DNA of 64,000 nucleotides, from contig CP145412.1 in assembly GCA_036867785.1 (NCBI GenBank), positions 1,116,001-1,180,000 on the forward strand, read 5' to 3'. A program made the translations under genes and the position numbers. The notes below the pieces were generated by a model. It saw only the letters and a program-made list of their open reading frames with translations, did no database searches and was not told the origin of the DNA. Origin of the DNA: Plasmodiophora brassicae. Its lineage: Eukaryota. Of this stretch, positions 1 through 64,000 are shown in pieces; position 1 is the stretch's first letter; each line of letters begins with the position of its first letter.

Positions 1-3000
1 TCAGCATGCTGGCGGCCGCAGCGTTGTCCGTGTGGGGTGCAAAGACATCGACGTTGCCCCATCATTTTACCTGGTGATGGCTACTCGCGATCCGGCTGCA
101 CGGTTTACTCCAGGTACCTTATCGACCGGTTCCCTTTATCGTTGCTCCCATTCATTTATCGTTAGATTTGTGCTCTCGCGTTACGTTTGTTAATTACAGC
201 GTCTCCAAGGCAAGCATATCTTTGCAGTTGGGCAGCGACATCTTGCTGGCTCGAGAACCGGAAATATTTAGTCGGCGGCAAACGCTTGAACGAAAACAAG
301 TTGAAGGAAATGCCCGAATGCAATCGCTGGAACGAACCCTGCTAGCTAGGATCGCTGCGTCTTCACCGCAGCTAACCGAAGGAAACAGCATATTGGATGA
401 TGCCGATCTCGTTGCTGCAATCGAGAACATTCAAAGTGAAGCGAACGAGTGCAGCGCTGTTCTACATGAGACGAATGCGCTTCTGAAAGAGTCGGACGAC
501 GTTGCTTCCGCCGTTGTTCCTACTGCAAGTCTAGTTGCCGAGATTCACGCCTTGCTTCAGCGAATGCCACGGTACTACCTGCGTCTAGCTTAGCTGTAGC
601 CGCTGATTGCAGGTTGTACAGTTTGTTGAATCTGTACCAGTTTACTCTGTCGCAGCTCTCTTCAATCGTTGATCATGTTCTGTCATTGGCGATCTCGAAG
701 AAGTGTCCAGTCTCACAGCTGAGTTCATATGTTGCCAGATTTGTGTATGTTGCACTGTCAGCGTCACTCCGCAGGGTATGGATATGTTAACTGATGCGTT
801 GCGACATGCCGATTTGGCTAAATGACCGTCTTAGAGTGACCGGTATGCTTTTGCCTTTGCATTGGCGCTGACGCTTCGAACTGATCATGCTCGGTTGTTC
901 CATGAAGTCCAGGTACCTTTTATCATGTTCCTCGTTTCCAGATGACAGTAACCATGGCCGTTTTTACAGTCATTACTCGAGGGTGCTTCGACCGACTCGG
1001 GCGCCCTGCTTCGCGTGCCTCACTTCAGGTCCTTGTCTCAACCCAACCAGGGTGTCGATACCATCCCGCAACCGAATGATTCATTTGACCGCCTTATTCT
1101 CGATGCCTTCGATAATCGTGATAATCTCATGTTGTCTCTGCACGCCTACTGTGAAGACGTTCTTGGTTGGTTGTTCATCCGACTAGATCCCATCTTGCAT
1201 CTGACGTGCCACCTGCTCAGGTGCCGGGGTGATCTCTGAAGCTCCGTTTCTCCTGCAGGGACCTACAATGATTCTCTCAACACCTGGGCACGATATTCGT
1301 TCGATGGTCTTGCAGTATGCCAGCTCTGTTCAGACTGTCACTATTGGCTCGAAGGCTTCTTACGATGAAGCCTTGCACGCTGTGCGACACCTTCCGCAAA
1401 GCGATGGCCATTCGCTTCTCCTTCTTAACATCCATCTGGGGACCCCATCTTTCATGTGCCAGCTTGAGACCGCGCTTCACGACCTCGCGCAAACGCAGCG
1501 AAATATCTTCCTCTGCGCCGAACTGGGCGCTTCTGAATCACTTCCCGTCAGCAGACCTCAGGTCCAGTCCATGTTTACTGTGCTTACAGATCCATTATAG
1601 GATACTCTCGTCCGTTCGTGCAACCTGCTTGTTGCTGAGGCAGAACCTGGCGTGATTCCCGCTGTTCGCGCTGCCTGGAAATCAATTATCAAGCAGCGTT
1701 ACGAGCGAATGTCACGCTCGCGCAGTCTTCCACGCCTGTACTTCCTTTGCGCATGGCTGCATGCTTTGGTAGCGCCTTTTCATTGGTTCACGCGTCATCA
1801 GCTAACAGTACTGCCCTACAGATTGTCGAGCGCCTAGCTTACGTCCCTGTCGGATGGATTCAGTCGTATAGTTTCAGCTTTGTCGATCTGAATTGCGGTA
1901 AGGATTTCGGTCGTCGAGCCGTTCCCGAGGAACGCCCGATGACGTTGTTGTGCCGTCGTGTAGGACTTGATGTCATCGACCAGTGCACAGAAAGGGAAGT
2001 TGTGGACTTTGTCGCGATTCGCAGCCTATTATGCGATTTTGCATATGGTTACTGCTGCTATTGGATCGCGCGCACACTACACTCTTATGGAATCTTTAGG
2101 CGCTCGAATAGTTGAACCTCAAGACGTACTTCGCCTGAAGGCTATGATTTCAGCCGTTTTTAACGATGATGTATGTCGTTCACGTTAGTGCATCCGCGAC
2201 GTGAGGTCTTGACTAGTTGGGTCTGGAAGGCATTCGAAAGTTCTTTCCGACTGTGCGGGGCCGAACCAGGGGACAGGCTCGCTGACTGCTGGTCAGTTGA
2301 TAATTTCTCACAATGGCTTGCACTTCAACCAGACCGGCTGCCTCCAACGACTTGCGGATTATCGTCGGGAATCGATCGTGCTCGCTCCACTCAGCTCGCT
2401 TTCCGCTCTATCAATTCGACGCGTCAGCTGCTAGACAGTGCCCATGTATGTCAATGTTCGCATCCATGAATTCGTTCTGTGTGTAACTGCACCGTTATCA
2501 GTTGGTCGACAAGGTTGAAAGCTGGAAGCTCCGACTCTCGGAGGAGATATCGGTGTATTCCAGCCGGCTGACCGAAGTTGTCGCTGATCTTGCAGTCGAC
2601 TTGATCGAAGGTACCATCATTCTCCCTAATCAGTACTTTGTCTTATGTTTGCGAATTGTAGGAACTCCAGGTCCCATGCAAGCGTTCTTGACGAGAGAGC
2701 GCAAAGAGCTTCGTGAAATCGTATCCGATATTTTACACGACCTTGCTGCTGTTGACGCGGCATTGACTGCTGTGAATTCGTCCCCCTTAACGCATGACGT
2801 GAATGAGCTGGTAAGTCCGCTTGGGCTATCGTTTATCAAGTGCGTCTTAACGCGTACGACAGATCGCGTATCTACGATCCGGTTTCGTCCCTGCTGGATG
2901 GCCATCGTTATCAGACAACGCACCAGTGTCCCCAAATTCTTTGCGTTTGTATGTCGACGCATTGCTTACTCTCGCTCGGGAACACCTGACGCTACCCGCA

Positions 3001-3609
3001 ACGTGGCCCATCGCTGGCCATATTCCAATCGGTAAGTGCTCTACCCAGGTAAAATGCTCATCGGTTGCTGATCATTCGTTAGCCACGGGAGTTAGGGACG
3101 TAATAGGCTTCATCTCTTGTGCCAAGCAGGAAGTCGGTCTTCGGCAACAGTGGCCGCTCAATGAAATGGTTCTGCACGTTTCTGTCAACGATGCTGTAAG
3201 ATGAACCGTTGACTGCGCTCTTCCTCAATTGAATGTTTCTCCCCCAGAGAGATGACACTTCGACCTCATTCACGGTTGCCCAACTTGATCTTCATTACGC
3301 TGCCTTAGCCGACACAGGACTGACGACCGATGGCGATCCTCAAATGGTTGTAATATTGCATGAATTTCATACTATGGTATACTCATGTGTTCCGCGCATG
3401 CTCTGCAGACTGTTATCCCCTCTGCGCGGTTCTTCTGGGACCTGCACACAGAAAACGACGTGGTCGAGATTCCGGTCTACTTCGACGAGTCTCGGCAACT
3501 GCAGCTGTTCACAGTCGGAATGGTCTGCCAGAAAGCCATTGTTAACGACGTACTTCTTCGTGGGGTTGCTCTCACTGTGAAATCCGGACGCGCTAACTCC
3601 CTTCCGTAA
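1..3609 (+). CDS. Dynein heavy chain, cytoplasmic DHC1-like, 3' part (AAA5 to C-terminus); multi-exon, 5' end outside window
   Basis: Motifs ATRDPAARFTP/DLCSRVTFVNYSV, LLLNIHLG, RLYFLCAWLHALV..ERLAYVPVGW..Y.F...DL and C-terminal IPVYFDESR..LF..RGVAL match the cytoplasmic dynein tail. Stop at 3609. Confidence 0.85.
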
Positions 3610-3652
3610 AGTCAACTGGCCTTGTCTCCTTATCAAATACCTGGGTATATTG

Positions 3653-6600
3653 TTATCGGTAGAGAAAAAGCCGCTCAACGTTCTCAGGAAGAAGTTCCAC
3701 AGAGGCATCTAGCACCACGGACGAGTTCTTAGCGGTTAGTGAGACGGCCGGGAAAACAGGTCCCTTCAGTTGCGTGAAGGCGATGCCCTGTGAGACGCCA
3801 TTCTTGAAGAACTCCAACGTCAGATTATCAAAGTCCATCAGGACTCCAATGCGGTCGCCCTTGCCGAACTTCGACCCATAATTCGTGGAGCGACCGGAAT
3901 CGAACCCTTTGCCTCCAGTACCAGCAATGTAGCCCCATGAGCTCTGGGCACCAATCCACAGCTTCTGGTGGCTGAAGTCGAACCCCTTGGGAATAATACC
4001 AACGCAAATCTTCCAGTTATTGCTGCTTGACGGACACTCCTCAATAAACACTTCAAAGTACCGCCGGCCGCTCTGGTACGACAGCAGGCCACCGCACGCT
4101 CGCCACTTGTCTTTGGAGCCCAAATTACGTACTCGTAGACCCTGATTATCGATAGCGAGATCGCTACTCAACTGCAAAACGGTTAGTGGTTGATCGATGC
4201 ACCGCATTAAAAGCACTGACCTTGGTTTCGTCCCAAACGTTGGCAAAGTCCTTGATCACCTTCGCTAGGGCAACCTCTCGTTCCCGAGCCTCCTTTTGGT
4301 AGACGCCCACAAGCTGCTCATCACCTTGCCTAATTGTAACTGCTGAACCCTGGCCTCGACAGTGATCAATGTCCAAAGGGCACAGATGTCGGATCGCGCG
4401 TACAGTTCCAGTCATCGAGACAGCTGCGTGGACAGACCCTTCCACGTTCCTGAAGGCGATACCTTGAGAGATACCGTTCTTGAAAAATTCGACCGTTTTC
4501 GCCTCGAAGCTATTCACCGATTAAACCGCGGAATATCACGCCAGCCGGGAAAAGCGCCATACTCGACAAGGATCCCGATCTTGTCACCTTGGCCAAACTG
4601 GTCCCCATACGGGGAACTCTGTCCTGAGTTGTTGGCCTTCCCGCCGGTTCCCGCAATGTACGCCCATGAATCTTCAACAACCGTGTTAATTCCAGCATAC
4701 AGGTTATACCAGTGTAGTACACCTTGCGCCCCAACCCATGCGCGCTGGCTGTTGCACTGGAACGCAGATGGAACAATGCCGACACAGAATTTCCACGAAT
4801 TCGTGGTCTTCGCGTCGTTGGTAATCGTTATTTCGATGAAAGCCACGCCAGACGAGTAGGAAACGATTGACCTTTGGGGCAGTTAACTTGCGGATAAAGC
4901 AGCGTAACGTGTACATATACCTGCAGGTCCTCCATTTATCGCCAGACCCCTCATTGACAGCTTGCTGGAGGTTATCATCTGGATAGTAAATTGCCTATAC
5001 AGCAGCATCACCTGGGGAGTACACAGATCTGGAGACAATCCTGGACGCACCTGATCCTTGCTGGTTGAGAACTGTGCATCCCAGGCATTGTCTTTACGCT
5101 CAATCAGTTGGCCCTTTAGGGTATTGTACGCGTTGGCAGATGTAATTCGCTCCCAGCGCAGACGCCTGGTATCTTCTACTTCACGGAACCTGTCACCAAT
5201 TTCAGCGACCTGCAGCCTCATCGTCACATGCCAATGGATATACTTTGCCATGATCTTCACCATCGCAGGAGGCATGTCTTCGACAAGGACTACTTCGCAA
5301 TCCTGCATGCAGATCAGATGTACAGTTACCGGCGGGACGCGGTGAAAATACAGAACCCACTGACCTTCGCCGTCAACGATATCGCTGGGTGAACCGGTCC
5401 GTTCAGGTTTTCAAATGCAACACCCTGCGAGACGCCGTTCTTGTAGAACTCGATAGTCGATTTGTCAAAATCGAGAAACAGGCCAACGGTGTCGCCTTCG
5501 ACTGGAGAAAATCGTGTGGGTCTCAGTCCCGAAGCCCGTTCGGTTTGGCTCCCAACCGTATTTATCGCCGTAGTCGACCGATTTGCCCGAATCGAAACAC
5601 TTCCCGCCAGTTCCCGCGATATACGCCCACGACTTCTGGCTGCCGACCCACCGCCTCTCCGCGTTGACCTTGAACCCGATGGGGACGGCTCCGAAGCATA
5701 TGCGCCATGTATTCGTCGTTTCAGGCAGTTTCAGGATCTTGACAGCACAGTAGAACTGGCCACGGGCAGGAATCGGTGCCAGAGTGTGGATAGTGCACCA
5801 TTGGTCAAGGGACCCTGTTGCGAACCATTGCATTAGGTACGAGCAGCATCGACGTGCAGGATATCCGCGATGACCCTTGTTGCGGGCCACGAGGCCATCG
5901 GCGTCCAGAGGGACATCAATGTGCGCAGAATTATTCTCCAGCGTCCAGCATTTGCCTATCTTTGTCAATTCAGCGATTCGGGCGCGCCTTTTCTCTTCCC
6001 TTATCCTCGCCTGGCACGACGGCAGGTTAAGACCTAACAGACGCAGCACAAGGCGAACTCGGCCTACCTCTTCTTCCCGCTTCCTGCGTTCTTCTTCCTC
6101 CAGTAAACGCTGTGCTTCGCGTTTCGCACGGCTGCCTTCGGTTTCTACATGGCCCCACTCAGAAACGGCAGCAAAGTTGCCCCAATGCCAGACCTGTCAC
6201 TTTGAAGACTTCCTGCGGCGTGCTCTTCCCGACGAGTTTGGACACTTCCAGGTCGGGTTCGCCGACGAGCTCGCCGGTCGGCGACCGCAGTTCGAACTCA
6301 TGGATCGTGAACGAATGCCACAAATGGTACCGCTCGTGGATCTGCCCGACCAGGTCCCTGACCAGGGACGCGGGCGGCACGCTGATGGTCAGCACGTCCT
6401 GGACCAGGTCCGTGTCGACGGCGACCTTGACGCGCACCATCGCCCCTGCAACACTATTACGCACACGCCCTGGGTCGCCACGCCACTGTCGCAGGTGGGC
6501 GGCGCGGGGCCTCCGACGCCGTCGTCGTTCCAACTCCCAACGCACAGTGCTACGTAACCCCAGCGACCCCGCGCGCGCGCGTGTGCAGTTATGACACGTC

Positions 6601-6761
6601 CCACGAACTGCAATCTCCGGACCGGCTGGCTGTGGGCCCACAGACGCGTCGCTGTTCCCGACCCGGTCTTCCGCTGCACTGGCGAACGTGTCGTTGTCGC
6701 AGAACGGAACGGGGTATCTGTATTCCTTTAACAGCGATGGCCAGTCGGCGGGATGGGACAC
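3653..6761 (-). CDS. Multi-exon protein with three SPRY/B30.2 domains
   Basis: Three copies of W(A/G)YIAGTGGK..SG.S..YG.KFG.GD.(I/V)G..F.KNG.SQG.AF near 5.4-5.8, 4.4-4.85 and 3.7-4.1 kb. Start position uncertain. Confidence 0.8.
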
Positions 6762-6917
6762 AGATTCCCCTCGGAAGGGGAGATTTCCGCGACTCGGGCG
6801 CGTGGCTTTCGCGCGTAGATTTCACGTGCCGCCGCCAGATCTGGGAAGGGATATCTTGGCGATGCGGGGGTTGCCCAGAAGGTCGTTCATTTCGTTAAGC
6901 GCGTGCTGTGGTCGATC

Positions 6918-8203
6918 ATGAACGTCGTAACGGTGGCGATCGGTGCCGTTCTGGCCGCTCTGGCTGTCACTGCCGACGTGGTTGCGGATTCGTGTCGCAT
7001 CTCGGGTGACCCGCACATCGTTACGGTGAGGGTCGCACAGCGTTAATCGCTCATTTCGTGTCAGTCTGATGCTTTGTTCAGTTTGACGGCATATCATACG
7101 ACCTGCAACAAACGGGGACCTTCCAGGCTGTTAGTGCTAGCTTCCTCGGTGTCTACGTCACGTTCGCCCAGACGACCATGACGTCGACGCAGACGCATCT
7201 GGTCAACACGGCGGTCACGATCATGGGATCCGGGTCCTGCCGTGACCCGAGCAACTGCGACGAGTTCAACGCGTTAACCATCGCGTACGCCTCGGACCTG
7301 ACATCGAACGCGACCGTCCCAACCGTCAGCTTCAACTACACCAGCGCCACCGATGCGACGGAGAACGGCGTCTGGGAGTTCGCCGCCGCCTCCGTCTCTG
7401 TCGATTCCCGAACGGCCAACGCGCTTCGTAGCGTTGGCACCGTCCTCACCCAAGGAGCGTCCGTTAACGATGTCGCTGCGTCCATCGTTAAGCTAGAGGT
7501 GCAGTTCCCGAGCGCGTCGTCGGTCATGATTTCGCTTGGCGCGGGCCTGTTCACGATCAGCACGGTTCGCAGCGGGTCGACGATCGGTCCACTGGCGGGC
7601 ACGAACGGCCTCTGCGGATACTACTCGAAGACGACGGCGGACGAGTTCAGTGACACCACCGGCAAGCTGGTTCTCGGCGGCATCGCAGGGCAGAACTACT
7701 ACAACTCGGACGCCATCAACAACTGGTCCCTGAACTTCCGCGTCAACACCAGCGCAGCGGCCATCCCTAGCGCAGCGGCGAACCAGGCCAACAACGAGGT
7801 TGCCTTTTACGTCAAGACATCGATCAACGCGTCCGTCGAAGAGTGCCGCCAGCTGTGTGCAACGCCAGCCTTGCGGCGGGCACCGTTCGACGACGCGGGC
7901 TTCCGTAACTGCGTCTACGACTACAGTGTCACGAACACGCTGGCCGTCGGTGCGTCGAACCTGTACGCCACCGCTGCCATCTCTGCCGACTCGTCCTACC
8001 TGATCGCGAACGTGCCCGTCGTCGTCGCTCCACAATCCGTTGAGCAGCGCACGCAGAGCGCCAACCGGTTGAACCTGATCGCCACGATCCTCTCCATCAT
8101 TCTGGGCACTGCGCTCGTGCTCGGCCTGCTGGCCAACCAACGGCTCAAGAAGTCCCACGAGCACCAGCTCCTGATTGCTCGGGCCAACGCCGTTGTTACT
8201 TGA
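6918..8203 (+). CDS. Type I membrane protein with signal peptide, GDPH-VWD (von Willebrand factor D) domain and C-terminal TM helix
   Basis: Exon 1 reads MNVVTVAIGAVLAALAVTADVVADSCRISGDPHIVT. A GT-AG intron at 7026-7081 is followed by FDGISYDLQQTGTF, in frame with ORF 7178-8203, which has GLCG, CVYD and a hydrophobic LIATILSIILGTALVLGLL segment. Confidence 0.8.
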
Positions 8204-8437
8204 CCTGACAGGTTTGCAAGGCCAGGCACCTACCCTTTTCGGCTGTCGATCTCGCCTTATGCTCAGTAAAGCGTCTCGGTTTGTTGTTTTCACAAGACGG
8301 GTCCGTTCTGCCGTGAGAGGGCGCTTGGGCCTGGAAGTGGATGCCATTTTTTGTGTGTGCGTGTCCCGTCTTTGGTGTGTCAGCCGTGGGTCTGATTTTG
8401 CGACGGACCGCAATCGACTTGGCAGCGCCTGCGCTCC

Positions 8438-11400
8438 ATGGCGAGCGGGCAACAGCAGCATTGGGGCCAGGGCCAGGGCGCATACGATGGGTACTATGAC
8501 CAGACCGGGGCATCGTACTACGCCGAAGGGCAGCAGCAGGACGGTGCTGCTGAAGGGTACTACGACGAGCACGGCCAGTGGCAGTACTACGAGTACGCGC
8601 AGGCGCAGGCGTACGACCAGTCCGCTGCCTACCCGAATGGTTAGATGGTTCCAGTGCAAATCGACAATGCCCTGATTGGTCCATAGCTGCGTACGCGAAC
8701 CAGGATCATGCCTGGAACGATTCGCGATCCGCTGCGCCATCCGGGACGTCTGCGCCCGCGCCGGCTCAAGGGCGGCCTGGGTTCCCAGCCTCGGGAACAC
8801 CGGTCTTCTCGCAGGAATCTCCTCAGTCCGGGAAGAAGAAATCGTCGATCAATCCACGTCAGATCCCCCGCCATGTTCGGCGCCCGCCAAATGCAGATGG
8901 GTTGGCCACCGGCCCCACCGAACGTATCATATTCAACACGAGCGGCGAACATCCACCATCTCCTCTCGATGAGTTCCAAGTTATCGATGATGGTATGCGA
9001 CTGTGCCTTCGCGATACGAACCGGGTGGTTTTGACAAGCGATTTAGGAAATGCCTCTCCTCGCTATATCCGGCTAACGTGCTATCAAGTGCCTGCATCAA
9101 GCGACATTGTCAGCCTGAGCTGATGGTTCGTCGACCGGTATGATCATCTGACGTCACTCACTGTAGGTTGAAACGACGAGACTATCGATCGGTGCCATCA
9201 TTACTCCGCTTGCGATGCCTGGTCCCGGCGAGGAGCCTGTTCCAGGTAGACCCGCTGCCGAAAGGTTGCGGCCAATGAACGCTAACGGCATTCTAGTTGT
9301 TGATATGGGAGAAGGAGGCCCGATTCGCTGCGGAAGATGCCACGCGTATCTGAACGCATTCTGCACATTCAGCGAGGATGGACAGAGTTTCACGTGCAAC
9401 CTGTGTGAGATGCGGACGCCCGTTCCTCACTGGTATGTCTGTAACGTTGACGGGAATGGTACGTTCTGTTTCTCCTTGCTTGGTGCGTTCTAACAACGGC
9501 AAAGGGATGCGGCGAGATCGCGACCAAAGGGCCGAGCTCCACCTGGGAAGTGTAGAGTATGTCGCTCCGCCGTCCTACATAACGAGGTTCGCTGTCGGAA
9601 TCCAGAACGTAGCATGCCTGGCCTGACATGGGCAGGTAGGCCTATCCAAGAGCCATGTTACATCTTCGTGCTGGACGTCTCGTACCAGGCAATCATGACT
9701 GGGTTGCTTGAAACTACTGTCCGCAGCGTGCGATCGGCAATCGAAGTCATGAAGGCGTACCCTCGCGTGCGCGTCGGTATCATTTCGTACAGCTCGGCAG
9801 TTCATGTTTACAGCATGAAGGTTGAATCGCGTGCGATTGCTACGTATTGTCGATGGTTGCTTACACCGTCCCGTACAGAAATCCGGTCAGGAGCTGTCCA
9901 TGATGGTTATAGCAGGGGTCGAGGACGTATTTGTTCCTATCCCGTTCGACCGGATCCTCGTTCATGTCAACGATGCGGAACAGTTCGCGCTGCTGGATAT
10001 GCTGCTATCAAAACTGTACATTTGTGACGTGCTGAATTTCCCAACAACGTCTTAGTGCGCTATTTTACAGATCTGACCTGCACTCGTCGAACCAGTCGAC
10101 CTGCACCGCGTTTGGTGCGGCCATCCAGGTTGCTGTCGAGGTAGGTCATCTCCACAACGCTGCATATTTGGATTGACTGAATGGTTCGTGCTAGGCATTG
10201 GATGACTGCGGGGGCAAATTGCTTGTTATTCAGTCGAGTTTGCCCCGCACAGGGCTGGGCGCGTTGGACGATCGCGACAACCAGACGATCTACGCGACGG
10301 ACAAAGAGAAGGAACTTTTCTTACCCCAAGACTCCTATTACCAGGTGTTAGCGACGACTTGCGCGGAGCGGTTCATCGCCGTCGACCTGTTCGTGTGTGC
10401 CAACGCTTATGTCGATATCGCGACCGTCGGGGTCTTGTCGAACATGACCGGCGGACAAGTGTTTTACTACCCGGGTATTCGTCGCACGTGCTGCTTGTAA
10501 GTACCTCGCTCTTACTGTTGGATGTAGATTTCCACGCTGCCAAAGATGGCTACTCGTTGGAAAGTGATATCCTGACGACTTTGACTCGCGAGTCCGGCTT
10601 CGAAGGCGTCATGGTTGTTCGAACTTCCGCAGGACTAAAAGTCGCAGACCACTTTGGCAATTTCTTCCGCCGACATACGTCCGAAATCGAACTGCCGGCT
10701 ATTGATTGTAAGCACCGTCTGATACTGGTGTTGGTAAACAATTCTCAGTACTGCTGCAGGCGATAAATCGTTTGCGGTCCGGCTTGAGCATGAGTCAGCG
10801 CTCAGCGACAAATCTTTCGTCGGCATTCAAGCCGCTCTTCTGTATACGACCTTTAACGGCGAAAGACGTATTCGAGTTCACACTGTTCGGGCACCATGCA
10901 CCACATCCCTGCCCACTGTTTTTAGGCACTCCGACCTGTACGCGGTCGTCAATTTGTCTCTTCGACAGGTAGTGCTCACGTTGCTTTTACCATACACGTT
11001 TCTAAACGCAGGCCTTCACAGGCTGCGTTGCAAACCATTGAGCAGGGCGTTTCGTCGACGAGAAGTTCGTTGCGTCAAGCGGTGATTGATGTATTGCATA
11101 CGTACCGCAAGCATTGCGCATCGGCTTCAAGCAGTGGGCAGCTCATTTTACCGGAATCCCTGAAGCTCTTACCGCTGTACACGCTGGGCCTGATGAAGTC
11201 GCCTATCCTGTATGATTGTGTACGCGCTGATGCGCGTGTGTATGCTCTCGGCGCGGCACAAGCCATGCCAATGGGACAAGCGCTTTCGTTCTGCCTTCCC
11301 TCCGTATTCGCCCTGCACTCCTTGGCAAATACCGATATATGTGTCCAGCCTCTGGTTAGCAGCGTATCCAAGTGTGTCGCACGGTACTTATGCCAAACGT

Positions 11401-11968
11401 AGACTGATAACGAGGTCATGCAAATGCCCGAGTTCGAGCTTGCCTCAAGGGAGTTCATTGACGAGTTTGGAATCTACCTGCTGGACAACGGCTGTGTGAT
11501 TTACATCTTTGTCGGCGTTCAAGCGGACCCCAACCAAGGTCGTACAGTGTCGATCCGCTTTGGGACCTGCGATCTGACATCATCATGGCAGTACTGGAAT
11601 TGTTCGGCGTCGAAGACGTCCAGCTGTTCGATCCCAACGAACTTGTCGTCTACCCGAACGATGACCCTCGCAGTCTGGGTGCGTATCGATTGCCTGCTTC
11701 CCTTCGAGCATTGTTCTGATGTGAACGTGTCCCAGCTACCCGGACGTCAAACTTGATCGAGAAACTCAAGGTCGGGCGTCCGGCGTATTGTCCTGTGCGC
11801 ATTGTGCACGACCGCAGTCCATATCTCCCCGATTTCAACGCGTGCCTGATCGAGGGCACGACGAGGCCGCCTGCGGGTTCGAAAATCCTGGAATCGGCTC
11901 CCGAGCTCATGTCCTACGTTGATTTCCTGTGCCATGTGCACCGTCAAATCCAAGATCGGATCATATAA
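8438..11968 (+). CDS. SEC24: COPII coat subunit Sec24 (C/D-like), multi-exon
   Basis: Q/G/Y-rich N-terminus; GNASPRYIRLT; zinc finger IRCGRCHAYLNAF..FTCNLC; YIFVLDVS trunk domain; SSSGQLILPESLKLLPLY; C-terminal SYVDFLCHVHRQI. Confidence 0.93.
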
Positions 11969-12385
11969 ACCAGACAGACCAGCATGCGGCTGACTTTGGA
12001 TTTGGCGAGGAATGCTGCCCAACAGGTTCCGCACTCACGTTCCTATCTCTCGCGAGGTGAGGGGGTGCCCAATCATTCTGCCGCTACGTACATATTGTAG
12101 ATAAGTACACCATCAAGACCATGGTGCGCCGGGCAGAACACGTAGCCGCAGCGACAGGCGGCCGCCGTCAGCAGGGCCAGGGTCACTGGTCCGTCCATCC
12201 GTTGCTCTCATATAGGAATGGGCCACTTGAGGGCAGTTCCGACCCTTTCGTTCGTGTTTGACATTCGAGAATTGCCGACGCAGGACATGTTGGCGGCAGG
12301 CGTCGAGAATACTCCAGATCTCGGAATCATGATCCAAACATGATCCATTGGCCATTACCGAGGCGTCACCTCATAATCCAAAACC

Positions 12386-14008
12386 ATGTCGAGCATCATC
12401 ACGTTCGCTCTCATCACCGCCTTCTCGTTGCTCGTGTCGGCCCAAGGTTCTGCTTGACTGTCATCGGTGATCAGCCACCTGACCATGTGTCATGCTGCAG
12501 GGCAAGGGCAGCCCGGAGCACCATGCAATCAATCTCCAGGAACGCTGTCGTGTGGCACGAACGCAGGACAGGGTGCCGTGCTGCAATGCGTCAATGGGCA
12601 GTACGTTCTGGTCCAGACCTGTAACATTGGTGCCAACACGGCTTGCGGTCTCATGAACGGCATTCCCTTCTGCCTGACACCGGCGGAGGCGACTGCTCAA
12701 ACGGCGCCAGCCACGATCGCGACCACGAAGCCCCCGGGTACAGAGCTGGAGTGTCGCAGGCAGAGTTGTGCTGTCTAAGACAACGGTGAATGTCCAGTGC
12801 AAACCTTCCAGGTCGGCCAGGCCTGCAACTTCCCGGTCGGAACGTTCGGCTGTGGACCTGCGAACGCGCAAGGCCAAGACGGGATCCTGGTCTGCATTCA
12901 GGGCGCATGGGTCCTTGCCGACCACTGCGACGATGAGGAGAACGTTCGCTGCACCATTGGTAACGCTGGCAACGTGAACTTCCCCATCTGCCTGCCTCGG
13001 ACGCCACCCGCTCAGGCGGCGGTGTCCGTTCCAGCCAGCCAGGCCCCTCCCGTCACTGGTGGGTCCACCCTCTAGTAGTAGGGGACGCAACATTCCCAGC
13101 TGACAGCCTGGGCTGCCTTTGTGCAGGTCAAGTTTTCCAGGCTGGGCAGGGGTGCAACCTGCCGATCGGGACGTTCGGTTGCGGACAGACTACTGCCCAA
13201 GGGCAGGACGAGATTCTGGTCTGCATCCAGAACGCGTGGGTCGTTGCCGACCACTGCGACGACGAGGAGAACGTTCGCTGCACCATTGGTAACGCTGGCA
13301 ACGTCAACTTCCCCGTCTGCTTGCCTCGAGCGACAGCAGCTCAGCCGGCGGCGGCTACCGTTAGCACCAATGTCGCAGCGAGCCAGGCCCCTCCCGTCAC
13401 CGGTGACCCTCGCACCTTGCACAAGGGCACATCCCCGAATAACGATGACACTATATCTCTGTAGGTCAAGTGTTCCAGGTCGGCCAGGCCTGCAACTTGC
13501 CGATTGGGACGTTCGGTTGCGGACAGACTACTGCCCAAGGGCAGGACGAGATTCTGGTCTGCATCCAGGGCGCGTGGGTCCTTGCCGACCACTGCGACGA
13601 CGAGGAAAACGTCCGCTGCACCATCGGTAACGCTGGCAACGTCAACTTCCCCGTCTGCTTGCCTCGAGCGACAGCAGCTCAGCCGGGTGCTACCGGTAGC
13701 ACCAATGTCACAGCGAGCCAGGCCCCTCCCGTCACCGGTGACTTCCGCATCTTGCGCACGTGGGCACATCCCTGTATAACGATGACACTATCTCTGTAGG
13801 TCAAGTGTTCCAGGTCGGGCAGGCCTGCAACTTGCCGATCGGGACGTTCGGTTGCGGACAGACTACTGCCCAAGGGCAGGACGAGATTCTGGTCTGCATC
13901 CAGGGCGCGTGGGTCCTTGCCGACCACTGCGACGACGAGGAGAACGTCCGCTGCACGATCGGCAACGCTGGCAACGTCAACTTCCCCGTCTGCAAGCCTC
14001 GCCAGTAG
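12386..14008 (+). CDS. Secreted cysteine-rich protein with five six-Cys modules, candidate effector or wall protein
   Basis: Signal peptide MSSIITFALITAFSLLVSAQG; one divergent module (12.5-12.7 kb), then four near-identical CNxPxGTFGCG..LVCIQxAWVxADHCDDEENVRCTIGNAGNVNFPxC modules on separate exons. Confidence 0.8.
12798..14000 (+). repeat. Tandem exon+intron repeat, four units of about 330 bp
   Basis: Near-identical DNA units start near 12798, 13127, 13465 and 13800. The last two introns are also similar (aacgatgacacta..tctctgtag). Confidence 0.92.
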
Positions 14009-14472
14009 AGTCATCAACGCTCTGCCTCACCGTTCTGCAACCGACCACCGTTGTGAAACCGACCACCTTTCTGAAACCGGCCAACTTCATCAATAAAACA
14101 ACTCGTTTGCTGTGGTAGAGGCTCGGGATTAAAGCGGTTTGGATGAACGATCTGTTACGTTACGTACGTCGTGTCTCGATGCTGCCCGAGCAGTCTGGGC
14201 AGATCGTGGAATGGGCTGAACGCGAAGCCGTTATCGTCAGGCTTGGCGCGCCCCCGGCACCAGTCGTCCTACAGTAGATTCGTGCCATTCGGAACACCAG
14301 GCGGGTTACAAAGCGGGGTCACCCATTGCAGACAGTTACAGGAACCGTAATTGGAGAACAATTGGAGTTGGCAGGATACTACTGAGTATCCTCCGGTACG
14401 GGACAGGCAGTAATTCCAACAATGTATTTTGCCTGGACATTCCAGGTACGATACAGTGCGAAGCTCGCCACG

Positions 14473-17136
14473 TCAGGCGGTAGATCCAGTCGTGCTGGCG
14501 GCGCCCCGAATGGCGCTGCTGAAATTGCCCTGCGCCCCTGTTCGCATCTGAGTCGAGGCGGGCTTATGGTCGCCAAGGACGCTCGGCGGGCGGGTCTGCT
14601 GGTTGTTCGTCGACCCATCCATCGCCTTGATCTCCGCGATCGTGTACGCCGACATGATGAGGAACTTCGGGATGAACAGGCTGCCAACACACGCCAGAAC
14701 GAGCAGGAACGTCGCCGTCGTGCGAATCAGAAGCGACACGGTCGGGTTCCCCACCATAGCCACCAAGGTTGGCACGGCCAGCGCTGACACGATCGCCACC
14801 GTATACATGCAGATCGCTATTGCAAGGCGTTCAGTGATCCAGGACGTCACCAGGCGCACCACACGATTACCAATGTGTTTGCTCTCGTTGAACAGTAGTA
14901 GCGGGACCTGCAGGACAGCACCGTTCAGTGACCAATCAACGTACAGTCGCAACGGTAATGGTTACGTTGCGGGTGCGATAGGCGAGCATGGTTCCCCATG
15001 CGATCACGGCGGCCATGACGAGGCCAATGGCGTACAGACCAGCAGGGTGGTAATCGCATTGGTCGACGTACGGGAGGAGCGTAAACGTCAGCGATGCCGA
15101 TGGGCACTGCTGCGGAGCCTGGAACACTTTCCTGGCGGGTGACGTGGTCCCCTGGATGACCATCCAGACGGCCAGCAACGCTACGTTGAACAGCATGAAA
15201 GCAGCAAGTCGAACAGCAAGGTCCACATTAGAGATGATGTGCTTGCTGGTGGAGGTCATGCTGAACACCTGCGTCACGCGCCACGTCTTGAAGAACAACG
15301 CGCCGAACATCAACGAGAAGCCCAGGGTGGTCAGCCAGGCCGTCGACCAGCACGACGACGACGATACGGGAAGCGTCCCCGACGTGATATTCGACAGAAG
15401 CAGCATGATGGCCCCCAGACAGATGGTGACGCAGAACAAGGGCGATGCCGATGCGATCACTGGATGATGCGTGTACGCAGCAATTACACCCAGGACGATC
15501 ACCACAGCGACGGTACCGATTGCGACCAGGACGATATTGATGACCCAAGCCCATTGCTTGGCCTCGACCGCCTGGATGCACTGCTGTGGTAGGGCCTGGA
15601 TCCCGTGTAACATCTGAACCAGCTGGCACTCCATCGTCAGCAGCGCGCCCTCCGGTGAAATCTTCTTCAGGAGAGCGGCGTTGACGGCGTTGTAGACGAC
15701 CGCGGACGAGTCCTGGTAGTTGGGGGAGGCGGCGGTCGACCATCGCGGCACCGTGTAGTTCTCGGGGACGGCCACGTCGCAGACCTGCAGCCCGCTGTCC
15801 GAGGCGTTACAGAGCCCGCGCCCGAAATAGATGTCCTTGTTGACCGGCATGTAGTTGATGCGGTGGAAGTTCCACTTCTGTGTCTGCTCCGAGACGATGA
15901 CGGAAACGGCGTGGGCCGCGGCACGCTGGTTCGTGGCCGACTTCGACACGGCGACCATGAACCCGCCGAGCGTCCCGTGCGATGTGGTTCCAGGGCCTGC
16001 ACAGAAACGCGATGTCGGTGGCAGCGTCACGCTATAGACGTTCGACGACGTGACCGTCGTTAGGGAGTAGTGTGATGCCGGTGAGGGAGCCGAGCGCACC
16101 GGTCGCCCTGATATTGGAGATCGCATACGGCCAGTTCCGCATGAACGCTGCGTTCATGCCCAGGTACATATTAAGCGTTTCCTACAATAACGGGTGCGAT
16201 TAGACCATGACAAAGGGCATCTCAGGGGGCGGTCATACCGTCTCCGTATAGCCGGTGACAGCAGGGCCGGATATCGTATCCGTCCAGTGGACCATGCGGC
16301 GGAGTGCCTTCAGGGCCGCTGGGTTGTTGACGGTCACTCGTTTATCGGATTCGACAACGTTGCCGCCACCATGCGACGTCACCAACTAGCACAATAGCAT
16401 AAACGGAACGGCAGGCGAATGCCGAACAAGGACCAGTACCTCGAGTACATCGCAAGTCAGACCTTCGTAGGCCCGCCCTTGCCAGACGTACCCGACGAAC
16501 GCGTTATTGCTCGGACGTTCGCCATCCTTGCAAATTGTCAGGCTGGGCGTGTATGGCAACCGCGTCGGTCCCGACCTGGATCGTTTGCGCCATGTGCTCG
16601 AGCTCGGCCCAGGTGGTGGGCGGATGATCGAAATTGTACTTGGCGAGCAGGTCCTTTCGGTAGTAAAGGAAGCCGCTGTCGATGAACCAAGGGGCGGCAA
16701 CCTGGACGCCGTTCACGGTTGCAAATTGCCGTTCATTGTCGACCGGTGCCTCCAGCTGTGCCTCGGTCAACAGGGTTGACATATCGGATAGGTGCTCGGC
16801 CAAGTCGCCCGGCCAGATCACGTCGATGAAGACAACTGCCATCTGCGGGTCCTTCGCCTGGAAATGCTGCGTCAGGTACAGGAACTGGTCGTTGACGTCG
16901 CTGTTCAACTCATCCATCAGAATGGCAACCGGGCGGTCACGCGGACGCTTCACTGACTGCGGCAGCGTCGTGGTGGTGAGTATCGGGTCTGCCGAATCGT
17001 CCATGATGTTGATGGTGACCCGGTCAGAGTTCCCTCCTCCGTAACATGTCGTACACGACGACAAATTCGACAGCTTGAGCGCACCGGCTAGGTACCCGCC
17101 GGACAGCAACGCCAGCCACAGCCGGTGCATAGCCAT
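14473..17136 (-). CDS. Class-C-like 7TM receptor with N-terminal ABC-type sugar-binding (SBP family 1) domain
   Basis: Signal-like start MAMHRLWLALLSGG. SBP motifs DVIWPG, PWFIDSGFLYYRKDLL, GYVWQGRAYEGLTCD, FMRNWPYA, TLGG. Class C TM motifs VIASASPLF, GFSLMFGALFFKTWRV, LAYRTRNV, FNESKHI, LFIPKF. Confidence 0.85.
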
Positions 17137-17491
17137 CGTTTCCACCGCTCTCGGAACCGCCCACTGTCCACGCTCGACAGCCAGCCAGTCCCAGGCCAGC
17201 TCACGACACGGGACATGCAGGCTGCCAGCCCCTGGCGGCTGGCACGCACCGTTCACCTCGTGGTGGCACGCTGTGACGACACACAATGGCCAATGGCCAA
17301 TGGGCCAATGCCGCATTCTGTGACTGTGAACGTCAGCTGGCGTATCATCTGACGGCCAATCCCATCCGCCAGCGGAAACGGCGCGCTGCCTGTCCATCAC
17401 GGATGATACCGTTAACCCGCGGCTACATCGAGTGAGGTCACAGCAACAACGCCTCCCCGTCGCCGTCGACCGCTCGCACGTCACAATGGCC

Positions 17492-17820
17492 TGGATGTCG
17501 GGGACTGGCGGTTGCGGGCAGAACTTAGGACCGAGTCCTAGGATCTGTAGCTACGCCTTCAGAACGGTCGCCACTGGTTCTGGGAGCAGGTTGTGGTGTT
17601 TGAAGTTCAGGAATCTCGGGAACGAGAGCTTGGATCGTATGGTGCGTGCTAGTTCGGCGGTGGCTCGTGCAACAGTTGGATGACGACGTAATCACCTCCG
17701 GCGTGATAGTAAAGCCATGCCAGACGTTCCTCCAAGTCGGGCGACATGTGCTGCACGATCACTTGGTCGGTGGCTTTCACCAGATCGGCCTGTTGACGAC
17801 TGTCGTAATCCAACGGTATT
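17492..17820 (-). mobile_element. Penelope-like retroelement N-terminal fragment
   Basis: 17492-17670 closely matches 24087-24240 and encodes LGLGPKFCPQP, the L.KGL.F.P-type motif found upstream of PLE reverse transcriptases. Confidence 0.65.
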
Positions 17821-17919
17821 CCTGGACGAGTCGCTCATGACGTCGGGTGCAACAGGCGTCCCGGATCGAGTCCGCTGCGCCCCCAGAAGAATGCGAATCT
17901 TCCTGGTGTACGCGAACCG

Positions 17920-18082
17920 GATCCAGCCGCAGATTGCAACGTACGACGTCGACGGGCGTACGCCGATTGATCACGCGCCGACCTCTCGTGAGGCCGTCGC
18001 CGTCGTCAAACAGTTCATGGGGCGTGACCCGGACAGTGCCCGGTTCGCAGTGGTCGCCATCGTCGAACCACAGGACAGCTGA
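17920..18082 (+). pseudogene. Duplicated 3' end of the UCH gene
   Basis: Encodes YDVDGRTPIDHAPTSREAVAVVKQFMGRDPDSARFAVVAIVEPQDS*, a degenerate copy of the C-terminus encoded at 34608-34770. Confidence 0.88.
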
Positions 18083-18434
18083 ACCAGTTTGTTGGATTGT
18101 AAACGAACGCCAGATTTGTGAATGCCGGCTGCGCCTCCGATCAGAGCGTTCGTACAGCGTTGACCGATCGTTGGGTGCGTTCTCGTTCTTCAATCGCAAG
18201 CGGGGGCGACGCGCGCGTATACCGCGGAAACGATTGGGACCATAATGCATGTTCATGCCAAGAGACGAAATGACAGTGCCTTCCAGACGACGTAACGGTT
18301 GTGCAGGGGTTGCAGGTGGCGGAAGGCCGATCCGCGCCTGTGTTGCAGAGACAGACAGGGTTGACAATCAATGCACGCTGCCAGCCTGCCGCTCAAGAGC
18401 AGTCAACCGCCAGAGTCTCCTGCAGACAGGTCGT

Positions 18435-18435
<1 letters not shown>

Positions 18436-18465
<30 letters not shown>
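18436..18465. repeat. (GT)n microsatellite, about 15 units
   Basis: Read directly from the sequence. Confidence 0.95.
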
Positions 18466-18466
<1 letters not shown>

Positions 18467-19508
18467 TGTGTAACGTGGCACCCCCGCTGTGGCGCGTGCC
18501 CTGGATAGTTTAGCCACTCGGACGCTAAGCGGTACGACCGGAATTCTCGGCCACATAACGATTCGGTGTTGCTGGGAAGGTATGGGCAACAACCAGGGCA
18601 GGTCGTGCGACGCCGTACCCACTGGGCGCCAGCAGAACGACCGGTCGACAACGAGGCAGCTGTCTCGGGTACGTCGTGGGCTGGCGCGGGGCCTACGCAG
18701 CCTGGGCGCATGGCTGTCACCCCCGGACGTCCTCGACGACCTGGCAACCTGCGACACAAGGTCCAGTCCCACACCTGAACTGGCAGCACCTTCTGGGGTG
18801 TCTCCACCAGCGCCACCACCCGGACCTCCGGGCGCCCCAGGTTCGTCAACCAGAGGTACATTCCGCGATGCTGTTCTGAGTAGTGCAGGCGCCCCGTCAC
18901 CACCCGGAGGACCTGTCGCAATTCGATCGCCAGGCACGGCTCGTCCGGGCTGGAAACCGAACCCGGAACGTCCCAGGAACTGATGGACTACCATTGTTCC
19001 TGGGACATTCCGGGTTCGGTTTCCAGCCCGGACGAGCAGTTCCTGGCGATCGAATTGCGACAGGTCCTCCGGGTGGTGACGGGGCGCCTGCACTACTCAG
19101 AACAGCATCGCGGAATGTACCTCTGGTTGACGAACCTGGGGCGCCCGGAGGTCCGGGTGGTGGCGCTGGTGGAGACACTCCAGAAGGTGCTGCCAGTTCA
19201 GGTGCGGGACTGGACCTTGTGTCGCAGGTTGCCAGGTAGTCGAGGACATCCGGGGGTGACAGGCACGCGCCCAGGCTGCGCAGGCCCCGCGCCAGCGCAC
19301 GACGTAGACGAGGCAGCTGCCTCGTTGACTGCGCGTTCTGCTGGCGCCCAGAGGGCACGGCGTCGCACGACCTGCCCTGGTTGCTGCTCATACCTTCCCA
19401 GCAACACCGAATCGTTATGTGGCCGCGAATCCCGGTCGTACCGCTTAGCGTCCGAGTGGCTAACTATCTGCATAGGGCACGCGCCAATGCGGGGGTGCGC
19501 AGACACAC
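18460..19508. repeat. Long fold-back inverted repeat (arms about 520 bp, about 15 bp spacer at 18981-18995) of dispersed repeat R
   Basis: ...cccggaacgtcccaggaac | tgatggactaccatt | gttcctgggacattccggg...; mirror ORFs on both strands; a third copy lies at 33855-34380. Confidence 0.93.
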
Positions 19509-19679
19509 GGGGGTCTTCCCGCGGGATGACACCCCCAGTTGATCCCGCGGGACGAAAAATGCCATTCGTCCCGCGAGCTGCTGCCTCCCGCAATCGTCCT
19601 GCCGCCTGCGGGACTGCGGGTGCCCGCGTGGCGCGTGCGCTGTCCGTGACCAGCGCTGCGCATTTCTGAGCGGTGTGTG

Positions 19680-19755
19680 GATGGCGAGCATTGATCTGGC
19701 TGAGATCGAGATGGCGAGCATTGATCTGGTTGAGATCGAGATGGCGGGCATTGAG
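19680..19755. repeat. 30-bp tandem repeat, about 2.5 copies
   Basis: gatggcgagcattgatctgg(c/t)tgagatcga twice, plus a partial third copy. Confidence 0.9.
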
Positions 19756-20256
19756 GAGGCCGCCGTGGGCGGTCGGCGCGGTTTGGTTTCGAACCAGAAA
19801 ACCGGGAACCAAACCGAAACTGCGCGGTTTGGGTTCCAGGTGGACCCAATTAGTTTGGTTAGTTCGAGGTCCGCCCAAACCGGTTGTTCCGGTGGAACCG
19901 GTTTGAACCGAGGTTCGCACTGGGTGGTCCGGCGTCCGCATAGTGGCCCCAGCGCCGCCCGTATCGCGTTCGAAGCAGTTTGGGAGCGTAAGAGGTCTGT
20001 TCTCGTGTCTGCTATGCCTGGTCATCGCCCATATTGAGCAAGCATCATCGACTACGGTTTGTCGTCATCGTCTGAGACTGGTGTCGAGTATATTCCCCCT
20101 AAGCTGGATGGCAATCAGCAACGCGGCCTCGCCGACAATGTCGATGTCGAACTTCTTCTGAAGGAGTTGGGTTAGGGACCTTTACGCCACACACTGTCGT
20201 GGTTCATATGAACCACGGTTTGTTGGTTTGGTTTGTTTGGTTCCGGTTTGTAGCTA

Positions 20257-21005
20257 TGAAGTCGGTCGCGTGAAAATGAAAGCAGTTCGACGGCATCAGC
20301 CGTCGATTGGCCAGTGATGACCAGGTGGTCATCGTCATCAGCGGACGTTGCCGCAGGGTGAAGAGCACCGTAGAGCGACTGGGTAATCGCCTGAACGTGA
20401 GGGTCGTCACCCGGTCCGTTGAACACAATATGAAGTCGGTCGCGTGAAAATGAAAGCAGCTCGACGCCATCATACTTCGAAACACGCGCAGAGAGCTGCA
20501 CCGACACGCCGGCCCTGGCAACGAACCGGTGCAGGTACTCGCTGACGGCAGCGGCCGTCGATTGGTCGGTGATGGTATACTCCTGGTCGACCTCCATCGC
20601 CATAGTTCGGTTCAGCCCTGATGGAGGTCGACCAGGAGTATACCATCACCGACCAATCGACGGCCGTTGAACCAGTCAACAACGGCGACGAATCTCTTCC
20701 GCGTCCCGACGTGCCGTCATCGGCGGCATTGTTGAACCAGTCAACAACGGCGACGAATCTCTTGAGTACCTGCACCGGTTCGTTGCCAGGGCCGGCGTGT
20801 CGGTGCAGCTCTCTGCGCGCGCTTCGAAGTATGATGGCGTCGAACTGCTTTCATTTTCACGCGACCGACTTCACATTGTGTTCAACGGACCGGGTGACGA
20901 CCCTCACGTTCAGGCGATTACCCAGTCGCTCTACGGTGCTCTTCACCCTGCGGCAACGTCCGCTGACCACCTGGTTATCACTGAGCAATCGACGGCTGAT
21001 GCCGT
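20257..21005. repeat. Fold-back inverted duplication of a short unknown ORF (spacer 20599-20619)
   Basis: ORF 20172-20603(-) and ORFs 20621/20797(+) encode the same EVDQEYTITDQST...SVQLSAR.SKYDGVELLSFSRDRLHIVFNGPGDDPHVQAITQSLYGALHPA. Confidence 0.9.
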
Positions 21006-22455
21006 CAGACCATATTTGCTGCGGTTCATTTGCTCGCACGATGTGCCATTAACACTGCACGACGCTAATTCCGCGATGAGTGGCGGGTTTCTGCTTCAAC
21101 AAACATCTCACGTCCTCCGTCTCCCGGGTCGGGCCCCGTGCCCTGTAGGCGGAAAAGGCGAAACCCGGTGACGTCAGATCGCCCCACCGAGCGACGGTCG
21201 GCCGACGAATCGGCATTCGCTCCGCCAAAGGCATTCCCGCGCCCCCTACTGCAGTGCATGACATCGTACCCACACCGGTACCCGGCCGCTGCGAGGACAA
21301 CCCCACCCGCACCCGTACCCGACCGGTCGGGAGCTGGTCTGGCTCGGCCGTGACATAAGTAACGCTAGCGTCGGGTGGAGGACGGAGCCGGTCTCGCTCG
21401 ACAGTCAGCTGTTTGTCATCGGCGTCCATCATAAAACTGTGTAGCTGCATCATCGCAGCCAGCGGCTCCCCTAATTAACCGATACACGTTACGTAGGCAG
21501 GTTGCAGACCGAACGAACACCGAACCTTGCATAGTGTAGGGGCACCCCATGACAAACGAACGGCGGATACGTGATCATCGGCAGCAGAAGCGGACTTCGA
21601 AAACGCTTTGAGACACCGTCCAACCAGAGCCAGGGGGAACATTACGTCCGAATCATGCGCAATCTGTGCATGCCCTTCAGGGACACAATCAAGGTACACA
21701 CGCTTCTTGGCCCAAAATTCATTGATCTGTGTAACAATCAAGAATCAGCTTCAGATGGAGCTGGCAGCAGCATCTTCAATAGCGTATCCTACGTACGTGG
21801 CGGCGGCAGGTCTGCAAACACTCCTGGATCCCCTGATAGTTTCGAGCACTGACGCCAGCGTCAATATCAGCAACAGCAACAGGCAGCTATGACGCAGCAG
21901 GTACCCCATTATTTGTGTAGCGTACCGGATGACAGAAAACAGACTCTAGCGGCCGGGTGACTGATCAGACATGTGTGAACAGCCCACGAACGATATACTA
22001 ACCATGATCGTGCTCGCGATGAAGAACGGGGTCTCGGCGTGGCGAACTTTCGGTTTCAGCCAATGCACCATCGTTGTTGGGCACATCCTCCTCCGCTCCG
22101 CGATCTGCAGGTCGCAATGGTAAGCGTCAACAGGCATGGGCAACGTTAACCACGATGTACGCTAACCTTGCTGACGGCTAGCATCGTAAAACAGACATTT
22201 GCGCCCAGAACGACGATCTGTTGCAGTGACGCCATTCTGCAAACACGTATGACACTTGGCGGCCTGCCTGTCAGTTGCGGAACGGGCGTCAAGTCGAGAC
22301 GTGCGTTGAACACGATCAGGCATGCAGTCGGCCACGCATTGCCCCCTGACGCAACGGAGGACGAGCGGCAACGTGAGCTTCTTGAGGCTCCGCTGCAGGT
22401 CGGGCGCCGGCAAGATGCGACTAAAACCCGGTTTGCAGGGAGGCAAGCGTGGACA

Positions 22456-22640
22456 TCAAGCGCCGATACTGAAGATATCATCTTGAGCGCGATTGAAGAC
22501 AGCACCGATGCCGCTACACGGAATTAGTGTAGACCTACCAGAATAGTTAGGAATGAAGCACAACGCAAAGACTGCGCCTAACCTGAAATCGGGGCACGTG
22601 CAAGATGGAATGTTGCCGAGGGATACATCGCCGAGCATTA
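22456..22640 (-). pseudogene. Possible SWIM zinc-finger fragment
   Basis: VSLGNIPSCTCPDF resembles the start of a SWIM domain; the downstream CKH is not found in frame. Confidence 0.35.
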
Positions 22641-23020
22641 CGTGGTGTCGATCCGGCCGGCTGATCAGAGGTTCCCACTTCGTACTCCCCTGTCACTGTT
22701 AGGTAAACCCCAAACTGAATGCAGTATAGATTCTCACCTGTATCCACCTCCCTAACTGAGCTGAGAAGGCGCGAAATGAGATGTCTCTCTCGAAAATGCT
22801 ATCAACGTAGTCGCTCCAGTGCTTGCCCTTGCAACTAAGGTTGGACAATATTCTTGCCGCCTCGTCATCCTGCTGTTTCTGGACCATTTCCGATGCGTTA
22901 ACATCCCGAATAAGTTGGCACGGTTAGGTCCAGGAAGGCGACGGCTGCAGTGGAGGTCGTGACGTTCGCCTGGACTCCCGGTATGGTGACGTTCATCATG
23001 TTGATCACGTTCGCTAGCTC

Positions 23021-24975
23021 TTATGGGCTTCCACGGTCGATCGCGCACACGTCGTCGGTGAACCGGCCGTAAAACCGGAATCGGGGCGCGTGTGCTGCAT
23101 CGAATCCAGTCATGTACAGGTTGGCGCTGATAACGGAGACGGTGTCGCCCATTGCGATACCGTCCAGATGTTTGAATACCAGCCGCGAGCCATATTGAAA
23201 ATAGTTGGCTTCACAGATAAACCTTACTGCGTCGAGTACGAAGTCGATTGTTTCTTGGTTGCCGTTGAAGGGTAAATGCAGAGCGAGTCGTAGCGTTTCG
23301 TAGAGATGGCTCACGATCATCATCGTGTAGAGTGAGGCTACGTCGGCTGATAGTAGTATGTCGTCCTGTGTGACGTCCATAATTCCTTCGATCGTTGTGA
23401 TCCGCTGCGTAGCAAAGGTGGCATAGGCATGCGTTCCAAGATTGCCGTCGGAAAGGTGGATAGCTTTGTCGTGATGCATGCTGGTTCGTTGACAATCGGG
23501 CGTCATGTGGGACAGGGCCACTTGTTCTTGTGCAGCTTCAGTGGAATTTCGGCAGGCGCGACTCCGTATGACGCAGGAAGTTATCGGCTTGCTTCGTGGT
23601 GATGTTCCTGAGTCCTTTGGCGCATGCTTGCAGGTCCTTGAAGCGTCCCTTCAGGTTGCTTAACGAGGCGGTTCAGGTGTGCTCTCGATGTCCCCAATAC
23701 GATGGTAGTGGTCCGCGTCGTTCAAATGGGTATCACCATTTCATGATACGTTGCACCAGTGACGACGCATATGCCCAGGTCCTTGTCTGCCTGGACGATC
23801 TTAATCCTTGCATCACGTTTCAGTTGCAGTATCACCCTTGTTATGGTCGTCTTGGGCTTGACCAGGTAGATATTCGACATGATCACGTTTTGACTTGCGG
23901 TTCGCATGTACTTCGTTGGGACGAGACCGGGCGGCGAGGTCTCTGGGGTCATCCAGTAGTTCGGCTCTCGGAGACGACGGTCGTAGTGCGCGCGCGTTGT
24001 CTTCAACTTGGGTCACATTGTGGAAATAGTCGAACAGTAGTACTACCCGTCTTAATCAATATGCCGATGCTTGACGTTGATAGGTCTGGATGTCGGGGAC
24101 TGGCGGTTGCGGGCAGAACTTAGGACAGAGTCCTAGGATCTGTTGCTGTGCCTTCAGCTCGGTCGCCAGTGGTTCTGGGAGCGAATGTCGGGAACGGGGG
24201 CTTGGATCGTACGGTGCGTGCTAGTTCGGCGGCGGCTCGCGACTCGATTCGATGATGCACGTACACGTTAATCTTGGCTAGTCGCGCGCGTTGCCGTTTG
24301 GACGTGCCTGCCTGCGATTCCTTGCCCTTGTCGTCCTCGCCCTTGTCCCCGTCCCTGGCCTTGCCTGTTGTTGTTGTTGGCGTTGTTGCTTTTGTTGGAC
24401 GTGTCGTTTCTGCAGTTGGTGTTGTTGGACGGGCCGTTTCTGCTGCTTCTGCTATTGTTGTTGGTGTTGCGGGCGCCGCTGCGCCCGTCTTGGTTTGCCC
24501 TGGTTGCGTTGCTTCGGCCGCCGGGTCGGGCGTTCCGCCGGCCTTGCCCGTTTCCCTGCTGGTTGCTGGCCATGTACTTGGCGATAGCAGCTTGTAGTTG
24601 TTTTTCTGTAACTAGCCCATGGGGGCGTCTTGCTGTGCTCGTTGCGCCGCCAGTCGTTACGCCTTCTGTGCTTTTCGTTCTTCGTGGAGGATCTGCGTCA
24701 GTCGGACCTCCAGGCGAAAATGTTTGCTGTAGTGTTCGACCACGTCCTCGATGGGTTCCCGGAATCGAGCGGCAGGCTGGCAGCGTGCATTGTCAACTCT
24801 GTCCGCCTCTGCTACGAAACCGGTCGGGGCAGCTGGCTAACCGCGCCAGGCGCGGATCGGTCTTCTGCTACCCCTGCACAACCGTCGCGTTGTCTGGATG
24901 GCACTGCACTTTTCGTCGCATGGCATGAACATGCATTATGGGCACACCCGCTTCCGCTGTATCACGCGCGTATCG
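23021..24975 (-). mobile_element. Degenerate Penelope-like retroelement (RT truncated just after the catalytic DD)
   Basis: In order on the minus strand: N/G/R-rich ORF (24573-24268), LGLCPKFCP, IKIVQADKDLG, LPKF..KLHK..RPIV, LLSADVASLYT, NYFQY..GIAMG..S.ISANLYM, YGRFTDD. Stops and frameshifts are present. Confidence 0.82.
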
Positions 24976-25333
24976 CCAGGCCTGATCGTGGGCAGTGTTG
25001 GGGGCGCGAGTCCCCCCCCCCCGCGGCCCTCGCCCGCGTGAATCTGCGGGGAGTGCGCGCCCATTTCGGAGTTGCGCCACGGGGGTAACGTGTCCGGCCG
25101 CGGATTGGTTGCAGCGGGCGGCGGGTTGGGTTGCACTTGCAGCGGGCGCAACCTTGGACAATCCATTGGTGACGGGGAATCGAACATGCGAACGCAGATG
25201 AAGCGGACGGATACGCTGAATTTATCGGCCCCGATGGACGACCGCGATGAGGTCGCTGTTGCGAAGGGCGCCAGGGTCAGGCAATGCCGATCGTGTCACT
25301 GCGGGCGACTGATGCGGGGCGCAGGGGATCAGC

Positions 25334-26702
25334 ATGACGAAGGTTGCGGACGAGGAGGCGGTCGAGAATGCTCAGGGCGCCAAGCGCCAGGTTCGCACCA
25401 GTGTCAAGGTCGGAGGCTGCCACGTGCTGATGACGTCGCTGATTCCCACCTGTAGGTACACCATGCGCCCGGAGGCGCAAGTCAGTGCCCGTTCGGTAGG
25501 GAGGACACAATGGCTCCTGCGACTCCGATCAGGCGTGGCAGAAACTCGAGCCAAATGGTTGACCATGTGCGCCTTGCCAGCCGCTAACAGCTTCCTGAAC
25601 CAATTGTAGAGCCAGGTGTTGTCGACACCAGGCCGGCTGCCGTCTGCTTCATTCGAAGATGCATCTGGGAACATTGTCAGGCGCTCGTCCGAGGAGGCGA
25701 TGGAACGCGCAGGCTCATCTCCTGCGGTGGGGAAGTCTCGCCCCGAACAGCATACGTCGATCAAAATATTCCATGCTCCTGGAGGGCACAGCCGGATCCA
25801 GCTGGGCGGTGATACGTCTGCCCAAGAACGAGGTCTGGTCCTTCAGTGCGGTACCCGACAAGGCATCGGAAACTAAGTCATGAATCAGACTCCCGAAAGC
25901 CAGCGCCCGCCCCGAAAGAATCTTTCGTATCGTCGGCCGTCCCAAACTCGCCTGTGGTCGGCAAGGCCCGCCCTGATGAACACACATCCGTGAAGATTCA
26001 CTATGCTCCCGGCGGCTACTCGTCCATGGCGTCTCTCCTAGGCCAAGACGATTCAACCGCACCGACTCGCGAGTCTCACGTTCGACCAAACAACGTTCAG
26101 CGAGAGGCGGTCGCTTCGCAAGCTCCCTGGCAACACGTCAGTTGTGTACAATTATCTTTCTCTATATGTTTAGTTACTCACGTCCTCAGTGTAGGTTGGC
26201 AGCAAGCTAGACCAAACTCTGTCGCCTATTGTGGAAGCACATGCGGCGCCCAGCTCTTCGGCCGCTCCTGATGTGCCTGTGGTCGGCAAGGCGCGTCCTG
26301 ATGAGCATACGTCTGTGAAAATCTACTACGCCCCCGGCGGGTACTCGTCGATGGCGTCTCTCATAGGCCAAGACGATTCCAGCGCACCGGATCGTGAGCA
26401 TCGCGGTCGACGTCATTACGTGAACGGTGGCCGCCCTGACACGACTACGTCGAACGGTCGCCAGCAGGAAGTCAGTTGGTACAACTCGTTCGTCAACCGG
26501 AGTGTACTTATTTGTTTCGCGTCAGACTGGTGCAACTGTCCAATCGGAACTGCCAGAAGCGCGCCCGGCGTCGCTCGCTCGTACGTCGACACGCGTGCGT
26601 AACGCTCCTGGTACGTCACCGTGCCGTTTCGTTCACATGTCATGGTCACTGACAACGCCGTCAGGCGGGTCCTCAAACGGCAACATCCTGACCTGGCAGT
26701 AG
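25334..26702 (+). CDS. Protein with five TS(V/I/T)(K/R)xxxAPGG motifs, SPIRAL1/Jupiter(HN1)-like putative microtubule-binding protein
   Basis: After splicing: RTSVKVHHAPGGAS, HTSIKIFHAPGGHS, HTSVKIHYAPGGYSS, HTSVKIYYAPGGYSS, RTSTRVRNAPGGSS..WQ*. Confidence 0.65.
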
Positions 26703-26901
26703 GGATCGCATTCCGGTCCTGTTGCCGTTCGCTCTTCTTCCATTACACTGTCGCAGGCCACGTTCGAATGCCTAGTCCGTGTATAACGACCGCGAACAAT
26801 GATGACGCGCCTGTGACCCGAATGTGTTTATTGTCGTCCGACCACCCGTTACGCCTGTCCTGAGTGGGGTGGTCGCGTCGGTACCCGCCCGCAACCCACA
26901 A

Positions 26902-29900
26902 TCATGCCAAATTGGCAGCGTGGTCCACGTCTGGACCCCTGCGGGCATCGGCGTTGCCAACGTCGGGTTTGCTCGCCAGCTTGCCGTTGTCGTTGTTGTT
27001 GGCGGCGTGGCCAACGGGCACCGAATCCGCGCGGCGCTCTTGCCGCGTCCGAAGTCGCCTGACCAGGCATCGTCCCAGGCAGCACACGAGAATCGTCGTG
27101 ATCAAGGCGAGGCCCGCTGCCATAGCGATGGTGAGCGGCGTCCAGAATTGCGAGATGACGATCGGGTCCCGGTAGTAGTCGGGGAGGACGGCGGTCGTGC
27201 AATTGCCGGTGGCGATCTTGCCGGCCACCACCAGCGCGTACGGTTGCGAATTGCCGACGGGCACCTTGTACCCGGTGACGGTGACGTTAAAGTCGACCTT
27301 GCTGCTCGGGTCCGTGTTCAGGTAGACCGCCTCGACGTTGTTCAACCGGTCCGGGGCGCTGCCGCCGTTGCCGAGCAGCGGGTGGCCACCGGCGTGCACG
27401 GCCAGGTCGAGGTCGTTGACGAGCTGGACCGTGGCCCCGGCCGCCGGCGGCGGGTCGGTCCACACCAGCGTCACCCGAACCTGGACCGACCCCGGCCAGG
27501 CACAGAACTGGTAGGAATGCGATTCGCCGGCCGCGATCGTGCGATCGTGGAAGTCGTCGGCGCTGGCGAACTCCTTCCCCGGGATGAACTGGATGTACCC
27601 CATCGAGTAGTCCTGGACGAACACCGAACGCGTCAGCTGGAACCGGCCGAACCCTTGGTCGAAGTTCGGCACAGATCCGCCAACGTCCCTATGCAGGTGG
27701 GCGGCTCAGCGATACGGCCCTGCCGTGATGGAGCCAGGGCACCGACTTCCAGGACGTGCCAGGGCAGCTGGCCGCCTTCTCCTGCTCGACCTCGGTCCTG
27801 TAATCCGTGCTGATCAGGCGCTGGCCGCCCAGGTGGACGGCCCCGTTGATGACAAGCGCCTTGAGCAGGGCGGCGGACGGTGTGAACCCGTTGCCGGCGA
27901 CCTGGTACCCGGTCGGGTGATAACCTTCAACCAGGTACTGACGGATCAGCGCCAGCCCCCCTGGACGAACGTCAGTACGCTGCCCGGCTGCTGCTGCCCA
28001 TAGGCAGACGAACCTGTTAGAGACGGGACCGAGGTCGACGTCCCCATGGCCTGGCACAGGCAGTCGCCGGGCGAGTCGCCGCAATGTGGGGACGACGGGT
28101 TCCCACATGCCGATGTGACCGTGAACCCGGGCGTCTACCCAGCGCGTGCCCGGTTAGCGAATCCTGCTCGCAGGCACGCAGGTGGTGCCACGTGGTCGTA
28201 CGAGGATGTCGGGTTTGATACGACCGTCGAGCGTGGGCCCCACGCTGCTGTACGATGGAATGTCGTCGATGCCGTAATGCGACGCGCCCACGGCGGCCAC
28301 TTCCGCGGGCACCATTGTCGACCCGAACCCGAAGAGCGATCCCGACAGCGACGCCTGCGGTTGGCCAGAGCTGCCGACAGCGAGCGCGTTCTTGCTGGTC
28401 GCCGGCGACGTCAGCGAGCTCGGCTGGCCGCACCACCTACGTCGTCTGAGCAGATGGAACGTCACCTGGGTCGACAGCAGCGCTGGCTTACCCAAAGTTG
28501 CCGGCGGCGAACGCTGGCAGGAAGTCCTTGTGCGCGTACGTGAACGTGTCCACGTCGTGGGCGTACGTATCTGTTGGCGACGATCGTTTGGTGAGGTCCA
28601 GGTGGGAGGGGGATTGGCCCGTGTCGACCCAGACCGTATCCATTGTTGTTCGGGTCGCCCCAGGCGTTGCAGCTGACACGAGCGCCGGCAGCGTACCCGT
28701 ACGGGAACAGGCCCGTGTTCAGGTCAGTGGGCACGCTCAGCCCTGCCGACACCGTCCCGATGCCGAAGAAGGCGATCTTGGCGTTGGGCGCCATGCCGCG
28801 ATGCCTGCCCCCGTACACCTGATGAGCCAGGAACAACAGGAGCATAACGGCCAGAAGGCACATACGAAACATAGTCGCCGTGGGCGTGGCCAGAGGCGGG
28901 CGACCCGGCCGCCGTTGCCGACACGTGCGTCCCGTGCCCAGAGAGCGATGGGTTCGAATCGTTCGTACTGCCCGCGTACCTGTGGGTGGGCGCGTTCCAC
29001 ACACGCGAGTCAGTCGCCGACCGGCCCGGGGAGGTCACCGCCTGCGGCGACGCCTACGTGACGTATTGGACGATCTTGCGCCTGGAACGCGCGTCGTCGT
29101 CCAGCGTTGCCAGGGCGCCGCCGTTCTTCGTCCATGGCAGGAACGGCGGCGGCTTCACGTCACCCGAATCGGCCTCGGCAAACAGGCAATGGTGCCAGTT
29201 GATGCCAGTGTCGGTGATGGCAATGACCTATCGACGAGCATTCGTCAGGGAGGGCGATCGCGCTGGGCGCCGTTTCTCACCTGGTTATCGCCCTGCAAGG
29301 CGTTCAACGTGGCTGACAGCTCGCGCTTGCCATTCTCCTGCCCAGTGGTGCCCACCGTTGTCGCCCAATTATTCATCGGCCTCATGCGCGACATCCTCTG
29401 GATGAACAGCACCTGAACGGGTCGCCAGAGGTCACACACCGCTCCCGCGCGAACGACCTGACCGCGGCGAGCAACCTTCGGGTTGACGGCCAGCTGGGTC
29501 AGTAGGGCGTCCGCGTCGGTGTCGTTGCCGATCACATAGACGATCCGGTTGCCGGATATGGTCCGGTCGCCATCGGGCCACGCGTCGTCCTCGCTGTCGT
29601 CGTCCGCCAAGCTGACCGCGATGGCGTCGCCCGGTTTCAGCTGTCCCATGGTGCCATTGCGCCACAGGTCTTCGGCGACCTTGTCCTGCGGAAGCATGAA
29701 ACTGCTCCAGACGATGCCTGGCGATCCCTGCACGGCAACCAGCAGGTCCCGGTACCTGACACGGTCGGTCGGGATCGTTGGCGATGTGAGTGGGCGCAGG
29801 ACCCCCGAACCGCGCCTACCTGGCATAGACGAGGAACGCGTTGTCGGGGTAGTAATTCAGGATCTGGATGCGATGCCCATCGCGAAGGTCGTCGGCGATG

Positions 29901-30139
29901 GCAGAGAAGTTCGCACGCAGCGCCTGGTCGATCTGGACGAGGAAGACGTGCCTCGTGCGGCTTCGCAGGTGCCCGGCGTGCGTCCGGTTGGTCGAATCGG
30001 GGATGTCGGTCCAGAAGTGCCCCCCGCCCGACGTCGACTTGGGCCCGGATTGCAGATAGACGGTGCGGTGGCAGGCAGAGGCACAGGACGCCAGGAAGAG
30101 GGTGGCCGTCGCCAGAGCCCAGGTTGCCATTCGCGACAT
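26902..30139 (-). CDS. Subtilisin-like S8 serine protease (KP-43/TagC-like) with signal peptide and C-terminal TM helix
   Basis: Signal MATWALATATLFLASCASA; triad motifs DTG, GHGTHV, GTST; FAAGN; SKNALAVG; GRIKPDI; SAALLKALVINGA; QGFGR; VNDLDL; NNVE; TM helix LTIAMAAGLALITTILVCCL. Confidence 0.88.
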
Positions 30140-30242
30140 CGGACCAGTCCCGATTGACGATTTACTGGGATTGGCACGCGTCGTCGCTGCCGAAGACCAT
30201 CGGATATCTGTATTACCGCACCCAGATATCTTCTGCCGCTGC

Positions 30243-31408
30243 TCACGTCCCGAAGTGAAAGCGAACAACGACACCGAGGTGGTCCGATGGGAACACGCGG
30301 CCGATGTGGTTGGGAGGGGCATCGGCCGGCAGGTCCACAGCGATTCGTCCAAAGGTGCGGTATGACGTCGATTGGACAAGGCCCTTGTCCAGCGACCTGT
30401 ACAGGACGCGATCGAGACGGGCCCTGGGCTCCTTGTCACTCGGGTGCCAGTCTCCATACGTGGCACCGTCGTCGCCTTCGCTTGCATCTGGTGCGACGAA
30501 TCAGCAGCGGAACGCATCTGGGACGGCAATGATGAACTGACAGGAGTCGGCCCAGCCAAGGTTCGCGATGTGCTGCGTTTCGCCAACGTCATCGCAGACG
30601 TTAAAGTCGCCGCACACGATGGCGACTGGCCACGATCGCAGGTGCTGGGTGACCTGGCGAAGTTGGTGTTCGCGAACGGGGCGGTCCTCGCAGTACGATT
30701 CCAGGTGGAACGTGCCGACCGCCACGAGTGCGTTCTTGAACGCGAGGACAACCCTGACGAGGCTGCGACCTAAGCGGGTCTGCTCGAAAGGAACCTTTTG
30801 TATCGACACGATCGGCAATCGCCGATGCACGAGAATCGCTGCGCCATACCAGGACCTGTCAGACCATCGTTACGAAGCACGGCTGCCGATAACGACGGGT
30901 TCCTACCCGTTGTCAAACGTGGAGCCGTCGACGTCACTGAGAACGAACGACTCCCGAATCCAAGGTTGCCGACGTGCTAGCGCCAGGAATGCGGCCGTGC
31001 ATTCCTGCAGGCAGATGACGTCGGGCGTCATGTCCCTTATTGTGTCCAGCGATTTCTGCCAGCGAATCCCCGAGTACAACTTCCCGAACCATACGTTCAG
31101 CGTCACAATCGTCAGGTCGGAGACGTGCTGCCTATACCAGTGCACGTTAGACGCCCCCACCCGAATATTATTCCCCCATGTTCCCTCCCACTGACTTACG
31201 CGTCCTGGTCATCGGAGAATCGCTTCACCCAGACCCCATTTACATAGTACCTTGGCGGGATCGAGACGGCATTCGGCGCGGCCGCTTCATACAGTATATG
31301 GATGGGAATCGTCCTACAAATAAGGCCATATAAGGCGACGATGAGGACGGCCCCGACTAGGAATAGGGCGAGCACTGTCCGACGCCGCTCGAGGCGTGAT
31401 ATCATCAT
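30243..31408 (-). CDS. TDP2-like endonuclease/exonuclease/phosphatase with N-terminal hydrophobic anchor
   Basis: VTLNVWF, PDVICLQE, TFHLES, CGDFN, PSDHLGV; N-terminal VLALFLVGAVLIVALYGLI. Confidence 0.82.
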
Positions 31409-31454
31409 CCATACGGTAGGCGGGCCCGTAGACAGTATCCGTCACACATCACTG

Positions 31455-31685
31455 CGCTGATCGGAGGCTCAGCCATTCACGAATCCAGCCTGTACGTTTA
31501 CAATCCAACAAAGTGGTTCAGCTGTTCTGTCGTTCGACGATGGCGACCAAAGAACAGGACACTGTCCGGGTCACGCCCCATGAACTGTTTGACGACGGCG
31601 ACGGCCTGGCGAGTGTTCGTCCCGTGGTCAATCGGTCCCTTCTTGCGCCCGTCGATGTCGTACGTTGCAATCTGCGGCTGGATCT
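31455..31685 (-). pseudogene. Second duplicated 3' end (plus 3' flank) of the UCH gene
   Basis: Matches 34545-34770 in the same orientation and shares a 15-bp deletion with the 17.9 kb copy. Confidence 0.88.
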
Positions 31686-32386
31686 GAGGCTGAAGTTCTA
31701 AGGTATATTATTTCATCGCCGCCTGGCATTTCGTGTAACTGACCGGTATTTATGTTGATCGGAACGTGTATGGCTATGCATCATTATAAGGGATCTGTTG
31801 ACCGATGCTACGACGGTCTCTTCAACGAATCTGGATCAAGGGCGACCCCTTTGGCACGCTTCAAGGTGCTGCTGGGCCACCTGCGGGGGTTCCGCTCATC
31901 GGAACGATCTGGTTCCAGTTATTCCAATGTCGTTGGCTGTACAGATTACAGCCCTCAGTACCGTCCTTTGGAACGCGCTGTGTTCGCTGCGTCGCGAAAG
32001 ATATTTCTGAACGGCCACACGTGGCTTGTTATCGATGGCGAGCTGATTCCATCACGATCGCAAACAGTCCAAGTATCGACTACGCTATTATGTTCTCCAT
32101 AAGTGATAATGGCACATTGTTCTTTAGGTTAAGTCCTTCCAGCCCCGAAAGACTGGGAAAGAAGGAGCAAGCGGTGATCAGATCGCTGAGACTTTGAGTG
32201 GTGCTATGGTCGGCGCGCGTTACGATCTAAAGGTGCCAAGACATTGAACGCTATTACTGGTCGCCATTCAAAGCCTCAGCGTTGGTCGGTGATGCACAGC
32301 CATACACGTTCCGACCAACATAATACCGGTCAGTTACACGAAATGCCAGGCGCCGATGAAATAATATACCTTAGAACTTCAGCCTC
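31686..32386. mobile_element. Non-autonomous DNA transposon: about 98-bp terminal inverted repeats, 4-bp ATCT duplication, piggyBac-like transposase remnant
   Basis: Left end gaggctgaagttctaaggtatattatttcatc...tgcatca (31686-31783) is the near-perfect reverse complement of 32290-32386. ATCT lies at 31682-31685 and 32387-32390. The interior encodes LARFKVLL..RPLE..WLVIDGELIPSRS..KTGKEG. Confidence 0.85.
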
Positions 32387-32650
32387 ATCTGCATGGGTTC
32401 GTTGGCCGGCAGCCGCGTGCTTAGGCCGCCCGTTGACGTTCCGATATTCTGTTGCTGACGACTTGCTCCATGGTGGTGGCCGCCTTGTGGTATCAGGAGA
32501 CGATCGTCGATTGGAGATCACCCGCACCCTGCATGATCATGCCGTTGATGGCTACTTCCGTGAGGCCAAGACAACCGAACCCATAATGCGGGAATCCTGG
32601 TGGCCTCGTTGTAATAATAGATGCCTTGCTGCAGGTACTGGATGGAATCA

Positions 32651-33750
32651 TTAGGTGTTCGTCCTGCAGTTGTTGTACGAGTCGGGTGCGACGTTGATCA
32701 TTCGTGCTGGGCGGCGTCCCGCTCGTCCTTGTCGTGCGCGGACCTCTACCTCAGGTTCGCCACCGTGTCGGCCTTGAAGCAGCCCAGCGCGTGGGTCGAC
32801 ATCAGGTCGGCGATGGACAGGAAGTCGTCGCGGTGGGCGCGAACGACCAGGTTCCCGCTGGTGCGGAGCTCGACGAACCATTTCCACCGGACCGAGTCGT
32901 ACTTGTCCATGACCTCGACCATATCCAGCGTCAGCTTGGACCCGCCCGGCTCGACCTTCATGTCCTTGGCCGGCGATATGTCAAAGATGAAGCCGAAGTC
33001 AATGTGGACGACGTGGCCGTCGTCGTCGAGCAGGATGTGGCCGCTGTGCTGGTCCTTGACCTGCAGCAGGTAGCTGCAGAAGGCATGGGCGCCGGCCATG
33101 GACAGGACAAAGTGTCGCTGCGCCTCCTGCTTGACGGCGGCGCCCTCGGCCCGGCCAAACTTGGACAGGAAGTAGCCGCGCGGGCTCAGGCCGTTGCTCT
33201 TGCTGAGGTCGTCGCGCGACGCCGACCTGCGAACGCACTCGATCACGCCGCCCAGGGCGCGGGTCGCCCGCGTCCGGTTCGGCATCGCCAGCGGGTACGG
33301 GTAGACGAACAGGGGCAGGTCGACGGACGCGAACACGCCCTGGGCCAGGCGGATGAACTGTAGCGCCAGGCAGTCCTGGCGGCAGCCGTCGCCGGCCGGG
33401 AAGATCACCTGCTTCGTGGAGACGACGGCGGCGGCGGCAGCGGCGGGGGCCCGGGAGGAGCGCACCAGGAACTCGTCGAGGAACGGGACACGCGCCGCCG
33501 ACTGCAGCGGCTTGGGCGTCGGCACCAGGATGTCGACGACCTGCGCCGTGTGATCCGTCGGCAGGTACAGCGGGTGCCGGGAAGCCGGCAAGTGCCGCAC
33601 GATCACGTTGTCGATGGCTTTCGTCAGCTCGACCATTTGACGACTCGTCGCCAGCTTGAAGCCGTGCGCCTGCCCCTTCGGTGCCAGGTCCAGCACGGCA
33701 GGGCCCACTGCGATGGTCGCCACAACGTTCGACTGCATCCAGATCGTGCG
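32651..33750 (-). pseudogene. Phosphatidylinositol 4-kinase (alpha/Stt4-type) catalytic-domain fragment, degenerate
   Basis: PLQSAARVPF, IFPAGDGCRQD (expected FKVGDDCRQD), GVIECV, KDQHSGHIL (expected KDRHNGNI), HIDFGFIFDISP; stop and frameshift in the C-terminal part. Confidence 0.82.
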
Positions 33751-33854
33751 CGTCATCCGCTGATTCGCAAGCGTTGCCCTGGAAGAATACACACGTCATT
33801 AGAGGGATGTGGCCAGTGTTCCCGTGCGCACCGTACCAGTGGTAGGCCATCACA

Positions 33855-34545
33855 TTGTTCCTGGGACGTTCCGGGTGCGGTTTCCAGCTCGGACGAGCAG
33901 TGCCTGGCGATCGAGTCGCGACAGGTCCTCCGGGTGGTGACGGGGCGCCTGCACAACTCAGAACAGCATCGTGGAGTGTACCTCAGGTTGACGAACCTGG
34001 GGCGTCCGGAGATCCGGGTGGTGGCGCTGGTGGAGACACCCCAGAAGGTGCTGCCCAGGTGCAGGACTGGACCTCGTGTCGCAGCTTGCCAGGTCGTCGA
34101 GGACCTCCGGGGGTGACAGGCACGCGCCCAGGCTGCGCAGGCCCCTCGCCAGCGCACGACGTACACGAGACAGGCTTGACCGCGGGTTCTGCTGGCGCCC
34201 AGCGGGCACGGCGTCGCACGACCTGCCCTGGTTGTTGCCCATGCCTTCCCAGCAACACCGAATCGTTATGTGGCCGAGAATCCCGGTCGTACCGCTTAGC
34301 GTCCGAGTGGGTAACTATCTGCATAGGGCACGCGCCACTGCGGGGGTGCCACGTTACACACACAGAGACACACCACGACCTGCCAGCACAACCGTTGCGT
34401 CGTCTGGAAAGCACTGCCATTTCGTCTCTTGGCATGAATATGCATTATGGACCCACCCGTGTCCGCTGCATCACGCGCGTATCGCCGCCACGTACGATTA
34501 AACAACGAGAACGCACCCACCGACAGGTCAACGCTGTACGAACGC
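33855..34545. repeat. Dispersed repeat R
   Basis: Reverse complement of about 18145-18980 and direct match to 18996-19500; part also occurs at 24770-24975. Confidence 0.9.
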
Positions 34546-34607
34546 TCTGACCGGAGGCTCGCCCATGCACAAATCCGGTCCGTTCGTTTACAATCCAGCA
34601 AATGGGT

Positions 34608-35558
34608 TCAGCTGTCCTGCCGTTCGACGATGGCGACCATTGAGAACCGGACACTGTCCGGGTCACGCCCCATGAACTGTTTGACGACGGCAACGGCATC
34701 GTGGAGTAGGGCCTCACGAGAGGTCGGCCCGTGGTCAATCGGACCCTTCTTGCGCCCGTCCAGTTCGTACAGGCGCCCGCGGATGCAGGTCAACGTGACG
34801 AAATGCAGGTTGACGTTCTCCAAATCGTCTGGCAGATCAGACTGCCCCTGAGCTGGGACGAAGGATCGCTCAGTACAGTGAACTCTCATTCAACTACAGC
34901 CCACAGAGCCTACCCGCGGCATCGTGATGCGCTTCCTTGATACTGTCATCCCCGGCGAGCGATTCCGCCCGTCCATCCGGCGACTGACGCAGCGTACGTC
35001 TGTGGAAGTCGTCGAAGAACTTGCCGGGTTGCAACCTGACGATGCCACGCGTCAGCGAATCGTACCTGTCGCATCAACCGGGGTCGTTCTCGGTTCGTCG
35101 CACCTGAGCCGATCCAGGTTGTTGTACACAGCATGCAGCAGGGCAACGGTGCCGCACGCGTTCGACACGGTCTGTTTCGTATACCAGACGCCGTCAGGGA
35201 CCTGACAGCAATCGTCAGACATCGGGCCGAACGGACTCGGGCGCGGGGTGACCACCGAGGCGGCCTGCGTCTTCGCCTCCTGCCGGCGATGCTGTTCGGA
35301 GGCGTCCGTGATCGGAAACACGCAGAGGACGGCAAGGACGCCGGGTGGCACCATCGCGAGCAGGTCGGGATCGGTCCCATAGACATCAACGCAGTCGAAC
35401 GCGTCGGCGCACAGCCCTGCCCCAGCGCCGACCCCCCGTTCAGGCACACACACAGCGACAGAGTCAGACGCGCCCATACCGAGGCCCTGCAGGTACCCGA
35501 CGATCGCGTCCGGGTTGGACTCCAGCGGCAACCAGTGGTCGTCGGCGCCGCCCGCCAT
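34608..35558 (-). CDS. Ubiquitin C-terminal hydrolase, UCH-L3/YUH1-like (peptidase C12), multi-exon
   Basis: WLPLESNP, KQTVSNACGTVALLHA (catalytic Cys), NLHFV (His), LYELDGRK (Asp). Confidence 0.92.
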
Positions 35559-35730
35559 CTCCGCCCGCGCCCGCGCCGGAATGCACTATGTATGATGATG
35601 TTACCGCACCCGGGGAGGGCGGCGGCACCAGCGCCGTCACCGTCGTCACCGCTGTGTGCCGTGTGTGCATTCGACACTCAAGCAACCGCGGTGCGATCTT
35701 CGAGGAAATATCTCGACGAACGGGGCGGTG

Positions 35731-36879
35731 ATGACGGTGGCGGCGACGAAACGGCGAAAGACCGACGACGTCGGCGACAGCGCGCTGTCCCGATCGCTGG
35801 TCGGCCTGCAGGGCGTACTGCAGGCGGCACACCGCGCCAACGACGACCTGGGCCCCGCGCTCGCGTTCGTCCGCCGGCACGTCGACGCCGGGCGCCCGAT
35901 CCGCGTCGTAGGCCTCGCTCGTGCGCGTTGCCAGGCCTCGTTTCCGATGCGCAGCGTCCAGGTCGTTGCTGCCGGCGCCGACCACGATCGACCGGGGCCG
36001 ACGAGCGCCCCCGACGCCGGTCTGTCCGTTGGGCCCAGCGCCCTGGTACGCCCTGTCGTCGTCGTCGTCGTCGGTCGTCGTCGTTCACTTATGCAATGGG
36101 CGGGTCAGGCGGCGCACCTGGTGTGCGATGCGGTCCCCGAGCACATCATACGCGTCAGTGTGCTCCGCCTGCCCGCGTTCGGCGACGTCGGCGCGTTCCG
36201 CCTGGCCCGCTGCCTGCCTCGCATGCGGGCGCTGAGGCACCTGCAGATCAGGTCGCCCCCCGACGACATTGCCCGACGACGACGACGACGCGCGCGCTGA
36301 ACGGATTCGCAGCGATTGTAGCATGGGCCCGGCGGCGTGCATCGCGATCGGGACGGGGTTGGCGTCGGTGGCGCGCCCCCTGGCCAGCCTGTGCCTGGAC
36401 TACAACGAGATCGGCACCGCTGGCCTGCGCCACCTGAACCGGTGCAACGCGCTCGGCGCCGTCGAGGACGTCAGCCTCGCGTTCTGCGGCCTGGTCGACG
36501 TGTCCCTGCTGGCCAGCGTCCTCGCCGGGCCCAGCGCCTGCATCAGGTCGCCCCCCGCTCGGCACACGGCCGCGTGCGCCGCTGAACGAAGTTGCCATGT
36601 GTATGTAGGCGATTGGACCTGTCCGGGAACCGGATCGCGTCGATCGGCGCGATCGCCATCAGCGCCGGCCTGGCGTCGAACACCACCCTGGAACGGATCG
36701 ACCTGTCGTGCACCGCCATGGGCGCGTACGCCGCTCGGACGCTGCACGACGTCGTCGGGCGTCGCACGCCGGCGAACAGTCTGACCGTCATCGCCGACGG
36801 CAACAACCTCGTGTCGATCGGCAACCCGACGCGCCTGATCCCGAGTTGGCCGGTTCCACCGTGTGATTACACGACCTAG
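35731..36879 (+). CDS. RNI-like leucine-rich-repeat protein, multi-exon
   Basis: LASLCLDYNEIGTAG, VEDVSLAFCGL, LDLSGNRIASIG..LASNTTLERIDLSCTAMG. Confidence 0.7.
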
Positions 36880-36964
36880 GGTCGGTCGATCGTCGCAGTA
36901 CCTGTGTGCCGATATCGCACCGCATTGGTCGAGCGATACTGGTGCTGCCCGCCCGATGCACTGA

Positions 36965-39900
36965 ATGTCGGTGGTGGGCCCCGCGTACGGCACCGGGTCC
37001 GCGTCCGATGCCGACGCGCCCGCCCCGACCCAGGCGCACCGTCGACGGCACACAGACGTGTGGCGCCCGGCGACCAGCGAGAAGGTCCAGGTCGTCGTTC
37101 GTGTTCGCCCGGCGTTGCCCAGCGAACAGGACGAGTGCGTCTGGACCGTGAGCGCTGGCGTCCGTCGTCGCATGCGACAATGGCCGACCGAAACGTCGTT
37201 GCACAGGTCAACGGCAACACGATCGCGTGCAAGGACCCGGACGTGGTCGGCGTCGACGATGCGGCCGATCGGCACCATTTCCAGTTCGACCGCGTGTTTG
37301 ATCAGTCGACGTCGACGCAGGTGCTGTACGAGACGACGATGAAGGCGATGCTGGGGTCGTTCCTGGACGGCATTAACGGTTCGCCTGGTGGACGACGGCG
37401 GCCGCCAGCCAACGCTGACATCCGCCCCCTCCCCGGCAGGCACGATCATGACGTATGGACAGACGTGCAGCGGGAAGACGTTCACGTTGTCGGGGACCGA
37501 GGCGTCCCCGGGCGTGAACTCGCTCGTCGTTCGCGACCTGCTCGCCATGGTCGCCCAGCGCACCGAACCGTCGACCGTCTCCATGTCGTACTTTGAGATC
37601 TATAACGAGTACGGGTTGCCGAATGCAGGCCGGCGTTGCCGACGCAGGTGGTGCTAACCGGGCCACAGGGAGGTGTACGACCTGCTGGCCAAGAAGGGGC
37701 AGAAGGGCGATTCGTTACGCGTGCGCGAGAGCTTCGACACGGGCGTCTTCATCGAAGGTCTGAACAAGAAAGCGGTCACGTCCGTTGAGGAGGTCGGCGT
37801 GCGGAAGCGGAAGCGGCCGTGAACGTGGCCCGCCTGACGCGCGTCGAACAGGTCGAGCAGTTACTGCAGAGGGGGTCGCAGAATCGGACAACGGCGGCGA
37901 CCGTCTGGAACCACGAGTCCAGTCGCAGCCACACGATCCTGTCGCTGGAACTGGAGACGATCATCCATCAGTCCGGGCCCTCGTCGCCCGACGACAAGCC
38001 CAGCACGCAGGACGACCCGGCTGTGACGACGAGCGGCTCGGGTTCGTTGGGGAGCGCGGACGGCGCCCCCGACAGCGGTCGTGGATGGCGCCCCACGGTT
38101 CCAACCGAAACGATCAGGAGGCGCTCGATCCTGAACATTGTCGACCTAGCTGGGTCGGCGACCTGCGTCGTTCCTCGCCTGTACGCGCGGCATGACGCCC
38201 TGGAATGGTAGATCGGAACGACTTGCCAAGTTCGCGACGGACAAGTCGGTCGATTCGATCGCGAGGCAGAAGGAGGGCGGCAACATCAACAAATCGTTGC
38301 ACTCGCTGACGACGGTCGTGTCCCGCCTGGCGCAGGGTACCGACGTTGCCGTGCCTGCACAGGCGGCCGTCTGACAGCCCACTGGCAGGGTCGCCCCACA
38401 TCCCGTACAGGAATTCGCGCCTGACCCGGATCCTGCAAACGTCGCTGGGGGGCAACTCGCGAACGCTGATCTGCGTCTGCGTCACCGTTGGCAAGAAGAA
38501 CACGCACGAGACGATCAGCACGCTCAAGTTCGCCGGCCTGGCCAAGACCATCACGAACCGGTTCAACGTCAACGTCGAGGCGGACATGAAACCGAAGGTC
38601 TGTCCTGCCTTTGCGACGTGCATGACCCGACTGAGCGATCGTCGTGCAGACGAGAACGTCGACCGTGATCTTCGACAGCACGCAGATGATGGCCAGCCAG
38701 CTGGTCGCCCTCCAGTTCGAGAACGCCAGAGCAGCCGCTATGCTGCAACGCGATGAGGCCACCGACGCCATGCTCGCCAAATCGCAAACGGGTTCGCGCC
38801 AGGACGCGCGTTGCCATTCCAGCGCGCGCTGACGAGCACGTCGTAGAGTGCGAGCGACTTCGACAGGAGCGCGACCGGCTCAATGGCCGGCAGGTCGAGA
38901 TCGAGCAGTTCCTGGAGGCCATCGCCGGGCAGATCGAGACCAGCGTCGCGGCCAGGAAGCCGCTGTCGACCGGGACAACCATGGTCCCGCTGTCCATCCG
39001 GAGCATGGTCGAGCTGCCGTGCAACACGATCTTCGAGGCCGTCAACAGCAACCTCGGGCACGTGCAGCGCCTGTCGCTGCAGAACGCCAAGCTGCTCGAG
39101 GCCGTCTCCGTCGTCCAGCAATACGCTCGCGGCCTGCAGAAACGGTACGCCCCCCGTCCAGTGTACACCAGCACCCATGAACGACGCGTTGCCCCGTGTA
39201 GAATCGCCAAGAACGACCGGCTGTACTCCGACGTCGTCGTCAGTGTCACCGAGGTCGAGGAGGCCATCGTCGACGACCTGGAACGCCGCGGCCGTATCCA
39301 GGTATTGCATTCGCGTTTCGCGTTCCTGCGGCGAACGGCTGAACGAGAACGACGCGCACGCAGGACATCACGAACGATTTACGGTGCCAAATGTTGCACA
39401 AAGAGTTACAGAAGGCAATCGCAACGGTGCTGCTGCTTTCAAAGGTGGTCGGCGCAAACGTCGTCCACGAGAACGTACGTCTGGCAACCGCGGAACACGT
39501 CGTCGCTGCTGAACGACCTGGGAACAGGAACGGATCGCATTGCTCAGGAGCGCGCACCAGTCCAGCGTCGGAAGGACGATATCGACAGCGGCACGGTTCC
39601 TGCGGTCGATCGACTGGCCGGCAGCGTTCCAGACTAAGGAGGCGCATGCCGCCGCGGCCGGTGATCAGCAGGTCGTCATTGGCGACCTGCTACGCCATCT
39701 GCACGAATCCGCGGCGCAGACCGAGCGAATCATCGCCAGAACGATTGCCGACCACGACGCGTTCAGCGTTAGCTTGGAGCGTTTCCAGGACGCCATTGGC
39801 TTCCGGGACGCTGTCATAGACGTGCTCCACGGAAGGATAAGGCGACAGGAGACGGCCCTGCGTCACGCGCGCCTGTCGTGTCGACAGGTCCAGAGGGCAT

Positions 39901-41294
39901 CGGACACGCAGGGGAACGTTTACGAGCAACAGCTTCGCGTTCTACGAGAGCGGATCGAGAGGGACGACGAACAGCGCCTGGCCATGATCAAAGATGCCGA
40001 CCGGATTCAGACGAGCCTCCACGACCGACTCGCTGCCGTCAACAGCGACCTCGCCAGGGTCACTGTCGACCTGAACAGGGCCCAGGCCGACATGGTCAAC
40101 GCACAGGGCCATCGTGATGCGTCGGAGGTGGCTCGCGCCGGTCTGTCCGCCCAGCTGTCCGACGCCAGGCGGGAACTTCAGCTCAGCGCCGAGGAGAACG
40201 AGCGGATCCGCCGACAGACGTCGTTGGAGATCGCTCAGCTCGAAGCCGACCTCGCGACTCGACAGCTCGCGCTGGACACGGCGCAACGTCGCGAACGTGA
40301 AGTGCAATTGCAGCGCGATCAGGTCGTCGACGAGCTCGATACGACGCGATCTCGGCTTCAAGCCACGGGCGAGCGGCTCGACGAAGCGACCAGGAAGGTC
40401 GCATCGCTGGAGGCGTCCTCACAGGAGACGGAGTCGCGGCTCAGCCGGGAGTACGCGCGGATGAAGTCGACCATGGAGGCGCAACTGGAGGCGGGACGGC
40501 GCCAGGCGATGACGATGGAGGCGGATCTGCGCGCCGAGCTGTCGTCAGTGAACGCCGCCCTGAAGCAGGAGATCCAGGCCAGCATGGCCCGGGAACGCCA
40601 CGATCAGGCCACGCTGCAGGAGTGCAACGCGGCGCGCCTGCAGCTGGGAAGGGCCGTGCAGCAGCTGCAGATGCAACTGGCCGAAGCGCAGGAGAAACTC
40701 CGCGACTGCAGCGTCGAGCGGGATACAGCGCGGCAGGACGGGCAGGCGTGCCAGGTGCGATTGCAGTCCGTCATCGACGGCAACATCATACGGGTCGGCG
40801 AGCTCGGCAAGGAAATCGAGGACCTCAAGGAGCAGGTTCGCGCCGGGCAGAAGGTCGTCGCGGAACTGGACGCGGCTAGGGATGCGATCGCCGCTGCAGA
40901 GGTACAAAGACGGCGGGACAAGGAAGGTTGGGAGCGGCAACAGCAGGCACTTCATGGCCAAATCCAGGTTGTCGAGAAGCAGCGCGACGACTTGGAGGAA
41001 TCGCTCAGGATGCAGGCGAAGAAGAGCGACCGGCTGAAGGAGAAGTTGAGGTTGGCGCAGCTCGAGGTACAGATGACGAAGGAGGCGGCGGCGAAGACGG
41101 AGAGGGAGCTACGGAGGGAGAAGATCCGGTCGGATACGATGGCGTCCGTTCAACTGGCACAACTACGCAACGAGATGTCTAGCTGGCAGGAGGAGAAAAG
41201 CGACCTGGCTGCCGAGGTCGCCTTCTCCAAAGCCTTGCTCGGGTTCAAGGTCGCCGAAGAAGCCGACAAAGCCGACGACGACGGCGGTAAATGA
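36965..41294 (+). CDS. Kinesin with N-terminal motor and long coiled-coil tail
   Basis: VQVVVRVRP, FQFDRVFD, YGQTCSGKTFT, SYFEIYNE, NHESSRSH, VDLAGSER, INKSL, HIPYRNSRLTRILQ.SLGGNS; 584-aa coiled-coil terminal ORF. Confidence 0.93.
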
Positions 41295-41353
41295 ATAACA
41301 GCTTATGTTTACGGTCAACTGTACAGAGCGGGCGAGCGCCCGCGGCATCGTCG

Positions 41354-42276
41354 TCATCGCCGTAACCTGTCGGCGTCACAGGATCCCGGTTGCGCCTCAC
41401 TGCACCACTTCTTCACTTCGCCTCCATCCATCGTCATCGGCACGCCCGACTTCCGTTTCGCCATGCGGGGTTGCATCGACATGATCTGCTCGCGAAGGTC
41501 GTCATCCGCCAGCGTCTTATCGGCCTCGACGGCGGCTGCATAGTCGGCCAGGGCCTGATGCTGGTCGTTGATGGCGACAAAGACATGCGATCGCGCCAGA
41601 AGCGCTCGTGCGTCGCCAGGATTCAAGGCAACGACGGACGACAGGTCGTTGACCGCCCGTGTCAGGTCGTGCCGCGATGGCGATGCTCTGGACATCCAGC
41701 AGCTGGCCCGGCCGCGTAACGCGTCGACGCATTGCGGATCGAGCTTCAACGCAAACGAAAAGTCGGAGATGGCCTGCGTTAGCTGGCCCAGCGACGAGAG
41801 CAGGCGACCGCGCGTCAGGAACACGTCCACAAACTGCGGGTTCTCGGCCAGAGCGCTCGTGTAATCCGCAATCGCACGATTGGGCAGACCCTTGGCTTCG
41901 TACAGTCGGCCACGATGCCACAGGATCTCTGGACGCTTCCCCATCGACGGCGCCGCTGGCAATGCGGACGCGTGATCCAGGTCGGCAAGCGCGTCATCGA
42001 GGTCCCCGAGACCAATTAGGGCGATCGCCCGGCCAATCAGGCCGTCGATATGAGCGAACTGCAGCGACGACACGGTTACGATATGGGGCAGGGCGGAAGT
42101 GGCTGACCCAGGCGTACCTGGAGCTCTGCGACGTCCTGGACGCGGGCGATCAGCGACGTGAAGGACGCGGACGCGGACGCGAAATCGGAGGCATGCAGGG
42201 CGGAGCGGGCAGCGTTGAGCAGCGGATGCCACCCGTCCAGGCCGTCGACGACCATGGCATTGAACCCACCCCGCAT
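41354..42276 (-). CDS. Tetratricopeptide-repeat protein
   Basis: Repeated A..D...A...P / RG units such as RAIADYTSALAENP, QAISDFSFALKLDP and RAVNDLSSVVALNP. Confidence 0.8.
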
Positions 42277-42609
42277 GCCGCCCGCCGCCGCCACTTATAC
42301 GGCGGTGAACGAGACGCGCGCCGCCGCAATTCCCCTCGGCTTTGCGAGTGGCGACTCCAAATCTCGCCACGCGGACGACGGGGCTGCCCCACCCACCGCG
42401 GCATGTGGTGGGGTGTACGCAGAAGCCCGCTAAGGTCGTCAGGTGGTATCCTGATGACCACGCTTGGGTGCTCAGGTTGTTAGTCTCTCGGTGGCTCTTT
42501 TCTACGCTCGTCAGCGTTCGTCAGCAGCCAGGCGCAGGCGTTGGACCGACGTTGACCGAGGCGCGGATGCCGGAAGAGTGCAAGAAGTTTATTCCCGTAG
42601 ACCGAGAGA

Positions 42610-42935
42610 TTAGTGCAGCCGGCGGCGCTTTAATGGCGGTGGATCTTGTAGTCGTTGTGCTTGTTTGTCTGATATGTTGGATCTTGATACCAATTGCATG
42701 ACGTTCGGCGGGCGTGTGAAGGCCAGCCTGAATGTGACTCCGACTTCGCGGGCGAGTTCTGCATTGTTCAGCTTTTGTATCAGGTGGCGGAATGCGATCG
42801 TGATCGGATACGTGTTATACGGAATAACGAGCGTTTGTGTGTTGTCCTTCCCTTCGTCACGATGTACTGCCAAATGCTGATCATGGATGGTAACCTGGCG
42901 TAGGATACTGTCCAAGTAGCTGCTTGAGAATGGCC
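42610..42935 (-). mobile_element. Probable Penelope-like element C-terminal (post-RT) fragment
   Basis: LVIPYN..RLAFTRPPNVMQLV resembles the PLE post-thumb segment (P..AFRRP.NL..L); a stop and AATAAA follow. Confidence 0.5.
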
Positions 42936-43362
42936 GGGCGAGGAGACGTTGGTGGAATTTCGCGGCGATCAGCCCAGGGCGTCGCAGCGCTGGCTGGGCT
43001 GGACGCGACGCTCTGGAACGAGATCAGCGACGATGAGGAGAACGAGAACGCGCGAGTCGCCGTTGAAGCCGCTGAACGTGTCCTCGACGACCCTGCACTG
43101 GCCGGGTTCCTGGGCGGTGCGTACGCAGGACCATCCGGCCGCGCTCGTGACGATCCCGTGCTGGCCGATCTCGAACATGACGTCGCGAACCCTCCCGGGG
43201 GCAGCATTGCGAACGGCGACACTGAGGAGACCGCCATCATGCCCGAAGATCATACCGCCGATCCAGGCAGAGACGCCGTCGCCCGAGCTCGTCGACGCGT
43301 CCAGCATCACACGCCGACGATGATGACGGCCATCGCCCTTCGCTGTATTGCAAACGCCGTTG

Positions 43363-44125
43363 CGATCGAGGCGTGGATGGAATCGGGTTCCGCGAAGCAG
43401 GTCGAGATGCTGGCCCGTCTCGACCAGCTCGAGCGGCAGCAGGCCGCCATGATCGAGTGGAAACTCGATCTATCGGCATCTCTACGATCAATTGTTCGCG
43501 ATGTCACGGCATTGGGCGATATGAGCTCGGATGAAACTGACTCGGTTTCGCCGACGCTTCTGCACTCGACGATCGTGGGCATGAAACAGCAGATCCAGCA
43601 CCTGGATCGTGCTGTTGCAACGGCAATGCCCGAGTCCGCCGAGGAACGCGCCGCCATCTTCACCATGTCAGGACACGGTCGTGACACGCACATGTTTGCC
43701 TTCGAGGTTGCCGCCAAGATTGGTTGGCATCCCACCTGCACGAGCTGCGGCCAACAGGGTACCCTGGCGCTGACGAAGGACTCGACGTTCGCGGATAGAT
43801 ACCGATACCAGTGCCGCAACCCGCCCCCGCCAACGAAGATCTTCGTCAGACTCGGGCATGGCCATTGCAACAGCACGATCCAGTTGTTCGATCTTCGATT
43901 TCATGCCGTTGATCGTGGCGTGCAGATTCGTTGGCGGATTCGAGTCAATCTCATCCGGGTTCATATCGCACAATCCCTCGACATCGCGAGCGATTGGTCG
44001 CACAGAGGCCGTTAGATCGAGTTTCCACTCCAGCACGGCGGCCTGCTGCCGTTCGAGCTGGTCGAGACGGTCCAGCATCAGTGCTTGCTGCACGGAGCCA
44101 GATTCCATCCGGGCCTCCATCGCAG
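43363..44125. repeat. Diverged inverted duplication (arms about 280 bp) around a Merlin/IS1595-like zinc ribbon
   Basis: Both strands encode MESGS..Q..ML.RLDQLERQQAA..EWKLDL.AS..LDRAVA.AMPES. The spacer encodes CTSCGQQGTLALTKDSTFADRYRYQC. Confidence 0.8.
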
Positions 44126-45215
44126 CGATACGTGCGGATGTCTTGGGCAGGGAGAAGTCCCGGTCCCCACGCGGCGACGTGATCGGCCGTCGTTGGGCGC
44201 CGCCGGTTGAGAGGGGCGCACCGGCCGGCTTGCGGGTGGCGCGTATCTGCAGGACCGCCCCATCAGTACTATCGATAGGTGCCGTCGTATTGACCTTGCT
44301 GTTGATTTGAGCGTTCTGACGAGCTTTCAGCGACATTGATATGAGGCAGTCTGCAAGCGACGTGGTCGAGGCAGGTGCACGAGCGCGAGCTGCGGCGTCC
44401 GAACGTCGGCGGATTCCGCGGCGTCCGAACGTCGGCGGGCGTCGCTCGTGTCCTCCGTGCTTGACGTCGGCGCCATGATGGCGCCCAACTCCCTTGCTCC
44501 CGTCTACCGCCTGTAGGGCTTAGGTACTTCTGTATGTATTAGTGAGAATATACAGCTGATGCGTCATGGTTGCGTCGACGAACGGACGTTGGGGACGCCC
44601 GGGACGAATGGTCAATGGCGGTGGCGGCGGACTCCATGACGATCACGGCGGGCGCCATGACCACGCGCAGCGCTCTAAGTTGGCCGCACTGTGCTCGCCC
44701 GGTGGCGATGGGGCGCGGTCGGGCGACGGAGCTGGCAACGGCGTGTCGTTGCGGGGCGGCAGGCATGCTTGGCGATTCGTACCGGGTTCCGGTTCGAACG
44801 ATCGACTGACGGCGTTGGCAATACAGCGTAGCAAGATGCCCGTTACCATCATCATCGACGTGTCATGGTGGGCGCGTCGACGATTACGGGCGTCGGCGTC
44901 ATCGCCTGGCTCGGCGATGTCGTCTTCGGGGATGGGCGATGCGCTGTGCCGACCGGCCCGTCGACAACGCGCAAGGACCGCGTGTCATCGCCAGGTCGAC
45001 GACAGATCGTCCGTTGCCGTTGGGCATGACGAACGTCCATCGACGAGGGTCCCCGCGGAGTGTTCAGGAGTGGCAATCAGCCTCTCTGTGTGCGGGAGTC
45101 GGCGTTAATCGGGCTGGTGAATCACGAACGTATAAGTAGGTGGCAATGGGATCCACCTACATCGTCGTCGCAGTTGTTCTCCAAATTGAATAGGGCGCTT
45201 GAGAAATCGATTTCA

Positions 45216-46160
45216 TTATTCATACGGCTCACCGCATAGTACCCCGTTAGTACAGAACCGAAGGAGCGCGTTGAGGCATGCCATAAGCTTCGGGTGTTTC
45301 GTCTGTTTCGCGCGTCTCGGATGGTTCCTCGTGTGGTTTACGTAGGATATTTGTCTTGTGGACGAGTAATGAACGTGCGTCGAGGAGAATGCAACGGTCA
45401 GCTGGGGCGTCGAACAGTGGGTTCGGCGCAGTGGTGGTAGGTCGGTAATCGGAGGGTAGAAGAGCTGAGCCCAGGCGACAAGGACGGTTTCGCCGCCGAA
45501 ATCCGTCGCAAAGTACTCCAATCGTTCGAGCAACGATTCAAGAGTGATGTTGCCAGAAGTAGTACGGTACGCTAAGGACTCGATGACGACAAGGTCGCCG
45601 AGTGTAACCCTACCAGTAGCATTGTGCCCGACGGTTCCAGTGGTGACGTTTCGGTGCGCCAGCAGGTACTTCGCCATCACGTGACGAAGGCTCCACGCGA
45701 TAATCGTTCGAAATAAGGGGCTGCTCATGTCACATTGCTCGATCACCGAGTCGATCTCCGACGGGGAAGCCAAACGAAGTCGACAAATGCGACAGGCGGA
45801 TTGATAGTGGCGACAGTGCTGGCCATATTGACATAGCCGTCGATCGAGACGGATCCCATCGGTGAATCGTTGCCGAGCTATTGTGCGCAGATCGTCGACA
45901 GAAAAGAGGCCATGATGTAACATTTGGTCACAAAGCGCATGGAATAGACAATGCCCATCGCCGTCAGTATCCACCGATCTTAGACTCATGGTTGCCAAAC
46001 GTTCAACGAGAGCTGACGACGTTTCTCGGCGGAATGAAGGCCGACGTTGGGGTTCGTATATCAACCCGGGATGCACCCTGCCACTGTGGGCAACCAGACT
46101 GAGGGCAGCCAAGACGTTCAGCACAGCAACGGCTCCACTCCATTGCTCTGTCTGCAGCAT
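45216..46160 (-). CDS. Intronless OTU-family cysteine protease with predicted signal peptide
   Basis: GDGHCLFHALCDQ (Cys box), FGGETVLVAWA, HVHYSS (His box); N-terminus MLQTEQWSGAVAVLNVLAALSLVAHS. Confidence 0.78.
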   Translation of the reverse strand: MLQTEQWSGAVAVLNVLAALSLVAHSGRVHPGLIYEPQRRPSFRRETSSALVERLATMSLRSVDTDGDGHCLFHALCDQMLHHGLFSVDDLRTIARQRFTDGIRLDRRLCQYGQHCRHYQSACRICRLRLASPSEIDSVIEQCDMSSPLFRTIIAWSLRHVMAKYLLAHRNVTTGTVGHNATGRVTLGDLVVIESLAYRTTSGNITLESLLERLEYFATDFGGETVLVAWAQLFYPPITDLPPLRRTHCSTPQLTVAFSSTHVHYSSTRQISYVNHTRNHPRRAKQTKHPKLMACLNALLRFCTNGVLCGEPYE

Positions 46161-46384
46161 TGTTGGAAAGGCTGGTGGCCGGTGGGCAGCGCTGACAACT
46201 ATTGTGGCGCAAACCGGCGGGCCGGACTGCGGGCCACTGGGTCCTGAATCTGCGGGGAGCTGCCAGCCTACATACCTCTTTGACAAGTAACGTCCTCGAC
46301 TATACCGTTCGACAAGCTGGACGAGCTTTACAAAAACTTAAACTAGCTATGTATCACCAGCAGCAAGTGGTACCAGCAGGAGCA

Positions 46385-46456
46385 TCCGAGATAGTATAGT
46401 GGCCAGTATTCGCCCCTGTCACGGGCGAGACCGGGGTTCGATTCCCCGTCTCGGAG
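46385..46456 (+). tRNA. tRNA-Asp(GTC)
   Basis: Acceptor stem TCCGAGA/TCTCGGA; anticodon arm CGCCC-CTGTCAC-GGGCG; T arm with GGTTCGATTCC; downstream T-run as Pol III terminator. Confidence 0.97.
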
Positions 46457-46608
46457 TAATTCTTTTTGGACCCTTCCAACTTTTGATGCTCCCAGCCAGC
46501 GGAAGCCAACCCGGAACGCGGGGTTCAACCGGGCTTCCTGCAGTGAGCGAATGACCAAGTGCACCTACGACGAACTGCATTGGAATTCCTGTTCCATATT
46601 TGAGACGT

Positions 46609-47700
46609 TTATTGCTCTTTCTTCGTCGAGTCGACGTTCTTATCGCCTTGGGATCGCACACTGGCGCAGAGAACCACGATAATCAGTAACGCGGCGAAAC
46701 TTGTACATGAAAACGTCACAATCGTGACGAGTTGCCGGCGGGAAAGTTCGCCAACTGGAATGAATACAACTGACAAAGCACCGTTTACATGTCAATGCCA
46801 GTGATAAGTTTGACTCATATGTTTGGCTACCTGCGCCACCGTCGGGGAGCTGAACAGTGTACTCCGGGTTAGTCTGCCGCACGTCATTATCGAAATGCAG
46901 ATCAAGTGTTCGCCAACCAGGGCATTGCGACAAATGGGCTTCAACCATAAATGGCTGGGGCCAGATCATCCCTGTTGCCATCGTTAGAGAACTCCAGTAT
47001 TAAATGTACAATCCCCTATGGGCAATGTCCCACCAGTTCGGGCACAGACGCCTGACTGATCCGGATCTTCAGTCTTAACGAAAATGTAAGGCGCCGATAG
47101 GTGTATCCTTGCTGGATCGCTTGTATCGCTGGAGAGTTGATAGCGCAGATGGATAGGGATCGAAACGTTAACCCAGCGATTTTCACTGCGTCCCCCAATG
47201 CATCGTTAGAGCACGACGGTGAATAGCGAAACGCTCCGCATACCTCGACGTAACGTTAAGCTGAAACAGCACTACGACTTGTTTCGACAGGAATGCTGGT
47301 GCTTCAATGTTAATCGGATCACCTATAACAAAGGCATCAATGTGTTTCATTCCATTTAAGCGCTGTATCAGTATAAGTTCGCCACATGCTAGGAACAATG
47401 GTGATTGCAACCAACCTGTAACTCGTCCGGATCTATGAAAACGCCCTCAGGAAGGACCTCGATGATCAAGACGGAGAACGGAGCGCCTGACTCACAACAC
47501 TCAGTACTTGTAATTCGGGCATAACGTTCAGCTTGAAGACCTCGTATGCCTTCCGGGATTAGAATTCTGGTATCAAGTTGCCTGTGAAATCCTCGACCGG
47601 CAACATGTCTCTCACACACAGCATCTAGTCCGGCATTCCACCAAACAGGGCTGGCAGAACGTGTGAAACGCAACCACAAATGAAACAATGGGTGCGGACT
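46609..47700 (-). CDS. PIG-X/PBN1-like GPI-mannosyltransferase I subunit, multi-exon
   Basis: IIEVLPEGVFIDPDEL, INIEAP, IPIHLRYQ and C-terminal TM FAALLIIVVLCA. The 5' boundary is uncertain. Confidence 0.7.
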
Positions 47701-48959
47701 GACCTCGACAGGTTGAGCGTTCGTCGTTCATCCCCACCGACATGCAGGACGCGGCCAGTGAGATACGATTCTGCGCTCCAGTGAGCGAGAATGACTTCGA
47801 TCTCGGCGTTCATGACGTTCGCGTTAAATCGGATTTGTAGTTCGGGACCGTCGACATCATCACTGCTTCCGCGGTGCTCGTTCCGGACAGCTTCAGCAAA
47901 CAGAGCGTACTGACCGACAATTCGCAGGTACTTTGTGACCCCAACCGTCGTAAAATTACCGAACCGACTCCAGATCGAGCGACGGGTTAGCAACCATGAG
48001 CACAAGGGAGAAACACGCTATACCTAGTTTAAACAAGGATAGGGGACAAGCTACTGCGAAACCATTTACCTCATCATAGGTTTCATTGAAGAAAGAGAAC
48101 GGAAGAGCGTCGAGATCAGAGATACGCGCAACAAAAGCGGACGGCGCGTTTGGGTCAATGGCTGACGTAGGCAACCGCAAGTCAAACCGCCAAAAGTCGA
48201 TCATATCTATAGTCGTGAAACGCTTAGTCCCTCGTCGCAAGCATCCCGACAATGGCATACCAAGAGGGATTCTTGCGAATTTGTCTTGCGAGGGAGACTG
48301 TAAGAGGGCGGCTAGGGCTAGCACGTCAGCGTGTCGTAACGCTGACAGACGGTTCATCCAGACCGGTTATTTCGCCTTCAGCATGCAGGAGCTCATCAAT
48401 GTAATGGACGGCACTGGTGACGTTTTCATCGTCCTCCAGTTCCAGCACAATAATGTAATCGGTTGACGACTGCACGCCAGGTCAATGGATGGGGCCGACG
48501 GTTCTATTGCGTTTCTTCAACCCTGTACCTGCGTTTGACGAATTTCCAAAGACAAAACATCGGGCGGAGCAGTCAGTTCAGGACGGTTGCTGATCGTCTC
48601 CGCAATGGTGAACTGAGCTCCCCATCCATGGTCACGAGGCGGTACTACCACGTGCTCTGCCCGATACTCCTGCGAGCCAGCATCAGGCCAATGAACTTCG
48701 AAAACGGGTTCTGTGTCGCGCAGGTCGCTGGGCCAGAATGCAACCTGGGAAACACCAGGGATCATAACAGGAGTCACCTCCCAGACGCAGTATACACACT
48801 AACCTGGTACCACACGCTCTCATCGGCGCCTTCAACCTGCTCGTACCTAACATCATGACATCAGCTTAGGACAGAATCGCAGCCGATGAACGCAGCCTCG
48901 CACGCATGAGCAGCAATGAGGCAGGTGACGATGACAACGACGATGTGCCCGGCCGCCAT
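47700..48959 (-). CDS. Signal-peptide-bearing coding region of unknown function; may be the N-terminal part of the PIG-X gene
   Basis: MAAGHIVVVIVTCLIAAHACEA followed by several same-strand open segments that run up to the PIG-X exons. Confidence 0.4.
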
Positions 48960-49106
48960 CGATGCGGCAACGGACTGCGCTCGATGCGCGACGGTGATGG
49001 CGAGTCCACCCTCTGATGACCCGCTGGGAATCCAACGAATAGTTTACAGTCGGCTACCATCGAATAACAGCGATGACTATTATTTAGCATAGCGGTCGGT
49101 GGATTG

Positions 49107-49511
49107 TCACTGGATCTGGATTGAGCTTGATGCGTCGCTGTCTTGCTTGGGGATGTCGACCGTCAGGACGCCGTTCTCATGACGCGCAGTAATCCGGTCG
49201 GCGGCCACGTTCCTGGGCAGGCGGATGGAGCGTGATGACGCGCCGTAGGATCGTTCGGAGAAGTGGACATGGTCTTTCTCGCCGCTGCGCTCCTGCTTAC
49301 ATTCAGCGGTGACGGTCAACACTCCGTTCTCGACGTCCAGCTTGATGTCCTGCTTGGCAATACCGGGTGTCTCCACCGTCAGATTGTACGCCGTTTCGCT
49401 CTCCTTGAACTCGAGTTTCAGCGACGACGTCGTACGTCCCCAGTCGCTGCGTCCGAACAGGCGTCGCTCGAAGTTGCTGGGCTGGAGGAACTCGAACAAC
49501 TGAATCGACAT
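49107..49511 (-). CDS. Small heat-shock protein (HSP20/alpha-crystallin)
   Basis: ETPGIAKQDIKLDVENGVLTV, ERSYG...RSIRLP, ARHENGVLTVDIPK; intronless. Confidence 0.95.
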   Translation of the reverse strand: MSIQLFEFLQPSNFERRLFGRSDWGRTTSSLKLEFKESETAYNLTVETPGIAKQDIKLDVENGVLTVTAECKQERSGEKDHVHFSERSYGASSRSIRLPRNVAADRITARHENGVLTVDIPKQDSDASSSIQIQ

Positions 49512-49636
49512 TGCTACTGTGCTGGCTCTAGCGTGTGACCTCGATACTCCTCACCCTGTCGAGCGCGTTGATGCCTCGCTCGCGAGTAGAAGTCTGGACA
49601 CCGGCTAGGGCTCCACGGCGCGATTCCGTCCCCTCG

Positions 49637-49656
49637 GAACATTCTCCGGAATATTC
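49637..49656. promoter_or_regulatory. Possible heat-shock element upstream of HSP20
   Basis: GAAcaTTC-tccg-GAAtaTTC: two GAAnnTTC dyads about 125 bp upstream of the ATG; spacing is non-canonical. Confidence 0.45.
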
Positions 49657-49751
49657 GTGGAGCCTCGGAAGCGGTACTTTATGTATTCATCCGGTTCCCG
49701 CTGTTACGGTATGTGGCGCCACATGATCGACGCCAGCATTGATGTATGTAT

Positions 49752-50905
49752 TCAGTTTTCATATCTTTCACGTTCCGAGATGAGCATGGTCAAGGATACG
49801 GCCATGATCAGCATTCCCAGAAAGATGAACTTGGTGGTCCACTCATCCTTCGGGTCGTGCCTGCGGGCTTTGTGCAAGATATCAAAGAACGCAACGTACA
49901 TCATCATGCCCGCGGCAACTGTGCAAGCATCGTAAGCACGCTGTTCATCGGTAACGCATGGCCCCAGAGTTATTACCTCCAGTAACCACGCCAAAGAAGA
50001 AATCAGTGTACAGCGACGTAGGCAGACAGAACGCGATGAACGCGCCGAGAACCTGTATGAATCCGGTCAAGACAGCCCAGATGAACGCCTTGACACGACT
50101 GCCGGTCTGGAAGTATATTGGCAGGGCAATGCAAAGCCCTTCGGGAACGTTATGCACTGCAATGGCCACCTGTGCAACAGAAACGTCAAGGTGGCTGGCC
50201 AACGTGCTGACGCTTAGCGTATCATACTGCTAGAGGGATGCCCATAGGGGGTACATGGATGGCAACGATGTACGTGGTGATGCCTTCTGGGATGTTATGC
50301 ATCGCTATCCTCAGAACGGCGATGATCGTCTTCCAGCTAATCTTGGCCTCGGCCAGCTGCTTACCACCGGCGAAATCATCGTCGTCACCTTCCTCCTCAC
50401 AGCAAACGACAGCCTTCTCGTTTACGCGCGTCACGATCTGAACTCGAACGTCAACGTTGTGGGGAGTTTCGGTGACGTCGTCTCCTGGTAAGGTACGCAT
50501 GGATGCCGATCTGCTGGGAGACGGAGGTGCATCACGTTGCCGCATCAGGTTTGTCAAGACCCGCATCAAGATGCCGCTCACGTGAATGGCCACCATCCCG
50601 ATGAAGAAACATCCAGATGACCATATCGCGGCCATAGTCTTGTCGAAATCTTTCCGAAACGCTGCCTCTGACTCTCGTATGACGTCCATCAGCGCAACGT
50701 AGACCTATAGAGCCGGTTGTTAGTATTTGCCGTGCAGACGACGCCAGAATCCAGTCGGCACCATGACACCGGTGGACAGGCCCAGCATGCGTGCCAACAG
50801 TTTGTGGTCGCCCTTTCTGACGACGAACGTGGCGATGGCGCCGACGGCATTGGTGGACGACGCAACGACCGCCAGCAGCAGCGCCCGAAGCACAATGTGC
50901 TGCAT
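49752..50905 (-). CDS. ZIP-family (ZupT-like) metal transporter, multi-exon
   Basis: LGLSTGVM, IAMHNIPEG, IAVHNVPEGLCIALP, VAAGMMMYV. Confidence 0.9.
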
Positions 50906-51321
50906 CTCAGACGCCGTTCGTTTTCGGTATGCCGATGACGCTTTTCATCGTCCCCGGAACACGGTTGAGCACGTGAGTCACGGTTGCTGGAAGCGCAGAG
51001 CTCCCCCTTGATATTCGCCTGCGCCCGGGCAAATTGATGACAAGTCTGCAAGTCACCCAAGCTGGTAGGACAGATGGCGGTGCACCCCGCAGACCGAACC
51101 TCGCAGCAGCAGGTTCGAGATATGTACATAACGGGCCCAGGCGGTGATGCATACGGTGTGCGTGTCGATGCTGATATACAGACGCAGACGTGACGAGGCC
51201 GGGACGGGGGAGCGAGGTCGTGCGTGTGCCACGGCCACTGGCCGCAGGCCGCAACACGCCACGCAACGTAGCGACGCGCCGTCCCCTTTTGTTTGGCGCC
51301 GGGCGGGCGTCGTCGCCTCGC

Positions 51322-53099
51322 ATGTGCCGACTACTGGTGTACAAGGGGCTTGACGACCAGCCCGTGCTACTGTCTGAGTACGTCGACGCGGCCAGGCCGT
51401 TTCTCGACATCGGGATTTGACTGGCGCGTGCGACAACAGTCTAATCACGAGACCGGAACACTCCATCATCAAGCAATCGTATGATTGTCGGGAACGTCAG
51501 GAAGGTAATGCTGCCTGGTCGCGTTGGTTTATACCCGCAGGATGGTGACCTTTTCGTCATCGTATAGGCTCGCACCTGTAAGGAACCCGCACTCGGGCAC
51601 CTTCCCGTTGTCCAATATTAGGTTGACACCACATATCGCTTGTAGACCAAAGGCGTTGAACGCAGATGGATTTGGGATCGGGTGCGCTCCGTGACATTCG
51701 CATCACGAAGCGCCGTTATTAATTACTTTTCATCTAGGTGGTATGCGAAAGAGGTTCGGCATGGAGAATTGCTCATCGGGGCACGTCGATCAGTATGTCT
51801 TATTATCAGAATGGCTGTGTTTCCAGGTCGACTGTACGCCCTGCGTGTTCACGTCGACATTACCGGCTTGGAACAATCGCAACTTGAACCGTCTCTGCGC
51901 CAAAGTCAGCTCGCCGCTTGTGTTTGCCCACGTACGTGCTGCTGGACTAGGGAGCGCGATCACGGAGACGAATTGCCATCCGTTCGTTGCTCCACCTTCT
52001 TTAAGCCCGGTATGGTTCGTTCTGATTAATGATGTTGCCATTTAGGTTCGTTTCCGGTCGGTATATGTTTATGCACAATGGTAGGCGTTTACCTGGGACA
52101 CTGTGCAGGGCTACCTGATCATCCTGTGCCCATAGGCCACATCGCTCAGTTCGGCAAGCTTAAACGAAAGCTCGTTGCTTCGCTGACTGATGAATGCTTT
52201 GCGATTATTGAAGGTACGGCCCATGCGTGTGCGTGCACTGCTGCCAACGGGAGCGCTCACCATTCTTGCAATTACATAGGGACGACTGACTCCGAGCACT
52301 GCTTTGCCGTGTTCATGGACGAATTGACTCGGTGCTTATCGTCGTCCCCAACATCAACGGGTGCTACGCCGATCTTTGATCGTACAGGCAGGCCACAAGA
52401 CCTACTCGACGCCATGTATGCCTGTTTATCATCGTTCAACATGTCACTTTAATATTAATTGGACATGCCCAGGACAATGACAGTGAAGCGACTGAGACGC
52501 ATCCGTCAGGAATGCGGTATTACTGAGCACTCCTATCTCAACTTTGCTGGTATTCACATTAGCCTTTCCGCTGGAACGTCGTCTGATCATCGTTTCAGTC
52601 ACGGACGGTGATTGCGTCGTCATTTCGCGCATCGTCGATGACGACTCTGGCACCAAACAAGCAGCGTCGATGTATTTCAGGTTCGGGACCGCGTTCTATG
52701 GACACTGGAATATGCCATACAAACCAAACATTGCATAGCTCTGGGACAAGCTTCAAGTGCAATAAGGATGGGGTGTACACCATGGCACAGCGTGATCGCC
52801 GCGAGGCAAGTGTTCTGCGGATCTAGGCCAACAGTCTCGAAGCGCTGACCCGTCCGCTCTAGGAAGTCGTCATTGTCGCTAGTGAACGCTTGACATCAAT
52901 TGCGGAGGACTGGGTAGTACTCGAGGAATTCCTGTCCTGCGTCTGTTGGCTGAAACCGTCCCCCACAGATGGAGGTCCCACCGAATCATATCATGGTTAT
53001 CACGCCAAAGCTCAATGTATTTCATCGCGTGTTCGGTTCGGTACGTTAGCGCTACCTAACCGTTCGATTGTCGGCAAAGGTTCTCACCATCGCCGTTGA
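51322..53099 (+). CDS. Class II glutamine amidotransferase, DUG3/EgtC-like, multi-exon
   Basis: N-terminal MCRLLVYKG (Cys2 nucleophile), NADGFGIG, PAWNNRNL, FAHVRAA, NCHPF, FMHNG, GTTDSEH, IVASE. The 3' end is approximate. Confidence 0.88.
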
Positions 53100-53268
53100 G
53101 CTCTGACATCAGCATCGTAACGCATATCTGCTCCTCTTCGCCAAGCTTTATAAAGTATCAATGTGATTTCTCCCGCCTCTGTGCCTGGATACCCGAAAAG
53201 GGCAGACGCGGAATGGATGCCTCCCGTAAAGCCAGTGTCAAACCGTGTCGTAGAGAATCGGGTGTGCG

Positions 53269-54127
53269 TCAACCTCCGGTGGCGCACGATTGCCGCTCGA
53301 CTCGCGGTCGAATGATCTTGTCCGTCTGCACAGTCAGCCGGTATGCGAAGCGGACAACGACGTTCGCGACCTTCGCACCCATGATCTTGCGGCACTCGAC
53401 ATGGGGGCACACCCGTTTGGGCAGTGGGATTTCGACCCTTGTCGAACGCGGGTCTTTCTCCCGGAAGTGCGACAAGATCGCCAGACTCTCCGGGCATTTC
53501 ACAAGAGTCGTACCGTCAGCCGCCAGCTTGGACGGATCCAGGAAATGCACGGGATCGGGTTCGTGTTCAGTGATGGTAAGTACGAACCGCCACCCATCTT
53601 CGGACACTTGAACCTCCATTCGCGTGTTCATAATAACGGAAACAAAGACAATGAAGTTGTTGGTGTTGCGGTCGGGATCGTGGAAGGCCATCACATCCCA
53701 TAGAAGGTCGCTAACGTGATCGCTGATCATATGCGGAACAGCGTCATCCGACTTAGAATCCACCCGGCTGGACGCACGTCTGCTCCCAAGAAGTCGCTTG
53801 ATAGATTTGCATCCACCTCCAAGAATCAGAGGTTTGACAGCTCCGTCGCCACGATGATTCGAAGCGCCGGTGCCATCTCCTAGAAGTAACATATCAGTAA
53901 CCGCGTCACATATATCAGAGTACGCCCCTACGTTTGGCCTGGAGAGAGGCCCTTATCTGTGCAATCTTAGAGTTCAGCTTCCCTGACGTGAAGGGGCTGA
54001 AGATCGGATTGATATCTTTGACAGGCTTTCCAGTCAAGGGGGCGATCTCGCTGTCCTCTTCCTCTAGAACTTTCTGCAACACCAGGTCATGGGCAGTGGT
54101 CCACTGGAGATGCGTTCCACGAGGCAT
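53269..54127 (-). CDS. Hypothetical protein, probably two exons
   Basis: Adjacent same-strand ORFs of 70 and 207 aa separated by an intron-sized gap; no recognised motif. Confidence 0.35.
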
Positions 54128-55361
54128 TCCAACGACGACGTCCGTGTACAGCTAATAACAAATGAATTGGGGCAGGGCAGGACTTTGACGGCGTGTCCGG
54201 CGCTGCCAGCGCAACAGTGTACGCCAGTGGCCGGCTGTCGAGGGCAATGCCGTGCAGTCGGCAATTCGCTATTTATAGCACAAACAACATGGGGACTCGG
54301 CGCCCACCTTACCCCGGTCGATCACCCCGATAGCTCCACTCAGCGTCGAATCAATCACGAGCTAAAGCTCATACAGTCGCGCATGACCATGTTAACAGGC
54401 GACTTGACGATTCGGCATCTTGGCGGGCATGTTCCGGCACGGCCGACATCGAACCGCATTTGCTGCGTGCGCTATGCTGACCCAAGGGAATCTTGGTTGA
54501 AGAGCCGCTGGTTGACACGCGTGCTTTGCTGCAGCGCCACTAGTTCGTAAAAGATTCGTATAACGACAAATATTCGCTACATTTGGGCAGATTTGGCAAA
54601 AGCCGGTAACCATACGTATCAGAAGGTTCATGCCATCGATGGTAGCGGCAACATACATCTCTTCATGTCAGCGCGCCTTTTTCCTGTCGAAGTTGCTGTT
54701 TCAGATCTTTTATCAGAGCGTGCAGGTACTCCTTGACGAACGTCTGCGATGCAAGTTAATCAGGGTACCATTCATTAGCTACGGTAGACGCGCGGAATAC
54801 AGACGTGTCGTGCACCCGATATGGTGACCATGCAGGTGACGACTTTGACGGCGGCGACGACGATGACTCCTCATTGCCGACACCGACCCTTACCATGCTA
54901 AAAGGGCTCGGAATATGAAATACACGATGAGAAAAGCTGCCTAGACAGAGTCTTAATTCGCGCACCTCAGCTGCCGGAGCGCGTTTTAGAAGGCGGCGTA
55001 TCACCAAGTGTCATTCTCGAAAGGTATCCCTTCAGGGGTAATGTGACAGTTGCGCTGGCTTAATTGATAATGGGTCGATCTTCTCATCAGTTAGACCATG
55101 CAGTTCCTCTCCGTCTGAAGGCATCCCATATGGCCATATTGTTTTATGCGGGGCGTCAGCGCGTGTCAGCCGCTTCATTGCCGAATGTCTGCACCACGGG
55201 TATCGACAGGTCGCCTGCTGCAAGGTCGGTGACGGGGGCGCGACGCCGTGCCAGCTGCCTACTACCGTACTGGACACGCCCGGCGCCCGTCGGACGGCAG
55301 CGCAAGTCCGTGGCCCGGATCAGTGGACGATTCACGGGCGATCCACGCGAAGCGAACAGCG

Positions 55362-56774
55362 ATGGGCGGGAAACATGACGGGTTTATGACTCCGAAGGCC
55401 ATTGCCAACCGCATCAAGGTACACGTGTGACCATACTGCTCGATTACGTTGAATAACGTTTGGATCTCCAGGCGAAAGGCCTTTTGAAGTTGCGGTGGTA
55501 CTGCCAGATGTGCCAGAAGTCGTGCAGAGACGAGAACGGATTCAAGGTAGGTCACGGGTGATAGTGTCACTCTCGGATACTGACAAGCGATACTATCGTT
55601 CGTTAGTGCCACTGTATGTCCGAAGCGCATCTGCGCCAGATGGCTTTGTTCAGGGAGCGACCCAATCAGATCATGACCGACTATTCGAGACAGTTCGAAG
55701 CCGGATTCGTCGGCATTCTTCGCATTCGTGGTCGGCAGAGAATCCTTGCAAATTCTGTGTACCAGGAGTACATTGCGGATCGCCATCATATCCACATGAA
55801 GGCGACCCAGTGGGATTCACTGTCCACCTTCGTGCAGTACCTGGGACGGACTGGTCAAGCTGAAGTGGATGAAACGGAACGCGGCTGGTACATCAAGTAT
55901 ATCGACCGTGACCCCAAAGTCGTCGCAAGGCAGCAGGCCGAGGCGAGAAGCCAGAAGATCGCGTTGGACGACGTGCAATTGACGGAGAAGCTAATCGAGC
56001 GCCAGATCGAGGAGTCCAAACACATTGAGAAAGAGAGAGGTAGGTGGCACCATTGCATTCGCCCAAAAGCCTGCCTGACTGCCGATCGACAGTCGCGCCA
56101 ACCGAGCTGGAACGTCCTTCCGACGACGCCAAGATCCAGTTTCAGCTACCGAAAGAGGCTCCTGCCGAGCCGCAGTCGGCACTGCCGAGTACGATGGTTT
56201 ACATTGTGACATTTCTGTGCTTGACTTATATACCGTTGCTTGCGCAGGACCTCCAAGCGTCTTCAAACGTCCTCTGGATGTGCCCAGTACGCAGAATGCC
56301 AAACGGCCTACCAAACGTTCTGCCGTTGAAACCCTAATGGAGGACATTCAATCGCGCGAAACACGAACAGTACCGCAGACGTGGCTCTCGAAGGGAATTA
56401 TTGTGAAGATTATGAACAAGACGTTGAGGGACGGTCAGTTTTACAAACAGGTAAGCATTGGTTAACTTATTCCCTGGTCAGCCCCGCCTAACACTTTGTC
56501 GCAGAAAGGTGAGGTGATCGAGGTAGTCGAGGGGCGAGCTGCACGAGTTCGGCTACTGGAATCGAAAACAGTGATCCGCGTTGACCAGACGGAACTCGAG
56601 ACTGTGATCCCCGCTATCGGAGGCACAGTTCGAATCGTAGACGGCACGCGGTATCGCGGCCGCACAGGCAATCTGGCATCTGTCGAAGCTGATACGTTTT
56701 CGGTTACTGTACGGGTGGATGGCCACGATACCCCTGGATTCCCATACGAACATGTATGCAAGGTTGCACAATAA
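55362..56774 (+). CDS. KIN17: KIN17 DNA/RNA-binding protein
   Basis: TPKAIANRIKAKGL.KLRWYCQMCQK.CRDENGFKCH..SE.H.RQM; YQEYIADRHHIHM.ATQW; DETERGWYIKYIDRDP; C-terminal KOW region DQTELETVIP. Confidence 0.95.
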
Positions 56775-57414
56775 ATATATTGCAATCTGTGAACGCACGT
56801 CTGTGCCCTAGTCCTTCCGCCCACAATAGCGAAGCGCGATGCCATCGTCAGTTCGTCACTCAATTGGATATCAGAACTTTTCGGAGTGCCGAGCGGCGTG
56901 CGGACCTTTGTCCCAGAAGGTGTCGGTGTGGAGCAGATCAGCGACGAAGGTTGGGAGCGTAGCGTTGGGAACCCGAGGTCGTTTTATATCGACGACAATG
57001 GATGCCCAACGTTATCACCAGAGGACGAGCCCGAGTACTACTATCCAGCGGTCGCAGAAGGTGCGTGTACTGGGTGCCACCAACTTGGCAAATGCTAGAC
57101 ACCAGCATCTTCGCAGACATGACCATCGCCCAAGACACCGTTGATGAGGCGTTGCTCGAGCGGGCCAAGGTTGTGTATCCTGAAATCGTCAGGCGGGTCA
57201 GCCAGGCGCTGGGCAAGGACCAGAATGCGAGCATCAGTCTCATATCGTCAACCAGTGTCTCAGGTGCGATGACCTTTCTGTGTTGTAATTGAGGAATGAG
57301 AACCAACGTTTGAGGGATACAGGCCGATATGCCAGCACTTGCTCATGACTGAACGCGGGTCGATCGCACCTGCAACTGCCGGCGCTGACCTCGAACGATA
57401 TTATTTCCACGTTT

Positions 57415-58060
57415 ATGAGAGGTCTGTGGGTTATGGGTGTTTATAGCACGACACCCTGCGATCTATTTGGCAATGTGGACGTGTTCCCTGCTGCGAGCAC
57501 GGTCGATGCTGGCACCTGGTGGGATGTTCATCGGGCGTTATATGCTAGCATCAGTCCACCGACGTCCCGAGCGTTGGTCTGGGCGGAGCCGTTCGCTGAG
57601 GGCCGTCTGATTCGCTAAGCCGAAGAGTCGTTCGCCAAGCTGTTCTCGCGCCTCGCTCACGTTTCTCGCCATTCGGACGTTTCTGTCGATGATGACCAGA
57701 TTGTTCCGAAGGTCGTATCGTTCTGGAACCACGTGAAGGGCGGACAGGGCGTTACTTTGCGGATGCGTCCTGTCCGCCCTTAGTAACGTCCTGTCCGCCC
57801 TTCACGTGGTTCCAGAAGGATACAACCTTCGGAACAATCTCGTGAGCCGGTTCGGGTGGTCCGTGTGCCAGGAGAGCTTCCCCGATGGCCATCAAGCATC
57901 CGATTGTGTGATGATCTACTACGCGGCCCAGACACCCCTCGCTCAGGTTGTCAATATCGCCCGGGCCAACATGTTGCGATGCAAGACGTTGCATTGCGCA
58001 GAGCCTCCGCCAAATGTACGCTCTAGGACCCAAACGGCGAAACTCGATGGCTGACAACAA
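57415..58060. mobile_element. Two inverted transposase-like remnants (piggyBac-like) forming a fold-back
   Basis: 57698-57756 is the near reverse complement of 57782-57840. Both encode IVPKVVSFWNHVKGGQ, resembling the piggyBac YN..KGGVD motif. Confidence 0.5.
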
Positions 58061-58278
58061 ACGATAAATCAGTAAACCGTGGAACCATGACTAACTACAT
58101 CTTACTGATCACCTTTGCGTTTGCCAGCATCCGAATGACGATGGCATCGCGTCCTCTCGCAACATACAGTATCCAAGGCAGTTCGCTGGTTCGGGGCTAG
58201 TGAAGGCATGGACTGGAATGTGTACGAATGTGCAGTATTCTAGCTAGGGCGTGTATAATATTACGTTGATCGGTTGAT

Positions 58279-61098
58279 TCAGTCATGATGGGCTGGTATG
58301 TTGAGCGGAAGTAATGGTGCCAGCAGTGCCCTCCGTTGAAAACGGCACGTGCGCCGCATAGCGACAGTGATTAAGCAAGTCAGCGTTACTACAACAATGA
58401 CAACTGGGTACAGCAAGGTGGAGAACACCACGAATGGCTCGCCAGATGCGGACACGGAGAATCGCCAATCTCGCAATCGACGAATACGCAACCTTGCATG
58501 CGTTTCGGGAGACCCAGTCGGTGTCGGAACGGAACAGGATGGAGCACGCCCGTAGACACGCGAGTACAGGGCATACTCGTCAAATGAGTTTTCGAGTCGG
58601 ACCGGCGCCGGGTAAGCATCTGAATAATCATCGTCAAGCGCCGGGTGTAGAGCAGTACTTAACCGGTCAGGGATGATGTTAGAAGTGGCAGCTTCGAGCA
58701 TTAGAATGATAAGCCAATCGGCGCGAGTGGACAACACACTTTGGACATCGTCGATGCCGCTCGAGTCACCATACACAATGACATGACTGCTGTTCACCGA
58801 CAGCACCCCACCGATCATGGGCATACCAGAACGACCTTGCGTGGATTTCAATTCCTGAGCAGGGAGCAATCGTCCGCCAGACGGAAACCTACTCACAGTC
58901 GTTCCAGAGGGGTAGGCAACTGGGCGGCCACCGATGTGAAACCGCCCTTCGACGACATCATCAGAGAAGGAGATCCCAAATGGATCCAGCAAATCATTCA
59001 AGGCGGGAATATTTGAGCCTCCAGTAATGGGGCCCCACCAGTGTTGCGTATTCTGATCAAAGAAGCGCGCACGTTGCATCTCGCCATGGTTGAACCAGTC
59101 GCCAATAACAACCAGCGATAAACCACCGTTGACGACGGCGTCGTAGACTCTGACGATTTCTTCATGGAAGAATTCTTCCTCAGCATCAACAATCACCAAC
59201 GCGCCATATCGACTGGTGTCGACACAAGTCAGGTCGCGCATGGCGATGTCGACGAAGAATCCGGCCGCGCGAAGCTCTGAATAGAACCCACGAAAATTCG
59301 TGTGCAGATGGTCGCCATGCCAGTCGAGAGTGTCCGACTTCTCCTGCAGGTTGTCGCGAGGAGCAAACACGCGAGGGTACTGAAGGTTGTGGAACTGATC
59401 CCACAAGATCCGACGCCTTCTAGGTGGTCGCGGAATGACGGAAGCGCGGAACGGAATCTCGACATTACATGACCTATGGTCTGAATCAACATCGAAGTAG
59501 ATCGTCCCGGCGACATCGACCCGCTGCGACACGTCGCGAACAACAGTGATGAGGACAGCGAACCACCCGGTCCATGGCCAGATCACATCGCAATGGACGA
59601 ATGACAGGTCAAGAACTGGCAGTGAACCGTTCGTATAGACAAAGCGCGGCGCAACGATATAGCCGTCGACTGCCACGCTGCTGTGCACTGTGAAGTTGAA
59701 GACCACAGGTTCAGCGGCAGCGAACAGAGGCTGAGTGCAGAACGGCCAAAAGTACGGGCAGTCAGTAAGGTCAAGCCGGTTAGGCAAGACGCTAACGTGA
59801 GGAACCATGGACCCACCAGCGAGAAACGCAACGGCAGCGTCGCCATTCAAGCGCCCGGCACCCTGTTCGAACATGGTTGCATCCGGGACGATCTCAGCTG
59901 TCTGCACGAGGGCCTGCTTAATAGCACCAGGATTGCGAAGTGGAGAATCGGGCGCTAGAGCAGACAGCATTCTCGCCACGATTCCAGCAACGACAGGAGA
60001 CGCGACCGATGTGCCACTCAGTGTTTGGCAGGTGCCACTCCTGCCAGAACCGCGAAGGTTCTGCGCCAGGGTCACGACGTCAGGTTTGACGCGACCGTAT
60101 CCGCCCTCGTGCAAATCCATGGTCGTCATGCCTCTTGAACTGAACGACGCGATCCTGCCCTCTGCGTCAAGCCCACCGACGCCGATAACGCAGGGCAGAT
60201 CCGCGGGACTGAGCAGTGTGCCCCACAGAGGTCCGTCATTACCAACGGCGCTGACAACGACAATGCCCGCGGCACACATTTCCAGGATTTTGTCAATGAA
60301 CGGCGTGTCGACATGGTCAGGTCCTCCGACCGACAGGTTGAGCACATCGATACCCGCCCAAATGGCGTAATTGAACGCGTCCAGGAACCATGACGTATAC
60401 GATGTTTGGTCGGCCGTGAATACCCGCATGATGTGCATAAGCGCGTTAGGGGCCTGGCCTTCGCATCCAGGATGTCGCCCGGCAACCGCAGATGCGACAA
60501 ACGTCCCGTGTCCAAGGACATCGTCTGGGTTGCCGTCGCTTGTGAAATCCAGGCGTTCGACGATATTAGCCAGGCCGCCCCCGCCTGCGTTCAGTCCCGA
60601 ATCCAGAACAGCGACACGAACGTTGTCGCCAAGAGCGCCGGCAGCCGGTTTCCGCTCAGGAATATCCGACTGCTTGGCAGGCGGGCTATCGCCTGTCGAC
60701 AGTAATGTTCGAAAGGTCCGCTGCGGATTCACTGACCGAAACAAGCCCGAACGGCGCGCTATTGCCAGGACGGCGCTGTCAGGGGATTCGACAGCAATAA
60801 CGGCGACGTCGGTTGAGGGTAGCGCTCCCATTGAAGACGAATTCACGAATCTCCAGCGATGACCCTCACAACCGACCGCCTGCCGTACCGCGCGTTCGAC
60901 GTCCCCAACCGGTACGCGGTCACGCAGCACCAGTACAACCGGGAAACTGAGCGCCGGACATTCGTCAGCGCTGGTGCCGGAGCACGCCGGCGCACACGTC
61001 CCCAACAATGGCGCCGCCGCCGTCGCCGCCGCCGCGCCACTTGACAGAACAGCGACGACGACGACGACGACGACGACAACGACGACGGCTGCGGTCAT
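58279..61098 (-). CDS. MBTPS1: Site-1 protease (SKI-1/S1P, subtilisin S8), intronless
   Basis: RTLL prodomain site, VAVLDSG, LGHGTFVA, QTSYTSWFLDAFNYA, SGTSVASPVVAG, FEQGAG, CPYFWPFCTQP, RILWDQFHN..YP, DWHGDHLHTNF, C-terminal TM helix. Confidence 0.95.
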   Translation of the reverse strand: MTAAVVVVVVVVVVVAVLSSGAAAATAAAPLLGTCAPACSGTSADECPALSFPVVLVLRDRVPVGDVERAVRQAVGCEGHRWRFVNSSSMGALPSTDVAVIAVESPDSAVLAIARRSGLFRSVNPQRTFRTLLSTGDSPPAKQSDIPERKPAAGALGDNVRVAVLDSGLNAGGGGLANIVERLDFTSDGNPDDVLGHGTFVASAVAGRHPGCEGQAPNALMHIMRVFTADQTSYTSWFLDAFNYAIWAGIDVLNLSVGGPDHVDTPFIDKILEMCAAGIVVVSAVGNDGPLWGTLLSPADLPCVIGVGGLDAEGRIASFSSRGMTTMDLHEGGYGRVKPDVVTLAQNLRGSGRSGTCQTLSGTSVASPVVAGIVARMLSALAPDSPLRNPGAIKQALVQTAEIVPDATMFEQGAGRLNGDAAVAFLAGGSMVPHVSVLPNRLDLTDCPYFWPFCTQPLFAAAEPVVFNFTVHSSVAVDGYIVAPRFVYTNGSLPVLDLSFVHCDVIWPWTGWFAVLITVVRDVSQRVDVAGTIYFDVDSDHRSCNVEIPFRASVIPRPPRRRRILWDQFHNLQYPRVFAPRDNLQEKSDTLDWHGDHLHTNFRGFYSELRAAGFFVDIAMRDLTCVDTSRYGALVIVDAEEEFFHEEIVRVYDAVVNGGLSLVVIGDWFNHGEMQRARFFDQNTQHWWGPITGGSNIPALNDLLDPFGISFSDDVVEGRFHIGGRPVAYPSGTTVSRFPSGGRLLPAQELKSTQGRSGMPMIGGVLSVNSSHVIVYGDSSGIDDVQSVLSTRADWLIILMLEAATSNIIPDRLSTALHPALDDDYSDAYPAPVRLENSFDEYALYSRVYGRAPSCSVPTPTGSPETHARLRIRRLRDWRFSVSASGEPFVVFSTLLYPVVIVVVTLTCLITVAMRRTCRFQRRALLAPLLPLNIPAHHD

Positions 61099-61311
61099 TC
61101 CATAGCAACGTCGCTGGGAAATGAGGGCGTCGTTTTGGGGCGAGAACGTGGAGAGAGGTTGTCGCCTGTTTTTTGTGTCGTGCGCACTGCGTGACGGAGT
61201 TGTCGCTGCATCGCGGATTCGCGCCCCTCCCACACTGTGAACCCGACGGGTCGTAGTCGACGACAGGTAGTGTTGCCACTGCGGAGGTTGGGGGGTGGTC
61301 GTCGCCCGGCG

Positions 61312-63789
61312 ATGGCGGATGAGGTCCAGGGTCGTGCCGCGAAGAAGAGGCGCCCGCCACGCCGAGTACCGTCGACGCTGGAGCGCATGGTCAAGAAGCT
61401 GAACGATATGCGCGTGGCGTCGATGGACGAGCGCGTCGTCATCGCGAATACGATCTGCAATGTGGAAACGGCGGATGCGATGGCGAAGGTCGTTTCGATG
61501 GACGGGCAGTCGCAGCTGGCGAACTGGCTGACGCAAGCGATTGACGAGGGGCATGTCGGTTTGCAGTGTGCACTGCTCCGCCTGTCGATGCGATTACCGC
61601 TGGATATGACCACGACGACACCACTGCATGCTGTTGTCAACGACCTTCTACAGGATAACCCCAGTGTCGACCCGGACGTTCGCGATCTGGCCAAGAGCGT
61701 CTGGGCGCAATGGTCGACGGAACGGCCTGCGCCGAGCCACTTCACGATCACAGTGGGAACCGAAGAGCGCCGGCAAGTGATGTTCGAGCGGGATCCAGAG
61801 TTCCACAGCGAATCTGAAGATGGTAGCAACGTCGGCGAGGAGCAGCCGCCGAACAAGCGGCAACGGCCCGCGAAGAGCCTTCGTTGGGCACCAGAGCACA
61901 AGCTCGAGGCGGTTCGCGTTTTCCATCGTCCTGTAGACGAGCAGCATGGCGGTGGTGCGAAGAAACGAGCTCCACTTGCTGCGCCACCGGTTGCTGTGCG
62001 ACCCCAGCTGGAATCGTGGACGACACCCCCGAAGGTCCACGTGCCTCCAGAGTGCGTCCGTGTCGACCCAGTCGGCAGCGGGGAACGCGCCATGCAGGCC
62101 GCTCGTATCTCGTCGCTCATGGATGTCGTCTATTTCAAACGAGACCAGATCCCACCCAACCCTTCTTTGCCCGATGGCGTCAATACCGGTGCCGACGTCG
62201 TTAATGTGTTTACCAAGGATCTGCTGGTACGCGAGCCGCCCAATCTATGGCCGGAATGGTCCCGTTCTGACCGTGCCTTGCAGATGCTGGAAGCACCCTC
62301 AGGTGGCATGATATCTGCCGTATCGTCAGACGCGCCGCTCGCCCCTCTGCAATCAGTACCAGAGCGGCCTACTGATAGCAATAATGCAGCCATGCTTGAA
62401 GAACTATTGGCAGCTGACCCGTCAATACTGTCGTCGTTGCTGCACGAAGCGGCGATGGTTGGCGTCGGCGGCGACGATCGACCACCGCCAGAGTACTTCA
62501 GCGGTATCCGTCCTCGATCGCCGCCACCGATGCGCCACATGTCACCGCCTCGTCGAGGTTCGGTCCTGAACCCGTTCGGTCTGCCGCTGCCACCATCGCC
62601 TCCTCGACACCTCCCTCCTGCTGACCACATGCCCGGGCCTCCCTATGGTCGTCGTTCTCCTAGTCCGCCGCCTCATCAACGGCCGCCGTCGCCGCCTAGG
62701 CGTCGAAGCCTGTGGGACCGCCGACCTGAACCTCCTGCACGCGGCGATTGGCCTCAACGGCGTCCTCCTCTCGGCCCCGGTGGTGACCGAAATCCCGAGT
62801 TAGACCCCAGGCGAGATTATCCGATGGGCGGGCCCGCTGAACGTCGTATGCCACCGCCTGAGCATTGGGGAGGGCCATATCCGCCTCCAAGAGAGCACCT
62901 CGGGGATTACCTTCGGCAGGGGTACCCGGCGCCAGGACCCATGCGCCCCGATGTGCCGCCCCAGTTCAGGATGCCGCCTGATGACCGACGCGACTTCAGA
63001 CGAGGTGGCCCGCCCCCTGGCCCGTATCCGCCACGAGACTTTCACCCTGATGATATGAGGCCACTACCAAGTGGGCCAAGAGACGCCTATCCAGGACCTC
63101 GCGACTATCCGCCGCTGCCGAGGGAGTTCCCTGCTGACGAACGTGCCATGTATCGAGGGTACCCTCCTCCAGACATGCCCTATGGTGGGCGTCCTCCCCC
63201 ACGAGGTGCCCCGGGTGACTATCCGCCCCATATGCGTCCAGGTATGAGAGACTTCCCGCCACCAGGGCCTCGTGACATGCCACCGCCGGATCGCGCTGGT
63301 CCACGAGATTTCCCGCCTCATGAACGGGGCATCCCGCGTGATCGATCCCCGCCGGGTCGCATGCATCCACATGATCGTCGCGGGTTCCCGCCCCACGATC
63401 GACCATTGCTTCCGTTGCACGATAGAGGAGGTCCCAGGATTCGCGATGAACGATTCGGCGCTCCTCCACCTGGTCCGCCTGGCGGTCGTCGCGATAGAGG
63501 CGGGTCTCGTGATCGTGGTGGTCCTCGAGACGCCAAGCCGAACGGCAGGGACGACTCTGTTCGCGGCGGCTCTCGAGAACGTGCTGGTAAGTGGGAAGGA
63601 CCAAGAGGGCGTGATCCGGATCAGGGCCGAAATCATCCTGAACCCAATCGGCGACCAGCTCGAAAGGGTTCTCGAGACCAAAGTCACGATCCTGCTAATC
63701 GTCCCCAGTCTCCGCCAGCCCCAAGCGATCCAAACCTCGACCAGTTCGGCCGCCTCAAGAAGAATGAAGAGCCCGCCGCAGAATCATAA
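61312..63789 (+). CDS. PNUTS/PPP1R10-like PP1 regulatory subunit, intronless
   Basis: TFIIS-N-like helical N-terminus (LANWL..LLRLSMRLP..LAKSVWAQW); KSLRWAPEHKLEAVRVF (RVxF-type plus phi-phi motif); GSGERAMQAAR..IPPNP; long Pro/Arg/Gly/Asp-rich tail. Confidence 0.72.
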   Translation: MADEVQGRAAKKRRPPRRVPSTLERMVKKLNDMRVASMDERVVIANTICNVETADAMAKVVSMDGQSQLANWLTQAIDEGHVGLQCALLRLSMRLPLDMTTTTPLHAVVNDLLQDNPSVDPDVRDLAKSVWAQWSTERPAPSHFTITVGTEERRQVMFERDPEFHSESEDGSNVGEEQPPNKRQRPAKSLRWAPEHKLEAVRVFHRPVDEQHGGGAKKRAPLAAPPVAVRPQLESWTTPPKVHVPPECVRVDPVGSGERAMQAARISSLMDVVYFKRDQIPPNPSLPDGVNTGADVVNVFTKDLLVREPPNLWPEWSRSDRALQMLEAPSGGMISAVSSDAPLAPLQSVPERPTDSNNAAMLEELLAADPSILSSLLHEAAMVGVGGDDRPPPEYFSGIRPRSPPPMRHMSPPRRGSVLNPFGLPLPPSPPRHLPPADHMPGPPYGRRSPSPPPHQRPPSPPRRRSLWDRRPEPPARGDWPQRRPPLGPGGDRNPELDPRRDYPMGGPAERRMPPPEHWGGPYPPPREHLGDYLRQGYPAPGPMRPDVPPQFRMPPDDRRDFRRGGPPPGPYPPRDFHPDDMRPLPSGPRDAYPGPRDYPPLPREFPADERAMYRGYPPPDMPYGGRPPPRGAPGDYPPHMRPGMRDFPPPGPRDMPPPDRAGPRDFPPHERGIPRDRSPPGRMHPHDRRGFPPHDRPLLPLHDRGGPRIRDERFGAPPPGPPGGRRDRGGSRDRGGPRDAKPNGRDDSVRGGSRERAGKWEGPRGRDPDQGRNHPEPNRRPARKGSRDQSHDPANRPQSPPAPSDPNLDQFGRLKKNEEPAAES

Positions 63790-64000
63790 CTAAACGGCTG
63801 TAGACAGTATTTACAGAGACGAATGGAATTGGCGAATGGTAACGTGAAAAGGTTTTTCTTGCTATACCGTTGTTGTTCTGGACAAGACATCACCATGAAG
63901 CCGATACCGTTCGACGGAAACACGAGGCCACAGCGTCTCTTGCGAAGGGAATATACGACTAAGTGATTAGTGTGAGTGAAACTCCAGTAAGACCAGCCCG

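What the first reader, a model, noticed from the sequence alone, without database searches (positions are those of the whole stretch)
14473..17136. Class-C-like GPCR whose ligand domain is a bacterial-type trehalose/maltose ABC-binding protein
Seen: the ectodomain carries DVIWPG, PWFIDSGFLYYRKDLL..PPTTWAEL, GYVWQGRAYEGLTCD, FMRNWPYA and TLGG, followed by a GABA-B-like 7TM. Known: canonical class C receptors use a type I periplasmic-binding (Venus flytrap) fold, while these motifs are typical of type II SBP family 1 trehalose/maltose-binding proteins (ThuE/MalE-like). Inferred: a sugar-sensing receptor built by domain fusion, possibly from a horizontally acquired domain, and a candidate host-sugar or trehalose sensor. 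I cannot tell whether this architecture has already been described.
Basis: partly seen in the sequence, partly recalled or inferred. Interest (0 to 1): 0.8.

Follow-up and report, generated by a model that had tools for sequence, protein, structure and literature searches.

The report
Sugar-binding-domain GPCR of the clubroot parasite
This is a real gene of the clubroot parasite Plasmodiophora brassicae that joins a bacterial-type trehalose/maltose-binding domain to a GABA-B-like seven-helix receptor, but the same fusion has already been published for this species and for zoosporic fungi.

Summary
A minus-strand gene (ATG 17136, stop 14475-14473; 8 exons, 7 GT..AG introns of 49-58 nt; 758 aa) encodes a signal peptide, a complete SBP_bac_1 domain, a roughly 27-residue linker and a 7tm_3 domain.

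The SBP domain is closest to the solved alpha-disaccharide binders 6J9W, 1EU8 and 6DTQ. The 7TM domain is closest to GABA-B2. One exon (15996-14966) carries both the C-terminal part of the SBP fold and TM1-5, so the fusion does not depend on any splice. All seven introns appear as joints in RNA-like contigs.

The C-terminal 349 residues are 100% identical to P. brassicae PBRA_003000. That public model starts at an internal Met and lacks the ectodomain.

The architecture is not new:
- Rolfe et al. 2016 described four SBP_bac_1-7tm3 fusions in P. brassicae, calling them transporters unique to this species.
- Krishnan et al. 2012 found SBP_bac_1 on class C receptors of Allomyces.
- Seppälä et al. 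2016 found type II sugar-SBP domains on about half of the gut-fungal class C GPCRs.

My searches add relatives in chytrids and blastoclads, conserved sugar-pocket residues, and a plasmodiophorid branch that is not nested among the fungal sequences. Sugar binding and signalling remain untested. Verdict: already known, low interest.

The parts
14473..17136 (-). Whole coding region: 758 codons plus stop, in 8 exons
   Evidence: Sequence read. The spliced model is open and 758 aa. It is colinear with P. brassicae paralogue P0001 (45% identity over about 714-733 aa).
16958..17136 (-). Exon 1: start codon, signal-peptide-like N-terminus (MAMHRLWLALLSGGYLAGAL...) and first beta-strand region
   Evidence: Translation. 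The downstream intron 16957-16901 is seen as a joint in 4 of 4 runs. The signal peptide is inferred from hydrophobicity only.
16576..16900 (-). Exon 2: N-lobe of the SBP domain, holding DVIWPG, PWFIDSGFLYYRKDLL and PPTTWAEL
   Evidence: Matches 6J9W-family residues 45-151 at E 9e-25. SBP_bac_1 at E 5.2e-8. Motif coordinates.
16440..16526 (-). Exon 3: GYVWQGRAYEGLTCD segment of the SBP
   Evidence: Flanking introns 16575-16527 (4 of 4 runs) and 16439-16386 (3 of 4 runs). Motif coordinates.
16239..16385 (-). Exon 4: SBP segment (LVTSHGGGNVVESD...)
   Evidence: Flanking introns 16439-16386 and 16238-16182, each in 3 of 4 runs. Colinear with P0001.
16055..16181 (-). Exon 5: SBP segment with FMRNWPYA (pocket Trp)
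   Evidence: Motif coordinates. The downstream intron 16054-15997 is seen in only 1 of 4 runs (X16). The junction is also supported by the gap-free alignment to P0001.
14966..15996 (-). Exon 6: one exon holding the C-terminal part of the SBP fold (TLGG, VPRW), the linker and TM1-TM5
   Evidence: Its first 145 aa match 1EU8 residues 283-396 at E 1.7e-5. 7tm_3 at E 6.1e-27. Contigs of 4 of 4 runs cover most or all of it without a break (table 8).
14871..14907 (-). Exon 7: VPLLLFNESKHI, the class C ICL3/TM6 motif
   Evidence: Flanking introns 14965-14908 and 14870-14817, each in 4 of 4 runs. The same splicing is used in public model P0171.
14473..14816 (-). Exon 8: TM6, TM7 (with IPKF), C-terminal tail and stop codon
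   Evidence: 7tm_3 profile positions 196-251 matched weakly (E 0.0044). 100% identical to P0171.
15635..17019 (-). SBP_bac_1 ectodomain (about residues 40-409, introns included in the span)
   Evidence: Paralogue P0001 residues 45-406 align with 6J9W residues 37-396 of 408 at E 1e-64. The window's own exons are matched.
15554..15634 (-). Linker of about 27 residues with two Cys (MECQL...QQC...). The public gene model starts here, at an internal Met (15634).
   Evidence: P0171 residue 1 maps to 15634. The SBP alignment ends just before this point.
14653..15553 (-). Seven-transmembrane domain (residues about 437-699)
   Evidence: Hydropathy finds six helices. TM3 is placed by alignment to GABA-B2. 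Pfam 7tm_3 hit.
15275..15361 (-). TM3, with the conserved Cys (SSSCW) and KTWRV
   Evidence: Aligned to GABA-B2 TM3 (c...fgamfaktwrv). Coordinates.

Best explanation
The gene encodes a class C (GABA-B-like) G-protein-coupled receptor of Plasmodiophora brassicae. In place of the usual type I Venus flytrap, its extracellular ligand domain is a type II ABC-importer solute-binding domain of the trehalose/maltose (alpha-glucoside disaccharide) subfamily.

The most likely working is as follows. The signal peptide places the SBP domain outside the cell. A disaccharide such as trehalose, sucrose or maltose binds in the cleft between the two lobes and closes them. That change passes through a short Cys-containing stalk (no cysteine-rich domain, as in GABA-B) to the 7TM bundle, which activates a heterotrimeric G protein. 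The parasite would thereby read host or self sugar status.

Shown here:
- One gene with both domains, partly in a single exon.
- The identity of both domains.
- Retention of the sugar-pocket residues and of class C 7TM motifs.

Inferred:
- That a sugar binds, and which sugar.
- G-protein coupling.
- Whether activation runs through a dimer rearrangement as in class C receptors, or through the closed SBP docking on the 7TM face as free MBP does on the chemoreceptor Tar.

This gene is one of four paralogues in the species and belongs to a family shared with zoosporic fungi.
For: Gene structure:
- All 7 introns are GT..AG (plus for 16957-16901). Each appears as a joint in contigs of runs guessed to be RNA: 4/4, 4/4, 3/4, 3/4, 1/4, 4/4 and 4/4 runs, in 5'-to-3' order.
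- Exon 15996-14966 alone holds SBP residues equivalent to 1EU8 283-396 and a 7tm_3 hit of 95.3 bits.
- The model is colinear with P. brassicae paralogues P0001 (45%), P0170 (44%) and P0153 (37%). P0001 and P0153 were scanned here and have both Pfam domains; for P0170 the search's precomputed Pfam listing shows both.
- Residues 410-758 are 100% identical to PBRA_003000.
- Rolfe et al. report from their own transcriptome that these fusions are single coding regions.

Ectodomain:
- P0001 aligns with 6J9W at E 1e-64, 1EU8 at 8e-53 and 6DTQ at 3e-51. PMC12096829 says all three bind alpha-linked disaccharides.
- The pocket residues named there for Athe_2310 are D69, F119, D121, E225, W243, G278, G279, W280 and R351. 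A D69F/G278F/G279F mutant loses binding.
- By motif and spacing, these map to D86, F132, D134, E245, W263, G299, G300, F301 and R373 of the window protein (alignments).
- Across 25 fused GPCRs the corresponding columns are D in 24/25, D in 23/25, W in 25/25, G in 25/25, G in 24/25 and R in 25/25.
- The protein atlas gave 29 of 30 best feature hits as bacterial SBP_bac_1/8 clusters; the first is named as a trehalose/maltose SBP family.

7TM domain:
- The best solved matches are GABA-B2, then GABA-B1, GPR158/179 and mGluR2.
- The TM3 Cys, KTWRV, the ECL2 Cys aligned with that of GABA-B2, RTRN...FNESK and PK in TM7 are all present.

The bacterial homologue keeps its transporter partners. In Labrys okinawensis locus L053 the SBP sits beside two BPD_transp_1 permeases and an ABC_tran/OB_MalK ATPase. 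None of the Pfam hits among the 15 long window ORFs scanned was a permease or ATPase.
Against: - No binding or signalling data exist, here or in the papers I could search.
- One pocket Trp (W280 of Athe_2310; W in 21/25 fused relatives) is Phe in this protein. The equivalents of R12 and N316 could not be mapped, so the ligand may differ from trehalose or maltose.
- The mapping of Athe_2310 numbers to the motifs is my inference from spacing, not a structural superposition.
- The intron 16054-15997 junction was seen in only 1 of 4 runs. A different joint, 16014-16070, which is GT..AG on the opposite strand, was seen in 3 of 4 runs.
- The runs are only guessed to be RNA. Contigs carry no strand, and no listed contig spans the whole gene.
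- The presence of G proteins in this genome could not be checked, because no genome is held.
- No 3D model could be made.
- Rolfe et al. read these proteins as transporters.
Confidence: 0.65

Rival explanations
1. It is a new kind of eukaryotic sugar transporter. The SBP domain captures trehalose, maltose or oligosaccharide and the seven helices carry it across the membrane. This is the reading of Rolfe et al. 2016.
For: [quoted passage not shown]
- The nearest relatives of the ectodomain are SBPs of true ABC importers.
- P. brassicae lacks an extracellular invertase and must take up sugars directly, according to the same paper.
Against: - The membrane part is a 7tm_3 receptor domain (95.3 bits against a cut-off of 33.5). 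Its closest solved relatives are GABA-B, GPR158/179 and mGlu receptors.
- Receptor-type motifs are kept (TM3 KTWRV, FNESK, PK in TM7).
- I know of no 7tm_3 protein that transports a solute (recalled, not tested).
- In bacteria the SBP hands its ligand to BPD_transp_1 permeases and an ATPase, and neither is part of this protein.
- Krishnan 2012 and Seppälä 2016 class the same architecture as class C GPCRs.
Confidence: 0.07
2. It is a class C receptor, but the SBP-derived pocket has been re-tuned to a ligand other than an alpha-glucoside disaccharide. Candidates include another plant sugar, a sugar phosphate or a glycoside.
For: - W to F at the TLGG(W) position.
- Two subsite-1 residues of the bacterial pocket (R12, N316) could not be mapped.
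- The protein is only 36-42% identical to any of the 79 bacterial loci compared.
- A related solved protein in the hit list binds sulfoquinovosyl glycerol (7NBZ, E 1.6e-32), so the wider subfamily is not restricted to glucosides.
- Four diverged paralogues (37-45% identity to this one) suggest different specificities.
Against: - Eight of the nine mapped pocket positions keep the bacterial residue. Six of these positions were counted, and they are invariant or nearly so in 25 fused relatives.
- The three best solved matches all bind alpha-linked disaccharides.
Confidence: 0.2
3. The SBP half and the 7TM half are separate genes, as implied by the public model PBRA_003000, which contains only the 7TM half.
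For: - The public model starts at an internal Met at 15634 and has only PF00003.
- No listed contig spans the whole gene.
Against: - The frame is open from 15996 through 15634 into TM1-5 within one exon. Upstream of the public start, that stretch encodes the last third of the SBP fold.
- Contigs of 4 of 4 runs run through 15634 without a break (table 8).
- Three paralogues are annotated as full fusions of 744-751 aa.
- A 7TM half starting at 15634 would lack a signal peptide and an ectodomain.
- Rolfe et al. state that the e3 annotation missed or split these genes and that their transcriptome shows single coding regions.
Confidence: 0.03

Closest known systems
P. brassicae SBP_bac_1-7tm3 fusion proteins of Rolfe et al. 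2016 (BMC Genomics 17:272; PMC4815078)
   Same: Same species and same architecture. They report four SBP_bac_1 members predicted to handle trehalose, maltose or oligosaccharide, and they note that the e3 annotation missed or split them. I also count four paralogues: this gene, P0001, P0170 and P0153.
   Different: They call the proteins transporters and say no other eukaryote has them. My searches find the same fusion in chytrids and blastoclads, and the membrane domain is a receptor domain. I did not open their figure or supplements, so I could not match this gene to one of their four identifiers.
Glutamate-family (class C) GPCRs of Allomyces macrogynus with an SBP_bac_1 N-terminus (Krishnan et al. 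2012; PMC3251606)
   Same: SBP_bac_1 fused to 7tm_3 with no NCD3G domain. They list 8 such sequences and read them as receptors.
   Different: A different supergroup (Fungi versus Rhizaria). About 25-31% identity to the plasmodiophorid proteins.
Class C GPCRs of anaerobic gut fungi with type II sugar-SBP domains (Seppälä et al. 2016; PMC5168858)
   Same: About half of roughly 100 class C GPCRs carry an N-terminal type II SBP domain resembling prokaryotic sugar-uptake SBPs, among them trehalose/maltose/sucrose binders. They discuss horizontal transfer.
   Different: These come from Neocallimastigomycota transcriptomes. I did not compare their sequences here.
GABA-B receptor (GB1/GB2), the closest solved 7TM
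   Same: Best solved match of the 7TM (E 1.5e-18 for P0001, 1.1e-11 for the window TM1-5). A short stalk with no cysteine-rich domain. The TM3 Cys, KTWRV and ECL2 Cys align.
   Different: GABA-B uses a type I ANF_receptor flytrap and works as an obligate heterodimer. Here the ectodomain is type II, and the oligomeric state is unknown.
Trehalose/maltose-binding proteins of ABC importers (1EU8 TMBP, 6J9W TtMBP, 6DTQ TmMBP3; ThuE type)
   Same: Full-length colinear homology of the ectodomain with the pocket residues retained.
   Different: Those are free or lipid-anchored proteins that deliver sugar to permeases plus an ATPase (example operon). Here the domain is covalently tethered to a GPCR and has an extra Cys pair (C342/C353 in P0001 numbering; 24/25 fused relatives each).
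Bacterial SBP-to-receptor signalling (maltose-binding protein with Tar, and others; Matilla et al. 2021, PMC8050422)
   Same: A type II sugar SBP serves as the sensing element of a signalling receptor. The same SBP subfamily is also fused to histidine kinase, Ser/Thr kinase, cyclase and other output domains.
   Different: There the SBP is usually a separate protein and the output is chemotaxis or two-component signalling, not a GPCR.

Membership tests
Class C GPCR (Pfam 7tm_3, PF00003) | 7tm_3 profile match above the curated cut-off | tested here: met
   Exon 15996-14966 scores 95.3 bits against a cut-off of 33.5 (E 6.1e-27). The last exons match profile positions 196-251 weakly (E 0.0044).
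Class C GPCR (Pfam 7tm_3, PF00003) | Seven transmembrane helices after a large extracellular N-terminal domain | tested here: met
   Six helices by hydropathy, plus TM3 by alignment to GABA-B2. About 436 residues precede TM1.
Class C GPCR (Pfam 7tm_3, PF00003) | Conserved TM3 Cys and ECL2 Cys, and TM3 Lys / ICL3-TM6 acidic motif (motif roles recalled) | tested here: met
   SSSCW, KTWRV and VDQC align with the GABA-B2 residues. RTRN..FNESK is present. The TM3 Cys is invariant in 25/25 fused relatives.
Class C GPCR (Pfam 7tm_3, PF00003) | Type I Venus flytrap (ANF_receptor) ligand domain | tested here: not met
   No ANF_receptor hit for the window exons or P0001. The ectodomain is SBP_bac_1/SBP_bac_8. 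This feature defines the canonical metazoan members, not the 7tm_3 family as such.
Class C GPCR (Pfam 7tm_3, PF00003) | Cysteine-rich NCD3G domain between flytrap and 7TM | tested here: not met
   No NCD3G hit. Its absence is shared with GABA-B and with all non-metazoan members, according to Krishnan 2012.
Class C GPCR (Pfam 7tm_3, PF00003) | G-protein coupling and dimeric operation | not testable with these tools
SBP_bac_1 trehalose/maltose-type (alpha-glucoside disaccharide) solute-binding proteins | SBP_bac_1 profile match above the cut-off and full-length colinear homology to solved members | tested here: met
   Exon 1 scores 33.7 bits against a cut-off of 26. Window exons match the 6J9W family at E 9e-25 and 1EU8 at E 1.7e-5. 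Paralogue P0001 residues 45-406 align with 6J9W residues 37-396 at E 1e-64.
SBP_bac_1 trehalose/maltose-type (alpha-glucoside disaccharide) solute-binding proteins | Sugar-pocket residues (D69, F119, D121, E225, W243, G278, G279, W280, R351, R12, N316 of Athe_2310) | tested here: inconclusive
   Eight positions are kept, one is W to F, and two (R12, N316) could not be mapped. The mapping rests on motif and spacing, not on structure.
SBP_bac_1 trehalose/maltose-type (alpha-glucoside disaccharide) solute-binding proteins | Works with ABC permeases and an ATPase | tested here: not met
   The domain is fused to a 7TM. None of the Pfam hits among the 15 long window ORFs scanned was a permease or ATPase. 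The bacterial homologue L053 has both.
SBP_bac_1 trehalose/maltose-type (alpha-glucoside disaccharide) solute-binding proteins | Binds trehalose, maltose or sucrose | not testable with these tools
   Needs a binding assay.
P. brassicae SBP-7tm3 fusion set of Rolfe et al. 2016 | P. brassicae gene with SBP_bac_1 fused to 7tm3, mis-annotated or split in the e3 annotation | tested here: met
   100% identity to PBRA_003000 over its 349 aa. That model holds only the 7TM half. Architecture. Description of the set.
P. brassicae SBP-7tm3 fusion set of Rolfe et al. 2016 | Identity with one of their four named genes | not tested
   Their figure and supplementary tables were not opened. The count of four paralogues agrees.

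The most novel reading that the evidence does not exclude
The four P. brassicae SBP-7tm_3 proteins are true G-protein-coupled sensors of alpha-glucoside disaccharides (trehalose, sucrose, maltose). Through them the intracellular parasite would tune its development to host carbohydrate status. They would belong to one old eukaryotic receptor lineage, shared with chytrids, blastoclads and unnamed metagenomic eukaryotes, that runs a class C 7TM from a type II binding domain. They would not be a species-specific bacterial acquisition or a transporter. Because a type II SBP is normally monomeric, activation may use a mechanism unlike the flytrap-dimer rearrangement of metazoan class C receptors.
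Probability: 0.4. Interest if true: 0.5.

Novelty: already known. Interest (0 to 1): 0.25.

Why it matters
The finding adds little as a discovery, because the fusion is already in print for this species and for zoosporic fungi.

It has some practical value:
- The public gene model (PBRA_003000) is truncated to the 7TM half.
- The published claim that the fusion is unique to P. brassicae does not hold.
- The published reading as a transporter is unlikely.

If the ectodomain does bind trehalose or sucrose, these receptors would be a concrete handle on how an unculturable crop parasite senses host sugar. They would also be a natural example of a class C GPCR driven by a type II binding domain. 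Neither point has been tested in anything I could find.

Tried and rejected
I therefore made no fold model and no fold search. The type II fold rests on sequence homology to solved structures.
- Complex prediction for an ectodomain homodimer was unavailable.
- No whole genome is held. G-protein genes and the genomic places of the paralogues were not examined.

Searches that gave little:
- The look-up of sequencing runs listed no RNA holder on record. The four runs I laid are only guessed to be RNA.
- NCBIfam gave nothing near its cut-offs.
- The word-indexed protein searches reached only close relatives: 1, 3 and 1 hits. The wider family came from the exhaustive search.
- The search for related loci rejected alignment A1 as too divergent. 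A closer alignment of free SBPs (A2) worked.
- Bi et al. 2019 on GPCR signalling in P. brassicae is not held; I know it only from citations.
- Schwelm et al. 2015 has no mention of G proteins, GPCRs or solute-binding proteins.
- Matilla et al. 2021 does not mention eukaryotes or GPCRs.
- Earlier findings of this scan held nothing.

Ideas rejected:
- My first model (777 aa) lacked the intron 16957-16901 and was replaced.
- Recent chytrid-to-plasmodiophorid transfer: the plasmodiophorid SBPs are not nested within the fungal group.
- Tandem duplication within the window: P0001 finds only this one locus.

Slips corrected: a term-syntax error, a wrong reading frame and a word-syntax error.
Full report
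**What is there**

The region 17136-14473 holds one minus-strand gene. Reading the sequence and splicing at GT..AG sites gave an open frame. Contigs of four public runs were laid on the region. These runs come from at most 4 samples and 3 studies, and their kind is only guessed to be RNA.

The contigs showed every intron I had predicted, plus one I had missed (16957-16901, 57 nt). The final model has 8 exons:
- 17136-16958
- 16900-16576
- 16526-16440
- 16385-16239
- 16181-16055
- 15996-14966
- 14907-14871
- 14816-14473

The seven introns are 49-58 nt long and the protein is 758 aa. In 5'-to-3' order, the introns were seen as joints in 4/4, 4/4, 3/4, 3/4, 1/4, 4/4 and 4/4 runs.

The weakest junction is 16054-15997, seen in X16 only. 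Its other support is the gap-free alignment to a paralogue across that point. No listed contig spans the whole gene, and contigs carry no strand information.

**Domains**

- Exon 1 matches SBP_bac_1 (E 5.2e-8, above the cut-off). Exon 15996-14966 matches 7tm_3 (E 6.1e-27).
- The window's own exons match solved structures directly. Exon piece 16899-16576 aligns with residues 45-151 of the 6J9W family (E 9e-25). The first 145 residues of exon 15996-14966 align with residues 283-396 of the 409-residue trehalose/maltose-binding protein 1EU8 (E 1.7e-5). The TM1-5 part aligns with GABA-B2 (E 1.1e-11).
- One exon therefore encodes both the end of the SBP fold and five transmembrane helices. The fusion does not rest on any splice prediction.
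- No ANF_receptor or NCD3G domain is found.
- The N-terminus looks like a signal peptide (inferred from hydrophobicity).

**Organism and public annotation**

A search with exon 15996-14966 returned a 349-aa protein named PBRA_003000 of Plasmodiophora brassicae, with PF00003 only. It is 100% identical, without gaps, to residues 410-758 of my model and starts at an internal Met at 15634. The window is therefore P. brassicae DNA, and the public model is truncated to the receptor half. It uses the same last two introns as my model.

Three annotated P. brassicae paralogues are full fusions:
- P0001: 744 aa, 45% identical to this protein.
- P0170: 751 aa, 44% identical.
- P0153: 749 aa, 37% identical.

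**Prior descriptions**

- Rolfe et al. 2016 (section 13 read in full) describe "novel putative transporters" of P. brassicae that fuse a 7tm3 domain to prokaryotic substrate-binding domains. Four have SBP_bac_1 and are predicted to handle trehalose, maltose or oligosaccharide; four have PBP_like_2. [quoted passage not shown] They also state that no other eukaryote has such fusions.
- Krishnan et al. 2012 (passages) had already listed SBP_bac_1 on 8 Glutamate-family GPCRs of Allomyces macrogynus.
- Seppälä et al. 2016 (passages) report that about half of roughly 100 class C GPCRs of anaerobic gut fungi carry a type II SBP domain resembling sugar-uptake SBPs. They set out the type I versus type II contrast and suggest horizontal transfer.

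**Family range**

An exhaustive search with P0001 found 5894 proteins at E <= 1e-3, and the best 150 cluster representatives were listed. Twenty of these 150 align across both domains in one stretch, and about five more reach into the first helices.

I looked up the names of 21 fused representatives:
- One cluster is P. brassicae.
- Thirteen are chytrids: Fimicolochytrium, Chytriomyces, Lobulomyces/Clydaea, Irineochytrium, Phlyctochytrium, Entophlyctis, Spizellomyces.
- Five are blastoclads: Paraphysoderma, Allomyces arbusculus, and Blastocladiella emersonii three times.
- Two are unnamed metagenome proteins.

The assignment of genera to phyla is from memory. The same SBP subfamily is also fused to other output domains: histidine kinase, Ser/Thr kinase, adenylate/guanylate cyclase, BTAD-AAA, caspase, LRR and fn3.

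Free homologues are common in bacteria. Of 606 pattern matches in GTDB genomes, 600 were confirmed. The 79 distinct loci kept come from MAGs and isolates labelled as Chloroflexota/Anaerolineae, Trueperaceae/Thermaceae, Halanaerobiales, Thermotogota, Acidimicrobiia and other groups, plus proteobacterial genera such as Labrys, Burkholderia and Halomonas (phylum groupings partly recalled). The window's SBP domain is 36-42% identical to all 79 of them, and no single lineage stands out. In Labrys okinawensis the homologue sits in a LacI / SBP / two permeases / MalK-type ATPase cluster.

**Trees**

*SBP domain, FastTree.* The tree had 134 rows. I kept only rows covering at least 290 of 371 query residues (143 of 166) and dropped 9 near-duplicates or fragments. 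All 28 GPCR rows fell in one 33-row group (support 89), together with five non-GPCR rows: two kinase fusions, one cyclase fusion and two others.

*SBP domain, IQ-TREE quick.* This run had 58 rows: all 25 non-redundant GPCR rows, 9 neighbours, and every fourth of the rest. It gave the same picture:
- A 31-row group with SH-aLRT 93.
- The three plasmodiophorid rows together (98).
- Those three joined with two metagenomic GPCRs and two other rows (96).
- That group apart from a fungal group (91).

*7TM domain.* This tree had 21 rows; 4 were left out for short matches. The plasmodiophorid sequences again form one group (99), apart from the fungal ones.

The trees are unrooted and support is moderate. 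They fit one old fusion shared by these lineages. They do not fit a recent transfer from chytrids or a private bacterial acquisition by P. brassicae.

**Ligand pocket**

The three best solved matches of the ectodomain are 6J9W (Thermus), 1EU8 (Thermococcus litoralis) and 6DTQ (Thermotoga). All three bind alpha-linked disaccharides, according to PMC12096829.

For the relative Athe_2310 that paper names these pocket residues: R12, N316, D121 and F119 in subsite 1; D69, E225, W243, R351 and W280 in subsite 2; and G278 and G279. It shows that a D69F/G278F/G279F mutant no longer binds.

By motif and spacing, these correspond in the window protein to:
- D86 in DVIW
- F132 and D134 in WFID
- E245, which lies 18 residues before W263
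- W263 in RNW
- G299 and G300 in TLGG, followed by F301
- R373 in VPRW

These positions come and the alignments. In an alignment of 25 fused GPCRs the corresponding columns are D 24/25, D 23/25, W 25/25, G 25/25, G 24/25 and R 25/25. The Trp after TLGG is W in 21/25 and is F here. R12 and N316 could not be mapped.

The pocket therefore looks functional and under constraint, but the exact sugar cannot be named.

**Receptor features**

The TM3 Cys and KTWRV, and the ECL2 Cys, align with GABA-B2. RTRN...FNESK at the TM5-TM6 loop and PK in TM7 are present. The functional meaning of these motifs is recalled, not tested here. The linker between the end of the SBP homology and TM1 is about 27 residues with two Cys. 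There is no cysteine-rich domain, which resembles the GABA-B stalk.

**Mechanism and rivals**

I favour a sugar-sensing GPCR (0.65). The rivals:
- The transporter reading (0.07) conflicts with the identity of the membrane domain.
- The two-gene reading (0.03) conflicts with the single exon and the contigs.
- A receptor with a different ligand (0.2) cannot be excluded.

How lobe closure of a normally monomeric type II SBP would drive a class C 7TM is open. A dimer rearrangement, or docking of the closed domain on the 7TM face as free MBP does on Tar, are both conceivable. The tools to examine this were not available.

**Literature gaps**

Full-text searches for the architecture and for functional work returned only the three descriptive papers above. 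I found no binding or signalling experiment. Bi et al. 2019 is not held. I did not open the supplements or the figure of Rolfe et al.

**Verdict**

What remains of value is the corrected gene model, the wider distribution of the family, and a still-untested sugar-sensor hypothesis.

Noticed in passing
window 14740-17027, + strand: Five joints in the laid contigs skip stretches that are GT..AG on the plus strand, opposite to the gene: 14741-14812 (72 nt, X15 only), 16014-16070 (57 nt, 3 of 4 runs), 16164-16225 (62 nt, 4 of 4 runs), 16738-16791 (54 nt, X18 only) and 16973-17027 (55 nt, X16 only). Boundaries were checked. The sizes match this organism's introns, which suggests a spliced antisense RNA over the receptor gene, perhaps read-through from the convergent plus-strand neighbour. 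One contig (X18 record 14) carries both sense joints and the 16014-16070 joint, as an unstranded assembly could produce.
   Followed up: partly
window 12806-14001: A tandem repeat of 335 nt, 3.6 copies, 84% matches. On the plus strand the units encode a repeated Cys-rich peptide (about 6 Cys per unit) that shifts frame between copies. Since 335 is not a multiple of 3, each unit may be an exon plus a short intron. There is no Pfam hit. It could be a secreted Cys-rich repeat protein just downstream of, and convergent with, the receptor gene.
   Followed up: partly
window 15634 (public model PBRA_003000 / P0171): The public protein model for this locus begins at an internal Met and contains only the 7TM half (349 aa). 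The upstream 409 codons, including the whole SBP domain, are missing from it.
   Followed up: yes
SBP versus 7TM trees: Among the plasmodiophorid paralogues, the SBP domain of this gene groups with P0001 (99). Its 7TM domain groups with P0018 and P0153 (91 and 86). This is a weakly supported domain-level disagreement that could reflect exchange between paralogues or just noise. P0018 is a 282-aa, 7TM-only sequence of unknown origin, 42% identical to this protein.
   Followed up: no
window 58282-61593 (-), 32749-33795 (-), 41357-42520 (-): Long ORFs with Peptidase_S8 plus MBTPS1 third and fourth domains (site-1-protease-like), PI3_PI4_kinase, and TPR repeats. This is ordinary eukaryotic gene content, and none of the hits was a transporter partner or G-protein component.
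   Followed up: partly
window 14028-14083 and 18436-18471: An 18-nt repeat of 3.1 copies, and a (GT)18 microsatellite.
   Followed up: no
window 17295 and 17336: In the stretch upstream of the ATG, one contig of X18 lacks one base at 17295 and one contig of X15 reads A for G at 17336. Contigs extend to at least 17395-17400, so the 5' untranslated region is at least about 260 nt. Strain differences fall outside the coding frame.
   Followed up: no
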